Positions 1 to 43,973 of a DNA stretch of 43,973 nucleotides are shown one piece after another (positions within the stretch are counted from its first letter, which is position 1; each line of letters begins with the position of its first letter). The notes below the pieces were generated by a model. It did not search any database. It worked only from the letters and a program-made list of their open reading frames with translations, and was not told where the DNA came from. The translations under genes were made by a program, and so were the position numbers. The DNA is taken from positions 1 through 43,973 of the forward strand of contig JAURXS010000052.1 in NCBI GenBank assembly GCA_030654305.1, written 5' to 3'. This DNA comes from a bacterium. GTDB taxonomy: Bacteria > Krumholzibacteriota > Krumholzibacteriia > LZORAL124-64-63.

Positions 1-2
1 CC

Positions 3-374
3 GAGCTGCAGGGGCGCTTCCCCATCCGCGTCGAACTTGACCATCTGGCCGAAGAGCATTATCTGCGGATCCTGAGGGAACCCGACAGTTCCCTGCTGAA
101 GCAGTACCAGGCGCTCCTGGCGGCCGACGGCGTGACGGTGAGCTTCACCGACGAGGCCGTCGAGCGCCTGGCCGGCATCGCCATGGAACTGAACCGGCGC
201 CTGGAGAACATCGGCGCGCGGCGGCTGCAGACCATCATGGCGCAGCTGCTCGACGACCTGCTCTTCGACGCCCCGGAGAACGCCGGCGGCCCGGTGACGA
301 TCGACGGCGACTACGTGGAGCGGCGTCTGGCCGGGCTGGTGCGCGACGAGGACCTGAGCCGCTACATCCTGTAA
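3..374 (+). CDS. hslU: HslU (ATP-dependent protease ATPase subunit), C-terminal ~123 codons; 5' end outside window
   Basis: Frame 3 is open from the window edge. Translation ELQGRFPIRVELDHL...ENIGARRLQTIMAQLLDDLLFDA...DEDLSRYIL* matches the conserved HslU C-terminus. ORF-track entry 132..374 is only its tail. Confidence 0.9.
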   Translation, partial: ELQGRFPIRVELDHLAEEHYLRILREPDSSLLKQYQALLAADGVTVSFTDEAVERLAGIAMELNRRLENIGARRLQTIMAQLLDDLLFDAPENAGGPVTIDGDYVERRLAGLVRDEDLSRYIL

Positions 375-419
375 CACGACAAGCGAGCGCGCCGGCGCGG
401 CCGGCCGCGAGGAGGCACG

Positions 420-1337
420 ATGAGTCTCGGACAGAAGGACTTCCTCTCGATCCCCCAGCACACCCCGGCGGACCTGCGGCGGATCCTGGACCTGGCGAAG
501 CAGCAGAAGCCCCTGGCCCGCCGCCACGAGCTGCCGCACTCGCACCCCAACCGCACCCTGGCCTGCGTCTTCGCCAAGCCCAGCCTGCGCACGCGCGTCA
601 GCTTCGAGACGGCCATGATGCAGCTCGGCGGCAACTCCCTGTTCATCACGGACAAGGAGATCGGGATGGGCGTGCGGGAGTCCGTGCACGACGTCGCCAA
701 GGTGATGAGCCGCTTCGTCGACGCGATCATGATCCGCTGGTTCGACCACGGCGAGGTCGTGGAGCTGGCGCGCCACGCCGACGTCCCGGTCATCAACGGC
801 CTGACCGACCTGCTGCACCCCTGCCAGGTGATGGGGGACATCCTGACCGTCGAGGAGCACCTCGGGACCATCGAGAACAAGACCGTGGTCATGGTGGGCG
901 ACGGCAACAACCTCGCCAACAGCTGGATCAACGCCGCCCGGCGCTTCCCCTTCAACTTCGTGCTGGCCTGCCCGCCGGGCTACGAGCCGGACCAGGGGAT
1001 CATGGACGCCGCCGAGCAGGACGGCGCCTCCTTCTGCATCACGCACGACCCGCAGGAGGCCGTGGAGGGCGCCCACGTCATCTACAGCGACGCCTTCTAC
1101 AGCATGGGCCAGGAGGCGGAGGCCGTGAAGCGCCGCGCCGACTTCGCGCCCTACCAGATCACCGCCGGCCTGCTGGCCGCCGCCGATCCGAAGCACATCG
1201 TGATGCACTGCCTGCCCGCCCACCGCGGGGAGGAGATCACCGACGAGGTGATGGACGGGCCGCATTCGGTGGTCTTCGACGAGGCCGAGAACCGCCAGCA
1301 CGCGCAGCGGGCCATCATCGCCCTGCTGATGGCCTGA
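420..1337 (+). CDS. argF: ornithine carbamoyltransferase
   Basis: 305 aa with carbamoyltransferase motifs SLRTRVSFE (carbamoyl-phosphate site), HPCQ, SMG and HCLPAHRGEE. AGGAGG lies about 8 nt upstream of the ATG. Confidence 0.9.
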   Translation: MSLGQKDFLSIPQHTPADLRRILDLAKQQKPLARRHELPHSHPNRTLACVFAKPSLRTRVSFETAMMQLGGNSLFITDKEIGMGVRESVHDVAKVMSRFVDAIMIRWFDHGEVVELARHADVPVINGLTDLLHPCQVMGDILTVEEHLGTIENKTVVMVGDGNNLANSWINAARRFPFNFVLACPPGYEPDQGIMDAAEQDGASFCITHDPQEAVEGAHVIYSDAFYSMGQEAEAVKRRADFAPYQITAGLLAAADPKHIVMHCLPAHRGEEITDEVMDGPHSVVFDEAENRQHAQRAIIALLMA

Positions 1338-1339
1338 CG

Positions 1340-2620
1340 GTGGCGCGCCGGCCGCACGACGCCGCCAGGAGGGCGGGGATCCTGGTCCCCGCCCTGCTGG
1401 CTTGCCTGGCCGCGGCCTGCGCCCAGATCGAGCCGCCGCGCGGCGGCCCCGAGGACCGCACGCCGCCGGTCCTGCTGGCCGTCAGCCCCGATTCCGGCGC
1501 CGTGGGCCTGCGGGGCGTCGACCGCCTGGAATTCACGTTCTCGGAGAAGGTCGAGCCCCGGCCGGCCCAGCGTTTCCTGAAGCTGTACCCGCCGCTGGAG
1601 ATCGCCAAGACGAAGTGGCACGGCCGCCGTCGCGCCGAGGTGCTGCTGCGCGACACGCTGCCGGCGGACGCGGTCGTGGTGGTGGAGATCCCCCGCGGCC
1701 TGCCCGACGCCCACCGCGTCGCCTCCGACCGCACGCGCCGCTACCCGATCGCCACCGCCGACAGCCTGCCGGCCGGCCGGGTCGAGCTGACCGCCGTCTA
1801 CCACGACGGTGCGGCCCGCAACGCGGTGCTCGAACTGTACCCGGCCGAACCGGAGTCCCTGCCCTGGAACCGACGGGAACTGGCCCACCGCGCCGAGGCG
1901 GACACCAGCGGTCGCCTCGCGGCGGAATGGCTCGCGGTGCCCGGCGGCCCCTGGGTGGCCCGGCTCTTCCTGGACGAGAACCACGACCTGCGCGCGGGGG
2001 ATGACGAGGCCCAGCGCCTGCTGCCGGGCACCTGCGCCACGACCCGGGAGGCGCCGCGCGCGTCCCTCGGCACGGTCCGCCTCTTCGCGACGCGCGATCC
2101 CGGCAGCGTGCGGGGCTTCTACCCGGCCTTGGCCGAGTCGGCGCGCGCGCTGTTCGGCTGGGTCGCGAAGATCGCCGAGCAGGACACCGGCTTCGCGCCC
2201 GTGCACGCCGGCGCCTCTGCACCGCCGCGACTGCGAGTCGCGGCGGGCGACACCGCCGTCTGGGACCAGGCCGGTCCCGGCGCGGTCCGGGTCATCCTGT
2301 TCGCGGATCTCGACGGCGACAGCCTGCTGAGCGCGCTGCCGGACTCCGCCGCGCTCGCCGACACCGCGCTCAACGATAGTGTGACCTGGACCTGGGAGCC
2401 GTTCGCCGTCGCCGACTCCCTGACCGTGGAGCCGGGGATGCCCCTGCCGGTCGCGTTGCCGCCGGTGCCGGCGCTGGGGATCCCGTGCCTCGACGCTCCG
2501 CCGCCCCGCCCGACGGCGACCGCGGCGCTGGACTCGCTGGCCGCAGCGCCCGCGGACTCGACCTCGGCCGCGCCCGCCCCGGACGATGCCGACGACCCCG
2601 AAGCTCGGGAGGAGCCGTGA
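1340..2620 (+). CDS. hypothetical lipoprotein with a probable N-terminal Ig-like (SbsA-type) domain
   Basis: 426-aa ORF with high GC3 in frame. It has a signal peptide plus lipobox (LLACLAAAC), then TPPVLLAVSPDSGAVGL...FTFSEKV, typical of bacterial Ig-like surface domains. An Ala/Pro/Asp-rich tail follows. The stop overlaps the dapF start (GTGA). Confidence 0.6.
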   Translation: MARRPHDAARRAGILVPALLACLAAACAQIEPPRGGPEDRTPPVLLAVSPDSGAVGLRGVDRLEFTFSEKVEPRPAQRFLKLYPPLEIAKTKWHGRRRAEVLLRDTLPADAVVVVEIPRGLPDAHRVASDRTRRYPIATADSLPAGRVELTAVYHDGAARNAVLELYPAEPESLPWNRRELAHRAEADTSGRLAAEWLAVPGGPWVARLFLDENHDLRAGDDEAQRLLPGTCATTREAPRASLGTVRLFATRDPGSVRGFYPALAESARALFGWVAKIAEQDTGFAPVHAGASAPPRLRVAAGDTAVWDQAGPGAVRVILFADLDGDSLLSALPDSAALADTALNDSVTWTWEPFAVADSLTVEPGMPLPVALPPVPALGIPCLDAPPPRPTATAALDSLAAAPADSTSAAPAPDDADDPEAREEP

Positions 2621-3435
2621 CGCACCGACTGCCCTTCGTGAAGATGCACGGCGCCGGCAACGACTTCATCATGATCGACGCCGCCGACCTCGTCCCCGGC
2701 GAGCCGCTCGAACGCGACCGCATTGCTGCGCTCTGCGACCGCCGCCGCGGCGTGGGCGCCGACGGCCTGATCGTGGTCGGCCCGGCGACCGGCGCCGATT
2801 TCGGCATGGCCTACTACAACAGCGACGGCGGCGAGGCGTCGATGTGCGGCAACGGGGCCCGCTGCGCCTTCGCCTTCGCCCGCGACCGCGGCCTCATCGG
2901 CCGCGAAGGGACCTGCGCCACGGCGAGCGGCCCGCTGCGCGGCCGCTGCGAGGACGACGGGCTGGTGAGCGTGGACCTGACGCCGCCGCGCGGCCTGGAA
3001 CTCGGGATCGCGGCCGCCGGCGACCACCCCTTCGGCGAACTGCACCGCGCCGACACGGGCGTGCCGCACCTGGTGGTGCCGGTGGACGACGTCGACGCGG
3101 TGGACGTGCCGCGCTGGGGCGCCGCGCTGCGCCGCGACGCCGCCTTCGCGCCCGCCGGGACGAACGTCAACTTCGTCGCCCCCGCCGGCGACGCCTGGCG
3201 CCTGCGCACCTACGAGCGGGGCGTCGAAGCCGAGACCCTGGCCTGCGGCACCGGCGCCTCGGCCACCGCGCTGGTGCTGTGGAAGCTGGGGCGCGCCGCC
3301 TCGCCGGTCGTCCTGTTGACAAGGGGCGGCGATCGGCTGACCATCGCGGTGACGCCGGACGGGGCGTCGGCGAAGCTGCGCCTGAACGGTCCCGCCGTCA
3401 CGGCGTACCGCGGGGAGGTCGATGGGGATGTCTGA
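2617..3435 (+). CDS. dapF: diaminopimelate epimerase
   Basis: FVKMHGAGNDFIMID, catalytic Cys motifs SMCGNGARC and LACGTGASA. I chose the in-frame GTG at 2617, which overlaps the upstream stop. The ORF-track ATG at 2485 adds an Arg/Gly-rich stretch inside the previous gene. Confidence 0.9.
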   Translation: MTHRLPFVKMHGAGNDFIMIDAADLVPGEPLERDRIAALCDRRRGVGADGLIVVGPATGADFGMAYYNSDGGEASMCGNGARCAFAFARDRGLIGREGTCATASGPLRGRCEDDGLVSVDLTPPRGLELGIAAAGDHPFGELHRADTGVPHLVVPVDDVDAVDVPRWGAALRRDAAFAPAGTNVNFVAPAGDAWRLRTYERGVEAETLACGTGASATALVLWKLGRAASPVVLLTRGGDRLTIAVTPDGASAKLRLNGPAVTAYRGEVDGDV

Positions 3436-4333
3436 GAAGCGATTCCTGCCGCGGGGCGTCTACACCGCCCTGGTGACGCCCTTCCGCGACGGCGAGTTGG
3501 ACAAGCCGGCCTGGGAGCGCCTGGTGGCGCGGCAGGTCGAGGCCGGGGTGGCTGGCCTGGTGCCGGTCGGCTGCACGGGAGAGGCGGCGGCCCTCGATCG
3601 CGCCGAACGCGAGTGGCTCGTGCGCGCCTGCGTGTCGGCGGCGCGAGGCCGCTGCGCCGTGGTCGCCGGCGCCGGCTCCAACGTCACACGGACCACGATC
3701 GCCCAGACCCGCGACGCGGCCGCCTGGGGCGCCGACGCGGCCATGCTCATCTCGCCCTACTACAACAAGCCGCAGCAGCACGGGCTGATCGCCCACTACG
3801 GCGCCGTGGCGCGCGAGGTGGACCTGCCCCTGGTCCTCTACAACGTGCCCGGCCGCACGGCGGTCAACATCCTGCCCGCGACCGTCCGCGCGCTCGCGGC
3901 GGAGCCCAACATCGTGGCGGTGAAGGAGGCCAGCGGCAACCTGGAGCAGATCGCCGAGGTCTGCGGCATCGCCGACCTGCAGGTCTTCTCCGGCGACGAC
4001 GGCCTGAACCTGGACGTGTACGCCCTCGGCGGCGCGGGCACCGTGTCGGTCGTCAGCAACCTGCTGCCGCGCTCGCTGGTGCGCACCTGGGACGCCTGGA
4101 ACTCCGGCGAGGCGCCGCGCGCCCGCTCACTCGCCGAGGCCGTGCGCCCGATCATCGAAGCCTGCTTCCGGGAGACCAACCCCGTGCCGGTCAAGGAACT
4201 GCTGTCCCTGATGGGGCTCTGCACCCACGACCTGCGGCTACCGCTGGTCCCGGCGCTGCCGGAGAACCAGGCCTGGCTGCGGCAGGTCCACGCGGGGCCG
4301 CTCGGCGCGCTCCTGGACGGGGAGGGGACATGA
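3422..4333 (+). CDS. dapA: 4-hydroxy-tetrahydrodipicolinate synthase
   Basis: 303 aa with GVYTALVTPF, GCTGEAAAL, YNVPGRT and AVKEASGN (active-site Lys). An alternative ATG lies at 3428. Confidence 0.92.
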   Translation: MGMSEKRFLPRGVYTALVTPFRDGELDKPAWERLVARQVEAGVAGLVPVGCTGEAAALDRAEREWLVRACVSAARGRCAVVAGAGSNVTRTTIAQTRDAAAWGADAAMLISPYYNKPQQHGLIAHYGAVAREVDLPLVLYNVPGRTAVNILPATVRALAAEPNIVAVKEASGNLEQIAEVCGIADLQVFSGDDGLNLDVYALGGAGTVSVVSNLLPRSLVRTWDAWNSGEAPRARSLAEAVRPIIEACFRETNPVPVKELLSLMGLCTHDLRLPLVPALPENQAWLRQVHAGPLGALLDGEGT

Positions 4334-5079
4334 TCGACGTCAGCGTCCACGGAGCCGAGGGGCGCATGGGCCGCCTGGTCACCGAGCTGATCGAGAGCAC
4401 CGAAGGGTTCGCCCTGGCCGCCCTGGTGACCGAGGTCGGGCACGAGCGGCCGGTCGGCGCCTTCCACCCGCGCCTGCCGCTGACCCCCCAGGACCGGCTC
4501 GCCGAGGTCCACCCCCGCGGCGGCGTGATCGTCGACTTCTCGCTGGCGCCGGCGCTCGGCGGCCTGCTCGACGGCGCGGCGGCGACCGCGGCCCCCCTGG
4601 TGATCGGGACGACGGGCCACGACGAGGACCAGCTGCGGCGCCTGCGCGCCTACGCGCAGACCCACGCGGTGGTGCTCTCCAGCAACTTCAGCGTCGGGAT
4701 CCCGACCCTGCGACTGCTGCTGGAGAAGCTGGCCGAGGTGCTGCCGGAAGGCTTCATGCCGGCGCAGGTCGAGACGCACCACCGCCACAAGCAGGACCTG
4801 CCCAGCGGCACGGCGCGCGCGCTGGCCCGCACCTGGGAGGACCGTCGCGGCGCCGGCACCGTGCCCACCAGCAGCCTGCGCATCGGCGGCGTGACCGGCG
4901 AGCACACCTGGGTCTTCAGCGACGACGAGGAGACCCTCGTCCTGACGCACCGGGCCCACTCGCGCCGGGCGTTCCTGCGCGGCCTCGTGCCCGCGGTGCG
5001 CTACGCCGCGCAGGCGGGGCCGGGGCTGGTCACGATGGAGGACGTGCTGGGCGCCCCGAGGCGAGGCCCGATTGCCTGA
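4330..5079 (+). CDS. dapB: 4-hydroxy-tetrahydrodipicolinate reductase
   Basis: MIDVSVHGAEGRMGR..., ETHHRHKQDLPSGTA (the DapB E-x-HH-x-x-K-x-D-x-PSGTA signature). The ATG at 4330 overlaps the dapA stop (ATGA). The 5' part of ORF-track entry 3613..5079 is out-of-gene artefact. Confidence 0.9.
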   Translation: MIDVSVHGAEGRMGRLVTELIESTEGFALAALVTEVGHERPVGAFHPRLPLTPQDRLAEVHPRGGVIVDFSLAPALGGLLDGAAATAAPLVIGTTGHDEDQLRRLRAYAQTHAVVLSSNFSVGIPTLRLLLEKLAEVLPEGFMPAQVETHHRHKQDLPSGTARALARTWEDRRGAGTVPTSSLRIGGVTGEHTWVFSDDEETLVLTHRAHSRRAFLRGLVPAVRYAAQAGPGLVTMEDVLGAPRRGPIA

Positions 5080-5105
5080 ACGAGGTTTGGCGGCATGAAG
5101 AAGTC

Positions 5106-5127
5106 GGGACCCCTTGGAGGGGGTCCC
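5106..5127. terminator. GC-rich hairpin between the convergent genes dapB and rpsT (possible bidirectional terminator)
   Basis: GGGACCCC-ttggag-GGGGTCCC gives an 8-bp perfect stem. The flanks are only weakly T-rich (CTTCTTCAT on the minus strand). Confidence 0.4.
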
Positions 5128-5163
5128 GTCTGGAAGCGGAGCGGCAAGGCGCCGGGCGGATCC

Positions 5164-5415
5164 CTACTTTGCGTAGAGGGCGGCCATGCGGGCCTTGAGG
5201 CGGGAAGCGCGCTGCTTCGGGATGACGCCCTTGCGGGCCTGGACATCCAGCATGCTGTAGATGGCGCTGAGGGCTTCGGGCGTCTTCTCGGCCACCGGGG
5301 CCGCGGCGCGGAAGTTCTTCAGCTCGGTGCGCATCTCGCTGCGGTTCTGGCGGTTCACCAGCCGCTGGCGGGCGCTCGTCTTCATGCGCTTCTTACAACT
5401 CTTGTGATGCGGCAA
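5164..5415 (-). CDS. rpsT: 30S ribosomal protein S20
   Basis: 83 aa, basic, with KKRMKTSARQRLVNRQNRSEMRT...KGVIPKQRASRLKARM typical of S20. TTG start at 5415 is preceded by GAAGGAGG 7 nt upstream. Confidence 0.93.
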   Translation of the reverse strand: MPHHKSCKKRMKTSARQRLVNRQNRSEMRTELKNFRAAAPVAEKTPEALSAIYSMLDVQARKGVIPKQRASRLKARMAALYAK

Positions 5416-5444
5416 CGTCGGACCTCCTTCGGGACAACCGACAG

Positions 5445-5473
5445 AAATTAGCAGGGACCCTCGCCGATGTCAA
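5445..5473 (-). promoter_or_regulatory. sigma70-type promoter for rpsT (TTGACA-17-TAATTT)
   Basis: Minus strand reads cTTGACAtcggcgagggtccctgcTAATTTctg. The -35 is at 5473..5468 and the -10 at 5450..5445, about 30 nt upstream of the rpsT start. The -35 is built from uvrC codons 1-3 on the other strand. Confidence 0.6.
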
Positions 5474-7326
5474 GTCGCGACCCGGAAAACGACGACCGCG
5501 CTGTCCTGCGGGACCGCCTGGCGGGACTGCCGGATTCCCCGGGCGTCTACCTCCACAAGGACGCCCAGGGCAAGGTGCTGTACGTCGGCAAGGCGGTGCG
5601 CCTCTCGGCCCGGGTGCGGTCCTATTTCCAGGACACCGACAAGGACCCCAAGACCGCCCAGCTGGTGCGCCGGATCGCCGATGTCGACTACATCGTCACT
5701 CGCGGCGAGACCGAGGCCCTGGTCCTCGAGGACCAGCTCATCAAGGAGTACCGCCCCCGCTACAACATCCGCCTGAAGGACGACAAGCGGTACCCCTACC
5801 TGCGCATCACCCTGCAGGAGCCCTTCCCCCGGGTCGAGGTGGTGCGCCGCCTCGCGGACGACGGCTCGCGCTTCTTCGGCCCCTACACCAGCGTGCGGGC
5901 CATGCGCGAGACGATCCAGCACGCCCTGCGGATCTTCCAGGTGCGCACCTGCGAGCTGGACCTGCCGCGTCAGACCGTGCCGCGCCCCTGCCTGGACTGG
6001 CAGATCGGCCGCTGCAGCGCGCCCTGCGTCGGCTACGACGATGCGGCCGCCTACCGGCGCAAGGTCGCGGCCCTGGTCCGGTTCCTGGAAGGGGAGGACG
6101 CCTCCCTGGTCGCGGAGCTGAAGGCCGAGATGGCCGACCACGCCGCCGCTCGCCGCTACGAGGAGGCCGCCCGCGTCCGCGACCGGCTGCGGGTGCTGGA
6201 GACCACGCTGGGGGCGCTCAGCCCCATCCACGGCCTGAGCGGCGACCTCGACGCCTGCGCCGTGGCCCGCGACGGCGCGCGGGCCTGCGGCATCGTGCTG
6301 CGGATCCGCCGGGGCCGGGTGATGACCAGCCACGAGTTCCACCTCGAGGACCGGCTCGAGAGCGGGACGCCCGCATTCCTGGAGCAGCTGCTGCGCGAGT
6401 ACTACCCCCGCGCCGGCGACCTGCCCCCGCTGGTGCTGCTCGACCACGACCTCGCCGACCGCGAGGCCTGGACCGCGCGCCTGACCGACCTGCGCGGCCG
6501 GCCGGTGAAGCTGGCCCGACCGGTGCGCGGCCCCAAGCACGAGGCCGTGGCCATGGCCGCGGCCAACGCCCTGCACAAGCTGGAAGCGCGCCGGTTGAAG
6601 GACCTGGCCGCGCCCCGCCGCGCCGCGCCGGAACGGAGCGCGGCGCTGCAGGCGGCCCTCGACCTGCGCGCCCTGCCCGAGACGATCGAGTGCTTCGACA
6701 TCTCCAATTTCCAGGGGCGCGAGACCGTCGCCTCCCTCGTCTACTTCCGCGACGGCCACCCGCTGAAATCCCGCTACCGTCGCTTCCGCATCCGGACCGT
6801 CGACGGCATCGACGATTTCGCGTCGATGCGCGAGGTCCTGCGCCGCTACTACGCGCGACTGCTCGAGAAGGGACTGCCGCCGGCCGACCTGGTCCTGATC
6901 GACGGCGGCGCCGGCCAGGTGAGCGCCGCCCGCGCCGCGCTCACGGAGCTGGGATTGCACGCCGTGGAGCTGATCGGCCTGGCCAAGCGCGAGGAGCTCA
7001 TCGTGCGCGAGCGCGGCCTGCCGCCCCTGAAGCTGCCCCGCACCAGCGGGGCGCTGCAGCTGCTGCAGCAGGTCCGCGACGAGGCGCACCGCTTCGCCAT
7101 CACCTACCACCGCCTGCTGCGCGAGCAGCGCACCACCGGTTCGGTGCTGGACGCCGTGCCGGGCATCGGCCAGGTGAAGAAACTGTCCCTGCTGCACCAC
7201 TTCGCGTCGGTGGACGACATCCGGCGCGCGTCGGCGCAGCAGCTCTCCGAGGTGCGCGGGCTCGGCGCCGCGGACGTCGAGCGCCTGCTCTCCTTCTTCG
7301 CCGCCGAGCGCCGGGAGGGCGCGTGA
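5467..7326 (+). CDS. uvrC: excinuclease ABC subunit C
   Basis: 619 aa with the GIY-YIG N-terminus (PGVYLHKDAQGKVLYVGKA...RVRSYF), a UVR domain (RRYEEAARVRDRL), an endonuclease domain and C-terminal HhH (VPGIGQVKK). Confidence 0.95.
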   Translation: MSSRDPENDDRAVLRDRLAGLPDSPGVYLHKDAQGKVLYVGKAVRLSARVRSYFQDTDKDPKTAQLVRRIADVDYIVTRGETEALVLEDQLIKEYRPRYNIRLKDDKRYPYLRITLQEPFPRVEVVRRLADDGSRFFGPYTSVRAMRETIQHALRIFQVRTCELDLPRQTVPRPCLDWQIGRCSAPCVGYDDAAAYRRKVAALVRFLEGEDASLVAELKAEMADHAAARRYEEAARVRDRLRVLETTLGALSPIHGLSGDLDACAVARDGARACGIVLRIRRGRVMTSHEFHLEDRLESGTPAFLEQLLREYYPRAGDLPPLVLLDHDLADREAWTARLTDLRGRPVKLARPVRGPKHEAVAMAAANALHKLEARRLKDLAAPRRAAPERSAALQAALDLRALPETIECFDISNFQGRETVASLVYFRDGHPLKSRYRRFRIRTVDGIDDFASMREVLRRYYARLLEKGLPPADLVLIDGGAGQVSAARAALTELGLHAVELIGLAKREELIVRERGLPPLKLPRTSGALQLLQQVRDEAHRFAITYHRLLREQRTTGSVLDAVPGIGQVKKLSLLHHFASVDDIRRASAQQLSEVRGLGAADVERLLSFFAAERREGA

Positions 7327-8234
7327 GCCGCGCCTGGGACGACGCCCTCGCCGCCTTCCTGGCCCACGCCTCGGCGGAGAAGGGGCTGGCCGCCGGCACG
7401 CTGGAGGCGTACGCCCGCGACCTGCAGTCCTGGCGTGCCTGGGCCTGCGAACACGAGCTGCCGGACCCGGCGCAGGCCGGCACCTCCGCCCTGCGGTCGT
7501 TCCTGCTGGACACCGCCGATCGTCTCGGCCCGCGCTCGCGGGCCCGCCTGGTCTCGACCCTGCGCTCGTTCCACCGCTTCCTGGCCGCGGAGGGGCTCGC
7601 CGCCGGCGACCCCACCCTGCTGATCCTGGCGCCGAAGATCGGGCGCAAGCTCCCGGTCGTCCTGTCCGGGCCCCAGGTCGGGGCGCTGCTGGAAGCGCCG
7701 CCCGCGAACGAGCCCGCCGGCCTGCGCGACCGGGCCGTGCTGGAGATCCTCTACGGCTGCGGCCTGCGCGCCAGCGAGCTGTGCGGGCTCGACGTGACCG
7801 ACCTCGACCGCCGCGACGCCTCGCTGCGCGTGCGGGGCAAGGGCAGCAAGGAACGCCTGGTGCCGGTCGGCCGCCCCGCGCTCGACGCCGTCGCCGCCTG
7901 GCTGACGCGGGGGCGTCCGGAGATGCCCGGCCGCAAGCCCTCGGCGGCCCTGTTCGTCAACGCGCGCGGCGGACGCCTCTCGCGCGTCGCGGTCTGGGGT
8001 CTGGTCAAGCGCTGGGGGACGGCCAGCGGCGCGCCCGAGTCGCTCACGCCCCACGTGCTGCGCCACACCTACGCCACGCACCTGCTGGAGGGCGGCGCCG
8101 ACCTGCGCGTGGTGCAGGAGCTGCTCGGCCACGCCGCCATCACCACCACCGAGATCTACACCCACGTCGACCGGGCCTTCGTGGCCGAGGCCTACCGCAG
8201 CGCCCACCCGCGGGCGCGGCGGCGTCGGCTTTGA
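7323..8234 (+). CDS. xerD: site-specific tyrosine recombinase, XerC/XerD family
   Basis: GTG at 7323 overlaps the uvrC stop (GTGA). The C-terminal catalytic region reads HVLRHTYATHLLEGGADLRVVQELLGHAAITTTEIYTHV, with GLRASEL earlier. XerC versus XerD cannot be decided from sequence alone. Confidence 0.8.
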   Translation: MSRAWDDALAAFLAHASAEKGLAAGTLEAYARDLQSWRAWACEHELPDPAQAGTSALRSFLLDTADRLGPRSRARLVSTLRSFHRFLAAEGLAAGDPTLLILAPKIGRKLPVVLSGPQVGALLEAPPANEPAGLRDRAVLEILYGCGLRASELCGLDVTDLDRRDASLRVRGKGSKERLVPVGRPALDAVAAWLTRGRPEMPGRKPSAALFVNARGGRLSRVAVWGLVKRWGTASGAPESLTPHVLRHTYATHLLEGGADLRVVQELLGHAAITTTEIYTHVDRAFVAEAYRSAHPRARRRRL

Positions 8235-8259
8235 CAGGCACCGCCGCCGATGGTACTGT
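8231..8259 (+). promoter_or_regulatory. putative promoter for trpS (TTGACA-17-TACTGT)
   Basis: The consensus -35 hexamer contains the xerD stop codon (tTGAca). The 17-nt spacer and a 4/6 match at -10 lie about 85 nt upstream of the trpS GTG. Confidence 0.5.
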
Positions 8260-8344
8260 AGCCCCTCGCTCGCCCGCACGCGGGCCGACCGATCCGGCGG
8301 CAGCCGGGTCGCGAATCCGGACCACGCTCCCGAGGAACCCATCC

Positions 8345-9328
8345 GTGACCAAGAAGATCATCCTCAGCGGCAACCGTCCCACCGGGCGCCTGCACTGGGG
8401 CAACTACACCGGCGCGCTGGAGAACTGGATCCGCCTGCAGGACGAATACGACTGCTACTTCATGGTGGCCGACTGGCACGTCCTGACCACGGCCCTGGAC
8501 AAGTCGCACGAGATCCGCGACAACTCCCGCGAGATGATCCTGGACTGGCTCGGCGCCGGGCTCGACCCGGACCGCTCGGTGCTGTTCGTGCAGTCCTCCA
8601 TCAAGGAGCACGCCGAACTGTACCTGGTGGCCTGCATGCTGATCTCCCTGGGCCGGCTGGAGCGCAACCCGACGTTCAAGGAGCAGGTGCGCGACCTCGA
8701 CCTCGCCGGCGAGATCAGCTTCGGCCACCTGGGCTACCCCGTCCTGCAGGCGGCCGACATCCTGGCCTACCGCGCGCACGCCGTGCCCGTGGGGGAGGAC
8801 CAGCTGCCGCACCTCGAGCTGTGCCGCGAGATCGCGCGGCGCTTCAACCACCACTTCGGCGAACTCTTCCCGGAGCCCGAGGGCCTGGTCACGAAGTTCG
8901 GGCGCTTCCCGGGCACCGACGGGCGCCGCATGAGCAAGTCGCTGGGCAACGCGGTGGAGATCGCCGCCCCGCCCGAGGAGATCCGCGCGAAGCTCAAGAC
9001 CGCGTTCACCGACCCGCAGCGCCTGCGCCGCAGCGACCCCGGCAACCCCGACGTCTGCGCCGTCTACACGTGGTACCAGAAGTTCCTGCCCGGCGAGGCG
9101 GACCAGACCGCCGCCGAGTGCCGCAGCGCCGAGCGCGGCTGCGTCGACTGCAAGAAGCGCCTGGCCGACGGCGCGATCGCCTACTTCGAACCCCTGCGCG
9201 AGCGGCGCGCCGGGTACGAGAGCCACCCGAACCGCGTCGCCGAGATCGTGGACGCCGGCTGCGCCCGCGCGCGAGCCGCCGCCTCCGAGACCCTGGCGCG
9301 CGTCCGCGACGCCATGGGCGTCGGGTAG
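8345..9328 (+). CDS. trpS: tryptophan--tRNA ligase
   Basis: Class I synthetase motifs GRLHWGNY (HIGH-like) and KMSKSLGN, plus VADWHVLTT. In-frame GTG at 8345; upstream ORF-track residues are Arg/Pro-rich artefact. Confidence 0.93.
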   Translation: MTKKIILSGNRPTGRLHWGNYTGALENWIRLQDEYDCYFMVADWHVLTTALDKSHEIRDNSREMILDWLGAGLDPDRSVLFVQSSIKEHAELYLVACMLISLGRLERNPTFKEQVRDLDLAGEISFGHLGYPVLQAADILAYRAHAVPVGEDQLPHLELCREIARRFNHHFGELFPEPEGLVTKFGRFPGTDGRRMSKSLGNAVEIAAPPEEIRAKLKTAFTDPQRLRRSDPGNPDVCAVYTWYQKFLPGEADQTAAECRSAERGCVDCKKRLADGAIAYFEPLRERRAGYESHPNRVAEIVDAGCARARAAASETLARVRDAMGVG

Positions 9329-9336
9329 GAGGCCCC

Positions 9337-10260
9337 GTGCAGGATCCCGCCGCCACGCCCGAAACCGTGTTGCCGCCCGCCGGCGCCCCCATCTCCTGGG
9401 AGCTGCCGCCGGAGCTGGAGTACTTCCACACGAGCGAGGCCTACCGCGTCGACCTGCCCGACTTCAACGGTCCCCTGGATCTGCTGCTCTACCTGATCCA
9501 GAAGGACGAGATCGACGTCTACGACATCCCCATCGCGCGGATCACCGAGCAGTTCCTGGCCTACCTCGAGATCATCCAGGCCCTCTCGCTCGACACCGCC
9601 GGGGACTTCCTGGTGATGGCGGCGACCCTGCTGCGCATCAAGGCCCGCCTGCTGCTGCCCACGCCGCCGCAGGACGAGGAGATCGACGAGGAGGACCCCC
9701 GCGCCGAGCTCGTGCGCCGCCTGCTCGAGTACAAGCGCTACAAGGAGATGGCGGCCAGCCTGCAGGCGCTCGAGCGCGACCGCAGCCAGCTGCACCTGCG
9801 CCAGCAGCGCTACCCCTTCCTGCGCGAGAACGCCGAGCCGCCTCAGCTGCGCCTCGGCATGTTCGAGCTGCTCAGCGCCCTGAGCGAGGTCTTCGACCGC
9901 GTCAGCAAGGAGCTGGTCCACAACGTCGTGCGCGAGGTCTTCACGGTCGCGGACAAGGTCCGGCTGATCCGCAGGCGGCTGGCCGAGGAACGCACCGTCC
10001 GCTTCGACGACCTGTTCCGCGACGACGCCATCAAGATGGAGGTCGTGGTGACCTTCATCGCCATCCTGGAGCTCGCCAAGCGCAACCTCGTGCGCATCGT
10101 GCAGACCGAGGTCAACGGCGCCATCTGGGTCCAGCCGACGCCCGGCGCGGATTTCTCCGAGGACGGGGAGACCTGGGACGAGCGGGCCACGATCGACGAC
10201 GGCGACGGGCAAGAGAAGGCGGCGGGCCAGATACCCGGCGCCGCGGAGGCCAGCGCATGA
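9337..10260 (+). CDS. scpA: segregation and condensation protein A
   Basis: FNGPLDLLLYLIQKDEIDVYDIPIARITEQFLAYL is the ScpA N-terminal signature. GTG at 9337 lies 9 nt after the trpS stop. The start is somewhat uncertain. The C-terminal tail is acidic. Confidence 0.85.
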   Translation: MQDPAATPETVLPPAGAPISWELPPELEYFHTSEAYRVDLPDFNGPLDLLLYLIQKDEIDVYDIPIARITEQFLAYLEIIQALSLDTAGDFLVMAATLLRIKARLLLPTPPQDEEIDEEDPRAELVRRLLEYKRYKEMAASLQALERDRSQLHLRQQRYPFLRENAEPPQLRLGMFELLSALSEVFDRVSKELVHNVVREVFTVADKVRLIRRRLAEERTVRFDDLFRDDAIKMEVVVTFIAILELAKRNLVRIVQTEVNGAIWVQPTPGADFSEDGETWDERATIDDGDGQEKAAGQIPGAAEASA

Positions 10261-10970
10261 AGCAGGATCTCGAAGCGCTCCTGTTCGCCACCGACACCCC
10301 CCTGGGCGCGGCCCGGCTCAAGCCCCTGTTCCCCGGGGCCGAGGCGAAGGATTTCCGCGAGGCGGTCGACGCCCTCAACGCCGAGTACGAGCAGCAGGGG
10401 AGGGCGTTCACGGTCGTGGAATTCGGCGGCGGCTGGCAGCTGGCCTCGCGCCCGGAGTACGCCGGGCTGATCCAGCAGCTCTACCGCGGCCGGCGCTTCG
10501 TGCGCCTGTCGCAGGCGGCGCTGGAGGTGTTGGCGGTCATCGCCTACCGCCAGCCGGTCACGCGCATGGAGATCGAGGAGATCCGCGGCGTCCAGGTCAG
10601 CGGCGTGCTGGCGACCCTGGGCGAGCGCAACCTGATCACCGTGGCCGGCCGCAGCGACAGCGTCGGCAACCCCATCCTCTACGGCACGACCCGCGAGTTC
10701 CTCAACCACATGGGCATCAAGGGCCTGCACCAGCTGCCACCCCTGCCCGAGCTCGCCGGCATCATCGGCGACCGCGAGGAGATCAAGCGCTTCGCGCAGC
10801 AGCTCGGCGAGGAGATCACCGACGAGGACTTCGAGACCGTCGCCATCCGCGGCGACGAGATCCTCGTGGTGGTGCCGGACGCCGGCGACGCTGCGACGGA
10901 CGTCGCCGACGGCGGGCCGACGGCCGACGAACCCTGCGAACCGGACATTGCCGAGGCCCATGACGCCTGA
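10257..10970 (+). CDS. scpB: segregation and condensation protein B
   Basis: LEALLFATDTPL..., AALEVLAVIAYRQPVTRMEIEEIRGV (winged helix). The ATG overlaps the scpA stop (ATGA). Confidence 0.88.
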   Translation: MKQDLEALLFATDTPLGAARLKPLFPGAEAKDFREAVDALNAEYEQQGRAFTVVEFGGGWQLASRPEYAGLIQQLYRGRRFVRLSQAALEVLAVIAYRQPVTRMEIEEIRGVQVSGVLATLGERNLITVAGRSDSVGNPILYGTTREFLNHMGIKGLHQLPPLPELAGIIGDREEIKRFAQQLGEEITDEDFETVAIRGDEILVVVPDAGDAATDVADGGPTADEPCEPDIAEAHDA

Positions 10971-11703
10971 CAACGACGCCCAGCGCCTGAACCGCTTCCT
11001 GGCCCGCGCGGGGTTCGGCTCGCGCCGTTCCGTCGAGACGCTGATCGCCGACGGCCGCGTGCGCATCGACGGCGAGGTCGCCGCCAGCCCGGGCTGCCGC
11101 GTCGCGCCGGGATCCCGCGTCACGGTCGACGGGAAGGACGCGGCCTGGCCCACCGCCTGGCGCGTGCTGGCCCACCACAAGACACTCGGCGTCGTCACCA
11201 GCCTGCGCCAGCAGGGCCGGGCGCCCTGCCTCGCGGGGGTCGCCGCCGCCGCCGGATTCGGCCCCGGGCTGGTCCCCGTCGGCCGCCTTGACGCCGACAC
11301 CACCGGCTTGCTCATTTGGACCGACGACGGCGACCTGGCGCAGGCCCTGCTGCGCCCCCGCCGCCAGGTCTGGAAGCGCTACGAAGTGCGGCTCGCCGCG
11401 GCCCTGCCGCCGTCGGCGCGGCCCCGCCTGACCGACGGCGGGATCATGCTCGACGGGCACCCCTGCCTGCCGGCCCGCCTGCACCCGCCGGGCCGCGACC
11501 CGCGCCGCTGGATCCTCGAGATCCAGGAGGGGCGCAACCGCCAGGTCCGCCGGATGTTCGGCGCCGTGGGGGCGACGGTCCTGGGGCTGCACCGCACGGC
11601 GATCGGGCCGGTCACGCTCGGGGACCTGGCGCCGGGGAAGTTTCGCGAACTGACGACCGGGGAGATCGCGGCCCTGCGCGCCGCCGCCGACGGCGGGCCC
11701 TGA
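10948..11703 (+). CDS. rluB: pseudouridine synthase, RsuA/RluB family
   Basis: N-terminal S4 domain (RLNRFLARAGFGSRRSVETLIADGRV) and catalytic GRLDADTTGLLIWTDDGDL. Its position after scpAB matches rluB synteny. An alternative ATG lies at 10960. Confidence 0.82.
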   Translation: MPRPMTPDNDAQRLNRFLARAGFGSRRSVETLIADGRVRIDGEVAASPGCRVAPGSRVTVDGKDAAWPTAWRVLAHHKTLGVVTSLRQQGRAPCLAGVAAAAGFGPGLVPVGRLDADTTGLLIWTDDGDLAQALLRPRRQVWKRYEVRLAAALPPSARPRLTDGGIMLDGHPCLPARLHPPGRDPRRWILEIQEGRNRQVRRMFGAVGATVLGLHRTAIGPVTLGDLAPGKFRELTTGEIAALRAAADGGP

Positions 11704-11741
11704 GCGGGCCGGACACGACACGCACGGACGAGGAGGAATTC

Positions 11742-12839
11742 ATGGACTACACGCGCCTGTTCCGTCCCGGGATCCTCGCCACCCGACCCTACTCGCCCGG
11801 CAAACCCATCAGCGAGGTCCAGCGCGAACTCGGCCTGGACAGCGTCATCAAGCTCGCCAGCAACGAGAACCCCGAGGGGCCGCTGCCGTCGGTCGTCGCC
11901 GCGGTCCGCGCGGCCGCCGCGGAGCTGAACCGCTACCCCGACGCGGCCTGCCACGACCTCGGCCTGGCCCTGGGCGCGGACCTGGGCCGGGACCCGTCCT
12001 GGCTGCTCTTCGGCAACGGCTGCAACGAGATCATCGACATGTTCATCCGGGCCCTGGTGTCCCCCGGGGAGAACGTGGTCTTCGGCCACCCGAGCTTCAT
12101 CGTCTACCCGCTGACCTGCGCGGTGCACTTCGAGTGCGGCCGGCCGGTCCCCCTGCGCGACGACCGCCACGACCTGCCGGCGATGGCGCGCGCCGTCGAC
12201 GGCAAGACCAAGCTGGTCATCGTCTGCAACCCGAACAACCCGACCGGGACCTACAACACGGCGGACGAGTTCCGGGCCTTCCTGCGGGACGTCCCGTCCG
12301 ATGTCATCGTCATGGTGGACGAGGCCTACGTCGAGTTCGTCACGGCGCCCGACTACCCCTGCACGCTGGAGCTGCTCGACGCCCATCCGAACCTGGTGAT
12401 CAACCGGACCTTCTCGAAAATCCACTCGCTCGCCGGCTTGCGGGTGGGCTATGCTGTGGCGCACCCCGGCCTGATCGCCGAGCTGCACAAGACCCGGGAA
12501 CCGTTCAACGTCAACGCGTTGGCCCAGGTCGCGGCGATCGCGGCGCTGCGGGAGAAGGCGGAGACCGCGGCCCGGGCCGCGCGCAACCGCGCCCAGCTGG
12601 AGCAGCTCGCCGCCGGGCTCGCGGCCCTCGGCCTCGAGGTGACGCCGTCGCAGGCCAACTTCCTGCTGGTGCGGGTGCCGGGGAACGCGACGATCGTGAC
12701 CCAGGAGCTGTTGAACCGCGGCGTGATCGTGCGCCCGATGAACGCCTTCGGCCTGGGCGAGGGCGCGATCCGCATCAGCGTGGGCCTGCCCGCGGAGAAC
12801 CGGCGCTGCCTCGAAGCGCTCAAGGAGATCCTGGCGTGA
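11742..12839 (+). CDS. hisC: histidinol-phosphate aminotransferase
   Basis: IKLASNENPEGP, NPNNPTG, and FSKIHSLAGLRVGY (PLP lysine). AGGAGGA lies 5 nt upstream of the ATG at 11742. Confidence 0.9.
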   Translation: MDYTRLFRPGILATRPYSPGKPISEVQRELGLDSVIKLASNENPEGPLPSVVAAVRAAAAELNRYPDAACHDLGLALGADLGRDPSWLLFGNGCNEIIDMFIRALVSPGENVVFGHPSFIVYPLTCAVHFECGRPVPLRDDRHDLPAMARAVDGKTKLVIVCNPNNPTGTYNTADEFRAFLRDVPSDVIVMVDEAYVEFVTAPDYPCTLELLDAHPNLVINRTFSKIHSLAGLRVGYAVAHPGLIAELHKTREPFNVNALAQVAAIAALREKAETAARAARNRAQLEQLAAGLAALGLEVTPSQANFLLVRVPGNATIVTQELLNRGVIVRPMNAFGLGEGAIRISVGLPAENRRCLEALKEILA

Positions 12840-13696
12840 GTTCCGATCCGCAGCTGAAGCCGTTGCGGCCCGCCGACGCGGACCGCTACCCGCGCAGCGG
12901 CCGCGCGCCGGGCCAGGACACGACGCTGGTCCGGGTGGGCGCGGCCGTCTTCGGCGGGCAGCGCCTGGTGGTGGCCGCGGGGCCCTGCGCCGTGGAACCG
13001 AGCGGGTCGCTGCTGGCCACCGCCGCGGCGGTGCGCGACGCCGGCGCGACCATCCTGCGGGCGGGCGCCTACAAGCCCCGCACGTCCCCCTACGACTTCC
13101 AGGGCCTGGGCCGCGAGGGGCTGGCCCTGCTGGACGAGGCCCGGGCCGCGACCGGCCTGCCGGTCGTCACCGAGGTGCTCGACCCGCGCGACGTCGAAGC
13201 CGTGGCCGCCGTGGCGGACATGCTGCAGATCGGCAGCCGCAGCGTGCAGAACGTGCCGCTGCTGCGCGAGGTCGGCCGCAGCGGCAAGCCCGTCCTGCTG
13301 AAGCGCGGCATGATGACCACGGTGCACGAGTGGCTCAGCGCCGCCGAGTACGTGCTGTCGGCCGGCGGCCGCGACCTCGTGCTGTGCGAGCGGGGGATCC
13401 GCACCTTCGAGGACGCCACGCGCAACACCCTCGACCTGAACACCGTCGTGCTGCTGAAGCAGCGCACGCACCTGCCGGTGATCGTCGACCCCAGCCACGC
13501 CTGCGGCGACGCGAACCTGGTCACGGCCCTCTGCCGCGCCGCCGTCGCGGCGGGCGCCGACGGCCTGCTGATCGAAGTGCACGTCGACCCCCTGCTGGCC
13601 CTGAGCGACGGCGACCAGTCGCTGGACCCCGCCGCCTTCCGCGCCGCCATGACCGCCTGCCGGGCCGTGGCCGCGGCCGTGGGCCGTGAGATCTGA
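12836..13696 (+). CDS. aroF: 3-deoxy-7-phosphoheptulonate (DAHP) synthase, type I-beta
   Basis: VAAGPCAVE, LRAGAYKPRTSPYDFQGLG, LQIGSRSVQN, LLKRGMMTT and DPSHACG match the KDO8PS-like DAHP synthase family. GTG at 12836 overlaps the hisC stop. Confidence 0.85.
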   Translation: MSSDPQLKPLRPADADRYPRSGRAPGQDTTLVRVGAAVFGGQRLVVAAGPCAVEPSGSLLATAAAVRDAGATILRAGAYKPRTSPYDFQGLGREGLALLDEARAATGLPVVTEVLDPRDVEAVAAVADMLQIGSRSVQNVPLLREVGRSGKPVLLKRGMMTTVHEWLSAAEYVLSAGGRDLVLCERGIRTFEDATRNTLDLNTVVLLKQRTHLPVIVDPSHACGDANLVTALCRAAVAAGADGLLIEVHVDPLLALSDGDQSLDPAAFRAAMTACRAVAAAVGREI

Positions 13697-15248
13697 CCCG
13701 GGGCGCGGCCCCGGCGCTCCCACTCACGACGCCCCCACTCATGACGCCAACGTCCACGACGCTCACGTCGACCACCTGGACGGCTCCGATCCCTGCGGCC
13801 CGCAATCCTACGGCCCCGTGCCGCCCGACACCGTCGTCGCCATCGACGGCCCCGCCGGCTCCGGCAAGTCCACGACCGCCCGCGCCCTGGCCGACCGGCT
13901 CGGCCTGCTCTACGTGGATTCCGGCGCCATGTACCGCGCCCTGACCTGGGCCGCCGCCGCCGCCGGCGTCGACCCGGACGACGAGGCGTCCCTGCTGCGC
14001 CTGCTCGACGGCGCCGACCTGACCCTGCGCACGAACCGCGGGGAGACCGCCGTCTTCTGGGACGGGCGCGACATCTCCGCCGCGGTGCGCACCCCCGAGA
14101 TCGAGGCCCGGGTCTCGGCCGTCTCGGCCCACGCCTCGGTGCGGGAGCGGATGGTCGCGCGCCAGCGCGCCATGGGCCGACGCCAGGGCGTGGTCATGGA
14201 GGGGCGCGACATCGGGACGGTGGTGTTCCCGCTGGCTTCGGCCAAGATCTACCTGGACGCCACCCTGGAGGCCCGCGCCGAGCGGCGGCTGCGACAGCAC
14301 CGCCGACGCGGCCTGACGGTGGATCGGGGGGAGGTCCTGCGCGAGGTGGAGGCCCGCGACCGTCGCGACAGCGAGCGCGCCGCGAGCCCCCTGCGCATCC
14401 CGCCGGACGCGGTGGTCATCGACAACAGCGCGCTGTCGCTCGAGGACCAGCTCGAGGCCACCGAGGCCGCGGTGAGGCGCCTGCTGGCGTACCGGCGGCC
14501 GGCCGACGCCGGACGGGAGGGCGAGCTGTCCCTGCGCTACCGGATCGCCTTCGCCGTCTTCAGTTCCGTGGGCCGTTTCACCGGCCTGCGGGTCATCGGC
14601 CGCGAGCACGCGAACCTGCACGGCTGCATCCTCGCGCCCAACCACGTCAGCAACTGGGACCCGCCCGTCCTGGGCGCCGCCCTGTCCGGCAAGAACCACA
14701 TCCGCTCGATCGCGAAGGAGGAACTGTTCCGGCTGCCGCCGTCGGCCCTGCTGTACCGGTTCCTCTACTCGATCCCCATCAAGCGCAACATCTACGACAC
14801 GGCGGCCTTCGACCGCGCGGCGCAGGTCCTGGCCGAAGGCCAGAATCTCCTGTTCTTCCCGGAGGGGATGCGCCGCGTCTACGGCGAGCCCGGCCCGGTC
14901 CGCAACGGGCTGGGGCTGCTGATGCAGCGCACCGGGGCGCCGACCGTCCCGATCTTCCTGCGGGGCACGCTGTCCCCCCAACCCGGGGGAGGCCCGCGGG
15001 CGCCCCTGGAGGTCTCCCTGGCCCCGCCAGTCCGGCTGCACGCCCTGCCCGTCCTGGGACGGCGCCTGGAGCCGCGGGCGCTCAGCCGCGAGATCGGCCG
15101 GCTCTTCGAGGCGATCTACCGCGAGATGCAGGAGCGGTCCGCCGAGCGCCACCCCTTCACCGATTGGGAGAGGGAGGCCACCGAACGCGTCCGCGCCGCC
15201 ATCCTGCGCAAGGAGGCCCGGACCTTCCACAACCGGCGCCCCTTGTAG
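13686..15248 (+). CDS. cmk: fusion protein: cytidylate kinase (N-terminal) plus 1-acyl-sn-glycerol-3-phosphate acyltransferase (C-terminal)
   Basis: Cmk part: VVAIDGPAGSGKSTTARALADRLGLLYVDSGAMYRA, EGRDIGTVVFP. PlsC part: NHVSNWD (HX4D) and FFPEGMR. One uninterrupted frame. The start is uncertain: GTG at 13686 (longest) or GTG at 13818, which gives a canonical short Cmk N-terminus. Confidence 0.85.
   Translation: MRSDPGRGPGAPTHDAPTHDANVHDAHVDHLDGSDPCGPQSYGPVPPDTVVAIDGPAGSGKSTTARALADRLGLLYVDSGAMYRALTWAAAAAGVDPDDEASLLRLLDGADLTLRTNRGETAVFWDGRDISAAVRTPEIEARVSAVSAHASVRERMVARQRAMGRRQGVVMEGRDIGTVVFPLASAKIYLDATLEARAERRLRQHRRRGLTVDRGEVLREVEARDRRDSERAASPLRIPPDAVVIDNSALSLEDQLEATEAAVRRLLAYRRPADAGREGELSLRYRIAFAVFSSVGRFTGLRVIGREHANLHGCILAPNHVSNWDPPVLGAALSGKNHIRSIAKEELFRLPPSALLYRFLYSIPIKRNIYDTAAFDRAAQVLAEGQNLLFFPEGMRRVYGEPGPVRNGLGLLMQRTGAPTVPIFLRGTLSPQPGGGPRAPLEVSLAPPVRLHALPVLGRRLEPRALSREIGRLFEAIYREMQERSAERHPFTDWEREATERVRAAILRKEARTFHNRRPL
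13719..13763 (+). repeat. 15-nt tandem repeat (two near-identical units plus degenerate units)
   Basis: cccactcacgacgcc / cccactcatgacgcc (14/15 identical), then aacgtccacgacgct and a weaker fourth unit. In the cmk frame it encodes THDAP-THDAN-VHDAH-VDH. Confidence 0.6.
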
Positions 15249-15273
15249 TCGCCCTGCCGGCCCGTCGCCGCCC

Positions 15274-15302
15274 TTGCCAAAACCGCCCCCGGCGTGTATA
15301 TT
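15274..15302 (+). promoter_or_regulatory. sigma70-type promoter for rpsA (TTGCCA-17-TATATT)
   Basis: cTTGCCAaaaccgcccccggcgtgTATATTccg lies about 57 nt upstream of the rpsA ATG, in one of the few AT-rich spots of the window. Confidence 0.6.
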
Positions 15303-15312
15303 CCGCGACATG

Positions 15313-15329
15313 CCCGGCTGATTGCCGGG
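15313..15329 (+). promoter_or_regulatory. hairpin in the rpsA 5' leader
   Basis: CCCGGC-tgatt-GCCGGG, followed by taaatccgtcttttAGGAGGA and the ATG. Possible autoregulatory leader structure; this is speculative. Confidence 0.3.
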
Positions 15330-15358
15330 TAAATCCGTCTTTTAGGAGGAACCACACA

Positions 15359-17293
15359 ATGAGTCCCAACCCCAACTCGGGGGGTTCGTTTGCACGCCAT
15401 TCGAACTCTTCCGGATCCGACCGTCCCCTGCCGTCCCGCAAGTGGCGCGAGGAGCAGGACGACGACTACCCGGCCGCCCGGGTCCCGGCCACGCCGAAGC
15501 TGACCACCGAATTCGACGCCTCGAGCATCGTCAACCGCGACTATGACGACGACGGCGACGCGGCCAACTTCGACATGCTGGCGCTGCTCAACCAGTACGA
15601 GCAGACGCTGAACGAGATCCAGGAGGGGCAGATCCTCCAGGGCACCGTGGTCGAGGTGCGCGAGAACGAGGTCCTGCTCAACATCGGCTTCAAGAGCGAG
15701 GGCGTCATTCCGATCGAGGAATTCGGCACCACGCAGATCAAGGTCGGCGACACCTTCGACGTGTTCCTGGAGCACCTCGAGGACCAGGACGGCCTGGTCG
15801 TGCTGTCGAAGGAGCGGGCGGACTTCCTGAAGGTCTGGGACAAGATCAAGCAGGCGCACGAGAACGGCGAAGTCGTCAAGGGCGTCGTGGACCGTCGCAT
15901 CAAGGGCGGCCTCGTGGTGAAGCTGTGGGACGTCGACACGTTCCTGCCCGGCTCCCAGGTGGCCCTGCGGCAGGTGCCGGATCTGGATCAGCTGATCGGC
16001 AAGGAGATCGACTGCCAGATCATCAAGAAGAACAAGCGGCGCCGCAACGTCGTGGTCAGCCGCCGCATCGTGCTCGAGCGCGAGCGCGAGGAGAAGAAGA
16101 AGAACCTGATGTCCGAGCTCGACAAGGACCAGGTCCGCAAGGGCATCGTGAAGAACATCACGGATTTCGGCGCCTTCGTGGACCTCGGCGGGATCGACGG
16201 GCTCCTGCACATCACCGACCTGTCCTGGGGCCGCGTCAAGCACCCCAGCGAGGTCGTCAATATCGGTGACGAGATCCAGGTCAAGATCCTGGACTTCGAC
16301 CGCGACCGCGAGCGCATCTCCCTGGGTCTCAAGCAGCTGCAGAACTACCCGTGGGAGAACGTCGAGGCCAAGTACCCCGAGAAGGCCATCGTCCAGGGCA
16401 AGGTCGTCTCGATCACCAACTACGGCGCCTTCGTGGAGCTGGAAGAGGGCATCGAGGGCCTGATCCACATCAGCGAGATGTCCTGGACCCGGCACATCAA
16501 GCACCCGAGCAAGATCCTGTCCATCGGCGACGACGTCGAGGTCATGGTCCTGAAGATCGACAAGGGCAACGAGAAGATCTCCCTCGGCCTGAAGCAGACC
16601 GAGCAGGACCCCTGGCTGTCGCTCAACGAGCGCTACCCGGTGGGCACGATCATCGAGGGCCGCGTGCGCAACCTCACCGACTTCGGCGCCTTCGTCGAGG
16701 TCGAGGAGGGCATCGACGGTCTGGTCCACATCTCCGACATGTCGTGGACCAAGCGGGTCCGCCACCCGAAGGAGATCGTGCGCAAGGGCGACCTGGTCCA
16801 GGTGCAGATCCTGGACATCGACGCCGAGAAGCGCCGGATCAGCCTGGGCATCAAGCAGCTCCAGGACAACCCCTGGCCGACGCTCGCCGAGGACTACCCG
16901 GTGGGCCGCCAGGTCGAGGGCAAGGTCATCCGCATGCTGGACCACGGCATGGTGGTGGAGATCGGCAACGACATCGAAGGGTTCGTGCCGGTGGGCCATC
17001 TGGCCATCCCGAAGCTGGACAAGCCGCAGTTCTTCTTCCACGAGGAGGAGGCGCTGCCGATGCACGTCATCAAGATGGACGCCGAGAACCGGCGCATCGT
17101 CCTGTCGGTGGCCGAGTTCTACAAGGACCAGCCGCGCGACACCCTCGAGGCCTACATCGCGGCCCACCCGCGTCGTGACGACGTGGTGGAGACCGAGATC
17201 GACCCCGAGGGCGCCGACGAGTACGCCGACGCCGCCGTGGACATCCCGGCGTCGCCGATCGGCGACCTCGACGGGGTGGACGGGGACGCCTAG
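15359..17293 (+). CDS. rpsA: 30S ribosomal protein S1
   Basis: 645 aa with six S1 repeats (for example GIVKNITDFGAFVDLGGIDGLLHITDLSW, GKVVSITNYGAFVELEEGIEGLIHISEMSW). AGGAGGA lies 8 nt upstream of the ATG at 15359. cmk-rpsA synteny is classical. It has a low-complexity N-terminal extension of about 60 aa. Confidence 0.93.
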   Translation: MSPNPNSGGSFARHSNSSGSDRPLPSRKWREEQDDDYPAARVPATPKLTTEFDASSIVNRDYDDDGDAANFDMLALLNQYEQTLNEIQEGQILQGTVVEVRENEVLLNIGFKSEGVIPIEEFGTTQIKVGDTFDVFLEHLEDQDGLVVLSKERADFLKVWDKIKQAHENGEVVKGVVDRRIKGGLVVKLWDVDTFLPGSQVALRQVPDLDQLIGKEIDCQIIKKNKRRRNVVVSRRIVLEREREEKKKNLMSELDKDQVRKGIVKNITDFGAFVDLGGIDGLLHITDLSWGRVKHPSEVVNIGDEIQVKILDFDRDRERISLGLKQLQNYPWENVEAKYPEKAIVQGKVVSITNYGAFVELEEGIEGLIHISEMSWTRHIKHPSKILSIGDDVEVMVLKIDKGNEKISLGLKQTEQDPWLSLNERYPVGTIIEGRVRNLTDFGAFVEVEEGIDGLVHISDMSWTKRVRHPKEIVRKGDLVQVQILDIDAEKRRISLGIKQLQDNPWPTLAEDYPVGRQVEGKVIRMLDHGMVVEIGNDIEGFVPVGHLAIPKLDKPQFFFHEEEALPMHVIKMDAENRRIVLSVAEFYKDQPRDTLEAYIAAHPRRDDVVETEIDPEGADEYADAAVDIPASPIGDLDGVDGDA

Positions 17294-17327
17294 CCGCCCC
17301 CGCAACGGACCGGTCGGGGCAAGCGAT

Positions 17328-17356
17328 GGGGGTGGCGCCTAGCCACCCCCTTCTCC
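17328..17356 (+). terminator. rho-independent terminator after rpsA
   Basis: GGGGGTGGC-gccta-GCCACCCCC gives a 9-bp perfect stem, followed by TTCTCCC. Confidence 0.6.
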
Positions 17357-17415
17357 CATCCGGCCGCCTGCCGGATCCGACGCAAGGATCGACGCAGACA
17401 AGGAGCGACGCAGTC

Positions 17416-18819
17416 ATGGACGGCCAGGACGGACCGCACCGCCGCGTGCGCGTGGCGTTCCACACGCTCGGCTGCCGGCTCAACCGCTACGACACCGAGA
17501 CCATGATGGCCGGCCTCGGCGACGGCGCGGCCCGCGGCCTCGCGTGCGAGATCGTCGCCTGGGACGAACCCGCCGACGTCTACGTCCTGAACAGCTGCAC
17601 CGTCACCGCGCGCGCCGACCAGAAGGCCCGCCAGACCCTCCGCGAGGCGCGACGGCGCAACCCCGCGGCCAAGGTCGTCGTCACCGGTTGCTACGCCCAG
17701 GCCCAGCCGGCGGTCCTGTCCGCGCTCGCGGGCGTCGACGGCGTGTTCGGCACCGGCGAGCGCGACGCCATCGCGGACTGGCTGCCCCGGCTGCTGGCCG
17801 CCGAAGGCCCGCTGCTCGAGGTCGGCGCCCCGGAAGGGTCCGTGGGACCGCCACGAGCGGCGCGCGCGAGACCGCTCGCCGACGAACGCACCCGCGCCCA
17901 GGTCAAGATCCAGGACGGTTGCGACCTGCGCTGCGCCTACTGCTTGGTCTGGCGCGCGCGGGGCCGTTCCCGTTCCCGCGCCCCGGACGCGATCGCGCGG
18001 GAGATCGCCGCCCTGCGGGACCGCGGCGCCCCCGAGGTCGTGCTCTCGGGCGTCCACCTTGGCGCCTACGGCCGCGACCTCGCGCCCCGGACCTGCCTGA
18101 CCGACCTGCTGGCGTCGCTCCTGGAGCGGTTCCCCGACCTGAAGGTGCGCCTGGGCAGCCTGCATCCCGACGAGCTGGGGGCGCCGCTGTTGGACCTCTA
18201 TGCCGGCCGCCCCAACCTGCAACCCTACCTGCACCTGTCCCTGCAGAGCGGCGCCGACGCCGTGCTGCGGCGGATGCGCCGCCCCTACGCCGCCGCCGTC
18301 GTCGTCGGCGTGATCGGGGCCGCGGTGGCCGCGCGTCCCGGAATCGGCATCGGCGCCGACGTGATCGCCGGTTTTCCGGGCGAGACCGACGCGGAGTTCC
18401 AGGCGACGCTCGACCTGGTCGCCGCGGCGCCCCTGGCCTACCTGCACGTCTTCCCGTTCTCGTCCCGGCCGGGGACGCCCGCCGCCGCGATGACGCCGTT
18501 GCCGGCGGCGGTGGTGCGCGAGCGGGCCGCCCGCCTGACGGAGGTCGGCCGCGATCTGCAGCAGCGCTTCGAGGACGATCTGGTCGGCACCTGGCAGGAG
18601 GCGATCGTGGAGTCTCCCAGGCGCACGGACGGTTGGCTGCCGGCCACGACCGGCAATTTCACCACGGTCCTGGTGCCGGGCGATCGGGAGCCCGGCGACC
18701 GCGTCCTGGTGCGCCCGGAGGGTCGGCGCGGGGGCCTGCTCTACGCCACGGCGGTCCGGAGCGAACAAGCGTACAGGGGAGAAGCGGCGGACGTGGTCGC
18801 GGGAGGGGGAGACCGATGA
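17416..18819 (+). CDS. mtaB: radical-SAM methylthiotransferase, MtaB-like (tRNA t6A37 methylthiotransferase)
   Basis: VAFHTLGCRLNRYDTE (MTTase N-domain), radical-SAM CDLRCAYC, GFPGETD. The ATG at 17416 is preceded by AAGGAG. It is distinct from the adjacent MiaB paralogue. Confidence 0.82.
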   Translation: MDGQDGPHRRVRVAFHTLGCRLNRYDTETMMAGLGDGAARGLACEIVAWDEPADVYVLNSCTVTARADQKARQTLREARRRNPAAKVVVTGCYAQAQPAVLSALAGVDGVFGTGERDAIADWLPRLLAAEGPLLEVGAPEGSVGPPRAARARPLADERTRAQVKIQDGCDLRCAYCLVWRARGRSRSRAPDAIAREIAALRDRGAPEVVLSGVHLGAYGRDLAPRTCLTDLLASLLERFPDLKVRLGSLHPDELGAPLLDLYAGRPNLQPYLHLSLQSGADAVLRRMRRPYAAAVVVGVIGAAVAARPGIGIGADVIAGFPGETDAEFQATLDLVAAAPLAYLHVFPFSSRPGTPAAAMTPLPAAVVRERAARLTEVGRDLQQRFEDDLVGTWQEAIVESPRRTDGWLPATTGNFTTVLVPGDREPGDRVLVRPEGRRGGLLYATAVRSEQAYRGEAADVVAGGGDR

Positions 18820-20150
18820 CCGACGAGCGGGCCGGCGTCCGGGTCCACATCGAGACCTACGGCTGCCAGATGAACGCCTACGACACCTCGGCCATCCACG
18901 GCATCCTGGCCGCCCGCGGCTACGGCCGCGCCGATTCGCCCCTCGAGGCCGACATCGTCCTGCTCAACACCTGTTCGGTGCGCGACCTGGCCGAGCACAA
19001 GATCCTCAGCCGCATCGGCGAGCTGCGCAGCCTGCGGCGGCGCGGCCTGGCCGGCGCGGACATCATCGGCGTCTGCGGCTGCATGGCCGAGCGCCTCCGG
19101 GGCGACCTCGTCGCCGGCGGCCGCGGCCCCGACCTCGTGGCCGGCGTCGACCAGTACGACAAGCTGCCCGACCTGCTGGACGCGGTCCTGCGCGGGGAAT
19201 CGGCCCCGGCGCCGGTGGCGGTCGGGCACCGCGACGACGTCCACTACGTCGCGCCCCCGGAGGCCTACCCGACCAACAACTCCCACCTGGTGACGATCCA
19301 CAAGGGCTGCGACTACCGCTGCACCTACTGCATCGTGCCGGAGACCCGCGGCCCCCAGCGCGAGAAGGCCCCCCTGCTCATCGAGGCGGAGATCCGCCGG
19401 ATCGTCGAGCGGGGCGGCCGCGAGGTCACCCTGCTGGGCCAGAACGTCACGGCCTACCGCAGCGGGGACCTGGACTTCGCCGGGCTGCTGCGCCGCCTCG
19501 AGACGATCGACGGCCTGGAGCGGATCCGCTTCCTGACCGGCCACCCCTGCGACATGACCGACGACCTGATCCGCACCATCGCCGAGCTGGGCAAGACCTG
19601 CCCCTGGCTCCACGTGCCGGCCCAGAGCGGCAGCGACGCCGTCCTGCGCCGGATGAAGCGCCTGTACACCCGGGAGCGGTACCTGGCCATGATCGCCGCC
19701 GCCCGGCGCTGGATCCCCGACGTGACCTTCAGCGGCGACATCATCGTGGGCTTCCCCGGAGAAACCGACGCGGACTTCCGACGGACGCTTGAGTTGGTGG
19801 AGGAGGTCCGCTACGATCTGCTCTTCAGCTTCAAGTACTCCGAGCGGCCGGGCACGCCCGCAGCCAAGCTTCCCGACGACGTGCCGCCCGAAGTCAAGAA
19901 AGAGCGTCTGGCCGAACTGATGGCGGTCCAGGACGCGATCTGGGATGATCTGGCCGCGGCCCAGACGGGCGCCGTCTGGGAGGTCGCGGTGGAGGCGGAG
20001 GCGCGCCGTCCCGCCGGCAGCTGGCGGGCGCGGACCCCGAACAACCGCAAGGTGCTGCTGCACGGCGGCGACCACCGGCCCGGCGACCTGGTCCGGGTCC
20101 GGGTGACCGGCTGCGAGGCGTCGACGTTCGAGGCGGAACCCATCAACTGA
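18816..20150 (+). CDS. miaB: tRNA-2-methylthio-N6-dimethylallyladenosine synthase
   Basis: VHIETYGCQMNAYDT, CDYRCTYCIVP, IVGFPGETD, FSFKYSERPGTPA and a C-terminal TRAM domain. The ATG overlaps the mtaB stop (ATGA). Confidence 0.92.
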   Translation: MTDERAGVRVHIETYGCQMNAYDTSAIHGILAARGYGRADSPLEADIVLLNTCSVRDLAEHKILSRIGELRSLRRRGLAGADIIGVCGCMAERLRGDLVAGGRGPDLVAGVDQYDKLPDLLDAVLRGESAPAPVAVGHRDDVHYVAPPEAYPTNNSHLVTIHKGCDYRCTYCIVPETRGPQREKAPLLIEAEIRRIVERGGREVTLLGQNVTAYRSGDLDFAGLLRRLETIDGLERIRFLTGHPCDMTDDLIRTIAELGKTCPWLHVPAQSGSDAVLRRMKRLYTRERYLAMIAAARRWIPDVTFSGDIIVGFPGETDADFRRTLELVEEVRYDLLFSFKYSERPGTPAAKLPDDVPPEVKKERLAELMAVQDAIWDDLAAAQTGAVWEVAVEAEARRPAGSWRARTPNNRKVLLHGGDHRPGDLVRVRVTGCEASTFEAEPIN

Positions 20151-20156
20151 CGAGGT

Positions 20157-20477
20157 GTGGCCGTGTGGATCTTCAAGGGGATCATCATCCTGCTGGCCGT
20201 GATCACGCTGGCCGTGTTCTTCGCGCAGAACAGCTCCCAGAGCGTGGACCTGCGCCTGCTGCACTGGCAGTGGCTGCAGATCCCTCTGTACATGGTGCTG
20301 GTCGGCTCCTTCCTGGCGGGGATCCTGGTCAGCCTGGTCGTCGGCGGCGTGCGCGAGCTGGGCCTGCGCGCCCGCATGCACCGCCTCGGCCGCGAGCTGA
20401 AGAACCGCGACCGGGAGATCGCCGAGCTGCGCACGATGCCCCTGCAGGACATGGATCTGTTCAAGGAGGAGGACTGA
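20157..20477 (+). CDS. lapA: LapA-family (DUF1049) inner-membrane protein
   Basis: 106 aa with two TM helices, then RARMHRLGRELKNRDREIAELR. This is the typical LapA/YciS layout, and it sits immediately upstream of a LapB-like gene. Confidence 0.75.
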   Translation: MAVWIFKGIIILLAVITLAVFFAQNSSQSVDLRLLHWQWLQIPLYMVLVGSFLAGILVSLVVGGVRELGLRARMHRLGRELKNRDREIAELRTMPLQDMDLFKEED

Positions 20478-20478
20478 C

Positions 20479-21711
20479 ATGGGCAACGCCGAACCCATGC
20501 TGCTGGGCCTCGCGCTGCTGGCCCTGGTGGCCGCGGCGCTCGGCCTGATCTGGCGCGGGCGCCGCGCCAAGCCCGAGCAGGAGGACAGCTACACGCGCGG
20601 GCTCGAGCTGTGGCTGGCCGGGGACCTGCCGGCGGCCACCGAGGCCCTGCGCGACGCCATCGCGCGCGACCCCGACGCGGTCGATCCCTACCTGCAGCTC
20701 GGCAACCTGCTGCGCAAGCGCGGCGAGGCCCAGCGGGCCATGGCCCTGCACCGCGGCCTCGCGGCGCGCCCCGCCCTGACGCCGCAGAAGCGGATCTCGG
20801 TCACCCTCGCCCTGGTCGAGGACCTGCTCGTCCTGAAGCGCTGGCAGGAGGCCGGCGAGCTCCTGGACGAGCTGCAGCGCCACAACCTGACGTCGGCGCG
20901 CTACTGGTCGGCCCGTTTCCGCCAGGCCCTGGGCCGGGGCGACGAGTCGACCGCCGCCCGCACCCTGCGCGAGGCCGCCCGCCGCGCCGCGCCGAACGAG
21001 CGTCAGATGTTCCGGGACCAGCACGAGTCCTTCCAGCTGGACCGGGGCGTGCGCGCCGCCCTGCGCGGCGATTTCAGCGACGCCCGCCGCTACGCCCGCA
21101 ACGTCGCCGACGGCAGCCCCCGCGCCGCGGCGTCGATGTTCGTCCAGGCCCTCTCGCGCCTGGGCGGGGAAGAGCACGAACGCGCGGCCGAGGTCGCCAC
21201 CGAGGGGCTGCTGAAGGCGCCCGAACTGGTGCACCTGTTCCTGCCGGTGCTGCAGCGCTCCCTGCTGGCCACCGGCCAGTACAGCCGCGTCGTCCCCATC
21301 CTGGAGTCGGCCTGCCGCAACCCGGCCGCGCCGCCGGAACTGTGGATCGCCTTGGCGCAGTTGCACGAGAAGATGGGCGACCGCGAGATGGCCGTGCAGG
21401 TCTTCGAGGAGAAGGCGGGGGACCCCCGCCTGACGCCGGCCGTCGCCTCGCCGTTGCTGCGCGTCCTGGTGAACGACCTCCCGGACAGCGATTTCACCCG
21501 CATCTGGAACGCGCTGGCCAAGCCCGAGGCGGCCTCGGCCTGGGCCTGCCGCAGCTGCGGCGCGGTCCACGACGGCATGCGCTGGTACTGCCCCGAGTGC
21601 GGCGCCTTCGACTCCGTGGGTCCGGCCGCGCCCCGGTCCGCCGAGCCGTCCCGGCCGCAACCGCGTTCGCCCCGCCTGCTGATCGAGGCCCCGGAGGCGG
21701 CGGCGCCATGA
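20479..21711 (+). CDS. lapB: LapB-like TPR protein with C-terminal rubredoxin-type zinc finger
   Basis: N-terminal TM (LLGLALLALVAAALGLIW), TPR-like repeats, and a C-terminal CRSCGAVHDGMRWYCPECGAFDS four-Cys motif characteristic of LapB/YciM. Confidence 0.8.
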   Translation: MGNAEPMLLGLALLALVAAALGLIWRGRRAKPEQEDSYTRGLELWLAGDLPAATEALRDAIARDPDAVDPYLQLGNLLRKRGEAQRAMALHRGLAARPALTPQKRISVTLALVEDLLVLKRWQEAGELLDELQRHNLTSARYWSARFRQALGRGDESTAARTLREAARRAAPNERQMFRDQHESFQLDRGVRAALRGDFSDARRYARNVADGSPRAAASMFVQALSRLGGEEHERAAEVATEGLLKAPELVHLFLPVLQRSLLATGQYSRVVPILESACRNPAAPPELWIALAQLHEKMGDREMAVQVFEEKAGDPRLTPAVASPLLRVLVNDLPDSDFTRIWNALAKPEAASAWACRSCGAVHDGMRWYCPECGAFDSVGPAAPRSAEPSRPQPRSPRLLIEAPEAAAP

Positions 21712-22751
21712 ACCGGTTCGCCGGCGCGTTGGTGCTGCTGCTCGCGGCGGTCCCGCTCGCCCGGGCCGAGGACTGGTCGACCGTGGAGCGCGCCTTCCGC
21801 GAAGGCGACTACGAATCGGCGCGCAGCCTGGCCGGATCGCTGGCCGCGGGCGCCCCGCGCTCCGTCGACGGCATGCTCTGGAGCTACCGACTCGCCACCG
21901 ACCCGGTGCAGGCGGCCATGCTGAGGGAGAAGCTGCTGGCCAGGGACGACCTGGACCCGCCGCTGCAGCGCGCCCTGCGGTTGGACGCCGCCTGGACCTC
22001 CTACGCCCAGGGCGAGCCCGGTCAGGGCTTCACGTACCTCCCGCCGAAGGACCCCGGCGCCAAGCGCCCCCAGCCGTCGTCGCGGCTGCTGGCGGGGCTG
22101 CTGCACCGCGCGGCGAACGACGAAGCGATGGTCGAAACCGTCTTCGCCCAGGCGCCGGACGACGACCCCGACCTCCCCTGGATCCTGCTGCTGCGCGGGC
22201 GCAAGGCGGCCGCCTTCGGCGATCCGGGCCTGGCCCGCCGCTGCCTCGACGCCAAGCCGGAGGGCCGCGACCAGCCGACCACCGCCGACCTGCTGGCCGC
22301 CCGCTGGCAGCTCGAGCGCGACCAGGACTCCCGCCTCGCCGACCGGATCGTCCAGGAACTGGAGCGCTCGTACCCGCTCTCGCCGGCGCTCGACCTCGTG
22401 CGCGGACTGCAGCGGCAGCGGCTCGAACTGGCGCTGATGGACGCGGCGTCCTCCAGCCCGGCGCCGCCCGCCCCGGCGTTGCCGGCGACCGACGCCACGC
22501 CCACCGCCCGCTACGTCCTGCAGCTCGGCGCCTTCGGCGACCGCGGCCGCGCCCTGGGCTTCGTGGAACGCTGGCGCTCCTCGGTGCCCGGCCTGCACGT
22601 GGTGCAGTCCCACGACGCCCGCGGCCAGCTCCTGCACAAGGTGCGCGCCGAGTCCTACGCCGACCAGGCGGAGGCCGCCGCGCGCGCCGCCGAACTGAGC
22701 GCGGAGCTCGGCCTGCCGGCCATCGTGGTCGACACCGCGGAGTCGCCGTGA
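21708..22751 (+). CDS. secreted TPR-like protein with C-terminal SPOR (peptidoglycan-binding) domain
   Basis: Signal peptide MNRFAGALVLLLAAVPLARA. C-terminal YVLQLGAFGDRGRALGFVERW...HKVRAESYADQAEAAARAAEL is SPOR-like. It has ATGA and GTGA overlaps with lapB and mutS respectively. Confidence 0.72.
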   Translation: MNRFAGALVLLLAAVPLARAEDWSTVERAFREGDYESARSLAGSLAAGAPRSVDGMLWSYRLATDPVQAAMLREKLLARDDLDPPLQRALRLDAAWTSYAQGEPGQGFTYLPPKDPGAKRPQPSSRLLAGLLHRAANDEAMVETVFAQAPDDDPDLPWILLLRGRKAAAFGDPGLARRCLDAKPEGRDQPTTADLLAARWQLERDQDSRLADRIVQELERSYPLSPALDLVRGLQRQRLELALMDAASSSPAPPAPALPATDATPTARYVLQLGAFGDRGRALGFVERWRSSVPGLHVVQSHDARGQLLHKVRAESYADQAEAAARAAELSAELGLPAIVVDTAESP

Positions 22752-25408
22752 CCGGGAAGGCCGTTCCCGCCGGAACGTCGACGAAGCTGACGCCCATGCT
22801 GGCGCAGTACCTGGAGATCAAGGCCGCCCACCCGGGCGCCCTGCTGCTGTTCCGCATGGGGGACTTCTTCGAGACGTTCTTCGACGACGCCAAGATCCTG
22901 GCCGAAGTCTGCAGCGTCACCCTCACGACCCGCGATCGCAACAGCGACCACCCGGTGCCCCTGGCCGGCGTGCCGCACCACGCCCTGGACGTCTACCTGT
23001 CGCGCCTGCTCGCCGCCGGACTCACGGTCGCGATCTGCGAGCAGACCGAAGACCCCGCCAAGGCCAAGGGACTGGTGAAGCGCGAGGTCGTCGAGGTGAT
23101 CAGCCCGGGCACCGCCACGGCGCCCGAACTGCTGCCGGGATCCGGCGCCATGGTCTGCCTGGCCTACCACCGGGGCGTCGCCGGCGAGTCCGGCTGGGCG
23201 ACCCTGGACGCCTCCACGGGCGAGTTCCGCTGCGGGCAGGAGGACGTCACCCTCCCGTCGCTCTGCGAGCGCTGCGCCGCGCGGGAGGTGATCGTCGCCG
23301 AGACCGTCGAAGCCGAGGAGTTCCGCCGCTGGCGCGCCGGCCTGCCCGAGACCGTCCTGAGCGCCGTCAGCGCCGCCTGGTTCCACCCGGCGCTCGCCGC
23401 CGACACCTTGCGCGACCATTTCGGCGTGCGCGACCTGGACGCCTTCGGCCTGTCGGACGAGCGGACGTCCCTGGCCGTCAGCGCCGCGGGCGCGCTGCTG
23501 CGCTACCTGACCTCGCTCAACCTGAAGCGCCCCGCGCAGGTCGTCACCCTGCAGTTCGCGTCGCGCGGCGACCGGATGCTGCTGGACGAGGAGACGCTGC
23601 GCAACCTCGAGGTCTTCCGCACCCTGCGCGGCGAACGCGGGGAGGGGACGCTCGTCCACCACCTCGACCGCACCGTGACCCCGGCCGGCCGCCGCCTGCT
23701 CGAACGGCGGCTGGCCGAGCCCCTGACCGATCTGGCGACGCTCGCCGACTGGCACCGCGGCGTCGCGGGCGCCCTGGACGACCGCGACTGGCGCGAGGAC
23801 GTGCGGCGGCGGCTGCGGGGCGTGGGCGACCTCGACCGCGGGGCCGTGCGCGCGGCGGCCGGCCGCATCGGCCCCGCTGCGTTGTGCCAGTTGGGCGAAT
23901 CCCTGCGCGCCGCGGGCGAGGCCCTGGCCGCGATCAGCGGCGGCGGGCACGAGGCCCACCCGGCCGCCGCGTGGGTGCGGGGCACGCCCGATCTGTCCCC
24001 CGTGGCGGAGCGCCTGCTCGCGACGCTGGCCGAACAGCCGCCGGCGGCGATGAAACCCGGCGAGGTCGTCCGGCCCGGCGTGTCGCCCGCGCTCGACGCC
24101 GCCGCGGCCGTGGCCAGCGACACGCGCGGCTTCCTGGCGGCGCTGCAGGCCCGCGAACGCGAGCGCTCCGGCATCCCGACGCTGAAGATCGGCTACAACC
24201 GCGTCTTCGGTTACTACTACGAGGTCTCCAACAAGCACCTCGACCGGGTCCCGCCCGAGTTCTCCCAGAAGCAGACGCTCGTCAACGCCGCGCGCTTCCG
24301 CACCGACGAGCTGTCGACCGCCGAGCAGACCATCCTGGACGCTGAAGATCGCATGGCCCGGCTCGAAGGCGAGATCTTCGCCTCCCTGCTCGCCGACGTG
24401 TCGGCGGCCCTGGAGCCGATCCGCGTGCTGTCCGCGCGGGTGGCCGAGATCGACCTGCTGTTCGCGTTCGCGGAGCTGGCCGAGCGGCACCGCTACGTGC
24501 GGCCCATCTGCGACGACTCGCTGGTGCTGGACATCGCCGAGGGCCGGCACCCCGTCGTCGAGCAGCTCCTGGACGGCGACTTCATCCCCAACGACGCCCT
24601 GCTGGACGGCGACACGCGCCAGGTGCTGCTGCTGACCGGCCCCAACATGGGCGGCAAGAGCACCTACCTGCGCCAGGTCGCGCTGCTGGTGCTGATGGCG
24701 CAGGCGGGCGGCTTCGTGCCGGCCGCGCGCGCCCGCATCGGCGTCGCCGACCGGATCTTCACGCGGGTCGGCGCCGGCGACAACGTGGCCCGCGGCCAGT
24801 CGACCTTCTACGCCGAGATGAGCGAGACGGCGCGCATCCTGCACCAGATGTCCCGCCGCAGCCTGGTCGTCCTGGACGAAGTGGGGCGCGGCACCTCCAC
24901 CTACGACGGCCTGTCGCTGGCCTGGGCCATCACCGAGTTCCTCCACCACGACGACGGCCCCCGCCCGCGCACGATCTTCGCCACCCACTACCACGAGCTG
25001 ACCGGCCTGGAGCAGACGCTGCCGCGTCTGGTCAACCTGAGGCTCGAGGTGAGGGAGTGGCAGGGGAGCATCATCTTCCTGCACGCCGTCAAGCCCGGGT
25101 GCAGCGACAAGAGCTACGGGATCCACGTCGCCCGCCTCGCCGGCGTGCCCGAACCGGTGCTGCGCCGCGCCGAGGAACTGCTGGTGCTGTTCAGCAGCGA
25201 GGACGCGCGCACCCTGGCGCCCGAACGCCTCCCGGGCGCGCCCGGCTTCTCCCTGGCGGCCGACCGCCCGCTCGCGGCCACGCGCCAGCTCTCGCTGTTC
25301 TCCGACGGCGAGCGCGACGCGCTGGACGCGTTGCGCGACCTGGACCTCGAGGGGATCAGCCCCATGGACGCCTTCCTCTGGCTCGCCCGCATCAAGAAAC
25401 AACTCTAG
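22748..25408 (+). CDS. mutS: DNA mismatch repair protein MutS
   Basis: 886 aa with TPMLAQYLEIKAAHPGALLLFRMGDFFETF, Walker A TGPNMGGKSTYLRQ, LVVLDEVGRGTSTYDG and FATHYHEL. Confidence 0.96.
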   Translation: MTGKAVPAGTSTKLTPMLAQYLEIKAAHPGALLLFRMGDFFETFFDDAKILAEVCSVTLTTRDRNSDHPVPLAGVPHHALDVYLSRLLAAGLTVAICEQTEDPAKAKGLVKREVVEVISPGTATAPELLPGSGAMVCLAYHRGVAGESGWATLDASTGEFRCGQEDVTLPSLCERCAAREVIVAETVEAEEFRRWRAGLPETVLSAVSAAWFHPALAADTLRDHFGVRDLDAFGLSDERTSLAVSAAGALLRYLTSLNLKRPAQVVTLQFASRGDRMLLDEETLRNLEVFRTLRGERGEGTLVHHLDRTVTPAGRRLLERRLAEPLTDLATLADWHRGVAGALDDRDWREDVRRRLRGVGDLDRGAVRAAAGRIGPAALCQLGESLRAAGEALAAISGGGHEAHPAAAWVRGTPDLSPVAERLLATLAEQPPAAMKPGEVVRPGVSPALDAAAAVASDTRGFLAALQARERERSGIPTLKIGYNRVFGYYYEVSNKHLDRVPPEFSQKQTLVNAARFRTDELSTAEQTILDAEDRMARLEGEIFASLLADVSAALEPIRVLSARVAEIDLLFAFAELAERHRYVRPICDDSLVLDIAEGRHPVVEQLLDGDFIPNDALLDGDTRQVLLLTGPNMGGKSTYLRQVALLVLMAQAGGFVPAARARIGVADRIFTRVGAGDNVARGQSTFYAEMSETARILHQMSRRSLVVLDEVGRGTSTYDGLSLAWAITEFLHHDDGPRPRTIFATHYHELTGLEQTLPRLVNLRLEVREWQGSIIFLHAVKPGCSDKSYGIHVARLAGVPEPVLRRAEELLVLFSSEDARTLAPERLPGAPGFSLAADRPLAATRQLSLFSDGERDALDALRDLDLEGISPMDAFLWLARIKKQL

Positions 25409-25423
25409 GCCGTTTTACTTCAG

Positions 25424-25441
25424 CGGCGCCGTCCGGCGCCG
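25424..25441 (+). terminator. GC hairpin just after mutS (weak terminator or operator)
   Basis: CGGCGCC-gtcc-GGCGCCG gives a 7-bp stem 16 nt after the mutS stop. No clean T-run follows. It abuts the TATAAT box. Confidence 0.3.
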
Positions 25442-25442
25442 A

Positions 25443-25450
25443 TGTATAAT
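25443..25450 (+). promoter_or_regulatory. -10 element TG-TATAAT upstream of the unknown 557-aa gene
   Basis: Perfect TATAAT at 25445..25450 is preceded by TG, 33 nt upstream of the ATG at 25483. No recognisable -35. Its sequence context is the same as the rpsA -10 (TGTATAWTCCG). Confidence 0.45.
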
Positions 25451-25482
25451 CCGTCACCGCCACCCCAACCGGACGGCCCGTC

Positions 25483-27156
25483 ATGTGGAACGTCGCCTTT
25501 TTCATGCCGTTGGAGCGGGACGTGCCGTTGCTCGCCGAGGCCGCCCGCCGCGACGACGTGCGCCTGCTGGGGGTGGTCGCCCCGGACCGCGCCTCGCCGG
25601 CGGCCGCCCTGGCTGAAGTGATGGGCCTGACGGTCTGGTCCGGCCTCGACGAGGCCCCCTTCCCTCGCGACACCCTGTTGGTGGGTTCGGCGGATGCCGA
25701 CCCGTCGACGCTGCGGACCGTGGTGGCCGCGCGCGGCTGGCGGCATCTGGAGGTCGACGGCTTCCGGGATCTGCTGCACCCCGCGCCGGAGGCGCCGCTT
25801 CCGGTCGCCGAAGTGGCGGCCGCATCCCCTCCCGCGCCGCGGGTCGCCGCCGAGGCGCTCGCCCGCTCCCTGGACCGCGACCTCGCGGACCTCGCCGGCG
25901 GCGCCCGGGACCTGCCGGGGATCCTGGCGGCCTGGAGCTCGACCCTGGCCCTGCGCCTCGACGCGCGCCACGCCGCGCTGGCGCTGCTGCGCGAGGACGG
26001 CACCCTGCTGCTGGCCGAAGGCACCCCGGCCGGGGAGACCCGGCTCGAGGACGCGGACGCGGGCGCGTCGCCCTGGCGCGAGGTCTTCGCCACCGCCCGC
26101 CCGCTGGTGGCGGTCGAACAGGAGGCCGCTGACGGCCTGCACCTGACCGTCTGGCCGCTGGTGGCCCTGGACGGCGACCAGCCGGCGCCGGTCCCGCGCG
26201 CGGCGCTGGCCGTCGGGCACCTGGGCGCGGAGGCGGCCGCCCGCTTCCAGGCGCTGGGGGAGGTGCTGGCGCCGGTGCTGGGCCTGCGCTGCGAGCTGCT
26301 GCGCCGCCAGGTCGAGCACGAGGCCCTGGTCGCCCGCTTCCACGACGTGACGGCGACGGCCATGGCGCTGTCGAACACGAAGGGCGATGCGGCGTCCGCG
26401 CTGTCCACCGCCTTGAAGCACTGTTGCGGCGCCCTCGCGGCCGAGCCCCGACCGGACGGCGCCGACCCCGTCTACGGCGGGATCGCGGCGGGGGAGTGGC
26501 TGGCCTTCGCGACGCCCGAACGACGGCCGCGCCTGATCCTGCGCGACGGGGACGTCTGCTGGGATCTGCTGGGCAAGCAGCGGCGTCACCCCTGGGACGC
26601 CGCCCACTTCACCGGTGACGATGCCGCCGCGGCCGGGCTGCTGCTGGCTGCGGTGCGGCGCCGACCGGCCGCGACGGCCGTCCCCGTCGCCGCTTCCGTT
26701 CCGCTCGCCGCGGACCCGGCCCCGCCAACCATCGACGTACATCCACCGCACCTGGCGGGCCTCCCGCCCGGCGCTGCCGCCGTGCCCGAATCCCTCCTGG
26801 ACCTGCTCGCCCGGGAGATGGACCGCGCCGACCGCTATCACGGCGCCTTCTCCGTGTCCGCCTTCCGGGCGCCGACGCTCCTGGGTCCCCACCTGAGCGG
26901 CCTCGCCGCCCGGCTGCGCTCCTCCGACCGCGTCTTCTGCCACGACCCCGGCACGCTGCTGGTCTTCGCGCCCGACGAGAACCATGCCGTCGCCCAGCTC
27001 GAGCAGCGCGTGCGCGACGCCCTGCCCGACCTGGCCGGCGTGGTGGGCCTGCGCGTGAAGACGGGTCGGGCGCTCTACCCCGGGCGCTTCACCTCGCCCG
27101 TCGAACTGGTCGCGGCCGCCCTGGCCGGGCTCGACACCGACACTCACGGCGATTGA
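25483..27156 (+). CDS. hypothetical protein (possible GAF-like segments plus a degenerate GGDEF-like C-terminus)
   Basis: 557-aa ORF with near-saturated GC3 in frame and normal Ala/Leu/Asp/Arg composition. Overlapping antisense ORFs are Arg/Ser/Pro-rich artefacts. The C-terminus (REMDRADRYHGAFSVSAFR...RLRSSDRVFCHDPGTLLVFAPDEN) follows the GGDEF-domain layout but lacks the GG[DE]EF motif. Domain calls are by eye only. Confidence 0.7.
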   Translation: MWNVAFFMPLERDVPLLAEAARRDDVRLLGVVAPDRASPAAALAEVMGLTVWSGLDEAPFPRDTLLVGSADADPSTLRTVVAARGWRHLEVDGFRDLLHPAPEAPLPVAEVAAASPPAPRVAAEALARSLDRDLADLAGGARDLPGILAAWSSTLALRLDARHAALALLREDGTLLLAEGTPAGETRLEDADAGASPWREVFATARPLVAVEQEAADGLHLTVWPLVALDGDQPAPVPRAALAVGHLGAEAAARFQALGEVLAPVLGLRCELLRRQVEHEALVARFHDVTATAMALSNTKGDAASALSTALKHCCGALAAEPRPDGADPVYGGIAAGEWLAFATPERRPRLILRDGDVCWDLLGKQRRHPWDAAHFTGDDAAAAGLLLAAVRRRPAATAVPVAASVPLAADPAPPTIDVHPPHLAGLPPGAAAVPESLLDLLAREMDRADRYHGAFSVSAFRAPTLLGPHLSGLAARLRSSDRVFCHDPGTLLVFAPDENHAVAQLEQRVRDALPDLAGVVGLRVKTGRALYPGRFTSPVELVAAALAGLDTDTHGD

Positions 27157-27182
27157 CGCTGCGGCGCCCCTCCCGTTATCTT
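27153..27182 (+). promoter_or_regulatory. putative promoter for mutL (TTGACG-18-TATCTT)
   Basis: aTTGACGctgcggcgcccctcccgtTATCTTg. The -35 contains the stop codon of the preceding gene. The architecture matches the tRNA-Gly promoter. Confidence 0.45.
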
Positions 27183-27226
27183 GTCCTGCCGCCCGCCCCG
27201 CGAGGCCCGCAACCCGACAGGACGTC

Positions 27227-29047
27227 ATGGCCGCCATGCAGCGCAAGCCCATCCGCGTGCTCGACAGCGCGTCGGTCGACCGCATCGCCGCCGGCGAGGT
27301 GATCGAGCGCCCGGCCTCGGTGGTCAAGGAACTCGTCGAGAACGCGCTGGACGCGGGCGCGCGCATCGTCCGGATCAACGTGGAGGACGGGGGCCTGGCC
27401 TCCATCAGCGTCGACGACGACGGGGCCGGCATCCCGTTCCGGGAGCTGCCCCTGGTCTGCGAACGCCACGCCACGAGCAAGATCGTCTCCTCGGCGGACA
27501 TCGTGCAGGTCGCTTCCTTCGGCTTCCGCGGCGAGGCCATGGCCAGCATCGCTTCGGTCAGCCGCACGACCGTCCTGTCCCGCACCGAGGACGAGGACGT
27601 CGGCGGGATGATCCGCCTCGTCGGCGGCACGATCGAGCGCCGCGAGCCCGCGCCACGCAACCGCGGCACCACGATCACGGTCGAGGACCTGTTCTACAAC
27701 ACGCCCGCCCGACGCAAGTACCTCAAGCTGCCCCAGGCCGAGAAGCGCGCCGTCCTGCAGACGGTGCAGTCGCTGGCCCTGGCCTACCCCGAGGTGCGCT
27801 GGCGCCTCACGGCCGACGGCGTCGTGCTGCTGGACCTGCTGCCGGCCGACTCGCTGCCGGCCCGCGCCCGGGAGATCCTGGGGCCGGCCTGCCTCGAGCA
27901 CATGGCCCGCTTCGAGGCGGAGGAGGGGGGCGTCGTCGTCGGCGGCCTCGCCTCGCGCCCCACCTGGACGCGGCCCACGCGCGCCGACCAGTACGTCTTC
28001 GTCAACCGGCGGCCCGTGGAGAGCGCGCCGCTGTTCCAGGCCATCCGCGTGGCCTTCAAGGACGTGATCCCGCCGGGCCGTTTCCCGTCGGTGCTGCTGT
28101 TCCTGCAGGTGCCCCCCGGCGACGTCGACGTCAACGTCCACCCGGCCAAGACCGAGGTGCGCCTGATGCTCGAGCGCCACATCTTCGGGATGGTGGTGCA
28201 CGCGCTGCGCGAGGCGCTGGACCTGCGGGCCGACCCCTCGTTCCGCCCCGTCGCGGGCGACGAGCTGCCGTCGCCGGGCGCGGCGCGCGGCCCCCTGCAG
28301 AGCATCGCCGAGGCTCAGGAGGACTACCTGCGCCGCCACTTCACCGGCTCGGCGTCCACCGCGCCCGCCGCGGCCGGCCAGCCCGGCCTGTTCGACGCCT
28401 CGCACCGGGCGCCCGCGAGCGGCGAGGCGGCGCCCCCCGCCCAGGCGGAGGAGGAGGACGCCGCGGTCGCGCCGCGTCAGGCCCCCTTCTGGCAGCTGCA
28501 CCGCACGTACGTCTGCACCCAGACCAAGGGCGGGCTGTTGCTCATCGACCAGCACAACAGCCACGAGCGCATCCTCTACAACGAGGCCCAGAAGGCCCTG
28601 GCCGCCGGCCAGCTGCGCGTGCCCGTCCAGCAGCTGCTCTTCCCCGTCACGCTGGACCTGACGCCGCTCCAGCTCCAGAGCTTCCAGTCGGCGAGCGCCG
28701 ACCTGGAGAAGCTCGGCTTCCTCATCCAGCCCTTCGGCGGCCGCTCGGTCCTCGTGCAGGGCATCCCGTCCTCGCTCAAGAACTGGAACGAGGGACAGCT
28801 CCTGCTGGACATCCTGGACGACCTCTCCGGGTCCTCCCGCACCGGCCACGCGGCGCACGACGACCTGCTGGCCAGCTTCGCCTGCCACGGCGCGGTGCGC
28901 GCCGGCGCGCTGCTGACGATCCCGGAGATGCAGAACCTGCTGGACCTGCTGTTCGCCACCGACACGCCGCTGAGCTGCCCCCACGGCCGCCCCACGATGA
29001 TCCAGTACCCGATCGAGGAGCTCGAGAAGCGCTTCGGGAGACGCTGA
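27227..29047 (+). CDS. mutL: DNA mismatch repair protein MutL
   Basis: IRVLDSASVDRIAAGEVIERPASVVKELVENALDAGA (GHKL ATPase), FGFRGEA, and a C-terminal dimerisation domain with CPHGRP. An alternative ATG lies at 27236. Confidence 0.95.
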   Translation: MAAMQRKPIRVLDSASVDRIAAGEVIERPASVVKELVENALDAGARIVRINVEDGGLASISVDDDGAGIPFRELPLVCERHATSKIVSSADIVQVASFGFRGEAMASIASVSRTTVLSRTEDEDVGGMIRLVGGTIERREPAPRNRGTTITVEDLFYNTPARRKYLKLPQAEKRAVLQTVQSLALAYPEVRWRLTADGVVLLDLLPADSLPARAREILGPACLEHMARFEAEEGGVVVGGLASRPTWTRPTRADQYVFVNRRPVESAPLFQAIRVAFKDVIPPGRFPSVLLFLQVPPGDVDVNVHPAKTEVRLMLERHIFGMVVHALREALDLRADPSFRPVAGDELPSPGAARGPLQSIAEAQEDYLRRHFTGSASTAPAAAGQPGLFDASHRAPASGEAAPPAQAEEEDAAVAPRQAPFWQLHRTYVCTQTKGGLLLIDQHNSHERILYNEAQKALAAGQLRVPVQQLLFPVTLDLTPLQLQSFQSASADLEKLGFLIQPFGGRSVLVQGIPSSLKNWNEGQLLLDILDDLSGSSRTGHAAHDDLLASFACHGAVRAGALLTIPEMQNLLDLLFATDTPLSCPHGRPTMIQYPIEELEKRFGRR

Positions 29048-29048
29048 G

Positions 29049-29990
29049 GTGGGCGCCGACGCGGCCCGCGGCGTCTGCCCGGTGATCGCCGGACCGACCG
29101 CCGTCGGCAAGACCGCCCTGGTGGTCGAGCTGGCGGCTCGCTTCCCGATCGAGATCGTCTCGCTCGACAGCCGCCAGATCTACCACGGCCTGCGGCTCGG
29201 CACCGCCCAGCCCGATGCCGCCGAACTCGCCGCCTGCCCGCACCACCTCGTGGATTTCCTGCCGCCGCAAGAGCGTTATTCCGCCCGCCGCTACCGCGAC
29301 GATTTCCAGCGCGTCGCGGCGGAGATCCGCGCGCGCGGCCGCTGCCCGGTGCTGGTGGGCGGGGCGGGGCTCTACCTGACCGCGGTGCGCGACGGGCTGT
29401 TCGACCTGCCGGCCGACCCCGCCGCCCTGGCCGCGGTCCGTCAGGAACTGGACGCGCTGCCCGACGACGAGATCCGCGACCGCCTGCGCGCCGAGGATCC
29501 CGCGAGCTGGGAGCGCATCCACGCCCGCGACCGCTACCGCAGCCAGCGCGCCCTGGAGATCCGCCGTCTGGCGGGGGAGCCCATGAGCGGGCTGATGGCC
29601 GCCCGCCGGCCGGATCCCGCGCTGGGCTGGGACTACCCGCTCGTCGTGCTCGACCGCGACCGCGACGACCTGCGCGCGCGCATCGCCCGACGCCTGCAGG
29701 CGATGCTGGACGCGGGCTGGCTCGCGGAGACCGCCGCGCTGCTGGCGCGGCACGCGCAAGACTGCCCGGGCCTGCGCACGCTGGGCTACCGGGAACTGGT
29801 GGCGCACCTGGCGGGGGAGACGGACCTGCCGGCCGCCCTGGCGCAGGTGTCCCTGCGGACCGGCCAGTACGCCAAACGGCAGCAGACCTGGTTCCGGGCC
29901 CAGCCGCAGCTGTGCCGCGGCGCCCCCGATGACCCGGGCCTGCGGGAAGCCCTGCTGCTGCTGCTGGAGCGGTCGTGCGCGGCAATCTGA
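29049..29990 (+). CDS. miaA: tRNA dimethylallyltransferase
   Basis: VIAGPTAVGKTAL (P-loop), SLDSRQIYHGLRLGTAQP, and YAKRQQTWFR. mutL-miaA synteny is classical. Confidence 0.92.
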   Translation: MGADAARGVCPVIAGPTAVGKTALVVELAARFPIEIVSLDSRQIYHGLRLGTAQPDAAELAACPHHLVDFLPPQERYSARRYRDDFQRVAAEIRARGRCPVLVGGAGLYLTAVRDGLFDLPADPAALAAVRQELDALPDDEIRDRLRAEDPASWERIHARDRYRSQRALEIRRLAGEPMSGLMAARRPDPALGWDYPLVVLDRDRDDLRARIARRLQAMLDAGWLAETAALLARHAQDCPGLRTLGYRELVAHLAGETDLPAALAQVSLRTGQYAKRQQTWFRAQPQLCRGAPDDPGLREALLLLLERSCAAI

Positions 29991-30007
29991 CACGCGCCGC
30001 AGCACGC

Positions 30008-30037
30008 TTGACAGCGGCCGTGAAGCCGGGCTATCTT
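30008..30037 (+). promoter_or_regulatory. promoter for tRNA-Gly (TTGACA-18-TATCTT)
   Basis: cTTGACAgcggccgtgaagccgggcTATCTTg. The -10 ends 12 nt before the first tRNA nucleotide. Confidence 0.55.
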
Positions 30038-30049
30038 GCCCTTCCTGGA

Positions 30050-30125
30050 GCGGGCTTAGCTCAGTTGGTAGAGCATCAGCTTCCCAAGCTGAGGGTCGCG
30101 GGTCCGAGTCCCGTAGCCCGCTCCA
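30050..30125 (+). tRNA. tRNA-Gly (anticodon CCC), CCA encoded
   Basis: Manual cloverleaf: acceptor GCGGGCT/AGCCCGC, D-arm GCTC-AGTTGGTA-GAGC, anticodon arm TCAGC-TTCCCAA-GCTGA, variable GGGTC, T-arm GCGGG-TCCGAGT-CCCGT, discriminator T, then CCA. T-loop position 55 is C, not the usual T. Confidence 0.88.
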
Positions 30126-30140
30126 ACCAGATCGGCGAAG

Positions 30141-30170
30141 AACGGGTTGCGGCGACGCGACCCGTTTTCC
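30141..30170 (+). terminator. rho-independent terminator after tRNA-Gly
   Basis: AACGGGTTGCG-gcga-CGCGACCCGTT gives an 11-bp stem with one G-U pair, running into TTTTCC. Confidence 0.6.
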
Positions 30171-30216
30171 TATCCTGCCTTGGCGAACTCGCCCCCACCC
30201 GAGCCGGACGGACGCC

Positions 30217-31518
30217 ATGATCCAGCTGATCCAGCCCTTCCCCTCGCCCCTGGACCGCGCCCATGCCTGGCGCGAGGGCGACACCGTGACCGCGGTCGAC
30301 GGCCAGCCCGTCGAGGACATGCTCGACCTCTACTACTACATGCCTCACGGCGAGAAGATGACCCTGACCATCGCCAGCCGCGACGGCGCCGTCAACAGCG
30401 TGGCCTTCGAGCCCTACGCGCTGGACAAGGTCATGAGCTGCTTCGCAGCCATGGAATTCAAGACCTGCGCCTGCGACTGCGTCTTCTGCTTCATCGACCA
30501 GAACCCCCAGGGCATGCGCTCCAGCATCTACGTCAAGGACGAGGACTACCGGCTCAGCTTCCTCTACGGCAACTACATCACCCTGACCTCGCTGGGCCGC
30601 CGCGGCCTCGAACGCGTCATCCGTCAGAAGATGACGCCGCTGTTCGTCTCGGTGCACGCCACCGACATCGACGTGCGCACGCGCATGCTGGGCATCAAGC
30701 GGCGCATCGACGTGCTGGCGATCCTGCGGCAGCTGGTCGAAGGCGGCATCACCGTGCATGCCCAGGTCGTGCTGTGCCCGGGCTGGAACGACGGGCCCGT
30801 CCTGGACCAATCCATCGCCGACCTGTTCGCCCTCTACCCGGGCGTGGAGACCTTGGCCGTGGTGCCGGTCGGCCTGTCGGCCCACCGTGAGGGGTTGACG
30901 AAGCTCGACCCCGTCACCCCCGCGATCGCCGCCGACACCATCGACCTGGTCGCCGTCTGGCAGGAGCGCTGCCGCGAACAGGCCGACACGACCTTCGTCC
31001 ACCTCAGCGACGAGTTCTACCTGCTGACCGGGCGCCCCTTCCCGCCGCAGGACCAGTACGGCGACTTCGCCCAGCTCGACAACGGCATCGGCCTGACCCG
31101 CGGGCTGGAGCAGACCTGGCGCGAGGCCCTGCAGGAGCGCGCCGCGCACGGCAAGCTGCCGACCCGACCGGTGACGGTGATGACCGGCAAGCTCGGCGAG
31201 TTGGCCTTCGCGCAGCGCCTGCTGCCGGCGCTGGACCGTCCCGGCCTGCCCCCGATCGAGCTGGTGGGGGTGGAGAACCGCTTCTACGGGGAGAGCGTGA
31301 CGGTCGCCGGCCTTCTTTCCGGGAGCGACATCCGCCGCGCCTTGGGCGAGCTGCCGGCCGCGCCCGTGCGGGACGTCCTGCTGCCGCCGCGGATGTTCAA
31401 CAGCGACGACCTCACCCTGGACGGCCTCGACCTCGCCGCCATCGCCGCGGGCCAGCCCCACCGCCTCCACATCCCCGAGGAGGAAGGTCTCATTGACTTC
31501 TGGTCAGCGATGGGCTAA
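30217..31518 (+). CDS. DUF512 family protein (PDZ-like N-terminus plus Cys-rich radical-SAM-like core)
   Basis: CACDCVFCFIDQNPQGMRSSIYVKDEDYRLSFLYGNYITLTSL is the hallmark DUF512 segment. Its position upstream of der-plsY-gpsA is a synteny I recall from other phyla. Confidence 0.8.
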   Translation: MIQLIQPFPSPLDRAHAWREGDTVTAVDGQPVEDMLDLYYYMPHGEKMTLTIASRDGAVNSVAFEPYALDKVMSCFAAMEFKTCACDCVFCFIDQNPQGMRSSIYVKDEDYRLSFLYGNYITLTSLGRRGLERVIRQKMTPLFVSVHATDIDVRTRMLGIKRRIDVLAILRQLVEGGITVHAQVVLCPGWNDGPVLDQSIADLFALYPGVETLAVVPVGLSAHREGLTKLDPVTPAIAADTIDLVAVWQERCREQADTTFVHLSDEFYLLTGRPFPPQDQYGDFAQLDNGIGLTRGLEQTWREALQERAAHGKLPTRPVTVMTGKLGELAFAQRLLPALDRPGLPPIELVGVENRFYGESVTVAGLLSGSDIRRALGELPAAPVRDVLLPPRMFNSDDLTLDGLDLAAIAAGQPHRLHIPEEEGLIDFWSAMG

Positions 31519-31614
31519 CGTCCCGCCCAGCGACGCCCGCCGCTTCGCGGCATGCGCCATCTTGTTGTTTGAAAAGTGATTGCAAGCCTCGCTTCAAGTG
31601 CGGAAGGATGGGAC

Positions 31615-32925
31615 GTGGCGACCAGGACCGTGGTCATTGTCGGCCGCCCGAACGTGGGCAAGTCGACCCTGTTCAACCGCGTCATCGGCGAGCGGCGCTC
31701 GGTGGTCCACGAGACGCCCGGGGTCACGCGCGACCGCATCGCCGAGCTGACCGACTGGGCGGGCCATTCCTTCCAGCTGCTGGACACCGGCGGCATCATC
31801 CCGTTCGGCGAGGAAGTCACGCGCTTCGACAGCCTGGTCACCGAGATCGCCCACCTCGCGATCGCCGAGGCCGACGTGGTGATCTTCATGGTCGACGGCT
31901 CGGGCGGCCTGTCGACCTGGGACGACAGCATCGCCGTGCACCTGCGCCGCAGCGGCAAGCCGGTGGTGCTGACCGTCAACAAGGTCGAGAAGGATCACCA
32001 GCGCTACGGCGCCGCGGACTTCTACCGCCTCGGCTTGGGCGAGCCGCACTGCATCAGCGCCCTGCACGGCCTGGGCGTGGGGGACCTGCTGGACGAGGTG
32101 GTGGCGGACTTCCCGGTCGGCCCCGAGCCCGAGCCCTGCGACATGAAGATCGCGATCCTCGGCCGCCCGAACGTGGGCAAGTCCAGCCTGCTGAACCTGC
32201 TGGTCGGCCGCAACGAGGCGCTGGTCAGCGAGATCGCCGGCACCACGCGCGACGCCATCCACACCGACCTGCACTGGCACGGCCGCACCCTGCGCCTGAT
32301 CGACACTGCCGGCCTGCGCCGCAAGTCGCGCGTCGAGGAGGCGATCGAGGTCTTCAGCAACATGCGCACCGTGCGCGCGCTCGAGGAGTGCGACGTCGCC
32401 GTGCTGATGGTCGACGCCACCGAAGGCACCGTCACCCAGGACGCCAAGATCGCCGGTCTGATCCACGACGCGGCCAAGGGCGTCGTGGTCGCCTTCAACA
32501 AGTGGGACCTGGTCGAGAAGGACCAGGCCACGCACCTGAAGGTCTGGGAGGAGTTCTGCCGCGAGGTGCCCTTCCTGACCTACGCGCCCTGGTTCACGCT
32601 GTCGTCCCTCACCAAGCAGCGCTCCGGCAAGGTGCTGGAAATGGTGTGGGAGGTGTTCGAGCAGCGCTCCCTGCGCATCGACACCAGCGAGCTGAACACG
32701 TTCCTCGAGGGCATCATCCACAAGCAGCCGCCGCACTTCCACGGCGGCGGGACCGGCAAGGTCTACTTCGCGACCCAGGCGGAATCCTCGCCGCCGGCCA
32801 TCGTGCTGTCGGTGAACAATCCGAAATTCTTCGACCGCAGCTACCTGCGGTTCCTGAACAACCAGATCCGCGAAGCCTACGGGTTCAAGGGCAACCGGAT
32901 CTTCATCAAGACCAAGCGTCACTGA
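31615..32925 (+). CDS. der: ribosome-associated GTPase Der (EngA)
   Basis: Two tandem GTPase domains (GRPNVGKSTLFNR / DTGG; GRPNVGKSSLLN / DTAG, NKWD) plus a KH-like C-terminus. I prefer GTG at 31615, which has GGAAGGA 6-7 nt upstream. The ORF-track GTG at 31576 is the alternative. Confidence 0.92.
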   Translation: MATRTVVIVGRPNVGKSTLFNRVIGERRSVVHETPGVTRDRIAELTDWAGHSFQLLDTGGIIPFGEEVTRFDSLVTEIAHLAIAEADVVIFMVDGSGGLSTWDDSIAVHLRRSGKPVVLTVNKVEKDHQRYGAADFYRLGLGEPHCISALHGLGVGDLLDEVVADFPVGPEPEPCDMKIAILGRPNVGKSSLLNLLVGRNEALVSEIAGTTRDAIHTDLHWHGRTLRLIDTAGLRRKSRVEEAIEVFSNMRTVRALEECDVAVLMVDATEGTVTQDAKIAGLIHDAAKGVVVAFNKWDLVEKDQATHLKVWEEFCREVPFLTYAPWFTLSSLTKQRSGKVLEMVWEVFEQRSLRIDTSELNTFLEGIIHKQPPHFHGGGTGKVYFATQAESSPPAIVLSVNNPKFFDRSYLRFLNNQIREAYGFKGNRIFIKTKRH

Positions 32926-32938
32926 GCGGAAGGCGCCC

Positions 32939-33622
32939 ATGCTCCTGCTGTTGAGCCTGATCCTGGCCTACCTGCTGGGCGCCGTGCCCTTCAGCTTCAT
33001 CGTGGCGCGCGCGGTGCGCGGCATCGACCTGCGGCACCACGGCAGCGGCAACCTCGGCGCCACGAACGTGTTCCGCGCCGTGGGACCGCGCTGGGGCGTG
33101 CTGGTGTTCCTGCTGGACCTGGCCAAGGGCGCCGGCGCGGTGCTCATCATGTCGGCGGTGGCGGCGGGCTGGCCCCCGGACCAGGCGACGCCGCTCCACC
33201 TGCCGCCCGACCTCTGGCGCATCTTCGCCGGCTTCGTCGCCTCGCTCGGCCACACCCTGTCGCCCTTCGTCAGCTGGCACGGCGGCAAGGGCGTGGCCAC
33301 GACCTGCGGCGCCTTCTTCGTGCTGGCCCCGTACCCCACGCTGATCGCCCTGAGCGTGTTCTTCCTGGTGCTGGCCCTGCGCCGGATCATCTCGCTGGCC
33401 AGCATCTGCGCGGCGGTGGTCCTGCCCTTCACCGTCGCCTTCTTCGAGTGGCGCTCCGCGCATTTCTCGCGCACCATCTCCGTCTTCGCCTTCCTGATCT
33501 GCGGCTGGGTGGTCTTCCGCCACCGCGCGAACATCCGCCGCCTGCGCGCCGGCACCGAGGCGGCCATCGGCGCCGGGAACGACCGGTCGAAGGCCCCGGC
33601 CGGGCCGCGGGAGTCCTCGTGA
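32939..33622 (+). CDS. plsY: glycerol-3-phosphate acyltransferase PlsY
   Basis: LLGAVPFSFIVAR...DLRHHGSGNLGATNVFR, GGKGVAT. Multi-pass membrane protein. Confidence 0.92.
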   Translation: MLLLLSLILAYLLGAVPFSFIVARAVRGIDLRHHGSGNLGATNVFRAVGPRWGVLVFLLDLAKGAGAVLIMSAVAAGWPPDQATPLHLPPDLWRIFAGFVASLGHTLSPFVSWHGGKGVATTCGAFFVLAPYPTLIALSVFFLVLALRRIISLASICAAVVLPFTVAFFEWRSAHFSRTISVFAFLICGWVVFRHRANIRRLRAGTEAAIGAGNDRSKAPAGPRESS

Positions 33623-34632
33623 AGGCCGCCGTCCTGGGCACCGGCAGCTGGGGGACGGGATTCGGCCGCCACCTGGCCTCGCTGTGGAGCGAGGTGGTCA
33701 TGTGGGGCGTCGATCCCGCCCAGGTCGACGCCATCGCGACGATGCACGCCAACCCCGACTACTTCCCCGGCCTGGTGCTGCCGCCGAACCTGACCGCCAC
33801 CCTGGACCTCGCCGCGGCCGTCGCCGGCGCCGACGCGGTCTTCGTCGTGCTGCCCAGCCAGGCGGTGCGCGCCGTCGCGTCCCGCCTGCACGCCTGCGAC
33901 CTGCGCCCGGGTTGCCCGATCGTGTGCCTGAGCAAGGGGCTCGAACTCGACACGCTCAAGCGGCTCAGCACCGTCCTGGAAGAGGAGCTGTGCCACGACG
34001 CCGCCGGCGGGTCCCACCCGATCGGCGTGCTGCTCGGCCCCAGCCACGCCGAGGAGGTCGTGCTGGGCATGCCCACGGCCCTGGTGCTGGCGGGCCGCGG
34101 CGACGGCTGGCACGCCCTGCAGGGCCATCTGGCCGGTCCCACGCTGCGCGTCTACACGAACCACGACCTGCTGGGCGTGGAGATCGCCGCCGCCTTCAAG
34201 AACGTGATCGCCATCGCGGTGGGCATGTGCGACGGGCTGGGCTACGGCGACAACACGCGCGGCGCGGTCATGACCCGCGGCCTGAAGGAGCTGGCGCGCC
34301 TGGGCATCGCCCTGGGCGGCCGTTTCGATACCTTCTACGGCCTGTCCGGGATCGGCGACCTGATCACCACCTGCACGAGCCACCACTCCCGCAACCGCAA
34401 CTTCGGCGAAGCGGTGGCCCGCGGCGACCACGACCCGCAGGAGATCCTGCGCGACGCCAAGCAGGTCGTCGAGGGCGCCGTGATGACTCAGGCCGCCTTG
34501 AAGTTGAGCGCGAAGCACCAGATAGAACTTCCTATCACACAGGAAGTTCACCGTGTGCTATATTCCGGAAAGACCGCCGCCCAGGCCATGCAGGACCTGA
34601 TGGAGCGGTCGCTCCGTTCCGAGCTGGAGTGA
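33619..34632 (+). CDS. gpsA: NAD(P)H-dependent glycerol-3-phosphate dehydrogenase
   Basis: VLGTGSWGTGF (Rossmann), KGLE, NVIAIAVGMCDGLGYGDNTRGA, GDLITTCTSHHSRNRNFG, VEGAVMT. GTG overlaps the plsY stop (GTGA). Confidence 0.93.
   Translation: MKAAVLGTGSWGTGFGRHLASLWSEVVMWGVDPAQVDAIATMHANPDYFPGLVLPPNLTATLDLAAAVAGADAVFVVLPSQAVRAVASRLHACDLRPGCPIVCLSKGLELDTLKRLSTVLEEELCHDAAGGSHPIGVLLGPSHAEEVVLGMPTALVLAGRGDGWHALQGHLAGPTLRVYTNHDLLGVEIAAAFKNVIAIAVGMCDGLGYGDNTRGAVMTRGLKELARLGIALGGRFDTFYGLSGIGDLITTCTSHHSRNRNFGEAVARGDHDPQEILRDAKQVVEGAVMTQAALKLSAKHQIELPITQEVHRVLYSGKTAAQAMQDLMERSLRSELE
34525..34564 (+). promoter_or_regulatory. perfect 9-bp inverted repeat plus extended -10 (TGCTATATT) embedded in the gpsA 3' coding region; candidate promoter/operator for the MerR-type gene
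   Basis: GAACTTCCT-atcacac-AGGAAGTTC (34525..34549), then TGcTATATT (34556..34564). It coincides with a run of A/T-ending rare codons in a genome with very high GC3. It lies 89 nt upstream of the next start codon. Confidence 0.45.
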
Positions 34633-34652
34633 CCGCGAGGGGAGGGTTGCAC

Positions 34653-35042
34653 GTGGCCGATCTGCCCGACAAGCTCTACTACTCGATCCGCGAGATCGCC
34701 GAGCACACCGGCGTCGAACCGCACGTCCTTCGCTACTGGGAGACCGAGTTCCCCACGCTGCGCCCCAAGCGGGCCCGCTCCGGGGCGCGCACCTACCGGC
34801 GCCGCGACGTCGAAGAGATCCAGCTGATCCGCCGCCTCCTGCACGAGGAGGGCTACCGCATCGAGGGCGCGCGCAAGTTCCTGCGCGAACGCCGCCAGCC
34901 GCAGGAGACCACCGACACCGCCAAGCCCCGCCAGGACATGTTCGCGGCCCAGGATCGCACCGCCCGCCTGCAGGGCGTGCGCGAGGGGCTGCGGGAAGTG
35001 CTGGGCCTGCTGGCCGCCATGAAGGAGCCGGGAGCGCGCTGA
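34653..35042 (+). CDS. MerR-family transcriptional regulator (small, 129 aa)
   Basis: YYSIREIAEHTGVEPHVLRYWETEFPTLRPKRARSGARTYRRRDVEEIQLIRRLLHEEGYRIEGARKFL is an N-terminal MerR HTH. GTG at 34653 is preceded by GGGGAGGG. Confidence 0.85.
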   Translation: MADLPDKLYYSIREIAEHTGVEPHVLRYWETEFPTLRPKRARSGARTYRRRDVEEIQLIRRLLHEEGYRIEGARKFLRERRQPQETTDTAKPRQDMFAAQDRTARLQGVREGLREVLGLLAAMKEPGAR

Positions 35043-35085
35043 GCCGCCGGCCGCCCGAGACGCAATCAGCCCGGCGCAATCCGCC

Positions 35086-35114
35086 TTGTCCCGGCCCGTA
35101 TCGCGTATTAGATT
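35086..35114 (+). promoter_or_regulatory. possible promoter for tRNA-Pro(GGG) (TTGTCC-17-TAGATT)
   Basis: Hexamers with 17-nt spacing lie 42 nt upstream of the tRNA. This conflicts partly with the hairpin at 35124..35152, so confidence is low. Confidence 0.3.
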
Positions 35115-35123
35115 GTCCGCTCG

Positions 35124-35152
35124 CCCGGGCCAGGTCCCGGGTCCGTTTTCTT
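35124..35152 (+). terminator. hairpin plus T-run between the MerR gene and tRNA-Pro (weak terminator or processing signal)
   Basis: CCCGGG-ccaggt-CCCGGG, then tccgTTTTCTT. The stem is only 6 bp. Confidence 0.3.
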
Positions 35153-35155
35153 GGT

Positions 35156-35232
35156 CGGGCCGTAGCGCAGCCCGGTAGCGCACTTGCATGGGGGGCAAGG
35201 GGTCGGCGGTTCAAATCCGCCCGGCCCGACCA
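35156..35232 (+). tRNA. tRNA-Pro (anticodon GGG), CCA encoded
   Basis: Acceptor CGGGCCG/CGGCCCG, D-arm GCGC-AGCCCGGTA-GCGC, anticodon arm CTTGC-ATGGGGG-GCAAG, T-arm GGCGG-TTCAAAT-CCGCC, discriminator A, then CCA. Confidence 0.9.
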
Positions 35233-35271
35233 CCGTTCCCGATCCGGTTCACCCCCGGGATCAGCAGAGCG

Positions 35272-35326
35272 GCAGGGGTTCCGGGTCCACCCGGGACCCC
35301 TGCTTCGTCATCTCTTCGCTTTTCCC
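35272..35326 (+). terminator. strong rho-independent terminator after tRNA-Pro(GGG)
   Basis: GCAGGGGTTCCGGG-tcca-CCCGGGACCCCTGC gives a 14-bp stem with one G-U pair, followed by the T-rich tail TTCGTCATCTCTTCGCTTTTCCC. Confidence 0.7.
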
Positions 35327-35384
35327 GTCGCACTCCCGGTGCCATCATGCACCCGCCACCGTTCCCCGAGCCGGAGACACCCCG

Positions 35385-36286
35385 TTGCGCGATCCGCGGA
35401 CACCGCCCGTTCCCTTCGGCTACCGCACCAGCGCGTTCTGGTACGCGCTCGGGGCGCGCGTGGCCGTCGCGGCGCCCCGCGACGTCGCCCGCTGGGCGGC
35501 GCGGCGGATCGGGGACTGGTACGCGTGGACCCACCCCGGCGTGCGGCGGACCGTCGGGCATCACTTGGCGCTGGCCGACCAGGCCCGCGGCGACGGCCGG
35601 CGGACCCCGGTGCAGCGACCCTTCCGCGAGTTCAGCGAGACGGTCGCGGACTTCCTGCGCCTGGCCGGCGGGCGCGGCGACGAGATCGTCGCGGAGATCG
35701 AGGTCGCCGGTCTCGAACACCTGCAGCGTTGCCAGATGGAAGGCTCCGGCGTCGTCTTCCTCAGCGCCCACATGGGCAACTGGGAGGCGGTCGGCGCCTG
35801 GGGCGCCTCGCGGGGCCTGCGCGTGCTGGGCGTGGCGCGCCCGCACCCGAGCCCGCGCGTGGACGAGTTCTTCAACGCGGCCCGCCGGCGCTTCGGGCTC
35901 GAGGTGTTCCCGCTGGGCGGCGACCCGCGCCTGCTCGCCGAGCACCTGCAGAGCGGGGGCGTGGTGGCCATCGTCGGCGATCGGGATTTCACCGGGCGCG
36001 GCGCCGAAGCCGCCTTCCTGGGCGCCCGCACCCGGCTGCCGCAGGGCTGGATCCGCCTGGCCCAGCAGACCGGCGCCTGGATCCTGCCGGGCCGCCACCG
36101 CCGGCTGGTCGAGGACGGGCGCCACGTCTCGCGGCTGGAATTCCGGGAGCCTTGGCGCGTCGCGCCCGGCGAAGCGGGCGCCGCCGAAGCCTTCGCCCGC
36201 GGCTCGGCGTTCCTCGAGGAACTGGTCCGCGAGGATCCCGGCGCCTGGACCGTCTTCGATCCCGTGCTGCAGGGAGGTCGCCCGCG

Positions 36287-36290
<4 letters not shown>
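35385..36290 (+). CDS. lysophospholipid/lipid A-type acyltransferase (LpxL/HtrB family)
   Basis: The frame of ORF-track entry 35184..36290 contains FLSAHMGNWE (the HX4E/D acyltransferase motif) and IVGDRDF. The tRNA and terminator occupy its 5' part, and there is no in-frame ATG. I chose the TTG at 35385 provisionally; GTG at 35460 is the alternative. Confidence 0.72.
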
Positions 36291-36972
<682 letters not shown>

Positions 36973-36976
<4 letters not shown>

Positions 36977-37758
36977 CCCGCCACATCCTTCTGAGCAACG
37001 ACGACGGCATCGAGGCCCACGGCCTGAACCTGCTGGCCCGCGTCCTGACCGAGCGCGGCGACGTCCGCGTCAGCGTCGTGGCGCCTTCGGAGCAGCAGAG
37101 CGCCTCGAGCCACTCGCTGACCATCCGCAACCCGATCCGCGTGCTCGACTGCGGGCCGGGCCGCTGGGCGGTCACCGGCACGCCCACCGACAGCGTGCTG
37201 ATCGCGGTCGAGCACATCCTGCGCGACGACCCGCCCGACCTGGTCATCAGCGGCATCAACCACGGCGCGAACATGGGGGAGGACGTCACCTACTCCGGCA
37301 CGGTGGCCGCCGCGCTCGAGGGCGCGATCCTGGGCTTCCCCAGCTACGCCCTGTCCTGCGCCTCGTGGCACCCGCGCGACTGGGGCGCGGCGGAGGCCTT
37401 CGTGCGCCACCACCTCGACGCCCTGCTGGCCCTGCCGCTGCCGCGCCACGCGCTGCTGAACGTGAACATCCCCGACGTCCCGGCCGCCGAAGTGCGCGGC
37501 ATCCGCACCTGCCCGCTGGGCAGCCGCCGCTACAAGGACGTCATCACCGAACAGACCGACCCGCGCGGCCGCCCCTACCTGTGGATCGGCGGGCGCGGCC
37601 CCACCTGGGAACAGATCCCCGACACCGACGCCGTGCTGCTGCAGGAGGGCTACGTGGTGATCACCCCGCTGCGCGTCGACCTGACGCACACCGAACTGCT
37701 GACCCGCATGGGCGGCCTGGACCTCGGCGGTCCGCTCGGCACGGCGGCGCGAGCGTGA
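36973..37758 (+). CDS. surE: 5'/3'-nucleotidase SurE
   Basis: ILLSNDDGIEAHGL, SGINHGANMGEDVTYSGTVAAALEG. The ATG overlaps the upstream stop (ATGA). Confidence 0.93.
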
Positions 37759-38408
37759 TGAGGGACTACGCCGTCGCCCGCCGCCGCATGGTGGACGAGC
37801 AGATCCGCGACGCCGGCGTCACCGACCCGGCCGTCCTCGCCGCGATGCGCGAGGTGCCCCGCCACCGCTTCGTGCCCCGGCTGCTGCATCACCGCGCCTA
37901 CCAGGGCTGCGCCCTGCCCATCGGCCACGGCCAGACCATCAGCCAGCCCTTCATCGTGGGCCTGATGACCGCGCTGCTCGAGCTCAAGGGCGACGAGCGC
38001 GTCCTGGAGGTGGGCACCGGCTCCGGCTACCAGGCGGCCATCCTGTCCCGCCTGGCCCGCGAGGTGGTCAGCGTGGAGCGCATCGAGGCCCTGGCCCTGC
38101 GGGCCGCCAAGACCCTCGAGGATCTCGGCTGCGCCAACGTCGTGGTCCGGGCCGCCGACGGCGGCGCCGGCCAGCCCGAAGCCGGCCCCTTCGACGCCGT
38201 CGTGGTGACGGCCTGCCCCCCGCGCCTGCCGTCGCTGCTCTTCCACGAGCTGCGCGAGGGCGGCGTGCTGGTCCTGCCGATCGGCGACGACGACGAGCAG
38301 ATCCTCTACCGGTACCGCAAGGTGGGGGGGGAGCCGGTCGTGGAGCGATCGGTGGCCTGCCGGTTCGTGCCCATGCTGGACGGGGTGCAGCGGCTCGAAG
38401 GGGAATGA
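37758..38408 (+). CDS. pcm: protein-L-isoaspartate O-methyltransferase
   Basis: VPRHRFVP, GHGQTISQPFIV, and VLEVGTGSGYQAAILS (SAM motif I). surE-pcm synteny is classical. GTG at 37755 is an in-frame alternative start. Confidence 0.92.
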   Translation: MRDYAVARRRMVDEQIRDAGVTDPAVLAAMREVPRHRFVPRLLHHRAYQGCALPIGHGQTISQPFIVGLMTALLELKGDERVLEVGTGSGYQAAILSRLAREVVSVERIEALALRAAKTLEDLGCANVVVRAADGGAGQPEAGPFDAVVVTACPPRLPSLLFHELREGGVLVLPIGDDDEQILYRYRKVGGEPVVERSVACRFVPMLDGVQRLEGE

Positions 38409-38423
38409 GGGGGGAAGCTCTCC

Positions 38424-38452
38424 TTGCGTTTCCGGGGCCGGGGGTGCATCTT
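38424..38452 (+). promoter_or_regulatory. possible promoter for tRNA-Pro(CGG) (TTGCGT-17-CATCTT)
   Basis: It resembles the TTGACN-N18-TATCTTG promoters of tRNA-Gly and mutL. It lies about 60 nt upstream of the tRNA. Confidence 0.3.
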
Positions 38453-38513
38453 GTGCGTCTGTTTCGCGGGTCCCCGGCCGAGACCGGGGGAAGCCGCGGA
38501 CCACCGATACGGT

Positions 38514-38591
<78 letters not shown>

Positions 38592-38604
38592 CGCTGACGA
38601 AGGA

Positions 38605-38648
38605 AACGGGTCGCCTCAGGGCGGCCCGTTCCTGTTTTATCCTGTTTT
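38605..38648 (+). terminator. strong rho-independent terminator at the convergence point of the plus and minus transcription units
   Basis: AACGGGTCGCC-tcag-GGCGGCCCGTT gives an 11-bp stem with one G-U pair, followed by CCTGTTTTATCCTGTTTTC. Confidence 0.75.
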
Positions 38649-38669
38649 CAACATTCAGCGGCACCGCAC

Positions 38670-39407
38670 CTAGGTCAACCCGATCAGACGCCGCCAGCCG
38701 CGTCGGCCCGGCAGCGGGACCTCGTGCTCCACGCGCCGCACCTCGCCATCCGGCTCCAGCAGCGCGTAGCCCTGCCAGCTCTGGGGCAGCCCGAGGTAAT
38801 GGATCCCGTCGCGCTCGCTCTCGTGCCAGCGGTGGTGGTGCCCGAAGACCCACCAGCGCGGCCGCAGGTGCGCCGCCACGCGCGCCAGGCCCGCCACGCC
38901 GGGCGGGCCCAGGTGGGCGAGCGCGACCTCGCTGTTCACCCCGATGTCCGTGGGGCAGTCGTGGCTGATCACGAGGTCGATGCTGCCGGGAGCGTGGGCC
39001 AGGCAGGCGTCGATGTCCCGCTCGCGGATCTCGCTGCCGCACGGGGTCGACCAGGCGTCCATGTAGCGCGCGCCGCCGACGCACAGGCAGTTCCAGTCGC
39101 CCAGACTCAACCGGGAGCCGCGGGGCAGGTGGGTGACGACGTCCGCGTAGTCGCGCACCAGCCGCTCGAACGACGCGAAGTCCTCGTGGTTGCCCTCGAT
39201 GAAGGCCGTGGGGTGCGCGAACCGGAACCCGCCGCGTCGGAAGTGGCGGTGCAGTTCGGCGCCGAACAGGCCGAAGTCCCCCAGCACCAGCACCCGCTCG
39301 ACGGGACGGCCCCGCGATTCCTGGGCGTGGGCCGCCTGCGCGTCGACGACTCCGTAGTGCGCGTGGACGTCGCTGAGCAGCAGGATCGAGCCGTCACCGG
39401 TCGACAT
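38670..39407 (-). CDS. calcineurin-like metallophosphoesterase
   Basis: 245 aa carrying the full MPP motif set: LLSDVHAH (DxH), LGDFG (GD), EGNHED (GNHE), ISHDCP, and FGHHHRWH (GHxH). The ATG at 39407 lies 5 nt after the upstream stop (TGAgcgcgATG). This is only the 3' third of ORF-track entry 38670..41345. Confidence 0.8.
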
Positions 39408-39412
39408 CGCGC

Positions 39413-41494
39413 TCAGCCCCCCCGGAACTCGTGGTCCAGCATGGTCTGCAGCGCCTTGATGTCGGCGAACACGGACTTCAGCGTCCGGCGCGTCGCCGGG
39501 TCGAGCGCGTCCGGCTCGAGCCGGTTGTCGGGTTCGAGACGATCGAGGATCCGCCGGGACTGGTGCTGCAGCCGCAGGTCCATCAGGAAGCGGTACGACT
39601 CGGCGAGTTCGGCGGCGGTCTCGGCGCGCAGCTTGCCCGCCGACGCGAGGGCGGCCAACCGGTCCGCCGTGGCGGTGGCGGCGACCCCGTGCTGCAGGGC
39701 GCGCAGCCGCACGTAATCGACGATCTGCGCCATGACGCCCTTGACGTCGAAGGTGGCGCGGTCCGCCTCGCCCTTCTCCAGCGCGAAGCCGCCGAACGCG
39801 TTGAGCGGCGGCTCGTACTGCAGCACGCTGCGCGCGAGCAGGTGCAGGAAGCGGGGCTCGCTCGCGATCTCGTCCGCCAGGTCGGCGCGCAGCGCGGCGA
39901 CCAGCCCGTCCTGTCCGAGTCCGTCCTGCCGGAGGGCGCCGCGGAAATCGAAGAAGATCTTCGCCTGCAGCAGGTCCTCGGCCTCCAGGGTGTGGATCCA
40001 GCCCGCGAACGTCCGGCGCCAGCCGGAGAGCGACTGGCAGCAGCGGGGCTCCCCGGACATGATGCCGCCCCGGCAATAGGGGTAGCCCGCCGCATCCAGG
40101 ATCGTGGAGAGCCGCGTCCCCAGGCGCAGGAAATAGTCGCGCGCCGCCGCCTCCGCGCCGGCGTCCAGGTCCGGGTAGATGATGGCGTGGTCCTGGTCCG
40201 CCAGCAGGCTCACCTCGGCGCGACCGAGGCTCCCCATGAGCATGACGTCGAAGTCCGACGGCGGCGGCCCCAGTTCGGCGATCGCCAGTTCGACGCCCTT
40301 GCGCACGGCCGTGTCCGCGTTCTGCGACAGCATGCGGCTGACCTGCAGGGCGTCGGCCCCGTGGCTCATCATCAGGCCGGCCATGGTCGCCAGACGCCGG
40401 TTCGCCGCCGCCAGGTCGTCGCTGCTTCGCGCCGCATGCAGATCGAGCTCGTGCGGCTGCTCCAGGCGGGTGGCCACGGCCATGCAACCGGGCCTGCCCT
40501 GCAGCATCACGCGCGACAGCGACAGCATGACCCGCACGACGCCGCCGCCGCGCGTGACCAGTTCGGCTTCGTAGCGGATGGGTGCGCGGTCCCCGTCGGC
40601 CACCGCCCGCCAGTGCCGGCGCCCGCTCTCCATTTCGGCGGCCGTCGCGCGCACCAGCCGCCCGGCGTCCAGGCGCGCGAACTCCTCGCGGCTGTAACCG
40701 ACCAGCTTCAACATGCTCGCGTTGGCGAAGAGCCCCTCGTCGCCCACGGACATGAAGATCGACTCGCCGGCCGACTCCACCAGCGAGCGGTACTTCTCCT
40801 CGGAGATCTTCAGGGCGGCGGCCGTGAGCAGGCGGCCGCGCTCCGCCTGGAAGCTGGTGCGCAGCAGGAAGACCAGCAGCAGCGTCACCGCGGCGAGGAT
40901 CAGCACGGCCGCCGCCTGCAGGCGCCCGGCCACCGCCGCCACCTCGCGGTCGACGTCGTCGGTGTAGACGCCGGTGCCGATGATCCAGCCCCAGGGTGCG
41001 AAGCCCTTGACGTAGGACAGCTTGGGCACGATGCGCGCGGGGTCGTCCTTCCACTGCCACATGTAGTCGACGTAGCCGGCGCCCTCGCGGCGCACGACGT
41101 CGACCATCGCGACGAAGATCAGCTTGCCGTGCGGGTCGGCGAAGGCGGACAGGTCGCCGCCCTCGAGGTCGGGGCGGTAGGGGTGGACGATCATCCGCGG
41201 CTGGAGGTCGTTGATCCAGAAGTAGTCCTTGCCCTCCTGGCCGTAGTGGAGGCTGCGGACCTGCAGGATGGCGGCGGCCTGGGCCTGCTCGCGCGAGAGG
41301 CGGCCGGCGCGCTCTTCGGCCTCGTAGCGGGCCAGGATGTTCCACGACGATTCGGTCAGCTCTCGGATCATGAGCCGCTTCTGGTCCATCACCGCGCGGC
41401 CCAGGGTGGGCAGGAAGTGGAAGAAGACCACGCCGGAAAAGAGGCCGACGGCCAAGAGGGCGGGCAGGCCCGTGCGCAGCGCAAGACGTTTCAT
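39413..41494 (-). CDS. membrane sensor protein: TM, periplasmic single-Cache domain, TM, PAS-like segment, then DUF294 nucleotidyltransferase plus DUF294_C domain
   Basis: 693 aa. TM1 is aa 8-30. The Cache signature is YFWINDLQPRMIVHPYRPDLEG...PKLSYVKGFAPWGWIIGTGVY (aa 90-177). TM2 is aa 194-214. The PAS-like segment is aa 225-335. The Pol-beta NTase motif is MGSLGRAEVSLLADQDHAIIY (aa 420-440, nt 40175..40237). The long helical C-terminus is typical of DUF294_C. Confidence 0.85.
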   Translation of the reverse strand: MKRLALRTGLPALLAVGLFSGVVFFHFLPTLGRAVMDQKRLMIRELTESSWNILARYEAEERAGRLSREQAQAAAILQVRSLHYGQEGKDYFWINDLQPRMIVHPYRPDLEGGDLSAFADPHGKLIFVAMVDVVRREGAGYVDYMWQWKDDPARIVPKLSYVKGFAPWGWIIGTGVYTDDVDREVAAVAGRLQAAAVLILAAVTLLLVFLLRTSFQAERGRLLTAAALKISEEKYRSLVESAGESIFMSVGDEGLFANASMLKLVGYSREEFARLDAGRLVRATAAEMESGRRHWRAVADGDRAPIRYEAELVTRGGGVVRVMLSLSRVMLQGRPGCMAVATRLEQPHELDLHAARSSDDLAAANRRLATMAGLMMSHGADALQVSRMLSQNADTAVRKGVELAIAELGPPPSDFDVMLMGSLGRAEVSLLADQDHAIIYPDLDAGAEAAARDYFLRLGTRLSTILDAAGYPYCRGGIMSGEPRCCQSLSGWRRTFAGWIHTLEAEDLLQAKIFFDFRGALRQDGLGQDGLVAALRADLADEIASEPRFLHLLARSVLQYEPPLNAFGGFALEKGEADRATFDVKGVMAQIVDYVRLRALQHGVAATATADRLAALASAGKLRAETAAELAESYRFLMDLRLQHQSRRILDRLEPDNRLEPDALDPATRRTLKSVFADIKALQTMLDHEFRGG

Positions 41495-41525
41495 TCTAGA
41501 CGCTTCATTCGAGACGCTTCATCGT
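41484..41525 (-). repeat. three tandem 14-nt units, each containing ATGAARCGTCT (the start of the sensor gene)
   Basis: Minus strand reads CGATGAAGCGTCTC / GAATGAAGCGTCTA / GAATGAAACGTCTT. Plus-strand units are at 41512..41525, 41498..41511 and 41484..41497. Confidence 0.9.
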
Positions 41526-41548
41526 CGTGACCTGCCCTCCGTCTTCAT
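41491..41548 (-). promoter_or_regulatory. relay of three mini-ORFs (MKTEGRSRR*, MKRLE*, MKRLE*) whose TGA stops each overlap the next ATG, ending on the sensor-gene ATG
   Basis: ATGs are at 41548, 41522, 41508 and 41494 (minus strand). The stops at 41521..41519, 41507..41505 and 41493..41491 form ATGA overlaps. The only SD-like element (GGAGGG, 41535..41540) precedes the second ATG. The main ATG has none. Confidence 0.45.
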
Positions 41549-41570
41549 GCCGATGCCCCCGCGCCGGAGC

Positions 41571-42629
41571 CTACAGCAGGAACTGCACGCCCGCCAGCAA
41601 CTGGTTGGGGCTGTCGCCGGTGCTGAATTCCACCCCGTAGCGCAGCTTGTGCTTCAGGCGGTAGTAGTGCAGCCCCGCCGTCAGGTTCGACATCCGGTCG
41701 CCGGAGCCGGGATCGACGACGGAGACCTTGCCCGTCGCCTGCACGCGGTCGCGGCGCAGCCCCGACTCGACGAACCAGGTGCTGCCGTGGAAGTTGAGGT
41801 TGTCCCAGTCGTACCAGCCGGCGTTGAGCGTGCCGAACATCCCGCCCGCGGCGAAGCCGGACTGCAGGTCGACCACGAAGGCCCGGCTGTCGATCGTCCA
41901 GCCGGGATCGGCGGCCGACACGTAGCCGGCGCGGTTGGCCCGTCTCTGGTAGTCGATCCCCGTGCCCAGCAGCAGGTAGGGATCCCCGCCCAGGCGCTCC
42001 TGCCCGTGGAACCAGGCCGTGGGCACGGCGCCGACGGCCGCGTACTCCAGGTGCCCGGTGAAGCGCGGCGCCGCCTCGGGATTCTTCGTGGTCCCGACTT
42101 CGTAGCCGTCGAAGACGCCCGCGCGGTAGGCGAACGACCCGCCGTACGAGCCGTGCAGCATCAGGCCCTGGTCGCGCCAGACGAAGGTGTTGGCCAGCTT
42201 GATCACCTCGGCGTTGTAGTCCAGCCCCAGCAGGCTGCCGGCCGAGGAAGTGTTCTCGAAGGACAGCGGCAGCAGGATCAGCCCCACCTCCAGCCAGTGG
42301 TCCCCGCTCAGGCGCAGGTCGACGAAGATGTCCTGCAGGTCGGTGGACACGCCGCTCACGGCGCCGTTCCCGGCGTTGTCGTTGTCCGTCTCGGCGAAGA
42401 CCTTCACGCCGTCGGCGATCTGGCCGCTGAAGATCAACCGCCCCCGGCGCAGGTACAGGTCGCGGTCGGCCGCGGCGCCCTCCACCGTCACGGCGTGGAA
42501 CTGGCCCAGCAGGCTGAACTGCAGGTTGGCGCCGTCGTCGAAGTCCCAGCGGGGGCCGGCCAGCGCGGGCGCGGCCGCGACCGTCAACACCACCAGCGCC
42601 GCCCGCAGCAGCAAGTCCGTCCTGCTCAT
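41571..42629 (-). CDS. outer-membrane porin, probably of the OprO/OprP (anion-selective) type
   Basis: The ATG at 42629 is preceded by AAGGAGAG. Signal peptide MSRTDLLLRAALVVLTVAAAPALA. Amphipathic beta-strand pattern throughout. YLRRGRLIFSGQI...VKVFAETDN resembles the RRARL..G motif of phosphate-selective porins. Family assignment is by eye. Confidence 0.72.
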   Translation of the reverse strand: MSRTDLLLRAALVVLTVAAAPALAGPRWDFDDGANLQFSLLGQFHAVTVEGAAADRDLYLRRGRLIFSGQIADGVKVFAETDNDNAGNGAVSGVSTDLQDIFVDLRLSGDHWLEVGLILLPLSFENTSSAGSLLGLDYNAEVIKLANTFVWRDQGLMLHGSYGGSFAYRAGVFDGYEVGTTKNPEAAPRFTGHLEYAAVGAVPTAWFHGQERLGGDPYLLLGTGIDYQRRANRAGYVSAADPGWTIDSRAFVVDLQSGFAAGGMFGTLNAGWYDWDNLNFHGSTWFVESGLRRDRVQATGKVSVVDPGSGDRMSNLTAGLHYYRLKHKLRYGVEFSTGDSPNQLLAGVQFLL

Positions 42630-42659
42630 CGCACTCTCCTTGTCGGGATGGTAGGGGAG

Positions 42660-42681
42660 GCGGGCCGGCCGACCGGCCCGC
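42660..42681 (-). other. GC hairpin in the actP-porin intergenic spacer
   Basis: GCGGGCCGG-ccga-CCGGCCCGC gives a 9-bp perfect stem. There is no T-run on the transcribed strand, so it is unlikely to be a full terminator. Confidence 0.35.
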
Positions 42682-42699
42682 TCATTCAAGCCTGACATT

Positions 42700-43973
42700 T
42701 CAAGTCTGGACGGCGACCCGCCGGTTCTTCGTCACCAGCGACACCACGATTAGCGCCAGGAAGCTCAGCGGGATCGAGATGATCCCCGGCTGCCCCAGCG
42801 GGTGCCACGCCTGTTCGGCGGTAAGCCCGTACGGGCCCGCGAACATCTCCGGCCCGGTCAGGATGATCCCGAGCGAGGAGACGATGCCCACGATGATCGA
42901 GGCCACGATGCCCGCCGCGGTGGTCCGCTTCCAGAACAGGAGCATCAGGATGGCCGGCAGGTTGGCCGACGCCGCCACGGCGAAGGCCCAGCCGACCAGG
43001 AAGCTCACGTTGACCCCGCGGAAGACGATGCCCAGCACGATCGCCACGATGCCCACGGCGAAGGCCGCCAGCTTGCCGGCGCGCACCTTCTGACGGTCGG
43101 TCAGCTCCATGCGGCCGAAGCGGTCCATCAGGTCGTGGGCCACCGCGCCCGAGGCGGCCACGATCAGGCCGGCGACGGTGCCCAGCACGGTCGCGAACGC
43201 GATGGCCGAGATGATGGCGAACAGCACGCCGCCGAAGGACATCGCCAGCAGCGGCGCCGACATGTTGTTGTCGGCCGGGTTCACCGTGCCGTTGACCGCC
43301 GCGCCGAGGCCCAGGAACAGGGTCAGGACGTAGAAGAAACCGATCGAGGCGATGGCCACGATCGTCGACTTGCGGGCGCAGGCCGGGCTCGGCACGGTGT
43401 AGTAGCGGATCAGGATGTGCGGCAGCGCCGCGGTCCCGAAGAACAGGGCCATCATCAGCGACACGAAGTTGAGCTTCTCGGTCGTGGTGTGCACCTTGAA
43501 CTTCACGCCCGGCTTCATCTCGTCGGTGCCCGAGACGGTCTTCGGCGAGTAGACCGCGTACTTGGCGCCCTTCTCGTCGGTCACGGCCTGCTTCTGCCAC
43601 TGCTCGACCCGGGTGTCGGGGTGGGTCAGGTGCGCGAGGAAGGCCAGCGGGCCCACCGCGCCGGTGCCGGCGGCGGCTTCCGCGTCGCTCATCCCGCCGA
43701 TCCGCCGCAGGCGCCCGACGGGCTCCAGCACGCCGCCCGCCACGCCGTTGACAACCCCGTCGCTGGTCCACTGCGCACGCCAGAGCGTGCCGTCGGCCTC
43801 GCGCTTCCACCAGGTGGTCGCCCCGTCGCGGACGTACTTCTGCAGGCTGCCGGTCGTGTGCAGCAGCGCGTACCCCTGCTCCTGGAGCTGGCTCTCGGTG
43901 GCCTGCACGGTCATCTCGCCGCCGGGGGCGCCGCCGTCGAGCCCCACGGGCTCGGTGCTCAGGCCGCGCGCGA
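42700..43973 (-). CDS. actP: cation/acetate symporter ActP (SSF family), C-terminal ~424 codons; 5' end outside window
   Basis: FGTAALPHILIRYYTVPSPACARKS matches the ActP signature (GTAGLPHILMRFFTV..AR.ARKS), followed by about 7 TM helices. The frame stays open to the window edge, so the GTG at 43947 in the ORF track is not the real start. Confidence 0.88.
   Translation of the reverse strand, partial: ARGLSTEPVGLDGGAPGGEMTVQATESQLQEQGYALLHTTGSLQKYVRDGATTWWKREADGTLWRAQWTSDGVVNGVAGGVLEPVGRLRRIGGMSDAEAAAGTGAVGPLAFLAHLTHPDTRVEQWQKQAVTDEKGAKYAVYSPKTVSGTDEMKPGVKFKVHTTTEKLNFVSLMMALFFGTAALPHILIRYYTVPSPACARKSTIVAIASIGFFYVLTLFLGLGAAVNGTVNPADNNMSAPLLAMSFGGVLFAIISAIAFATVLGTVAGLIVAASGAVAHDLMDRFGRMELTDRQKVRAGKLAAFAVGIVAIVLGIVFRGVNVSFLVGWAFAVAASANLPAILMLLFWKRTTAAGIVASIIVGIVSSLGIILTGPEMFAGPYGLTAEQAWHPLGQPGIISIPLSFLALIVVSLVTKNRRVAVQT

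Follow-up and report, generated by a model that had tools for sequence, protein, structure and literature searches.

What would a nucleotidyltransferase with an extracytoplasmic sensor do beside an acetate permease gene and a phosphoesterase gene? The question is raised by one end of the window, which is an entire contig of 43,973 nt (P0001) from an uncultured bacterium. Four minus-strand genes lie there: an actP fragment, a porin gene, a gene for a 693-aa nucleotidyltransferase (NTase) and a gene for a 245-aa metallophosphoesterase (MPE).

Organization of the locus

The features referred to below are these:

38514..38590, plus strand: tRNA-Pro(CGG) gene, convergent with the operon (ARAGORN, Rfam)
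38605..38630, no strand assigned: terminator-like GC-rich hairpin, 11 bp stem with 8 GC pairs, between the MPE stop and tRNA-Pro
38670..39407, minus strand: 245-aa cytoplasmic MPE, predicted eraser (Pfam Metallophos 1.2e-8)
39413..41494, minus strand: 693-aa receptor NTase (Pfam and NCBIfam)
39425..40396, minus strand: DUF294 + DUF294_C catalytic module, GlnE/DrrA-type fold, G421-x11-D433-x-D435 (AF2 and Foldseek)
40931..41389, minus strand: sCache_2 sensor domain, predicted C2/C3-carboxylate pocket (PDB phmmer and residue conservation)
41484..41522, minus strand: 14-nt tandem repeat, 2.8 copies (Tandem Repeats Finder and sequence)
41571..42629, minus strand: outer-membrane porin with signal peptide, OprO/P-like or ExtI-like (Pfam Porin_O_P 1.2e-5)
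42700..43973, minus strand: 3' part of an actP/mctC-type sodium:solute symporter gene (Pfam SSF 3.4e-33)

The first-pass annotation had described the four genes as co-directional and separated by 70, 76 and 5 nt. The coordinates were verified, as was the NTase/MPE junction, TGAgcgcgATG, in which the MPE start lies 5 nt past the NTase stop. No terminator-like hit falls within the three intergenic spacers, and the sole terminator-like hairpin 3' of the MPE gene is that at 38605-38630, ahead of the convergent tRNA-Pro gene that marks the 3' boundary of the module. A terminator shared by the four genes had also been claimed; the hairpin is present, but its T-run is on the plus-strand (tRNA) side, the operon-strand tail being merely TTCCTTCGTC. 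The hairpin is likely a bidirectional terminator.

The actP reading frame is open to the end of the window; the gene is thus cut by the contig end and extends beyond 43973. In NCBIfam, the symporter fragment matches the monocarboxylate transporter model MctC at 1e-77 and the ActP model at 3e-58; truncation of the protein keeps both scores under the cut-offs. The fragment also has an insertion of ~140 residues (about 43552-43971) outside the coverage of the SSF profile. The porin, whose coordinates use the signal-peptide start MSRTDLLL, scores only slightly over the Porin_O_P cut-off (25.2 bits vs 20.9) and matches ExtI of NCBIfam below cut-off (5.5e-13); the porins of relatives are 352-353 aa long. 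The 76-nt spacer between the porin and NTase genes is made of 48 nt, the length found in relatives, and two additional 14-nt repeat copies of the start-codon region. The repeat triplicates the NTase start region, so that two upstream ORFs of 5 codons (MKRLE*) arise, each with a TGA stop that overlaps the following ATG. In the closest relatives (L004-L008), the unit occurs once and the spacer is 48 nt long.

Sensor and catalytic domains of the nucleotidyltransferase

The domains first recognized by eye were all recovered in profile searches: DUF294, DUF294_C, sCache_2, Metallophos, Porin_O_P and SSF by Pfam, and PAS by NCBIfam TIGR00229. The order in the NTase is TM1 (about residues 9-31), sCache_2 (36-188, 1.5e-38), TM2 (about 192-213), PAS (about 231-341), the Pol-beta NTase domain DUF294 (367-504, 3.8e-37) and the helical domain DUF294_C (547-690, 8.8e-38). 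The PAS region is below the Pfam cut-off as PAS_9 (23 bits vs 27) and is accepted by TIGR00229 (34.2 bits vs 22.9). The same architecture is found in 116 full-length homologues (55-100% identity), across which the catalytic motif, an exact G-x11-D-x-D (G421...D433-Q-D435), is invariant. Judged by sequence, the NTase belongs to the known DUF294/COG2905 kind, from which its TM-sCache_2-TM-PAS input and its MPE partner set it apart. The module had been called undescribed, and our literature searches found no paper that treats the Cache-PAS-DUF294/MPE architecture. The architecture is, however, not rare (>230 clusters at 90% identity, in two phyla), its members carrying the automatic names 'cache domain-containing' or 'DUF294 nucleotidyltransferase-like'.

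The sensor resembles the C2/C3-carboxylate sensors of the sCache_2 type, PscD (P. syringae), McpP (P. putida) and Adeh_3718 (E 1e-37 to 1e-40), with two TM helices flanking the domain; phmmer against the PDB gives 4k08 (Adeh_3718) at 1.2e-40 and 5g4y/5g4z (PscD) at 1.2e-37. The ligand of PscD is contacted by Y90, W92, H103, F126, Y143, W145 and K156 (PMC5062169). Identical residues occupy all seven positions in the NTase (Y91, W93, H104, F127, Y144, W146 and K158) and are invariant in the 116 homologues, save for W93F in 8; the same pocket residues are conserved in 120 Bacteroidota homologues. The chemoreceptors have an MCP signalling output, whereas the output here is a nucleotidyltransferase and the ligand is predicted from sequence. 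The sensor also matches the NCBIfam MctS profile (9e-23, below the curated cut-off). MctS/MctR reportedly regulates a monocarboxylate transporter.

The catalytic module was modeled with AF2 (residues 352-693, pLDDT 92.5). Foldseek against the PDB returned only four matches at E<=1e-3: DrrA (6yx5_B, 2.9e-9), GlnE (1v4a, 1e-8) and two chains of GlnE 3k7d (~2.5e-7). The TM-scores to DrrA and both GlnE halves, about 0.6-0.64 across about 340 columns, are moderate and partly expected of any GlnE-clan NTase. RNA uridylyltransferases, aminoglycoside NTases and the oligonucleotide synthase HalB match the model at E>0.05 and TM<0.32, and CD-NTase, OAS and cGAS structures are absent from its top 50 Foldseek matches. 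The Pfam GlnE and GlnD_UR_UTase matches are weak and under threshold. GlnE, the DrrA/SidM AMPylation domain and GlnD share with the NTase a Pol-beta G-x11-D-x-D motif and a helical substrate-binding domain; GlnE and GlnD differ in that the NTase here is without ACT or HD domains and without a second NTase repeat.

The metallophosphoesterase partner

The five MPE motifs (D13xH15, G43D44, G72N73H74E75, H149 and G189H190xH192), read earlier from the window together with the Pol-beta motif, are all conserved in family alignments. By both profile and fold, the best match is the calcineurin-like enzyme Dbr1: the family profile finds it in the PDB at 7.5e-11 (residues 5-208), and it tops the Foldseek matches of the AF2 model (pLDDT 87.5) at 5e-10 with TMq 0.66. 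Rv0805, a class-III MPE phosphodiesterase, is match 13. The identity to Dbr1 is only 15-18%. Dbr1 has ~350 or more aa, and the MPE aligns with its first ~250 residues; the MPE, in contrast, is bacterial, is paired with the NTase, and has family-specific motifs (GGARYMD, STPxGxE and GLPQSW). Its family is small and dedicated, with 26 representatives at E<=1e-30 among 1.84 billion. Dbr1 cleaves an X-O-P bond and leaves a 5'-phosphate nucleotide; DEDDh exonucleases likewise leave a 5'-phosphorylated nucleotide. The known substrates of the RNase_T/Orn-like, Dbr1-like and Rv0805-like families are nucleic acids or nucleotides, and these families are not known to de-nucleotidylylate proteins.

Conservation of the gene pair

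The neighbourhood census of the window-type NTase family covered 41 species-representative genomes. The MPE gene lies immediately 3' of the NTase gene in 41/41 loci, with gaps of -40 to +6 nt and frequent ATGA overlap. The pair is adjoined by yjcH-actP in 34 loci, the symporter being an orthologous SSF protein with DUF485/yjcH ahead of it; among the seven loci without adjacent yjcH-actP, three have an upstream flank of <500 nt. The first-pass annotation had staked its proposal on recurrence of both the MPE adjacency and the actP linkage, and both recur. The four-gene operon is present in the window, but the co-directional layout and the porin are limited to the 5/41 closest relatives (NTase identity >=84%), and yjcH-actP is divergent from the pair in 26/34 symporter-adjacent loci. 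Since this is so, monocarboxylate uptake 'across both membranes', as originally proposed, is lineage-specific. Only in this lineage does the porin gene stand between actP and the NTase gene, and the conserved unit is the NTase-MPE pair, not all four genes. A Cache-PAS-CBS-DUF294 protein of more divergent sequence (P0120) retains the yjcH-actP-NTase-MPE arrangement. The conserved neighbourhood holds no candidate target gene besides yjcH and actP.

Other DUF294 proteins and their partners

Canonical DUF294 proteins have the order cNMP-CBS-DUF294 and are followed by an RNase_T (DEDDh) gene, in agreement with the first-pass annotation. Among 39 other DUF294 loci, RNase_T, the partner of cytoplasmic DUF294 proteins, is adjacent in 10 and fused to CBS-DUF294 as a single polypeptide in 17, with intact DEDDh motifs. 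A Bacteroidota sCache_2-PAS-CBS-DUF294 family (L044, L085-L088) shares the Cache pocket residues and the NTase module and likewise has an adjoining MPE gene. It differs in keeping the CBS pair, in having the MPE (about 230-250 aa) upstream in 5/5 loci, the opposite gene order, and in being without conserved actP linkage (an SSF gene in 1/5 loci, >3 kb off). The Bacteroidota MPE is of a different subfamily (hhalign 82% probability over only 70 N-terminal columns; no BLAST similarity). One NTase module therefore has three unrelated phosphodiesterase partners: RNase_T, the window-type MPE and the Bacteroidota MPE. The fusions and the Bacteroidota pairing argue for a required enzymatic partner, and reinforce the earlier suggestion of a functional pair.

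The linkage of PA3232-PA3235 to actP, named in the first-pass annotation, is borne out by the literature: these genes adjoin actP and yjcH (PMC9927547, PMC9765439) and are co-regulated on propionate (PMC9765439). PA3233/PA3232 and PP_0354/PP_0353 resemble the system described here in their DUF294 + DUF294_C module (28-36% identity, tblastn 1e-28 to 1e-50), an obligatory neighbouring phosphodiesterase gene, yjcH-actP linkage, and association with acetate, propionate or pyruvate metabolism (PMC9927547, PMC9765439). Their input is cytoplasmic, a cNMP-binding domain and two CBS domains, whereas the TM-sCache_2-TM-PAS input here is membrane-anchored; the partner (PP_0353, PA3232) is an RNase_T DEDDh exonuclease rather than a calcineurin-like MPE. 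PP_0354/PP_0353 are direct targets of the acetate two-component system MxtR/ErdR (bioRxiv 10.64898/2026.09.07.749794), and a COG2905/RNase T gene has the mutant fitness pattern (cofitness) of a neighbouring SSF gene whose product is a symporter for lactate and D-alanine (bioRxiv 10.1101/072470). Deletion of PP_0354 or PP_0353 gives mild phenotypes only (PMC9927547).

A candidate carboxylate-gated switch

We tentatively favor, at a likelihood a little short of even, a receptor NTase that is gated by carboxylates and has its own eraser, the two probably forming a reversible switch that works by protein nucleotidylylation and is linked to monocarboxylate uptake. The periplasmic sCache_2 domain would bind short monocarboxylates (acetate, glycolate, propionate, pyruvate), and the signal would pass through TM2 and the cytoplasmic PAS domain to the GlnE/DrrA-type Pol-beta NTase. 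The NTase would then use an NTP to attach an NMP to a hydroxyl group, most likely that of a protein. The translationally coupled MPE, a putative binuclear metallophosphodiesterase, would hydrolyse the X-O-P bond, free the 5'-NMP and reset the switch. Between them, the two enzymes may determine how far a target is nucleotidylylated, and this target would control YjcH-ActP, the monocarboxylate symporter encoded next to them, by analogy with GlnD, which controls AmtB through PII/GlnK; uptake would thus be matched to the external carboxylate supply. GlnD has both an NTase and an HD hydrolase, and AMPylation by DrrA is reversed by SidD, which is metal-dependent and has a phosphatase fold. The predicted writer-plus-hydrolase logic parallels both, the predicted eraser here being a separate MPE.

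The NTase might instead, on sensing external carboxylate, make a nucleotide messenger, linear or 2'-5'-linked, that the MPE or RNase_T degrades, as in cyclase/phosphodiesterase pairs. The Cache-TM-output layout is typical of cyclases, and Orn-type DEDDh enzymes and class-III MPE phosphodiesterases such as Rv0805 degrade nucleotide signals. This is nevertheless unlikely: CD-NTase, OAS and cGAS structures are missing from the top 50 matches, HalB reaches only E about 0.13 and TM about 0.24, PADLOC finds nothing for the NTase, and no effector or receptor gene is conserved near the pair. It is also rather improbable that the NTase marks RNA at a 3'-OH or 2'-OH, a partner nuclease or a debranching-like MPE removing the mark, so that carboxylate sensing would govern the symporter or acs mRNA, a tRNA or a small RNA through its stability or translation. 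RNase_T and Dbr1 are RNA enzymes, and Dbr1 is the best match of the MPE in sequence and fold; yet TUTases and Cid1 match the NTase model at E>0.05 and TM about 0.2, against 1e-7 to 1e-9 for protein AMPylators, the 245-aa MPE lacks the C-terminal part of Dbr1, whose chains have ~350 residues, RNA-binding domains are absent, and Rfam detects no RNA element at the locus other than tRNA-Pro.

Far less credible is an NTase domain that serves the sensor only as a ligand-binding or scaffolding pseudo-enzyme, or an MPE that is a mere neighbour with an unrelated housekeeping role. The 757 wider MPE relatives at E<=1e-10 would fit the latter, but G-x11-D-x-D and all MPE metal ligands are conserved, the adjacency is strict with overlapping stop and start codons, and other DUF294 proteins have their own phosphodiesterase, beside them in Bacteroidota or fused as RNase_T. 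As for the target of the proposed nucleotidylylation switch, the Bacteroidota pair is without actP linkage, so that something other than the symporter could be the target.

Gene Organization

Four minus-strand genes near the end of the window, a complete metagenome-assembled contig of 43,973 nt and ~72% G+C whose closest relatives are labeled Krumholzibacteriia or Latescibacterota, encode a symporter, a porin, a 693-aa protein with a nucleotidyltransferase half (NTase) and a metallophosphoesterase (MPE). They and the neighboring features are:

42700 to beyond 43973, minus strand: actP/mctC-type symporter gene, its open frame leaving the contig
41571-42629, minus strand: porin gene
39413-41494, minus strand: NTase gene (693 aa)
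38670-39407, minus strand: MPE gene (245 aa)
38605-38630: GC-rich hairpin between the MPE gene and a convergent tRNA-Pro gene, the only terminator-like hairpin
38514-38590, plus strand: tRNA Pro-CGG, convergent with the MPE gene and sharing the hairpin at 38605-38630
35156-35232, plus strand: tRNA Pro-GGG
30050-30125, plus strand: tRNA Gly-CCC

The spacers of 70, 76, and 5 nt reported in the first-pass annotation are confirmed from the sequence. A terminator common to the four genes had also been proposed; a hairpin is indeed present 3' of the MPE gene, but its T-run lies on the tRNA strand, and it is therefore at best a bidirectional terminator. The Rfam matches are limited to the three tRNAs, with neither a riboswitch nor a leader in the spacers, and a promoter scan, uninformative for this phylum, returned zero sigma-70-like sites. 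The start region of the NTase gene is triplicated by a 14-nt tandem repeat (2.8 copies, 41484-41522, minus strand) and reads ATGAAGCGTCTCGA, then ATGAAGCGTCTAGA, then ATGAAACGTCTTGC. The repeat creates two upstream ORFs of five codons each (MKRLE*), the TGA stop of each overlapping the ATG that follows, ahead of the real NTase start at 41494. The closest relatives (loci L004-L008) have a single copy and a 48-nt spacer. Either a slippage polymorphism, which would reduce NTase translation, or an assembly artefact could account for the triplication.

The symporter fragment contains an SSF domain (Pfam), and its best NCBIfam models are the monocarboxylate transporters MctC (261.9 bits) and ActP (197.6 bits). 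Both scores are under the equivalog cut-offs because the contig end cuts the gene; the relatives carry full-length symporter orthologues together with DUF485. The porin assignment is weak (Porin_O_P, 25.2 bits against a cut-off of 20.9), with only profile positions 23-165 of 370 covered.

Sensor Domain of the NTase

The N-terminal half of the NTase is a sensor module. An sCache_2 domain (PF17200, 132.6 bits, 1.5e-38) lies between two hydrophobic segments (about residues 9-31 and 192-213, read off the sequence), and is followed by a PAS region that falls under the Pfam cut-off and passes that of NCBIfam TIGR00229. Searches of Pfam and NCBIfam found no cNMP_binding or CBS domain in this protein, and its input is sCache_2 plus PAS. 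With DUF294, DUF294_C, Metallophos, SSF and, weakly, Porin_O_P also matched in Pfam, the domain assignments made in the first reading are borne out.

By sequence, the closest solved relatives of the Cache domain are Adeh_3718 (4k08, 1e-40) and PscD (5g4y/5g4z, 1e-37). PscD binds glycolate, acetate, propionate, and pyruvate (PMC5062169). In its pocket the ligand receives hydrogen bonds from Y90, H103, Y143, and K156 and is sandwiched by W92 and W145, with F126 closing the pocket; all seven contacts are common to McpP and Adeh_3718 (PMC5062169). The NTase shares with these carboxylate sensors both the placement of the domain between two TM helices and all seven contact residues, as Y91, W93, H104, F127, Y144, W146, and K158. 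The seven are invariant among 116 full-length homologues, except that eight have F in place of W93. The prediction of a C2/C3 carboxylate as ligand is therefore specific, and such a ligand, as predicted from the sequence, also fits the adjoining transporter gene.

Catalytic Half of the NTase

The C-terminal half scores far above the Pfam cut-offs for DUF294 (PF03445, 127.7 bits against 21, 3.8e-37) and DUF294_C (PF10335, 129.8 bits against 22.5, 8.8e-38). The Pol-beta signature G-x11-D-x-D is exact (G421...D433-Q-D435) and invariant in the 116 homologues. AlphaFold models residues 352-693 with confidence (pLDDT 92.5), and in the model the NTase core and a helical substrate-binding domain are superposable on those of GlnE and DrrA. 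Membership in the GlnE family fails by sequence, however (PF03710, 20.7 bits against 24; NF008292, 17.4 bits against 487).

The DUF294/COG2905 family is a widespread bacterial signaling family, whose pseudomonad members belong to the acetate/propionate regulon and show little knock-out phenotype. In P. putida, PP_0354 (cNMP, two CBS, and NTase domains) and PP_0353 (RNase_T) form an operon under the direct control of the acetate two-component system MxtR/ErdR; the pair has mild phenotypes and no assigned function (PMC9927547; bioRxiv 10.64898/2026.09.07.749794). The P. aeruginosa homologues adjoin yjcH and actP (PMC9927547), and on propionate this PA3232-PA3235 cluster shows about 16-fold induction (PMC9765439). 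Mutants of a COG2905/RNase T gene in S. amazonensis and P. stutzeri share their fitness pattern with mutants of the adjoining DUF4212 plus SSF symporter for lactate and D-alanine (bioRxiv 10.1101/072470). The window NTase differs from these canonical forms in its input and its partner: sCache_2 and PAS stand in place of the N-terminal cNMP-binding domain and tandem CBS, and a Metallophos gene downstream takes the place of the RNase_T partner.

Conservation of the NTase-MPE Pair

An NTase-half alignment was used to scan a single genome from each GTDB species, which gave 80 loci, on whose six-frame ORFs we ran neighbor HMMs built from recurring genes. The window-type subfamily comprises the 41 loci whose NTase identity is 43% or more, and the remaining 39 belong to other DUF294 subfamilies. 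The MPE gene lies directly downstream of the NTase gene in all 41; the gap between them ranges from -40 to +6 nt, often with an ATGA overlap. An SSF symporter adjoins the pair in 34 loci (divergent in 26, co-directional in eight), as does DUF485/yjcH (34/41); among the seven symporter-less loci, three have an upstream flank of less than 500 nt. The precomputed gene calls of three loci bear the census out. A more divergent 842-aa Cache-PAS-CBS-DUF294 protein (P0120) is encoded in a co-directional yjcH-actP-NTase-MPE array. The RNase_T partner model matched in none of the 41 loci within the flanks examined, compared to 27 of the 39 elsewhere in which RNase_T is fused or adjacent.

Both MPE adjacency and symporter linkage, on which the first-pass annotation had built its case, are thus recurrent. 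What was observed is real and not a product of chance, and the reading of the genes as a putative writer/eraser pair tied to monocarboxylate uptake holds up. The four-gene unit needs narrowing: the NTase-MPE pair beside yjcH-actP is conserved, but the porin, found in just the five closest relatives among the 41 loci, and with it the four-gene layout, is lineage-specific. The description of the module as undescribed stands in that no Cache-headed DUF294 protein or MPE partner was found described in the literature searched, but proteins of this architecture are common, under automatic names, in two phyla. The pair is a variant within an already known, uncharacterised family, and one that makes unusually concrete testable predictions.

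The MPE Partner

The MPE passes the Metallophos cut-off (36 bits against 21.5), and five metal-ligand motifs are conserved in its family (D13/H15, G43D44, G72N73H74E75, H149, G189H190xH192), as are motifs of its own (GGARYMD, STPxGxE, GLPQSW). The family is small: a search restricted to candidates that have short words in common with the query gave 213 clusters at 90% identity, and among 1.84 billion, 26 representatives reach E<=1e-30. The top match is Dbr1 for both the MPE profile (7.5e-11) and the AlphaFold model (5e-10; pLDDT 87.5), followed by other phosphodiesterases including Rv0805, GpdQ, and LpxH. At 15-18% identity, the 245-aa protein matches the ~350-residue Dbr1 chains over about residues 8-250 only, and does not have the full Dbr1 architecture, which extends C-terminally beyond the MPE core. 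It is so best called Dbr1-like, not Dbr1.

Two single-ORF DUF294-MPE proteins (P0366 and P0373), which join DUF294_C to the MPE, were considered as Rosetta-stone evidence for the pair; in both, the junction and the ends contain garbled stretches that are out of frame, and the two were so taken as indel artefacts rather than fusions. In one long-read MAG (L005, about 8000-9000), the MPE gene is broken into two ORFs.

Partner Swapping among DUF294 Subfamilies

The 39 other loci encode cNMP-CBS-DUF294, CBS-DUF294, or RNase_T-CBS-DUF294 proteins. RNase_T, with its DEDDh motifs intact, is fused in 17, adjacent in ten, nearby in one, and absent from 11; the MPE family of the window occurs in none of the 39. 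Intermediates that combine Cache and CBS are represented by P0120 and by a Bacteroidota family with the architecture sCache_2-PAS-CBS-DUF294 (about 824-916 aa, >120 clusters in a protein search). The Bacteroidota proteins keep the carboxylate-pocket residues, with S or A at the position equivalent to PscD M129. In all five loci examined for this family (L044, 4733-7960; L085-L088, about 4190-7750), a Metallophos gene for 229-249 aa lies directly upstream, while linkage to actP is not conserved. The L044 Metallophos protein was rejected as an orthologue of the window MPE: with no BLAST similarity and profile similarity at the motif level only, it belongs to a different subfamily. The membrane-anchored Cache forms thus pair with an MPE in every locus examined. 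The NTase module keeps a phosphodiesterase partner in three unrelated or distantly related forms: RNase_T, fused or adjacent, the Dbr1-like MPE, and the second-subfamily MPE. This swapping defines the putative task of the partner as cleavage of an X-O-P-5'-nucleoside bond.

Proposed Mechanism and Alternatives

Modification of RNA and synthesis of a nucleotide signal are the main rivals to a protein acceptor, and both keep real weight because the partner families, RNase_T and MPE, are classically nucleic-acid or nucleotide enzymes. The predicted fold points the other way. A Foldseek search of the PDB with the NTase-half model gave four matches only at E<=1e-3: the AMPylation domain of DrrA (6yx5_B, 2.9e-9, TMq 0.64), the N-terminal domain of GlnE (1v4a, 1e-8), and two chains of the C-terminal (adenylylation) domain of GlnE (3k7d, about 2.5e-7). 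All four have the fold of protein adenylyltransferases; RNA uridylyltransferases, aminoglycoside NTases, and the oligonucleotide synthase HalB score at E>0.05 and TM<0.32. A protein acceptor is favored chiefly on this ground. A role in anti-phage defence, which an NTase with a nuclease might suggest, was also considered and rejected: PADLOC was blank for the NTase and gave a weak generic match only for the MPE.

In the reading that has the best support, the architecture, pocket, motifs, fold, and gene linkage are observed, and we infer the ligand, activity, acceptor class, and target. The mechanism would begin with carboxylate binding in the periplasm. The signal would pass through TM2 and PAS across the membrane and regulate the GlnE/DrrA-type NTase, which would attach an NMP to a hydroxyl, most likely that of a protein. 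The co-translated MPE would take the NMP off as 5'-NMP. Linkage to YjcH-ActP suggests, by analogy, that the process controlled may be monocarboxylate uptake. GlnD-PII/GlnK-AmtB provides the analogy for control of uptake, and DrrA/SidD a precedent for a writer plus eraser scheme.

We tentatively propose, as a possibility that we consider somewhat against the odds, a new class of transmembrane transducers, 'receptor nucleotidyltransferases,' in which an extracellular metabolite held by the Cache domain, acetate or another C2/C3 carboxylate, would directly drive AMPylation or UMPylation of a cytoplasmic protein, and a dedicated metallophosphodiesterase would reverse it. If true, the orphan DUF294/COG2905 family would gain a function, and monocarboxylate symporters would be under post-translational control as in GlnD-PII-AmtB. 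If the fold-based prediction holds, nucleotidylylation would join the known outputs of transmembrane receptors and explain the tuning of short-chain-fatty-acid uptake after translation, with relevance for the part that uncultured Krumholzibacteriota and Bacteroidota play in carbon cycling and for acetate handling in pathogens. Compared to the cytoplasmic forms, the Cache-headed variant offers a specific predicted ligand (acetate, glycolate, propionate, or pyruvate), a clean two-gene predicted writer/eraser unit, and the natural exchange of partners described above.

Additional Features of Related Loci

Module-linked symporter orthologues are about 620-640 aa long, compared to ~530-550 positions in the ActP/MctC family models, and the symporter of the window carries a W/K/T-rich insertion of ~140 residues that lies outside the SSF profile (about 43552-43971, minus strand). 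The top curated match of the porin is ExtI, a porin from a selenite/tellurite-reduction operon, at 48.5 bits, well under the cut-off of 150.

Many marine alphaproteobacterial MAGs of the Puniceispirillales type (L046-L062, L066, L069) encode proteins of ~705 aa in which RNase_T precedes CBS-DUF294-DUF294_C as an N-terminal fusion. Frequent neighbors are genes for an MFS transporter, a GlcD-like FAD-linked oxidase, and SBP_bac_3, which is another C2/C3-acid context. Six CBS-DUF294 loci (~480-510 aa) have neither RNase_T nor MPE within the flanks examined; five are in Actinomycetota MAGs (L075, L076, L079, L080, L082) and one is in an Acidobacteriota MAG (L078). A zinc alcohol dehydrogenase gene recurs beside four of the actinomycetotal genes (L075, L076, L079, L080).

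Follow-up and report, generated by a model that had tools for sequence, protein, structure and literature searches.

In a clade of Krumholzibacteriota-like bacteria, a sensor gene with a 9-codon leader ORF in front of it is situated behind a porin gene. In several of these lineages, tandem duplication has raised the 14-nt start cassette of the sensor gene (ATGAAGCGTCTYG and one further base) to two or three copies. Every added copy constitutes a 5-codon ORF whose TGA stop overlaps the next ATG, such that the chain of reading frames is formally unbroken and the protein is unchanged. We are confident of this architecture and of its origin, with a leader ORF, a putative helix, and a tandemly duplicated 14-nt cassette as its components. 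As to its function, we tentatively favor the view – which may well prove correct, but to which we do not commit ourselves – that a leader-ORF coupling device has been lengthened by self-terminating copies of the cassette, and that it would operate through serial termination-reinitiation.

Organization of the sensor gene and its start

The window is the whole stretch of DNA that was analyzed (43,973 nt), and the genes described here form a cluster on its minus strand. The sensor gene (39413..41494) codes for a protein of 693 aa in which sCache_2, a TM segment, PAS, a DUF294 nucleotidyltransferase domain, and DUF294_C are recognized (Pfam); by these predicted domains it is an sCache-PAS-DUF294 nucleotidyltransferase and not a kinase. 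The NCBI annotation (P0001) takes the same sensor start, ATG 41494, and the N-terminus MKRLALR agrees with that of all of the orthologues. Directly upstream of the leader is a gene coding for a Porin_O_P-like outer-membrane protein (41571..42629; Pfam PF07396, E = 1.2e-5), with its TAG stop at 41573-41571. The porin start, placed by alignment with relatives, is likely ATG 42629, which has AAGGAG before it, the mechanical ORF reaching to 42698. The last gene of the cluster is a metallophosphoesterase gene (38670..39407), assigned from its translation and from Metallophos Pfam matches on the orthologous genes, and it starts 6 nt past the sensor stop. No terminator-like or sigma-70-like site was identified between the porin and sensor genes using scan models that may not suit the promoters of this phylum, and an Rfam scan of the leader returned no known RNA family, only a chance match (flavi_FSE, E = 4.7).

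Four minus-strand ATGs are read from the sequence at positions 41548, 41522, 41508, and 41494; in order, these open the peptides MKTEGRSRR*, MKRLE*, and MKRLE*, and then the 693-aa ORF, with ATGA at all three of the junctions (41522, 41508, and 41494). The first is the leader ORF, uORF1 (41519..41548, minus strand), in which nine codons starting at ATG 41548 (ATGAAGACGGAGGGCAGGTCACGACGA) are followed by a TGA that overlaps ATG 41522. There then follow two extra cassettes on the same strand, each a mini-ORF coding for MKRLE. The TGA of extra cassette 1 (41505..41522; unit 41509-41522, ATGAAGCGTCTCGA) overlaps ATG 41508, and that of extra cassette 2 (41491..41508; unit 41495-41508, ATGAAGCGTCTAGA) overlaps ATG 41494, where the third cassette (ATGAAACGTCTTGC) provides the true sensor start. 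The three copies are not identical, with 1–3 positions differing between them, and there are perfect direct repeats of 11–13 nt between units 1 and 2. Tandem Repeats Finder assigns 41484-41522 a period of 14, 2.8 copies, a 92% match, and a score of 64, the best in the window, though a score of at least 64 was reached in 10 of 50 Markov-2 simulations of the window and the score alone is not beyond chance. The G+C content of the 28-nt insert is 46%, compared with 72% for the genome.

A first-pass annotation of this DNA had given the coordinates, the peptides, the ATGA overlaps, a GGAGG site within the leader ORF, and the 14-nt triplication exactly as we find them. It had also noted that the TGA overlaps an ATG in every case. 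These overlaps are not independent coincidences; in the extra units they follow automatically from a period of 14 nt (3n+2) and a unit that begins with ATGA. The frame of each unit ends at the next TGA, such that fusion to the sensor is not possible. The sensor ORF and its N-terminus are identical in all copy states. Frameshifting or N-terminal fusion from the upstream ATGs was rejected on the same ground. In the three-unit state uORF1 is in frame with the sensor and is parted from it only by the uORF1 TGA.

An SD-like sequence, GGGGG (41556..41560, minus strand; duplex energy −8.6 kcal/mol), is located 7 nt upstream of the uORF1 ATG, and in 10 of 12 lineages the SD upstream of uORF1 is GGAGG or GGGAGG with the same 7 nt spacing. 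The GGAGG inside uORF1 (41536..41540, minus strand; duplex energy −10.0 kcal/mol) is 13 nt before ATG 41522, with a spacer of about 12 nt; it is specific to the window, and relatives carry GGCGG. There is no SD upstream of ATGs 41508 and 41494, as the first-pass annotation had observed for the main ATG, and the duplex energy is −0.6 kcal/mol versus −6.1 to −11.6 kcal/mol at other coupled starts, all of these energies being computed against an assumed anti-SD sequence. The earlier count of about a dozen ATGA/GTGA junctions also holds, in that the window has 14 candidate NTGA junctions joining ORFs that look coding (from a list filtered by G+C at each codon position), 11 of which have an SD; the genome and its orthologues normally use SDs of the GGAG type. 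A hand-on of ribosomes from the porin gene, as had been envisaged, is unnecessary, since uORF1, which follows the porin stop after 22 nt, has an SD of its own.

Conservation of the leader ORF and of a putative helix

uORF1 is present in all 12 lineages with a fixed length of 26 nt, an ATGA junction, and an ATG start (GTG in L001). Its peptides vary (MKTEGRSRR, MKSAGRLPR, MRSTVRSRR, MMSAGRPQR, and others), no conserved peptide or arrest motif was found in uORF1 across the 12 lineages, and the leader changes at approximately the synonymous rate (pairwise difference of 0.15–0.17 versus 0.12–0.16 at 4-fold sites). Judged from these comparisons, the leader ORF is kept as a signal and not as a peptide. 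The more distant orthologues (L005–L020) are without the leader ORF and have GGAG 5–7 nt before the sensor start instead. Arrest motifs of the macrolide-type pentapeptide or +X+ kind were also considered for the mini-ORFs, and were discarded because the motifs vary between lineages.

The sensor start is enclosed by an inverted repeat, both arms of which are given on the minus strand. The 5′ arm, in uORF1 codons 2–6 (41531..41545), is 15 nt long with 87% complementarity, and the 3′ arm (CCTGCCCGCCCTCTT) is in sensor codons 9–14 (41454..41468). Several observations point to a GC-rich helix of 10–12 bp with the sensor start in its loop. First, in L002, L003, and L081 the core sequence GG(C)GGGCAGG pairs without a mismatch to CCTGCCCGCC (simulations give P about 0.002–0.012). 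Second, the perfect inverted repeat across the start is 10–12 nt in length, versus 4–8 nt at 11 other coupled starts in the window. Third, in a 12-pair helix 95.8% of cells are paired over the 12 lineages, versus 31–57% with the partner slid. No covariation or compensatory changes were found in the 12-pair helix across the 12 lineages, and the helix is weakened in three of them (the window, L001, and L004). The folding z-scores of the leader in the window and its relatives range from −1.2 to +1.3, and energy alone therefore gives no evidence of structure. The insert widens the loop of the helix from 34 to 62 nt and places the true start 28 nt further from the 5′ arm. Among the four ATGs, accessibility is highest at the true one (mean unpaired probability 0.47).

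Copy number of the cassette and its interpretation

Alignment with the six closest relatives reveals a clean 28-nt insertion in the window, corresponding to two extra 14-nt units. Over the 12 lineages the copy number is one in seven, one plus 6 in-frame nt in one (L090), two in two, and three in two. Three units are present in the window and in L083, an independent Logan assembly from another sample (SRR27959557; 96% aa identity) with substitutions of its own; two units are present in L085 (JGI 3300042991) and in L088 and L089, which are separate ENA and Logan assemblies of a single lineage (ERR4678574 and ERZ15185901). The junctions in L083, L085, and L088 are likewise ATGA. Comparison with orthologues, as foreseen in the first-pass annotation, thus shows a copy number that varies between lineages, and its distribution departs from the gene tree. 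This patchiness, together with bootstrap support of 97% for (L086, L088) and 98% for (L001, L081, L083, L085, window), indicates that copy number has changed independently at least two or three times. At least four indel events fall in the 14-nt cassette stretch, compared with none in uORF1 (26 nt), one of 1 nt in the spacer (22 nt), and one of 15 nt in the CDS of about 2.07 kb. By this tally the start cassette is a recurrent indel hotspot.

The sensor gene contains a second lineage-specific tandem duplication (39905..39934, minus strand) of 15 nt and in frame (LRQDG|LGQDG), which is common only to the window and L083, the other three-unit lineage. Altogether, the window lineage has three lineage-specific tandem duplications (about 13, 28, and 15 nt) within 5 kb, each of which falls on a stop codon or a start codon or else keeps the reading frame. 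There is also a 16-nt duplication of the SD region upstream of the ATG at 17415, and the density of tandem repeats in the window is about twice that in the relatives' loci and well above simulation.

In the mechanism that we tentatively favor, ribosomes would load at the SD of the leader ORF (in the window perhaps at the new internal GGAGG instead), translation of the leader would melt the helix, and ribosomes would arrive at the true, SD-less start either after terminating and reinitiating twice more or by scanning over a short range after termination. Sensor synthesis would most likely be attenuated and not abolished. Such duplications would survive because the decoy frame is terminated at once; with a period of 3n+1, the out-of-frame ORF would cross the sensor start. 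Termination-reinitiation at 4-nt overlaps is experimentally established, and of five E. coli gene pairs from which the SD was removed, three lost 60–90% of reinitiation and one lost all of it (PMC6728339).

The relay that had been proposed on first reading thus stands for its first leg, in which uORF1 and its ATGA are conserved throughout the 12 lineages and most have the SD, but less well for the extra legs, which have none; with two such legs added, an efficient relay appears doubtful. The dN/dS ratio of the sensor gene is 0.21 for the window versus L083 (dS 0.087), and 0.20–0.25 for single-unit pairs. This is normal purifying selection, and in the three-unit lineages the third, SD-less ATG must therefore work. 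Three serial reinitiations could pass very few ribosomes, yet the sensor is under normal selection, which counts against the relay. We infer that the array is a heritable, tolerated, and recurrently generated extension of a translational-coupling device, and that it was not purpose-built.

A different explanation, which we consider possible if rather doubtful, is that the array is a neutral, tolerated indel hotspot and that the sensor is translated directly, by SD-independent binding of 30S subunits to the enlarged, AU-richer, and unstructured loop. The duplications would then be accidents, perhaps of replication slippage or template switching in a GC-rich hairpin loop, that persist because an intact copy of the ORF remains; the mini-ORFs would be irrelevant by-products or mild decoys, and the insertion may even free the sensor from coupling to the leader ORF, or increase sensor expression. 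This would accord with the three duplications in 5 kb, all of them where selection permits, with the 16-nt duplication near 17415 and the roughly twofold repeat density, and with the accessibility of the true ATG and the low G+C content of the insert. The array also evolves at about the synonymous rate, the window and L083 differing at four of 42 nt, roughly the neutral rate (dS 0.087), and the bioBF pair of E. coli shows de novo initiation with a very weak SD (PMC6728339). However, neutral accidents account less readily for a 14-nt cassette that has changed copy number in the same phase at least two to three times when the adjoining 48-nt leader is almost free of indels. Nor is direct initiation what would be expected where SDs of the GGAG type are normal, in the genome as in the orthologues. 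Furthermore, the six extra units in four lineages all keep ATGA and the exact 14-nt length, while the other positions vary at 7 of 10; the chance of ATGA escaping change is about 0.035 (C(10,7)/C(14,7)), a hand calculation that is weak in that it ignores shared ancestry. Finally, the array has seemingly been 'repaired' toward an upstream in-frame start in L085 (ATG at −6) and L090 (MRRQRL), which suggests that the arrangement is not cost-free.

Slipped-strand tuning of expression, the other suggestion of the first-pass annotation, survives in part: one, two, and three copies do occur between lineages with the protein unchanged, but the locus is not hypervariable and its units are imperfect. 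We think it unlikely that the cassette is a self-propagating relay module, with an intact ATGA chain from leader ORF to sensor at any copy number, whose copies are gained and lost as a heritable, reversible rheostat of sensor dosage acting through serial SD-less termination-reinitiation, and slightly less likely still that it is a slipped-strand contingency locus, in which frequent gain and loss of the cassette within populations would set sensor dosage with the protein unaltered. Such a locus could explain why copy numbers of one, two, and three are non-monophyletic among close lineages, and the perfect direct repeats between the first two units of the window would suit it; the derived bases G5 and G11, which L085 and L088 share in their extra units, may represent an old array with repeated losses. 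Yet the units are few (2.8 copies of 14 nt) as well as imperfect (92% match), and copy number is stable, with three units in both the window and L083 across a dS of 0.087 and two in both L088 and L089. Recombination between lineages, which is evident in the mosaic of nearest neighbors along the gene, could moreover give the patchiness without frequent slippage.

The source of the sequence is a MAG contig, but an assembly or sequencing artefact can practically be dismissed, given that the copies differ mutually at 1–3 positions, that L083, from an independent run, shares the three-unit array and has substitutions of its own in it, that the two-unit forms recur in separate assemblies from ENA and Logan, and that repeats below k in length are collapsed, not expanded, by De Bruijn assemblers. 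TCTAGA/TCGA sites were considered as cloning scars and rejected, as the array is found in independent metagenomes.

Related systems and implications

The junctions are similar to those of 4-nt ATGA/GTGA coupled gene pairs in E. coli and Haloferax (PMC6728339, PMC12548453), with the stop overlapping the next start on the same strand at zero spacing. They differ in that the ORFs upstream of the junctions are here mini-ORFs of 9 and 5 codons, three in a chain, that the last two junctions have no SD, and that the coupling is read from the sequence. In M. tuberculosis, uORF-uORF and uORF-ORF 4-nt overlaps are common (bioRxiv 10.1101/2022.06.01.494293), and these NUGA uORFs are short translated leader ORFs with a 4-nt overlap in a high-G+C bacterium, for which termination-reinitiation has been proposed. 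In contrast to those uORFs, the uORFs here are the main gene's own duplicated start cassette, their number differs between sister lineages, and they belong to another phylum. Models of coupling by unfolding and by scanning have been reviewed (PMC12548453), and in the RNA-unfolding examples of MS2 coat-lysis and E. coli rpmI-rplT (PMC12548453) the start is enclosed by a stable helix with one arm in the upstream ORF, and translation of that ORF would open it, as is predicted for the putative helix here; the evidence for the helix here differs, consisting of conservation and improbability without covariation, and with the pairing weakened in 3 of 12 lineages.

With slipped-strand contingency loci the array has in common that a gene carries a tandem repeat at its 5′ end and that the copy number differs between related lineages. 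Such loci, of which those within or ahead of surface genes of Neisseria or Haemophilus are examples, classically have many perfect short units, whereas here a 14-nt unit occurs in no more than three imperfect copies, there is no ON/OFF frameshift, and the array is stable over substantial divergence. Minigenes and lambda bar-type very short ORFs, at which ribosomes can initiate and leave quickly, are alike only in size (two- to five-codon ORFs). When the literature was searched for tandem duplications of bacterial start codons, the papers retrieved dealt only with mitochondria or plants.

If the relay works, these lineages would constitute a natural allelic series with zero, one, or two extra SD-less ATGA legs and with the same leader and protein. 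The series could be used to measure the efficiency of SD-less reinitiation and to distinguish scanning from unfolding, both of which a 2025 review calls unresolved (PMC12548453). If the relay does not work, the array would be a well-documented example, from an uncultured phylum, of a translation start that is a tolerated hotspot of indels. The array also suggests a general indel filter, whereby start duplications that are not multiples of three would survive only if the period is 3n+2 and the cassette starts with ATGA, a signature that is searchable genome-wide.

Repeat units at the sensor start

The sensor gene (39413–41494, minus strand) opens with ATG 41494, the start also used in the NCBI annotation (P0001), and encodes a 693 aa protein. 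Its sCache_2, transmembrane segment, PAS, DUF294 nucleotidyltransferase and DUF294_C architecture is that of a signal-sensing nucleotidyltransferase and not of a histidine kinase. Upstream are an SSF-family symporter gene and a weak Porin_O_P match, and a metallophosphoesterase gene begins 6 nt past the sensor stop; relatives carry the orthologous cluster in the order DUF485, SSF symporter, porin, sensor, metallophosphoesterase.

From the TAG of the porin-like ORF (41573–41571) the minus strand reads gctccggcgcgggggcatcggc ATGAAGACGGAGGGCAGGTCACGACG ATGAAGCGTCTCGA ATGAAGCGTCTAGA ATGAAACGTCTTGCG..., with ATGs at 41548, 41522, 41508 and 41494. The frames opened by the first three encode MKTEGRSRR, MKRLE and MKRLE, and each time the TGA stop overlaps the next ATG, in agreement, in sequence and coordinates, with the relay of three mini-ORFs described in the first-pass annotation. 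Tandem Repeats Finder reports a repeat at 41484–41522 (period 14, 2.8 copies, 92% match) with the window's top score of 64, ahead of the second-highest, 63, for a repeat at 35359–35414 (plus strand; period 23, 2.3 copies). A score of 64 is not significant by itself, since 10 of 50 simulations under a Markov-2 model of the window reach it; the evidence for a true duplication comes from the relatives.

In the extra units, the relay geometry is a matter of arithmetic and not coincidence: a 14-nt unit (3n+2) starting with ATGA gives a five-codon frame whose TGA is supplied by bases 2–4 of the next unit. A duplication of period 3n lengthens the protein in frame (the related locus L090 is an example), and one of period 3n+1 would create an out-of-frame ORF running over the sensor start; the observed indel events all fall into the two harmless classes (3n+2 with ATGA, and 3n in frame). 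ATGA and the exact length of 14 nt are preserved in each of the six extra units, which come from four lineages, with variation at positions 5, 6, 9, 10, 11, 12 and 14; the probability of ATGA escaping change by chance, about 0.035 in a hand calculation ignoring shared ancestry, is only suggestive. With three units present, the leader ORF and the sensor share a frame (54 nt) with TGA 41521–41519 as sole separator, and readthrough of this codon would yield an N-terminally extended sensor.

Several other tandem duplications were seen. Within 677 kb (the window and all fetched loci) four cover a likely start codon; the window's is the largest, the other three having periods of 8–9 nt, and that in the related locus L073 (ATGATAAT / ATGATAAA) likewise produces an ATGA-overlapping mini-ORF. 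The sensor CDS carries a 15-nt in-frame duplication between the DUF294 and DUF294_C regions (39905–39934, minus strand; CTCCGGCAGGACGGA / CTCGGACAGGACGGG, LRQDG/LGQDG), shared only with locus L083 (GQNGQ/GQDVL there) and present as one copy in all other relatives. A net 13-nt insertion at the stop-codon region of the symporter gene (42682–42711, minus strand; GTCCAGACTTGAAAT / GTCAGGCTTGAATGA) looks like a diverged 14-nt tandem duplication; it is found only in the window among lineages covering the region, and gives the 'porin' ORF a spurious ATG farther upstream, at 42698. The window's second tandem duplication at a translation initiation region is a 16-nt duplication of a Shine-Dalgarno (SD) region (17383–17413, plus strand; CAAGGATCGACGCAGA / CAAGGAGCGACGCAGT, then C and an ATG at 17415).

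Unit number among relatives

A single ATGAAGCG.CT start is present in all 20 orthologues retrieved from species-representative genomes, with a clean 28-nt gap relative to the window in the four closest (86–94% aa identity), and two metagenome contigs found through the leader pattern are also single-copy. Locus L083, found in a large protein database, encodes a 96%-identical 693 aa protein and derives from an independent Logan assembly of a different run; its DNA reads ...GGAGGcatcggcATGAAGACGGCGGGCAGGTCACGACG / ATGAAGCGATTCGA / ATGAAGCGTCTAGA / ATGAAGCGCCTTGCG, again three units. Recurrence of the same units in an independent assembly shows the array to be real and inherited and, for practical purposes, excludes an assembly artefact; together with the 28-nt gap this bears out the 14-nt triplication originally proposed. 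The array is older than the window/L083 split (dS 0.087), and it differs between the two at 4 of 42 positions, about the synonymous rate. The dN/dS of this pair, both three-unit, is 0.21, against 0.20–0.25 for single-unit pairs, so the sensor has remained under ordinary purifying selection since the array arose, and the third ATG of the array must be used.

Two units are present in L085 (ATGAGGCGATGCGG / ATGAAGCGCC, mini-ORF MRRCG) and in the separate assemblies L088 and L089 (ATGAGACGTCGCGT / ATGAAGCGCC, mini-ORF MRRRV), and seven lineages in the leader alignment (A2) have one. The L090 start, ATGAGGCGTCAGCGTCTT, is 6 nt longer in frame (MRRQRL), and represents either a duplication of 6 nt or the collapse of a two-unit array through an 8-nt deletion. 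L085 has a new in-frame ATG within its extra unit, 6 nt ahead of the true start, and the JGI call begins MRMKRL. L085 (140–160) and L090 (1501–1525) both have the look of 'repaired' arrays.

In a neighbour-joining tree of the sensor CDS, lineages with one unit and lineages with several are intermixed; bootstrap support is 97% for (L086, L088), 98% for (L001, L081, L083, L085, window) and 77% for (window, L083). Such a pattern requires a minimum of two or three independent gains, a single old gain followed by at least four losses, or recombinational transfer. Nearest neighbours are mosaic along the CDS among the window, L001, L081, L083 and L085 (L085 is nearest to L083 over the first 600 nt and to L001 from 400 to 1400), which suggests recombination among these lineages and complicates any tally of gains and losses. 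The derived bases G5 and G11, common to the extra units of L085 and L088, weakly favor a common origin. At least four indel events lie inside the 14-nt start stretch, compared with none in the 26-nt leader ORF, one (of 1 nt) in the 22-nt spacer and one in the approximately 2.07-kb CDS; the start cassette is thus an indel hotspot.

The nearest genomes are uncultured Krumholzibacteriota-like MAGs, variously labelled. Orthologous loci L001, L011–L013, L015–L017 and L023 are filed as Fibrobacter sp., Polyangiaceae, Latescibacterota, Fibrobacteraceae and Paceibacterota, and taxon labels on MAGs of this clade should not be trusted.

Leader ORF, helix and translation signals

Each of the 12 lineages in the porin-linked clade has the nine-codon leader ORF (41519–41548, minus strand, in the window), beginning 22 nt past the porin stop, with invariant length and a TGA overlapping the next ATG throughout. 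Its start codon is ATG except in L001 (GTG), and in 10 of the 12 it is preceded, at a distance of 7 nt, by a GGAGG-type SD (the window has GGGGG, L001 GGTGA). The peptide is not conserved among the 12 lineages, and the leader as a whole changes at the synonymous rate; what the lineages retain is a set of signals, namely SD, start, frame and the block GGCGGGCAGG. This block is the perfect complement of CCTGCCCGCC at sensor codons 9–12, forming an inverted repeat of 10–12 nt that brackets the start codon (P ~0.002–0.012 in simulations); at eleven other coupled starts of the window, inverted repeats measure only 4–8 nt. The helix is 95.8% paired over the 12 lineages, with no compensatory changes among them; pairing is weaker in L001, L004 and the window, and the folding energies do not stand out. 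More distant orthologues (L005–L020) lack the leader ORF and have a plain GGAG 5–7 nt upstream of the sensor start. The clade's ancestral design thus looks like SD, leader ORF, ATGA and sensor, with the start occluded by the helix. Translation of the leader ORF would open this helix, a layout that agrees with unfolding and reinitiation models (both reviewed in PMC12548453).

In the window the 28 extra nucleotides, AT-rich relative to the genome, are located in the helix loop and enlarge it from 34 to 62 nt. SD-duplex energies, computed against an assumed canonical anti-SD, are −8.6 kcal/mol at 41548, −10.0 at 41522 (spacer ~12 nt), and −0.6 at both 41508 and 41494, compared with −6.1 to −11.6 kcal/mol at other coupled starts in the window. 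A GGAG-type motif is present at 11 of the window's 14 candidate NTGA gene junctions, a number in keeping with the dozen or so ATGA/GTGA couplings noted at first pass; the true sensor start is therefore exceptional in being without an SD, as had been claimed. It is also the most accessible of the four ATGs (unpaired probability 0.47). Two minus-strand substitutions are private to the window: GGAGG to GGGGG at the leader ORF SD (41556–41560), and GGCGG to GGAGG at 41536–41540, within the leader ORF and the 5′ helix arm. This shifts the strongest SD ~20 nt downstream; L083, with the same array, retains the ancestral state.

Possible routes to the sensor start

The start cassette, located directly behind a conserved coupled leader ORF, has undergone heritable, recurrent tandem expansion that leaves the protein unchanged. 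We infer, as our preferred reading, that ribosomes load on the leader ORF and would then arrive at the sensor through serial termination-reinitiation or by scanning over a short range, with output probably attenuated along the chain. In E. coli, SD removal usually reduces reinitiation by 60–90% (PMC6728339). Few ribosomes should thus get through three legs, and a small yield may suit a low-abundance sensor.

The main rival is that the insert is a tolerated accident, the enlarged open loop permitting direct SD-independent initiation and possibly relieving the helix. Consistent with this, the window lineage has other tandem duplications at permissive sites, namely those at the symporter stop (~13 nt), within the sensor reading frame (15 nt) and across the SD at 17383–17413 (16 nt), and the repeat density of the window is about twice that of relatives' loci. 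A slow copy-number rheostat is possible, and a classical hypervariable contingency locus is unlikely. The first-pass interpretation of a relay or a slippage locus thus holds in part: the coupled leader ORF is conserved in 12 of 12 lineages and unit number varies with the protein unchanged, but hypervariable slippage is improbable.

Chained uORF-uORF 4-nt overlaps are known in M. tuberculosis (bioRxiv 10.1101/2022.06.01.494293), so an arrangement of this kind is not new; unusually, though, the chain here is made of copies of the gene's own start, and its length differs among sister lineages. The locus combines known ingredients, uORF-mediated translational coupling and tandem-repeat copy-number change, and, its functional role being putative, it has moderate value as a natural allelic series in which reinitiation could be studied.
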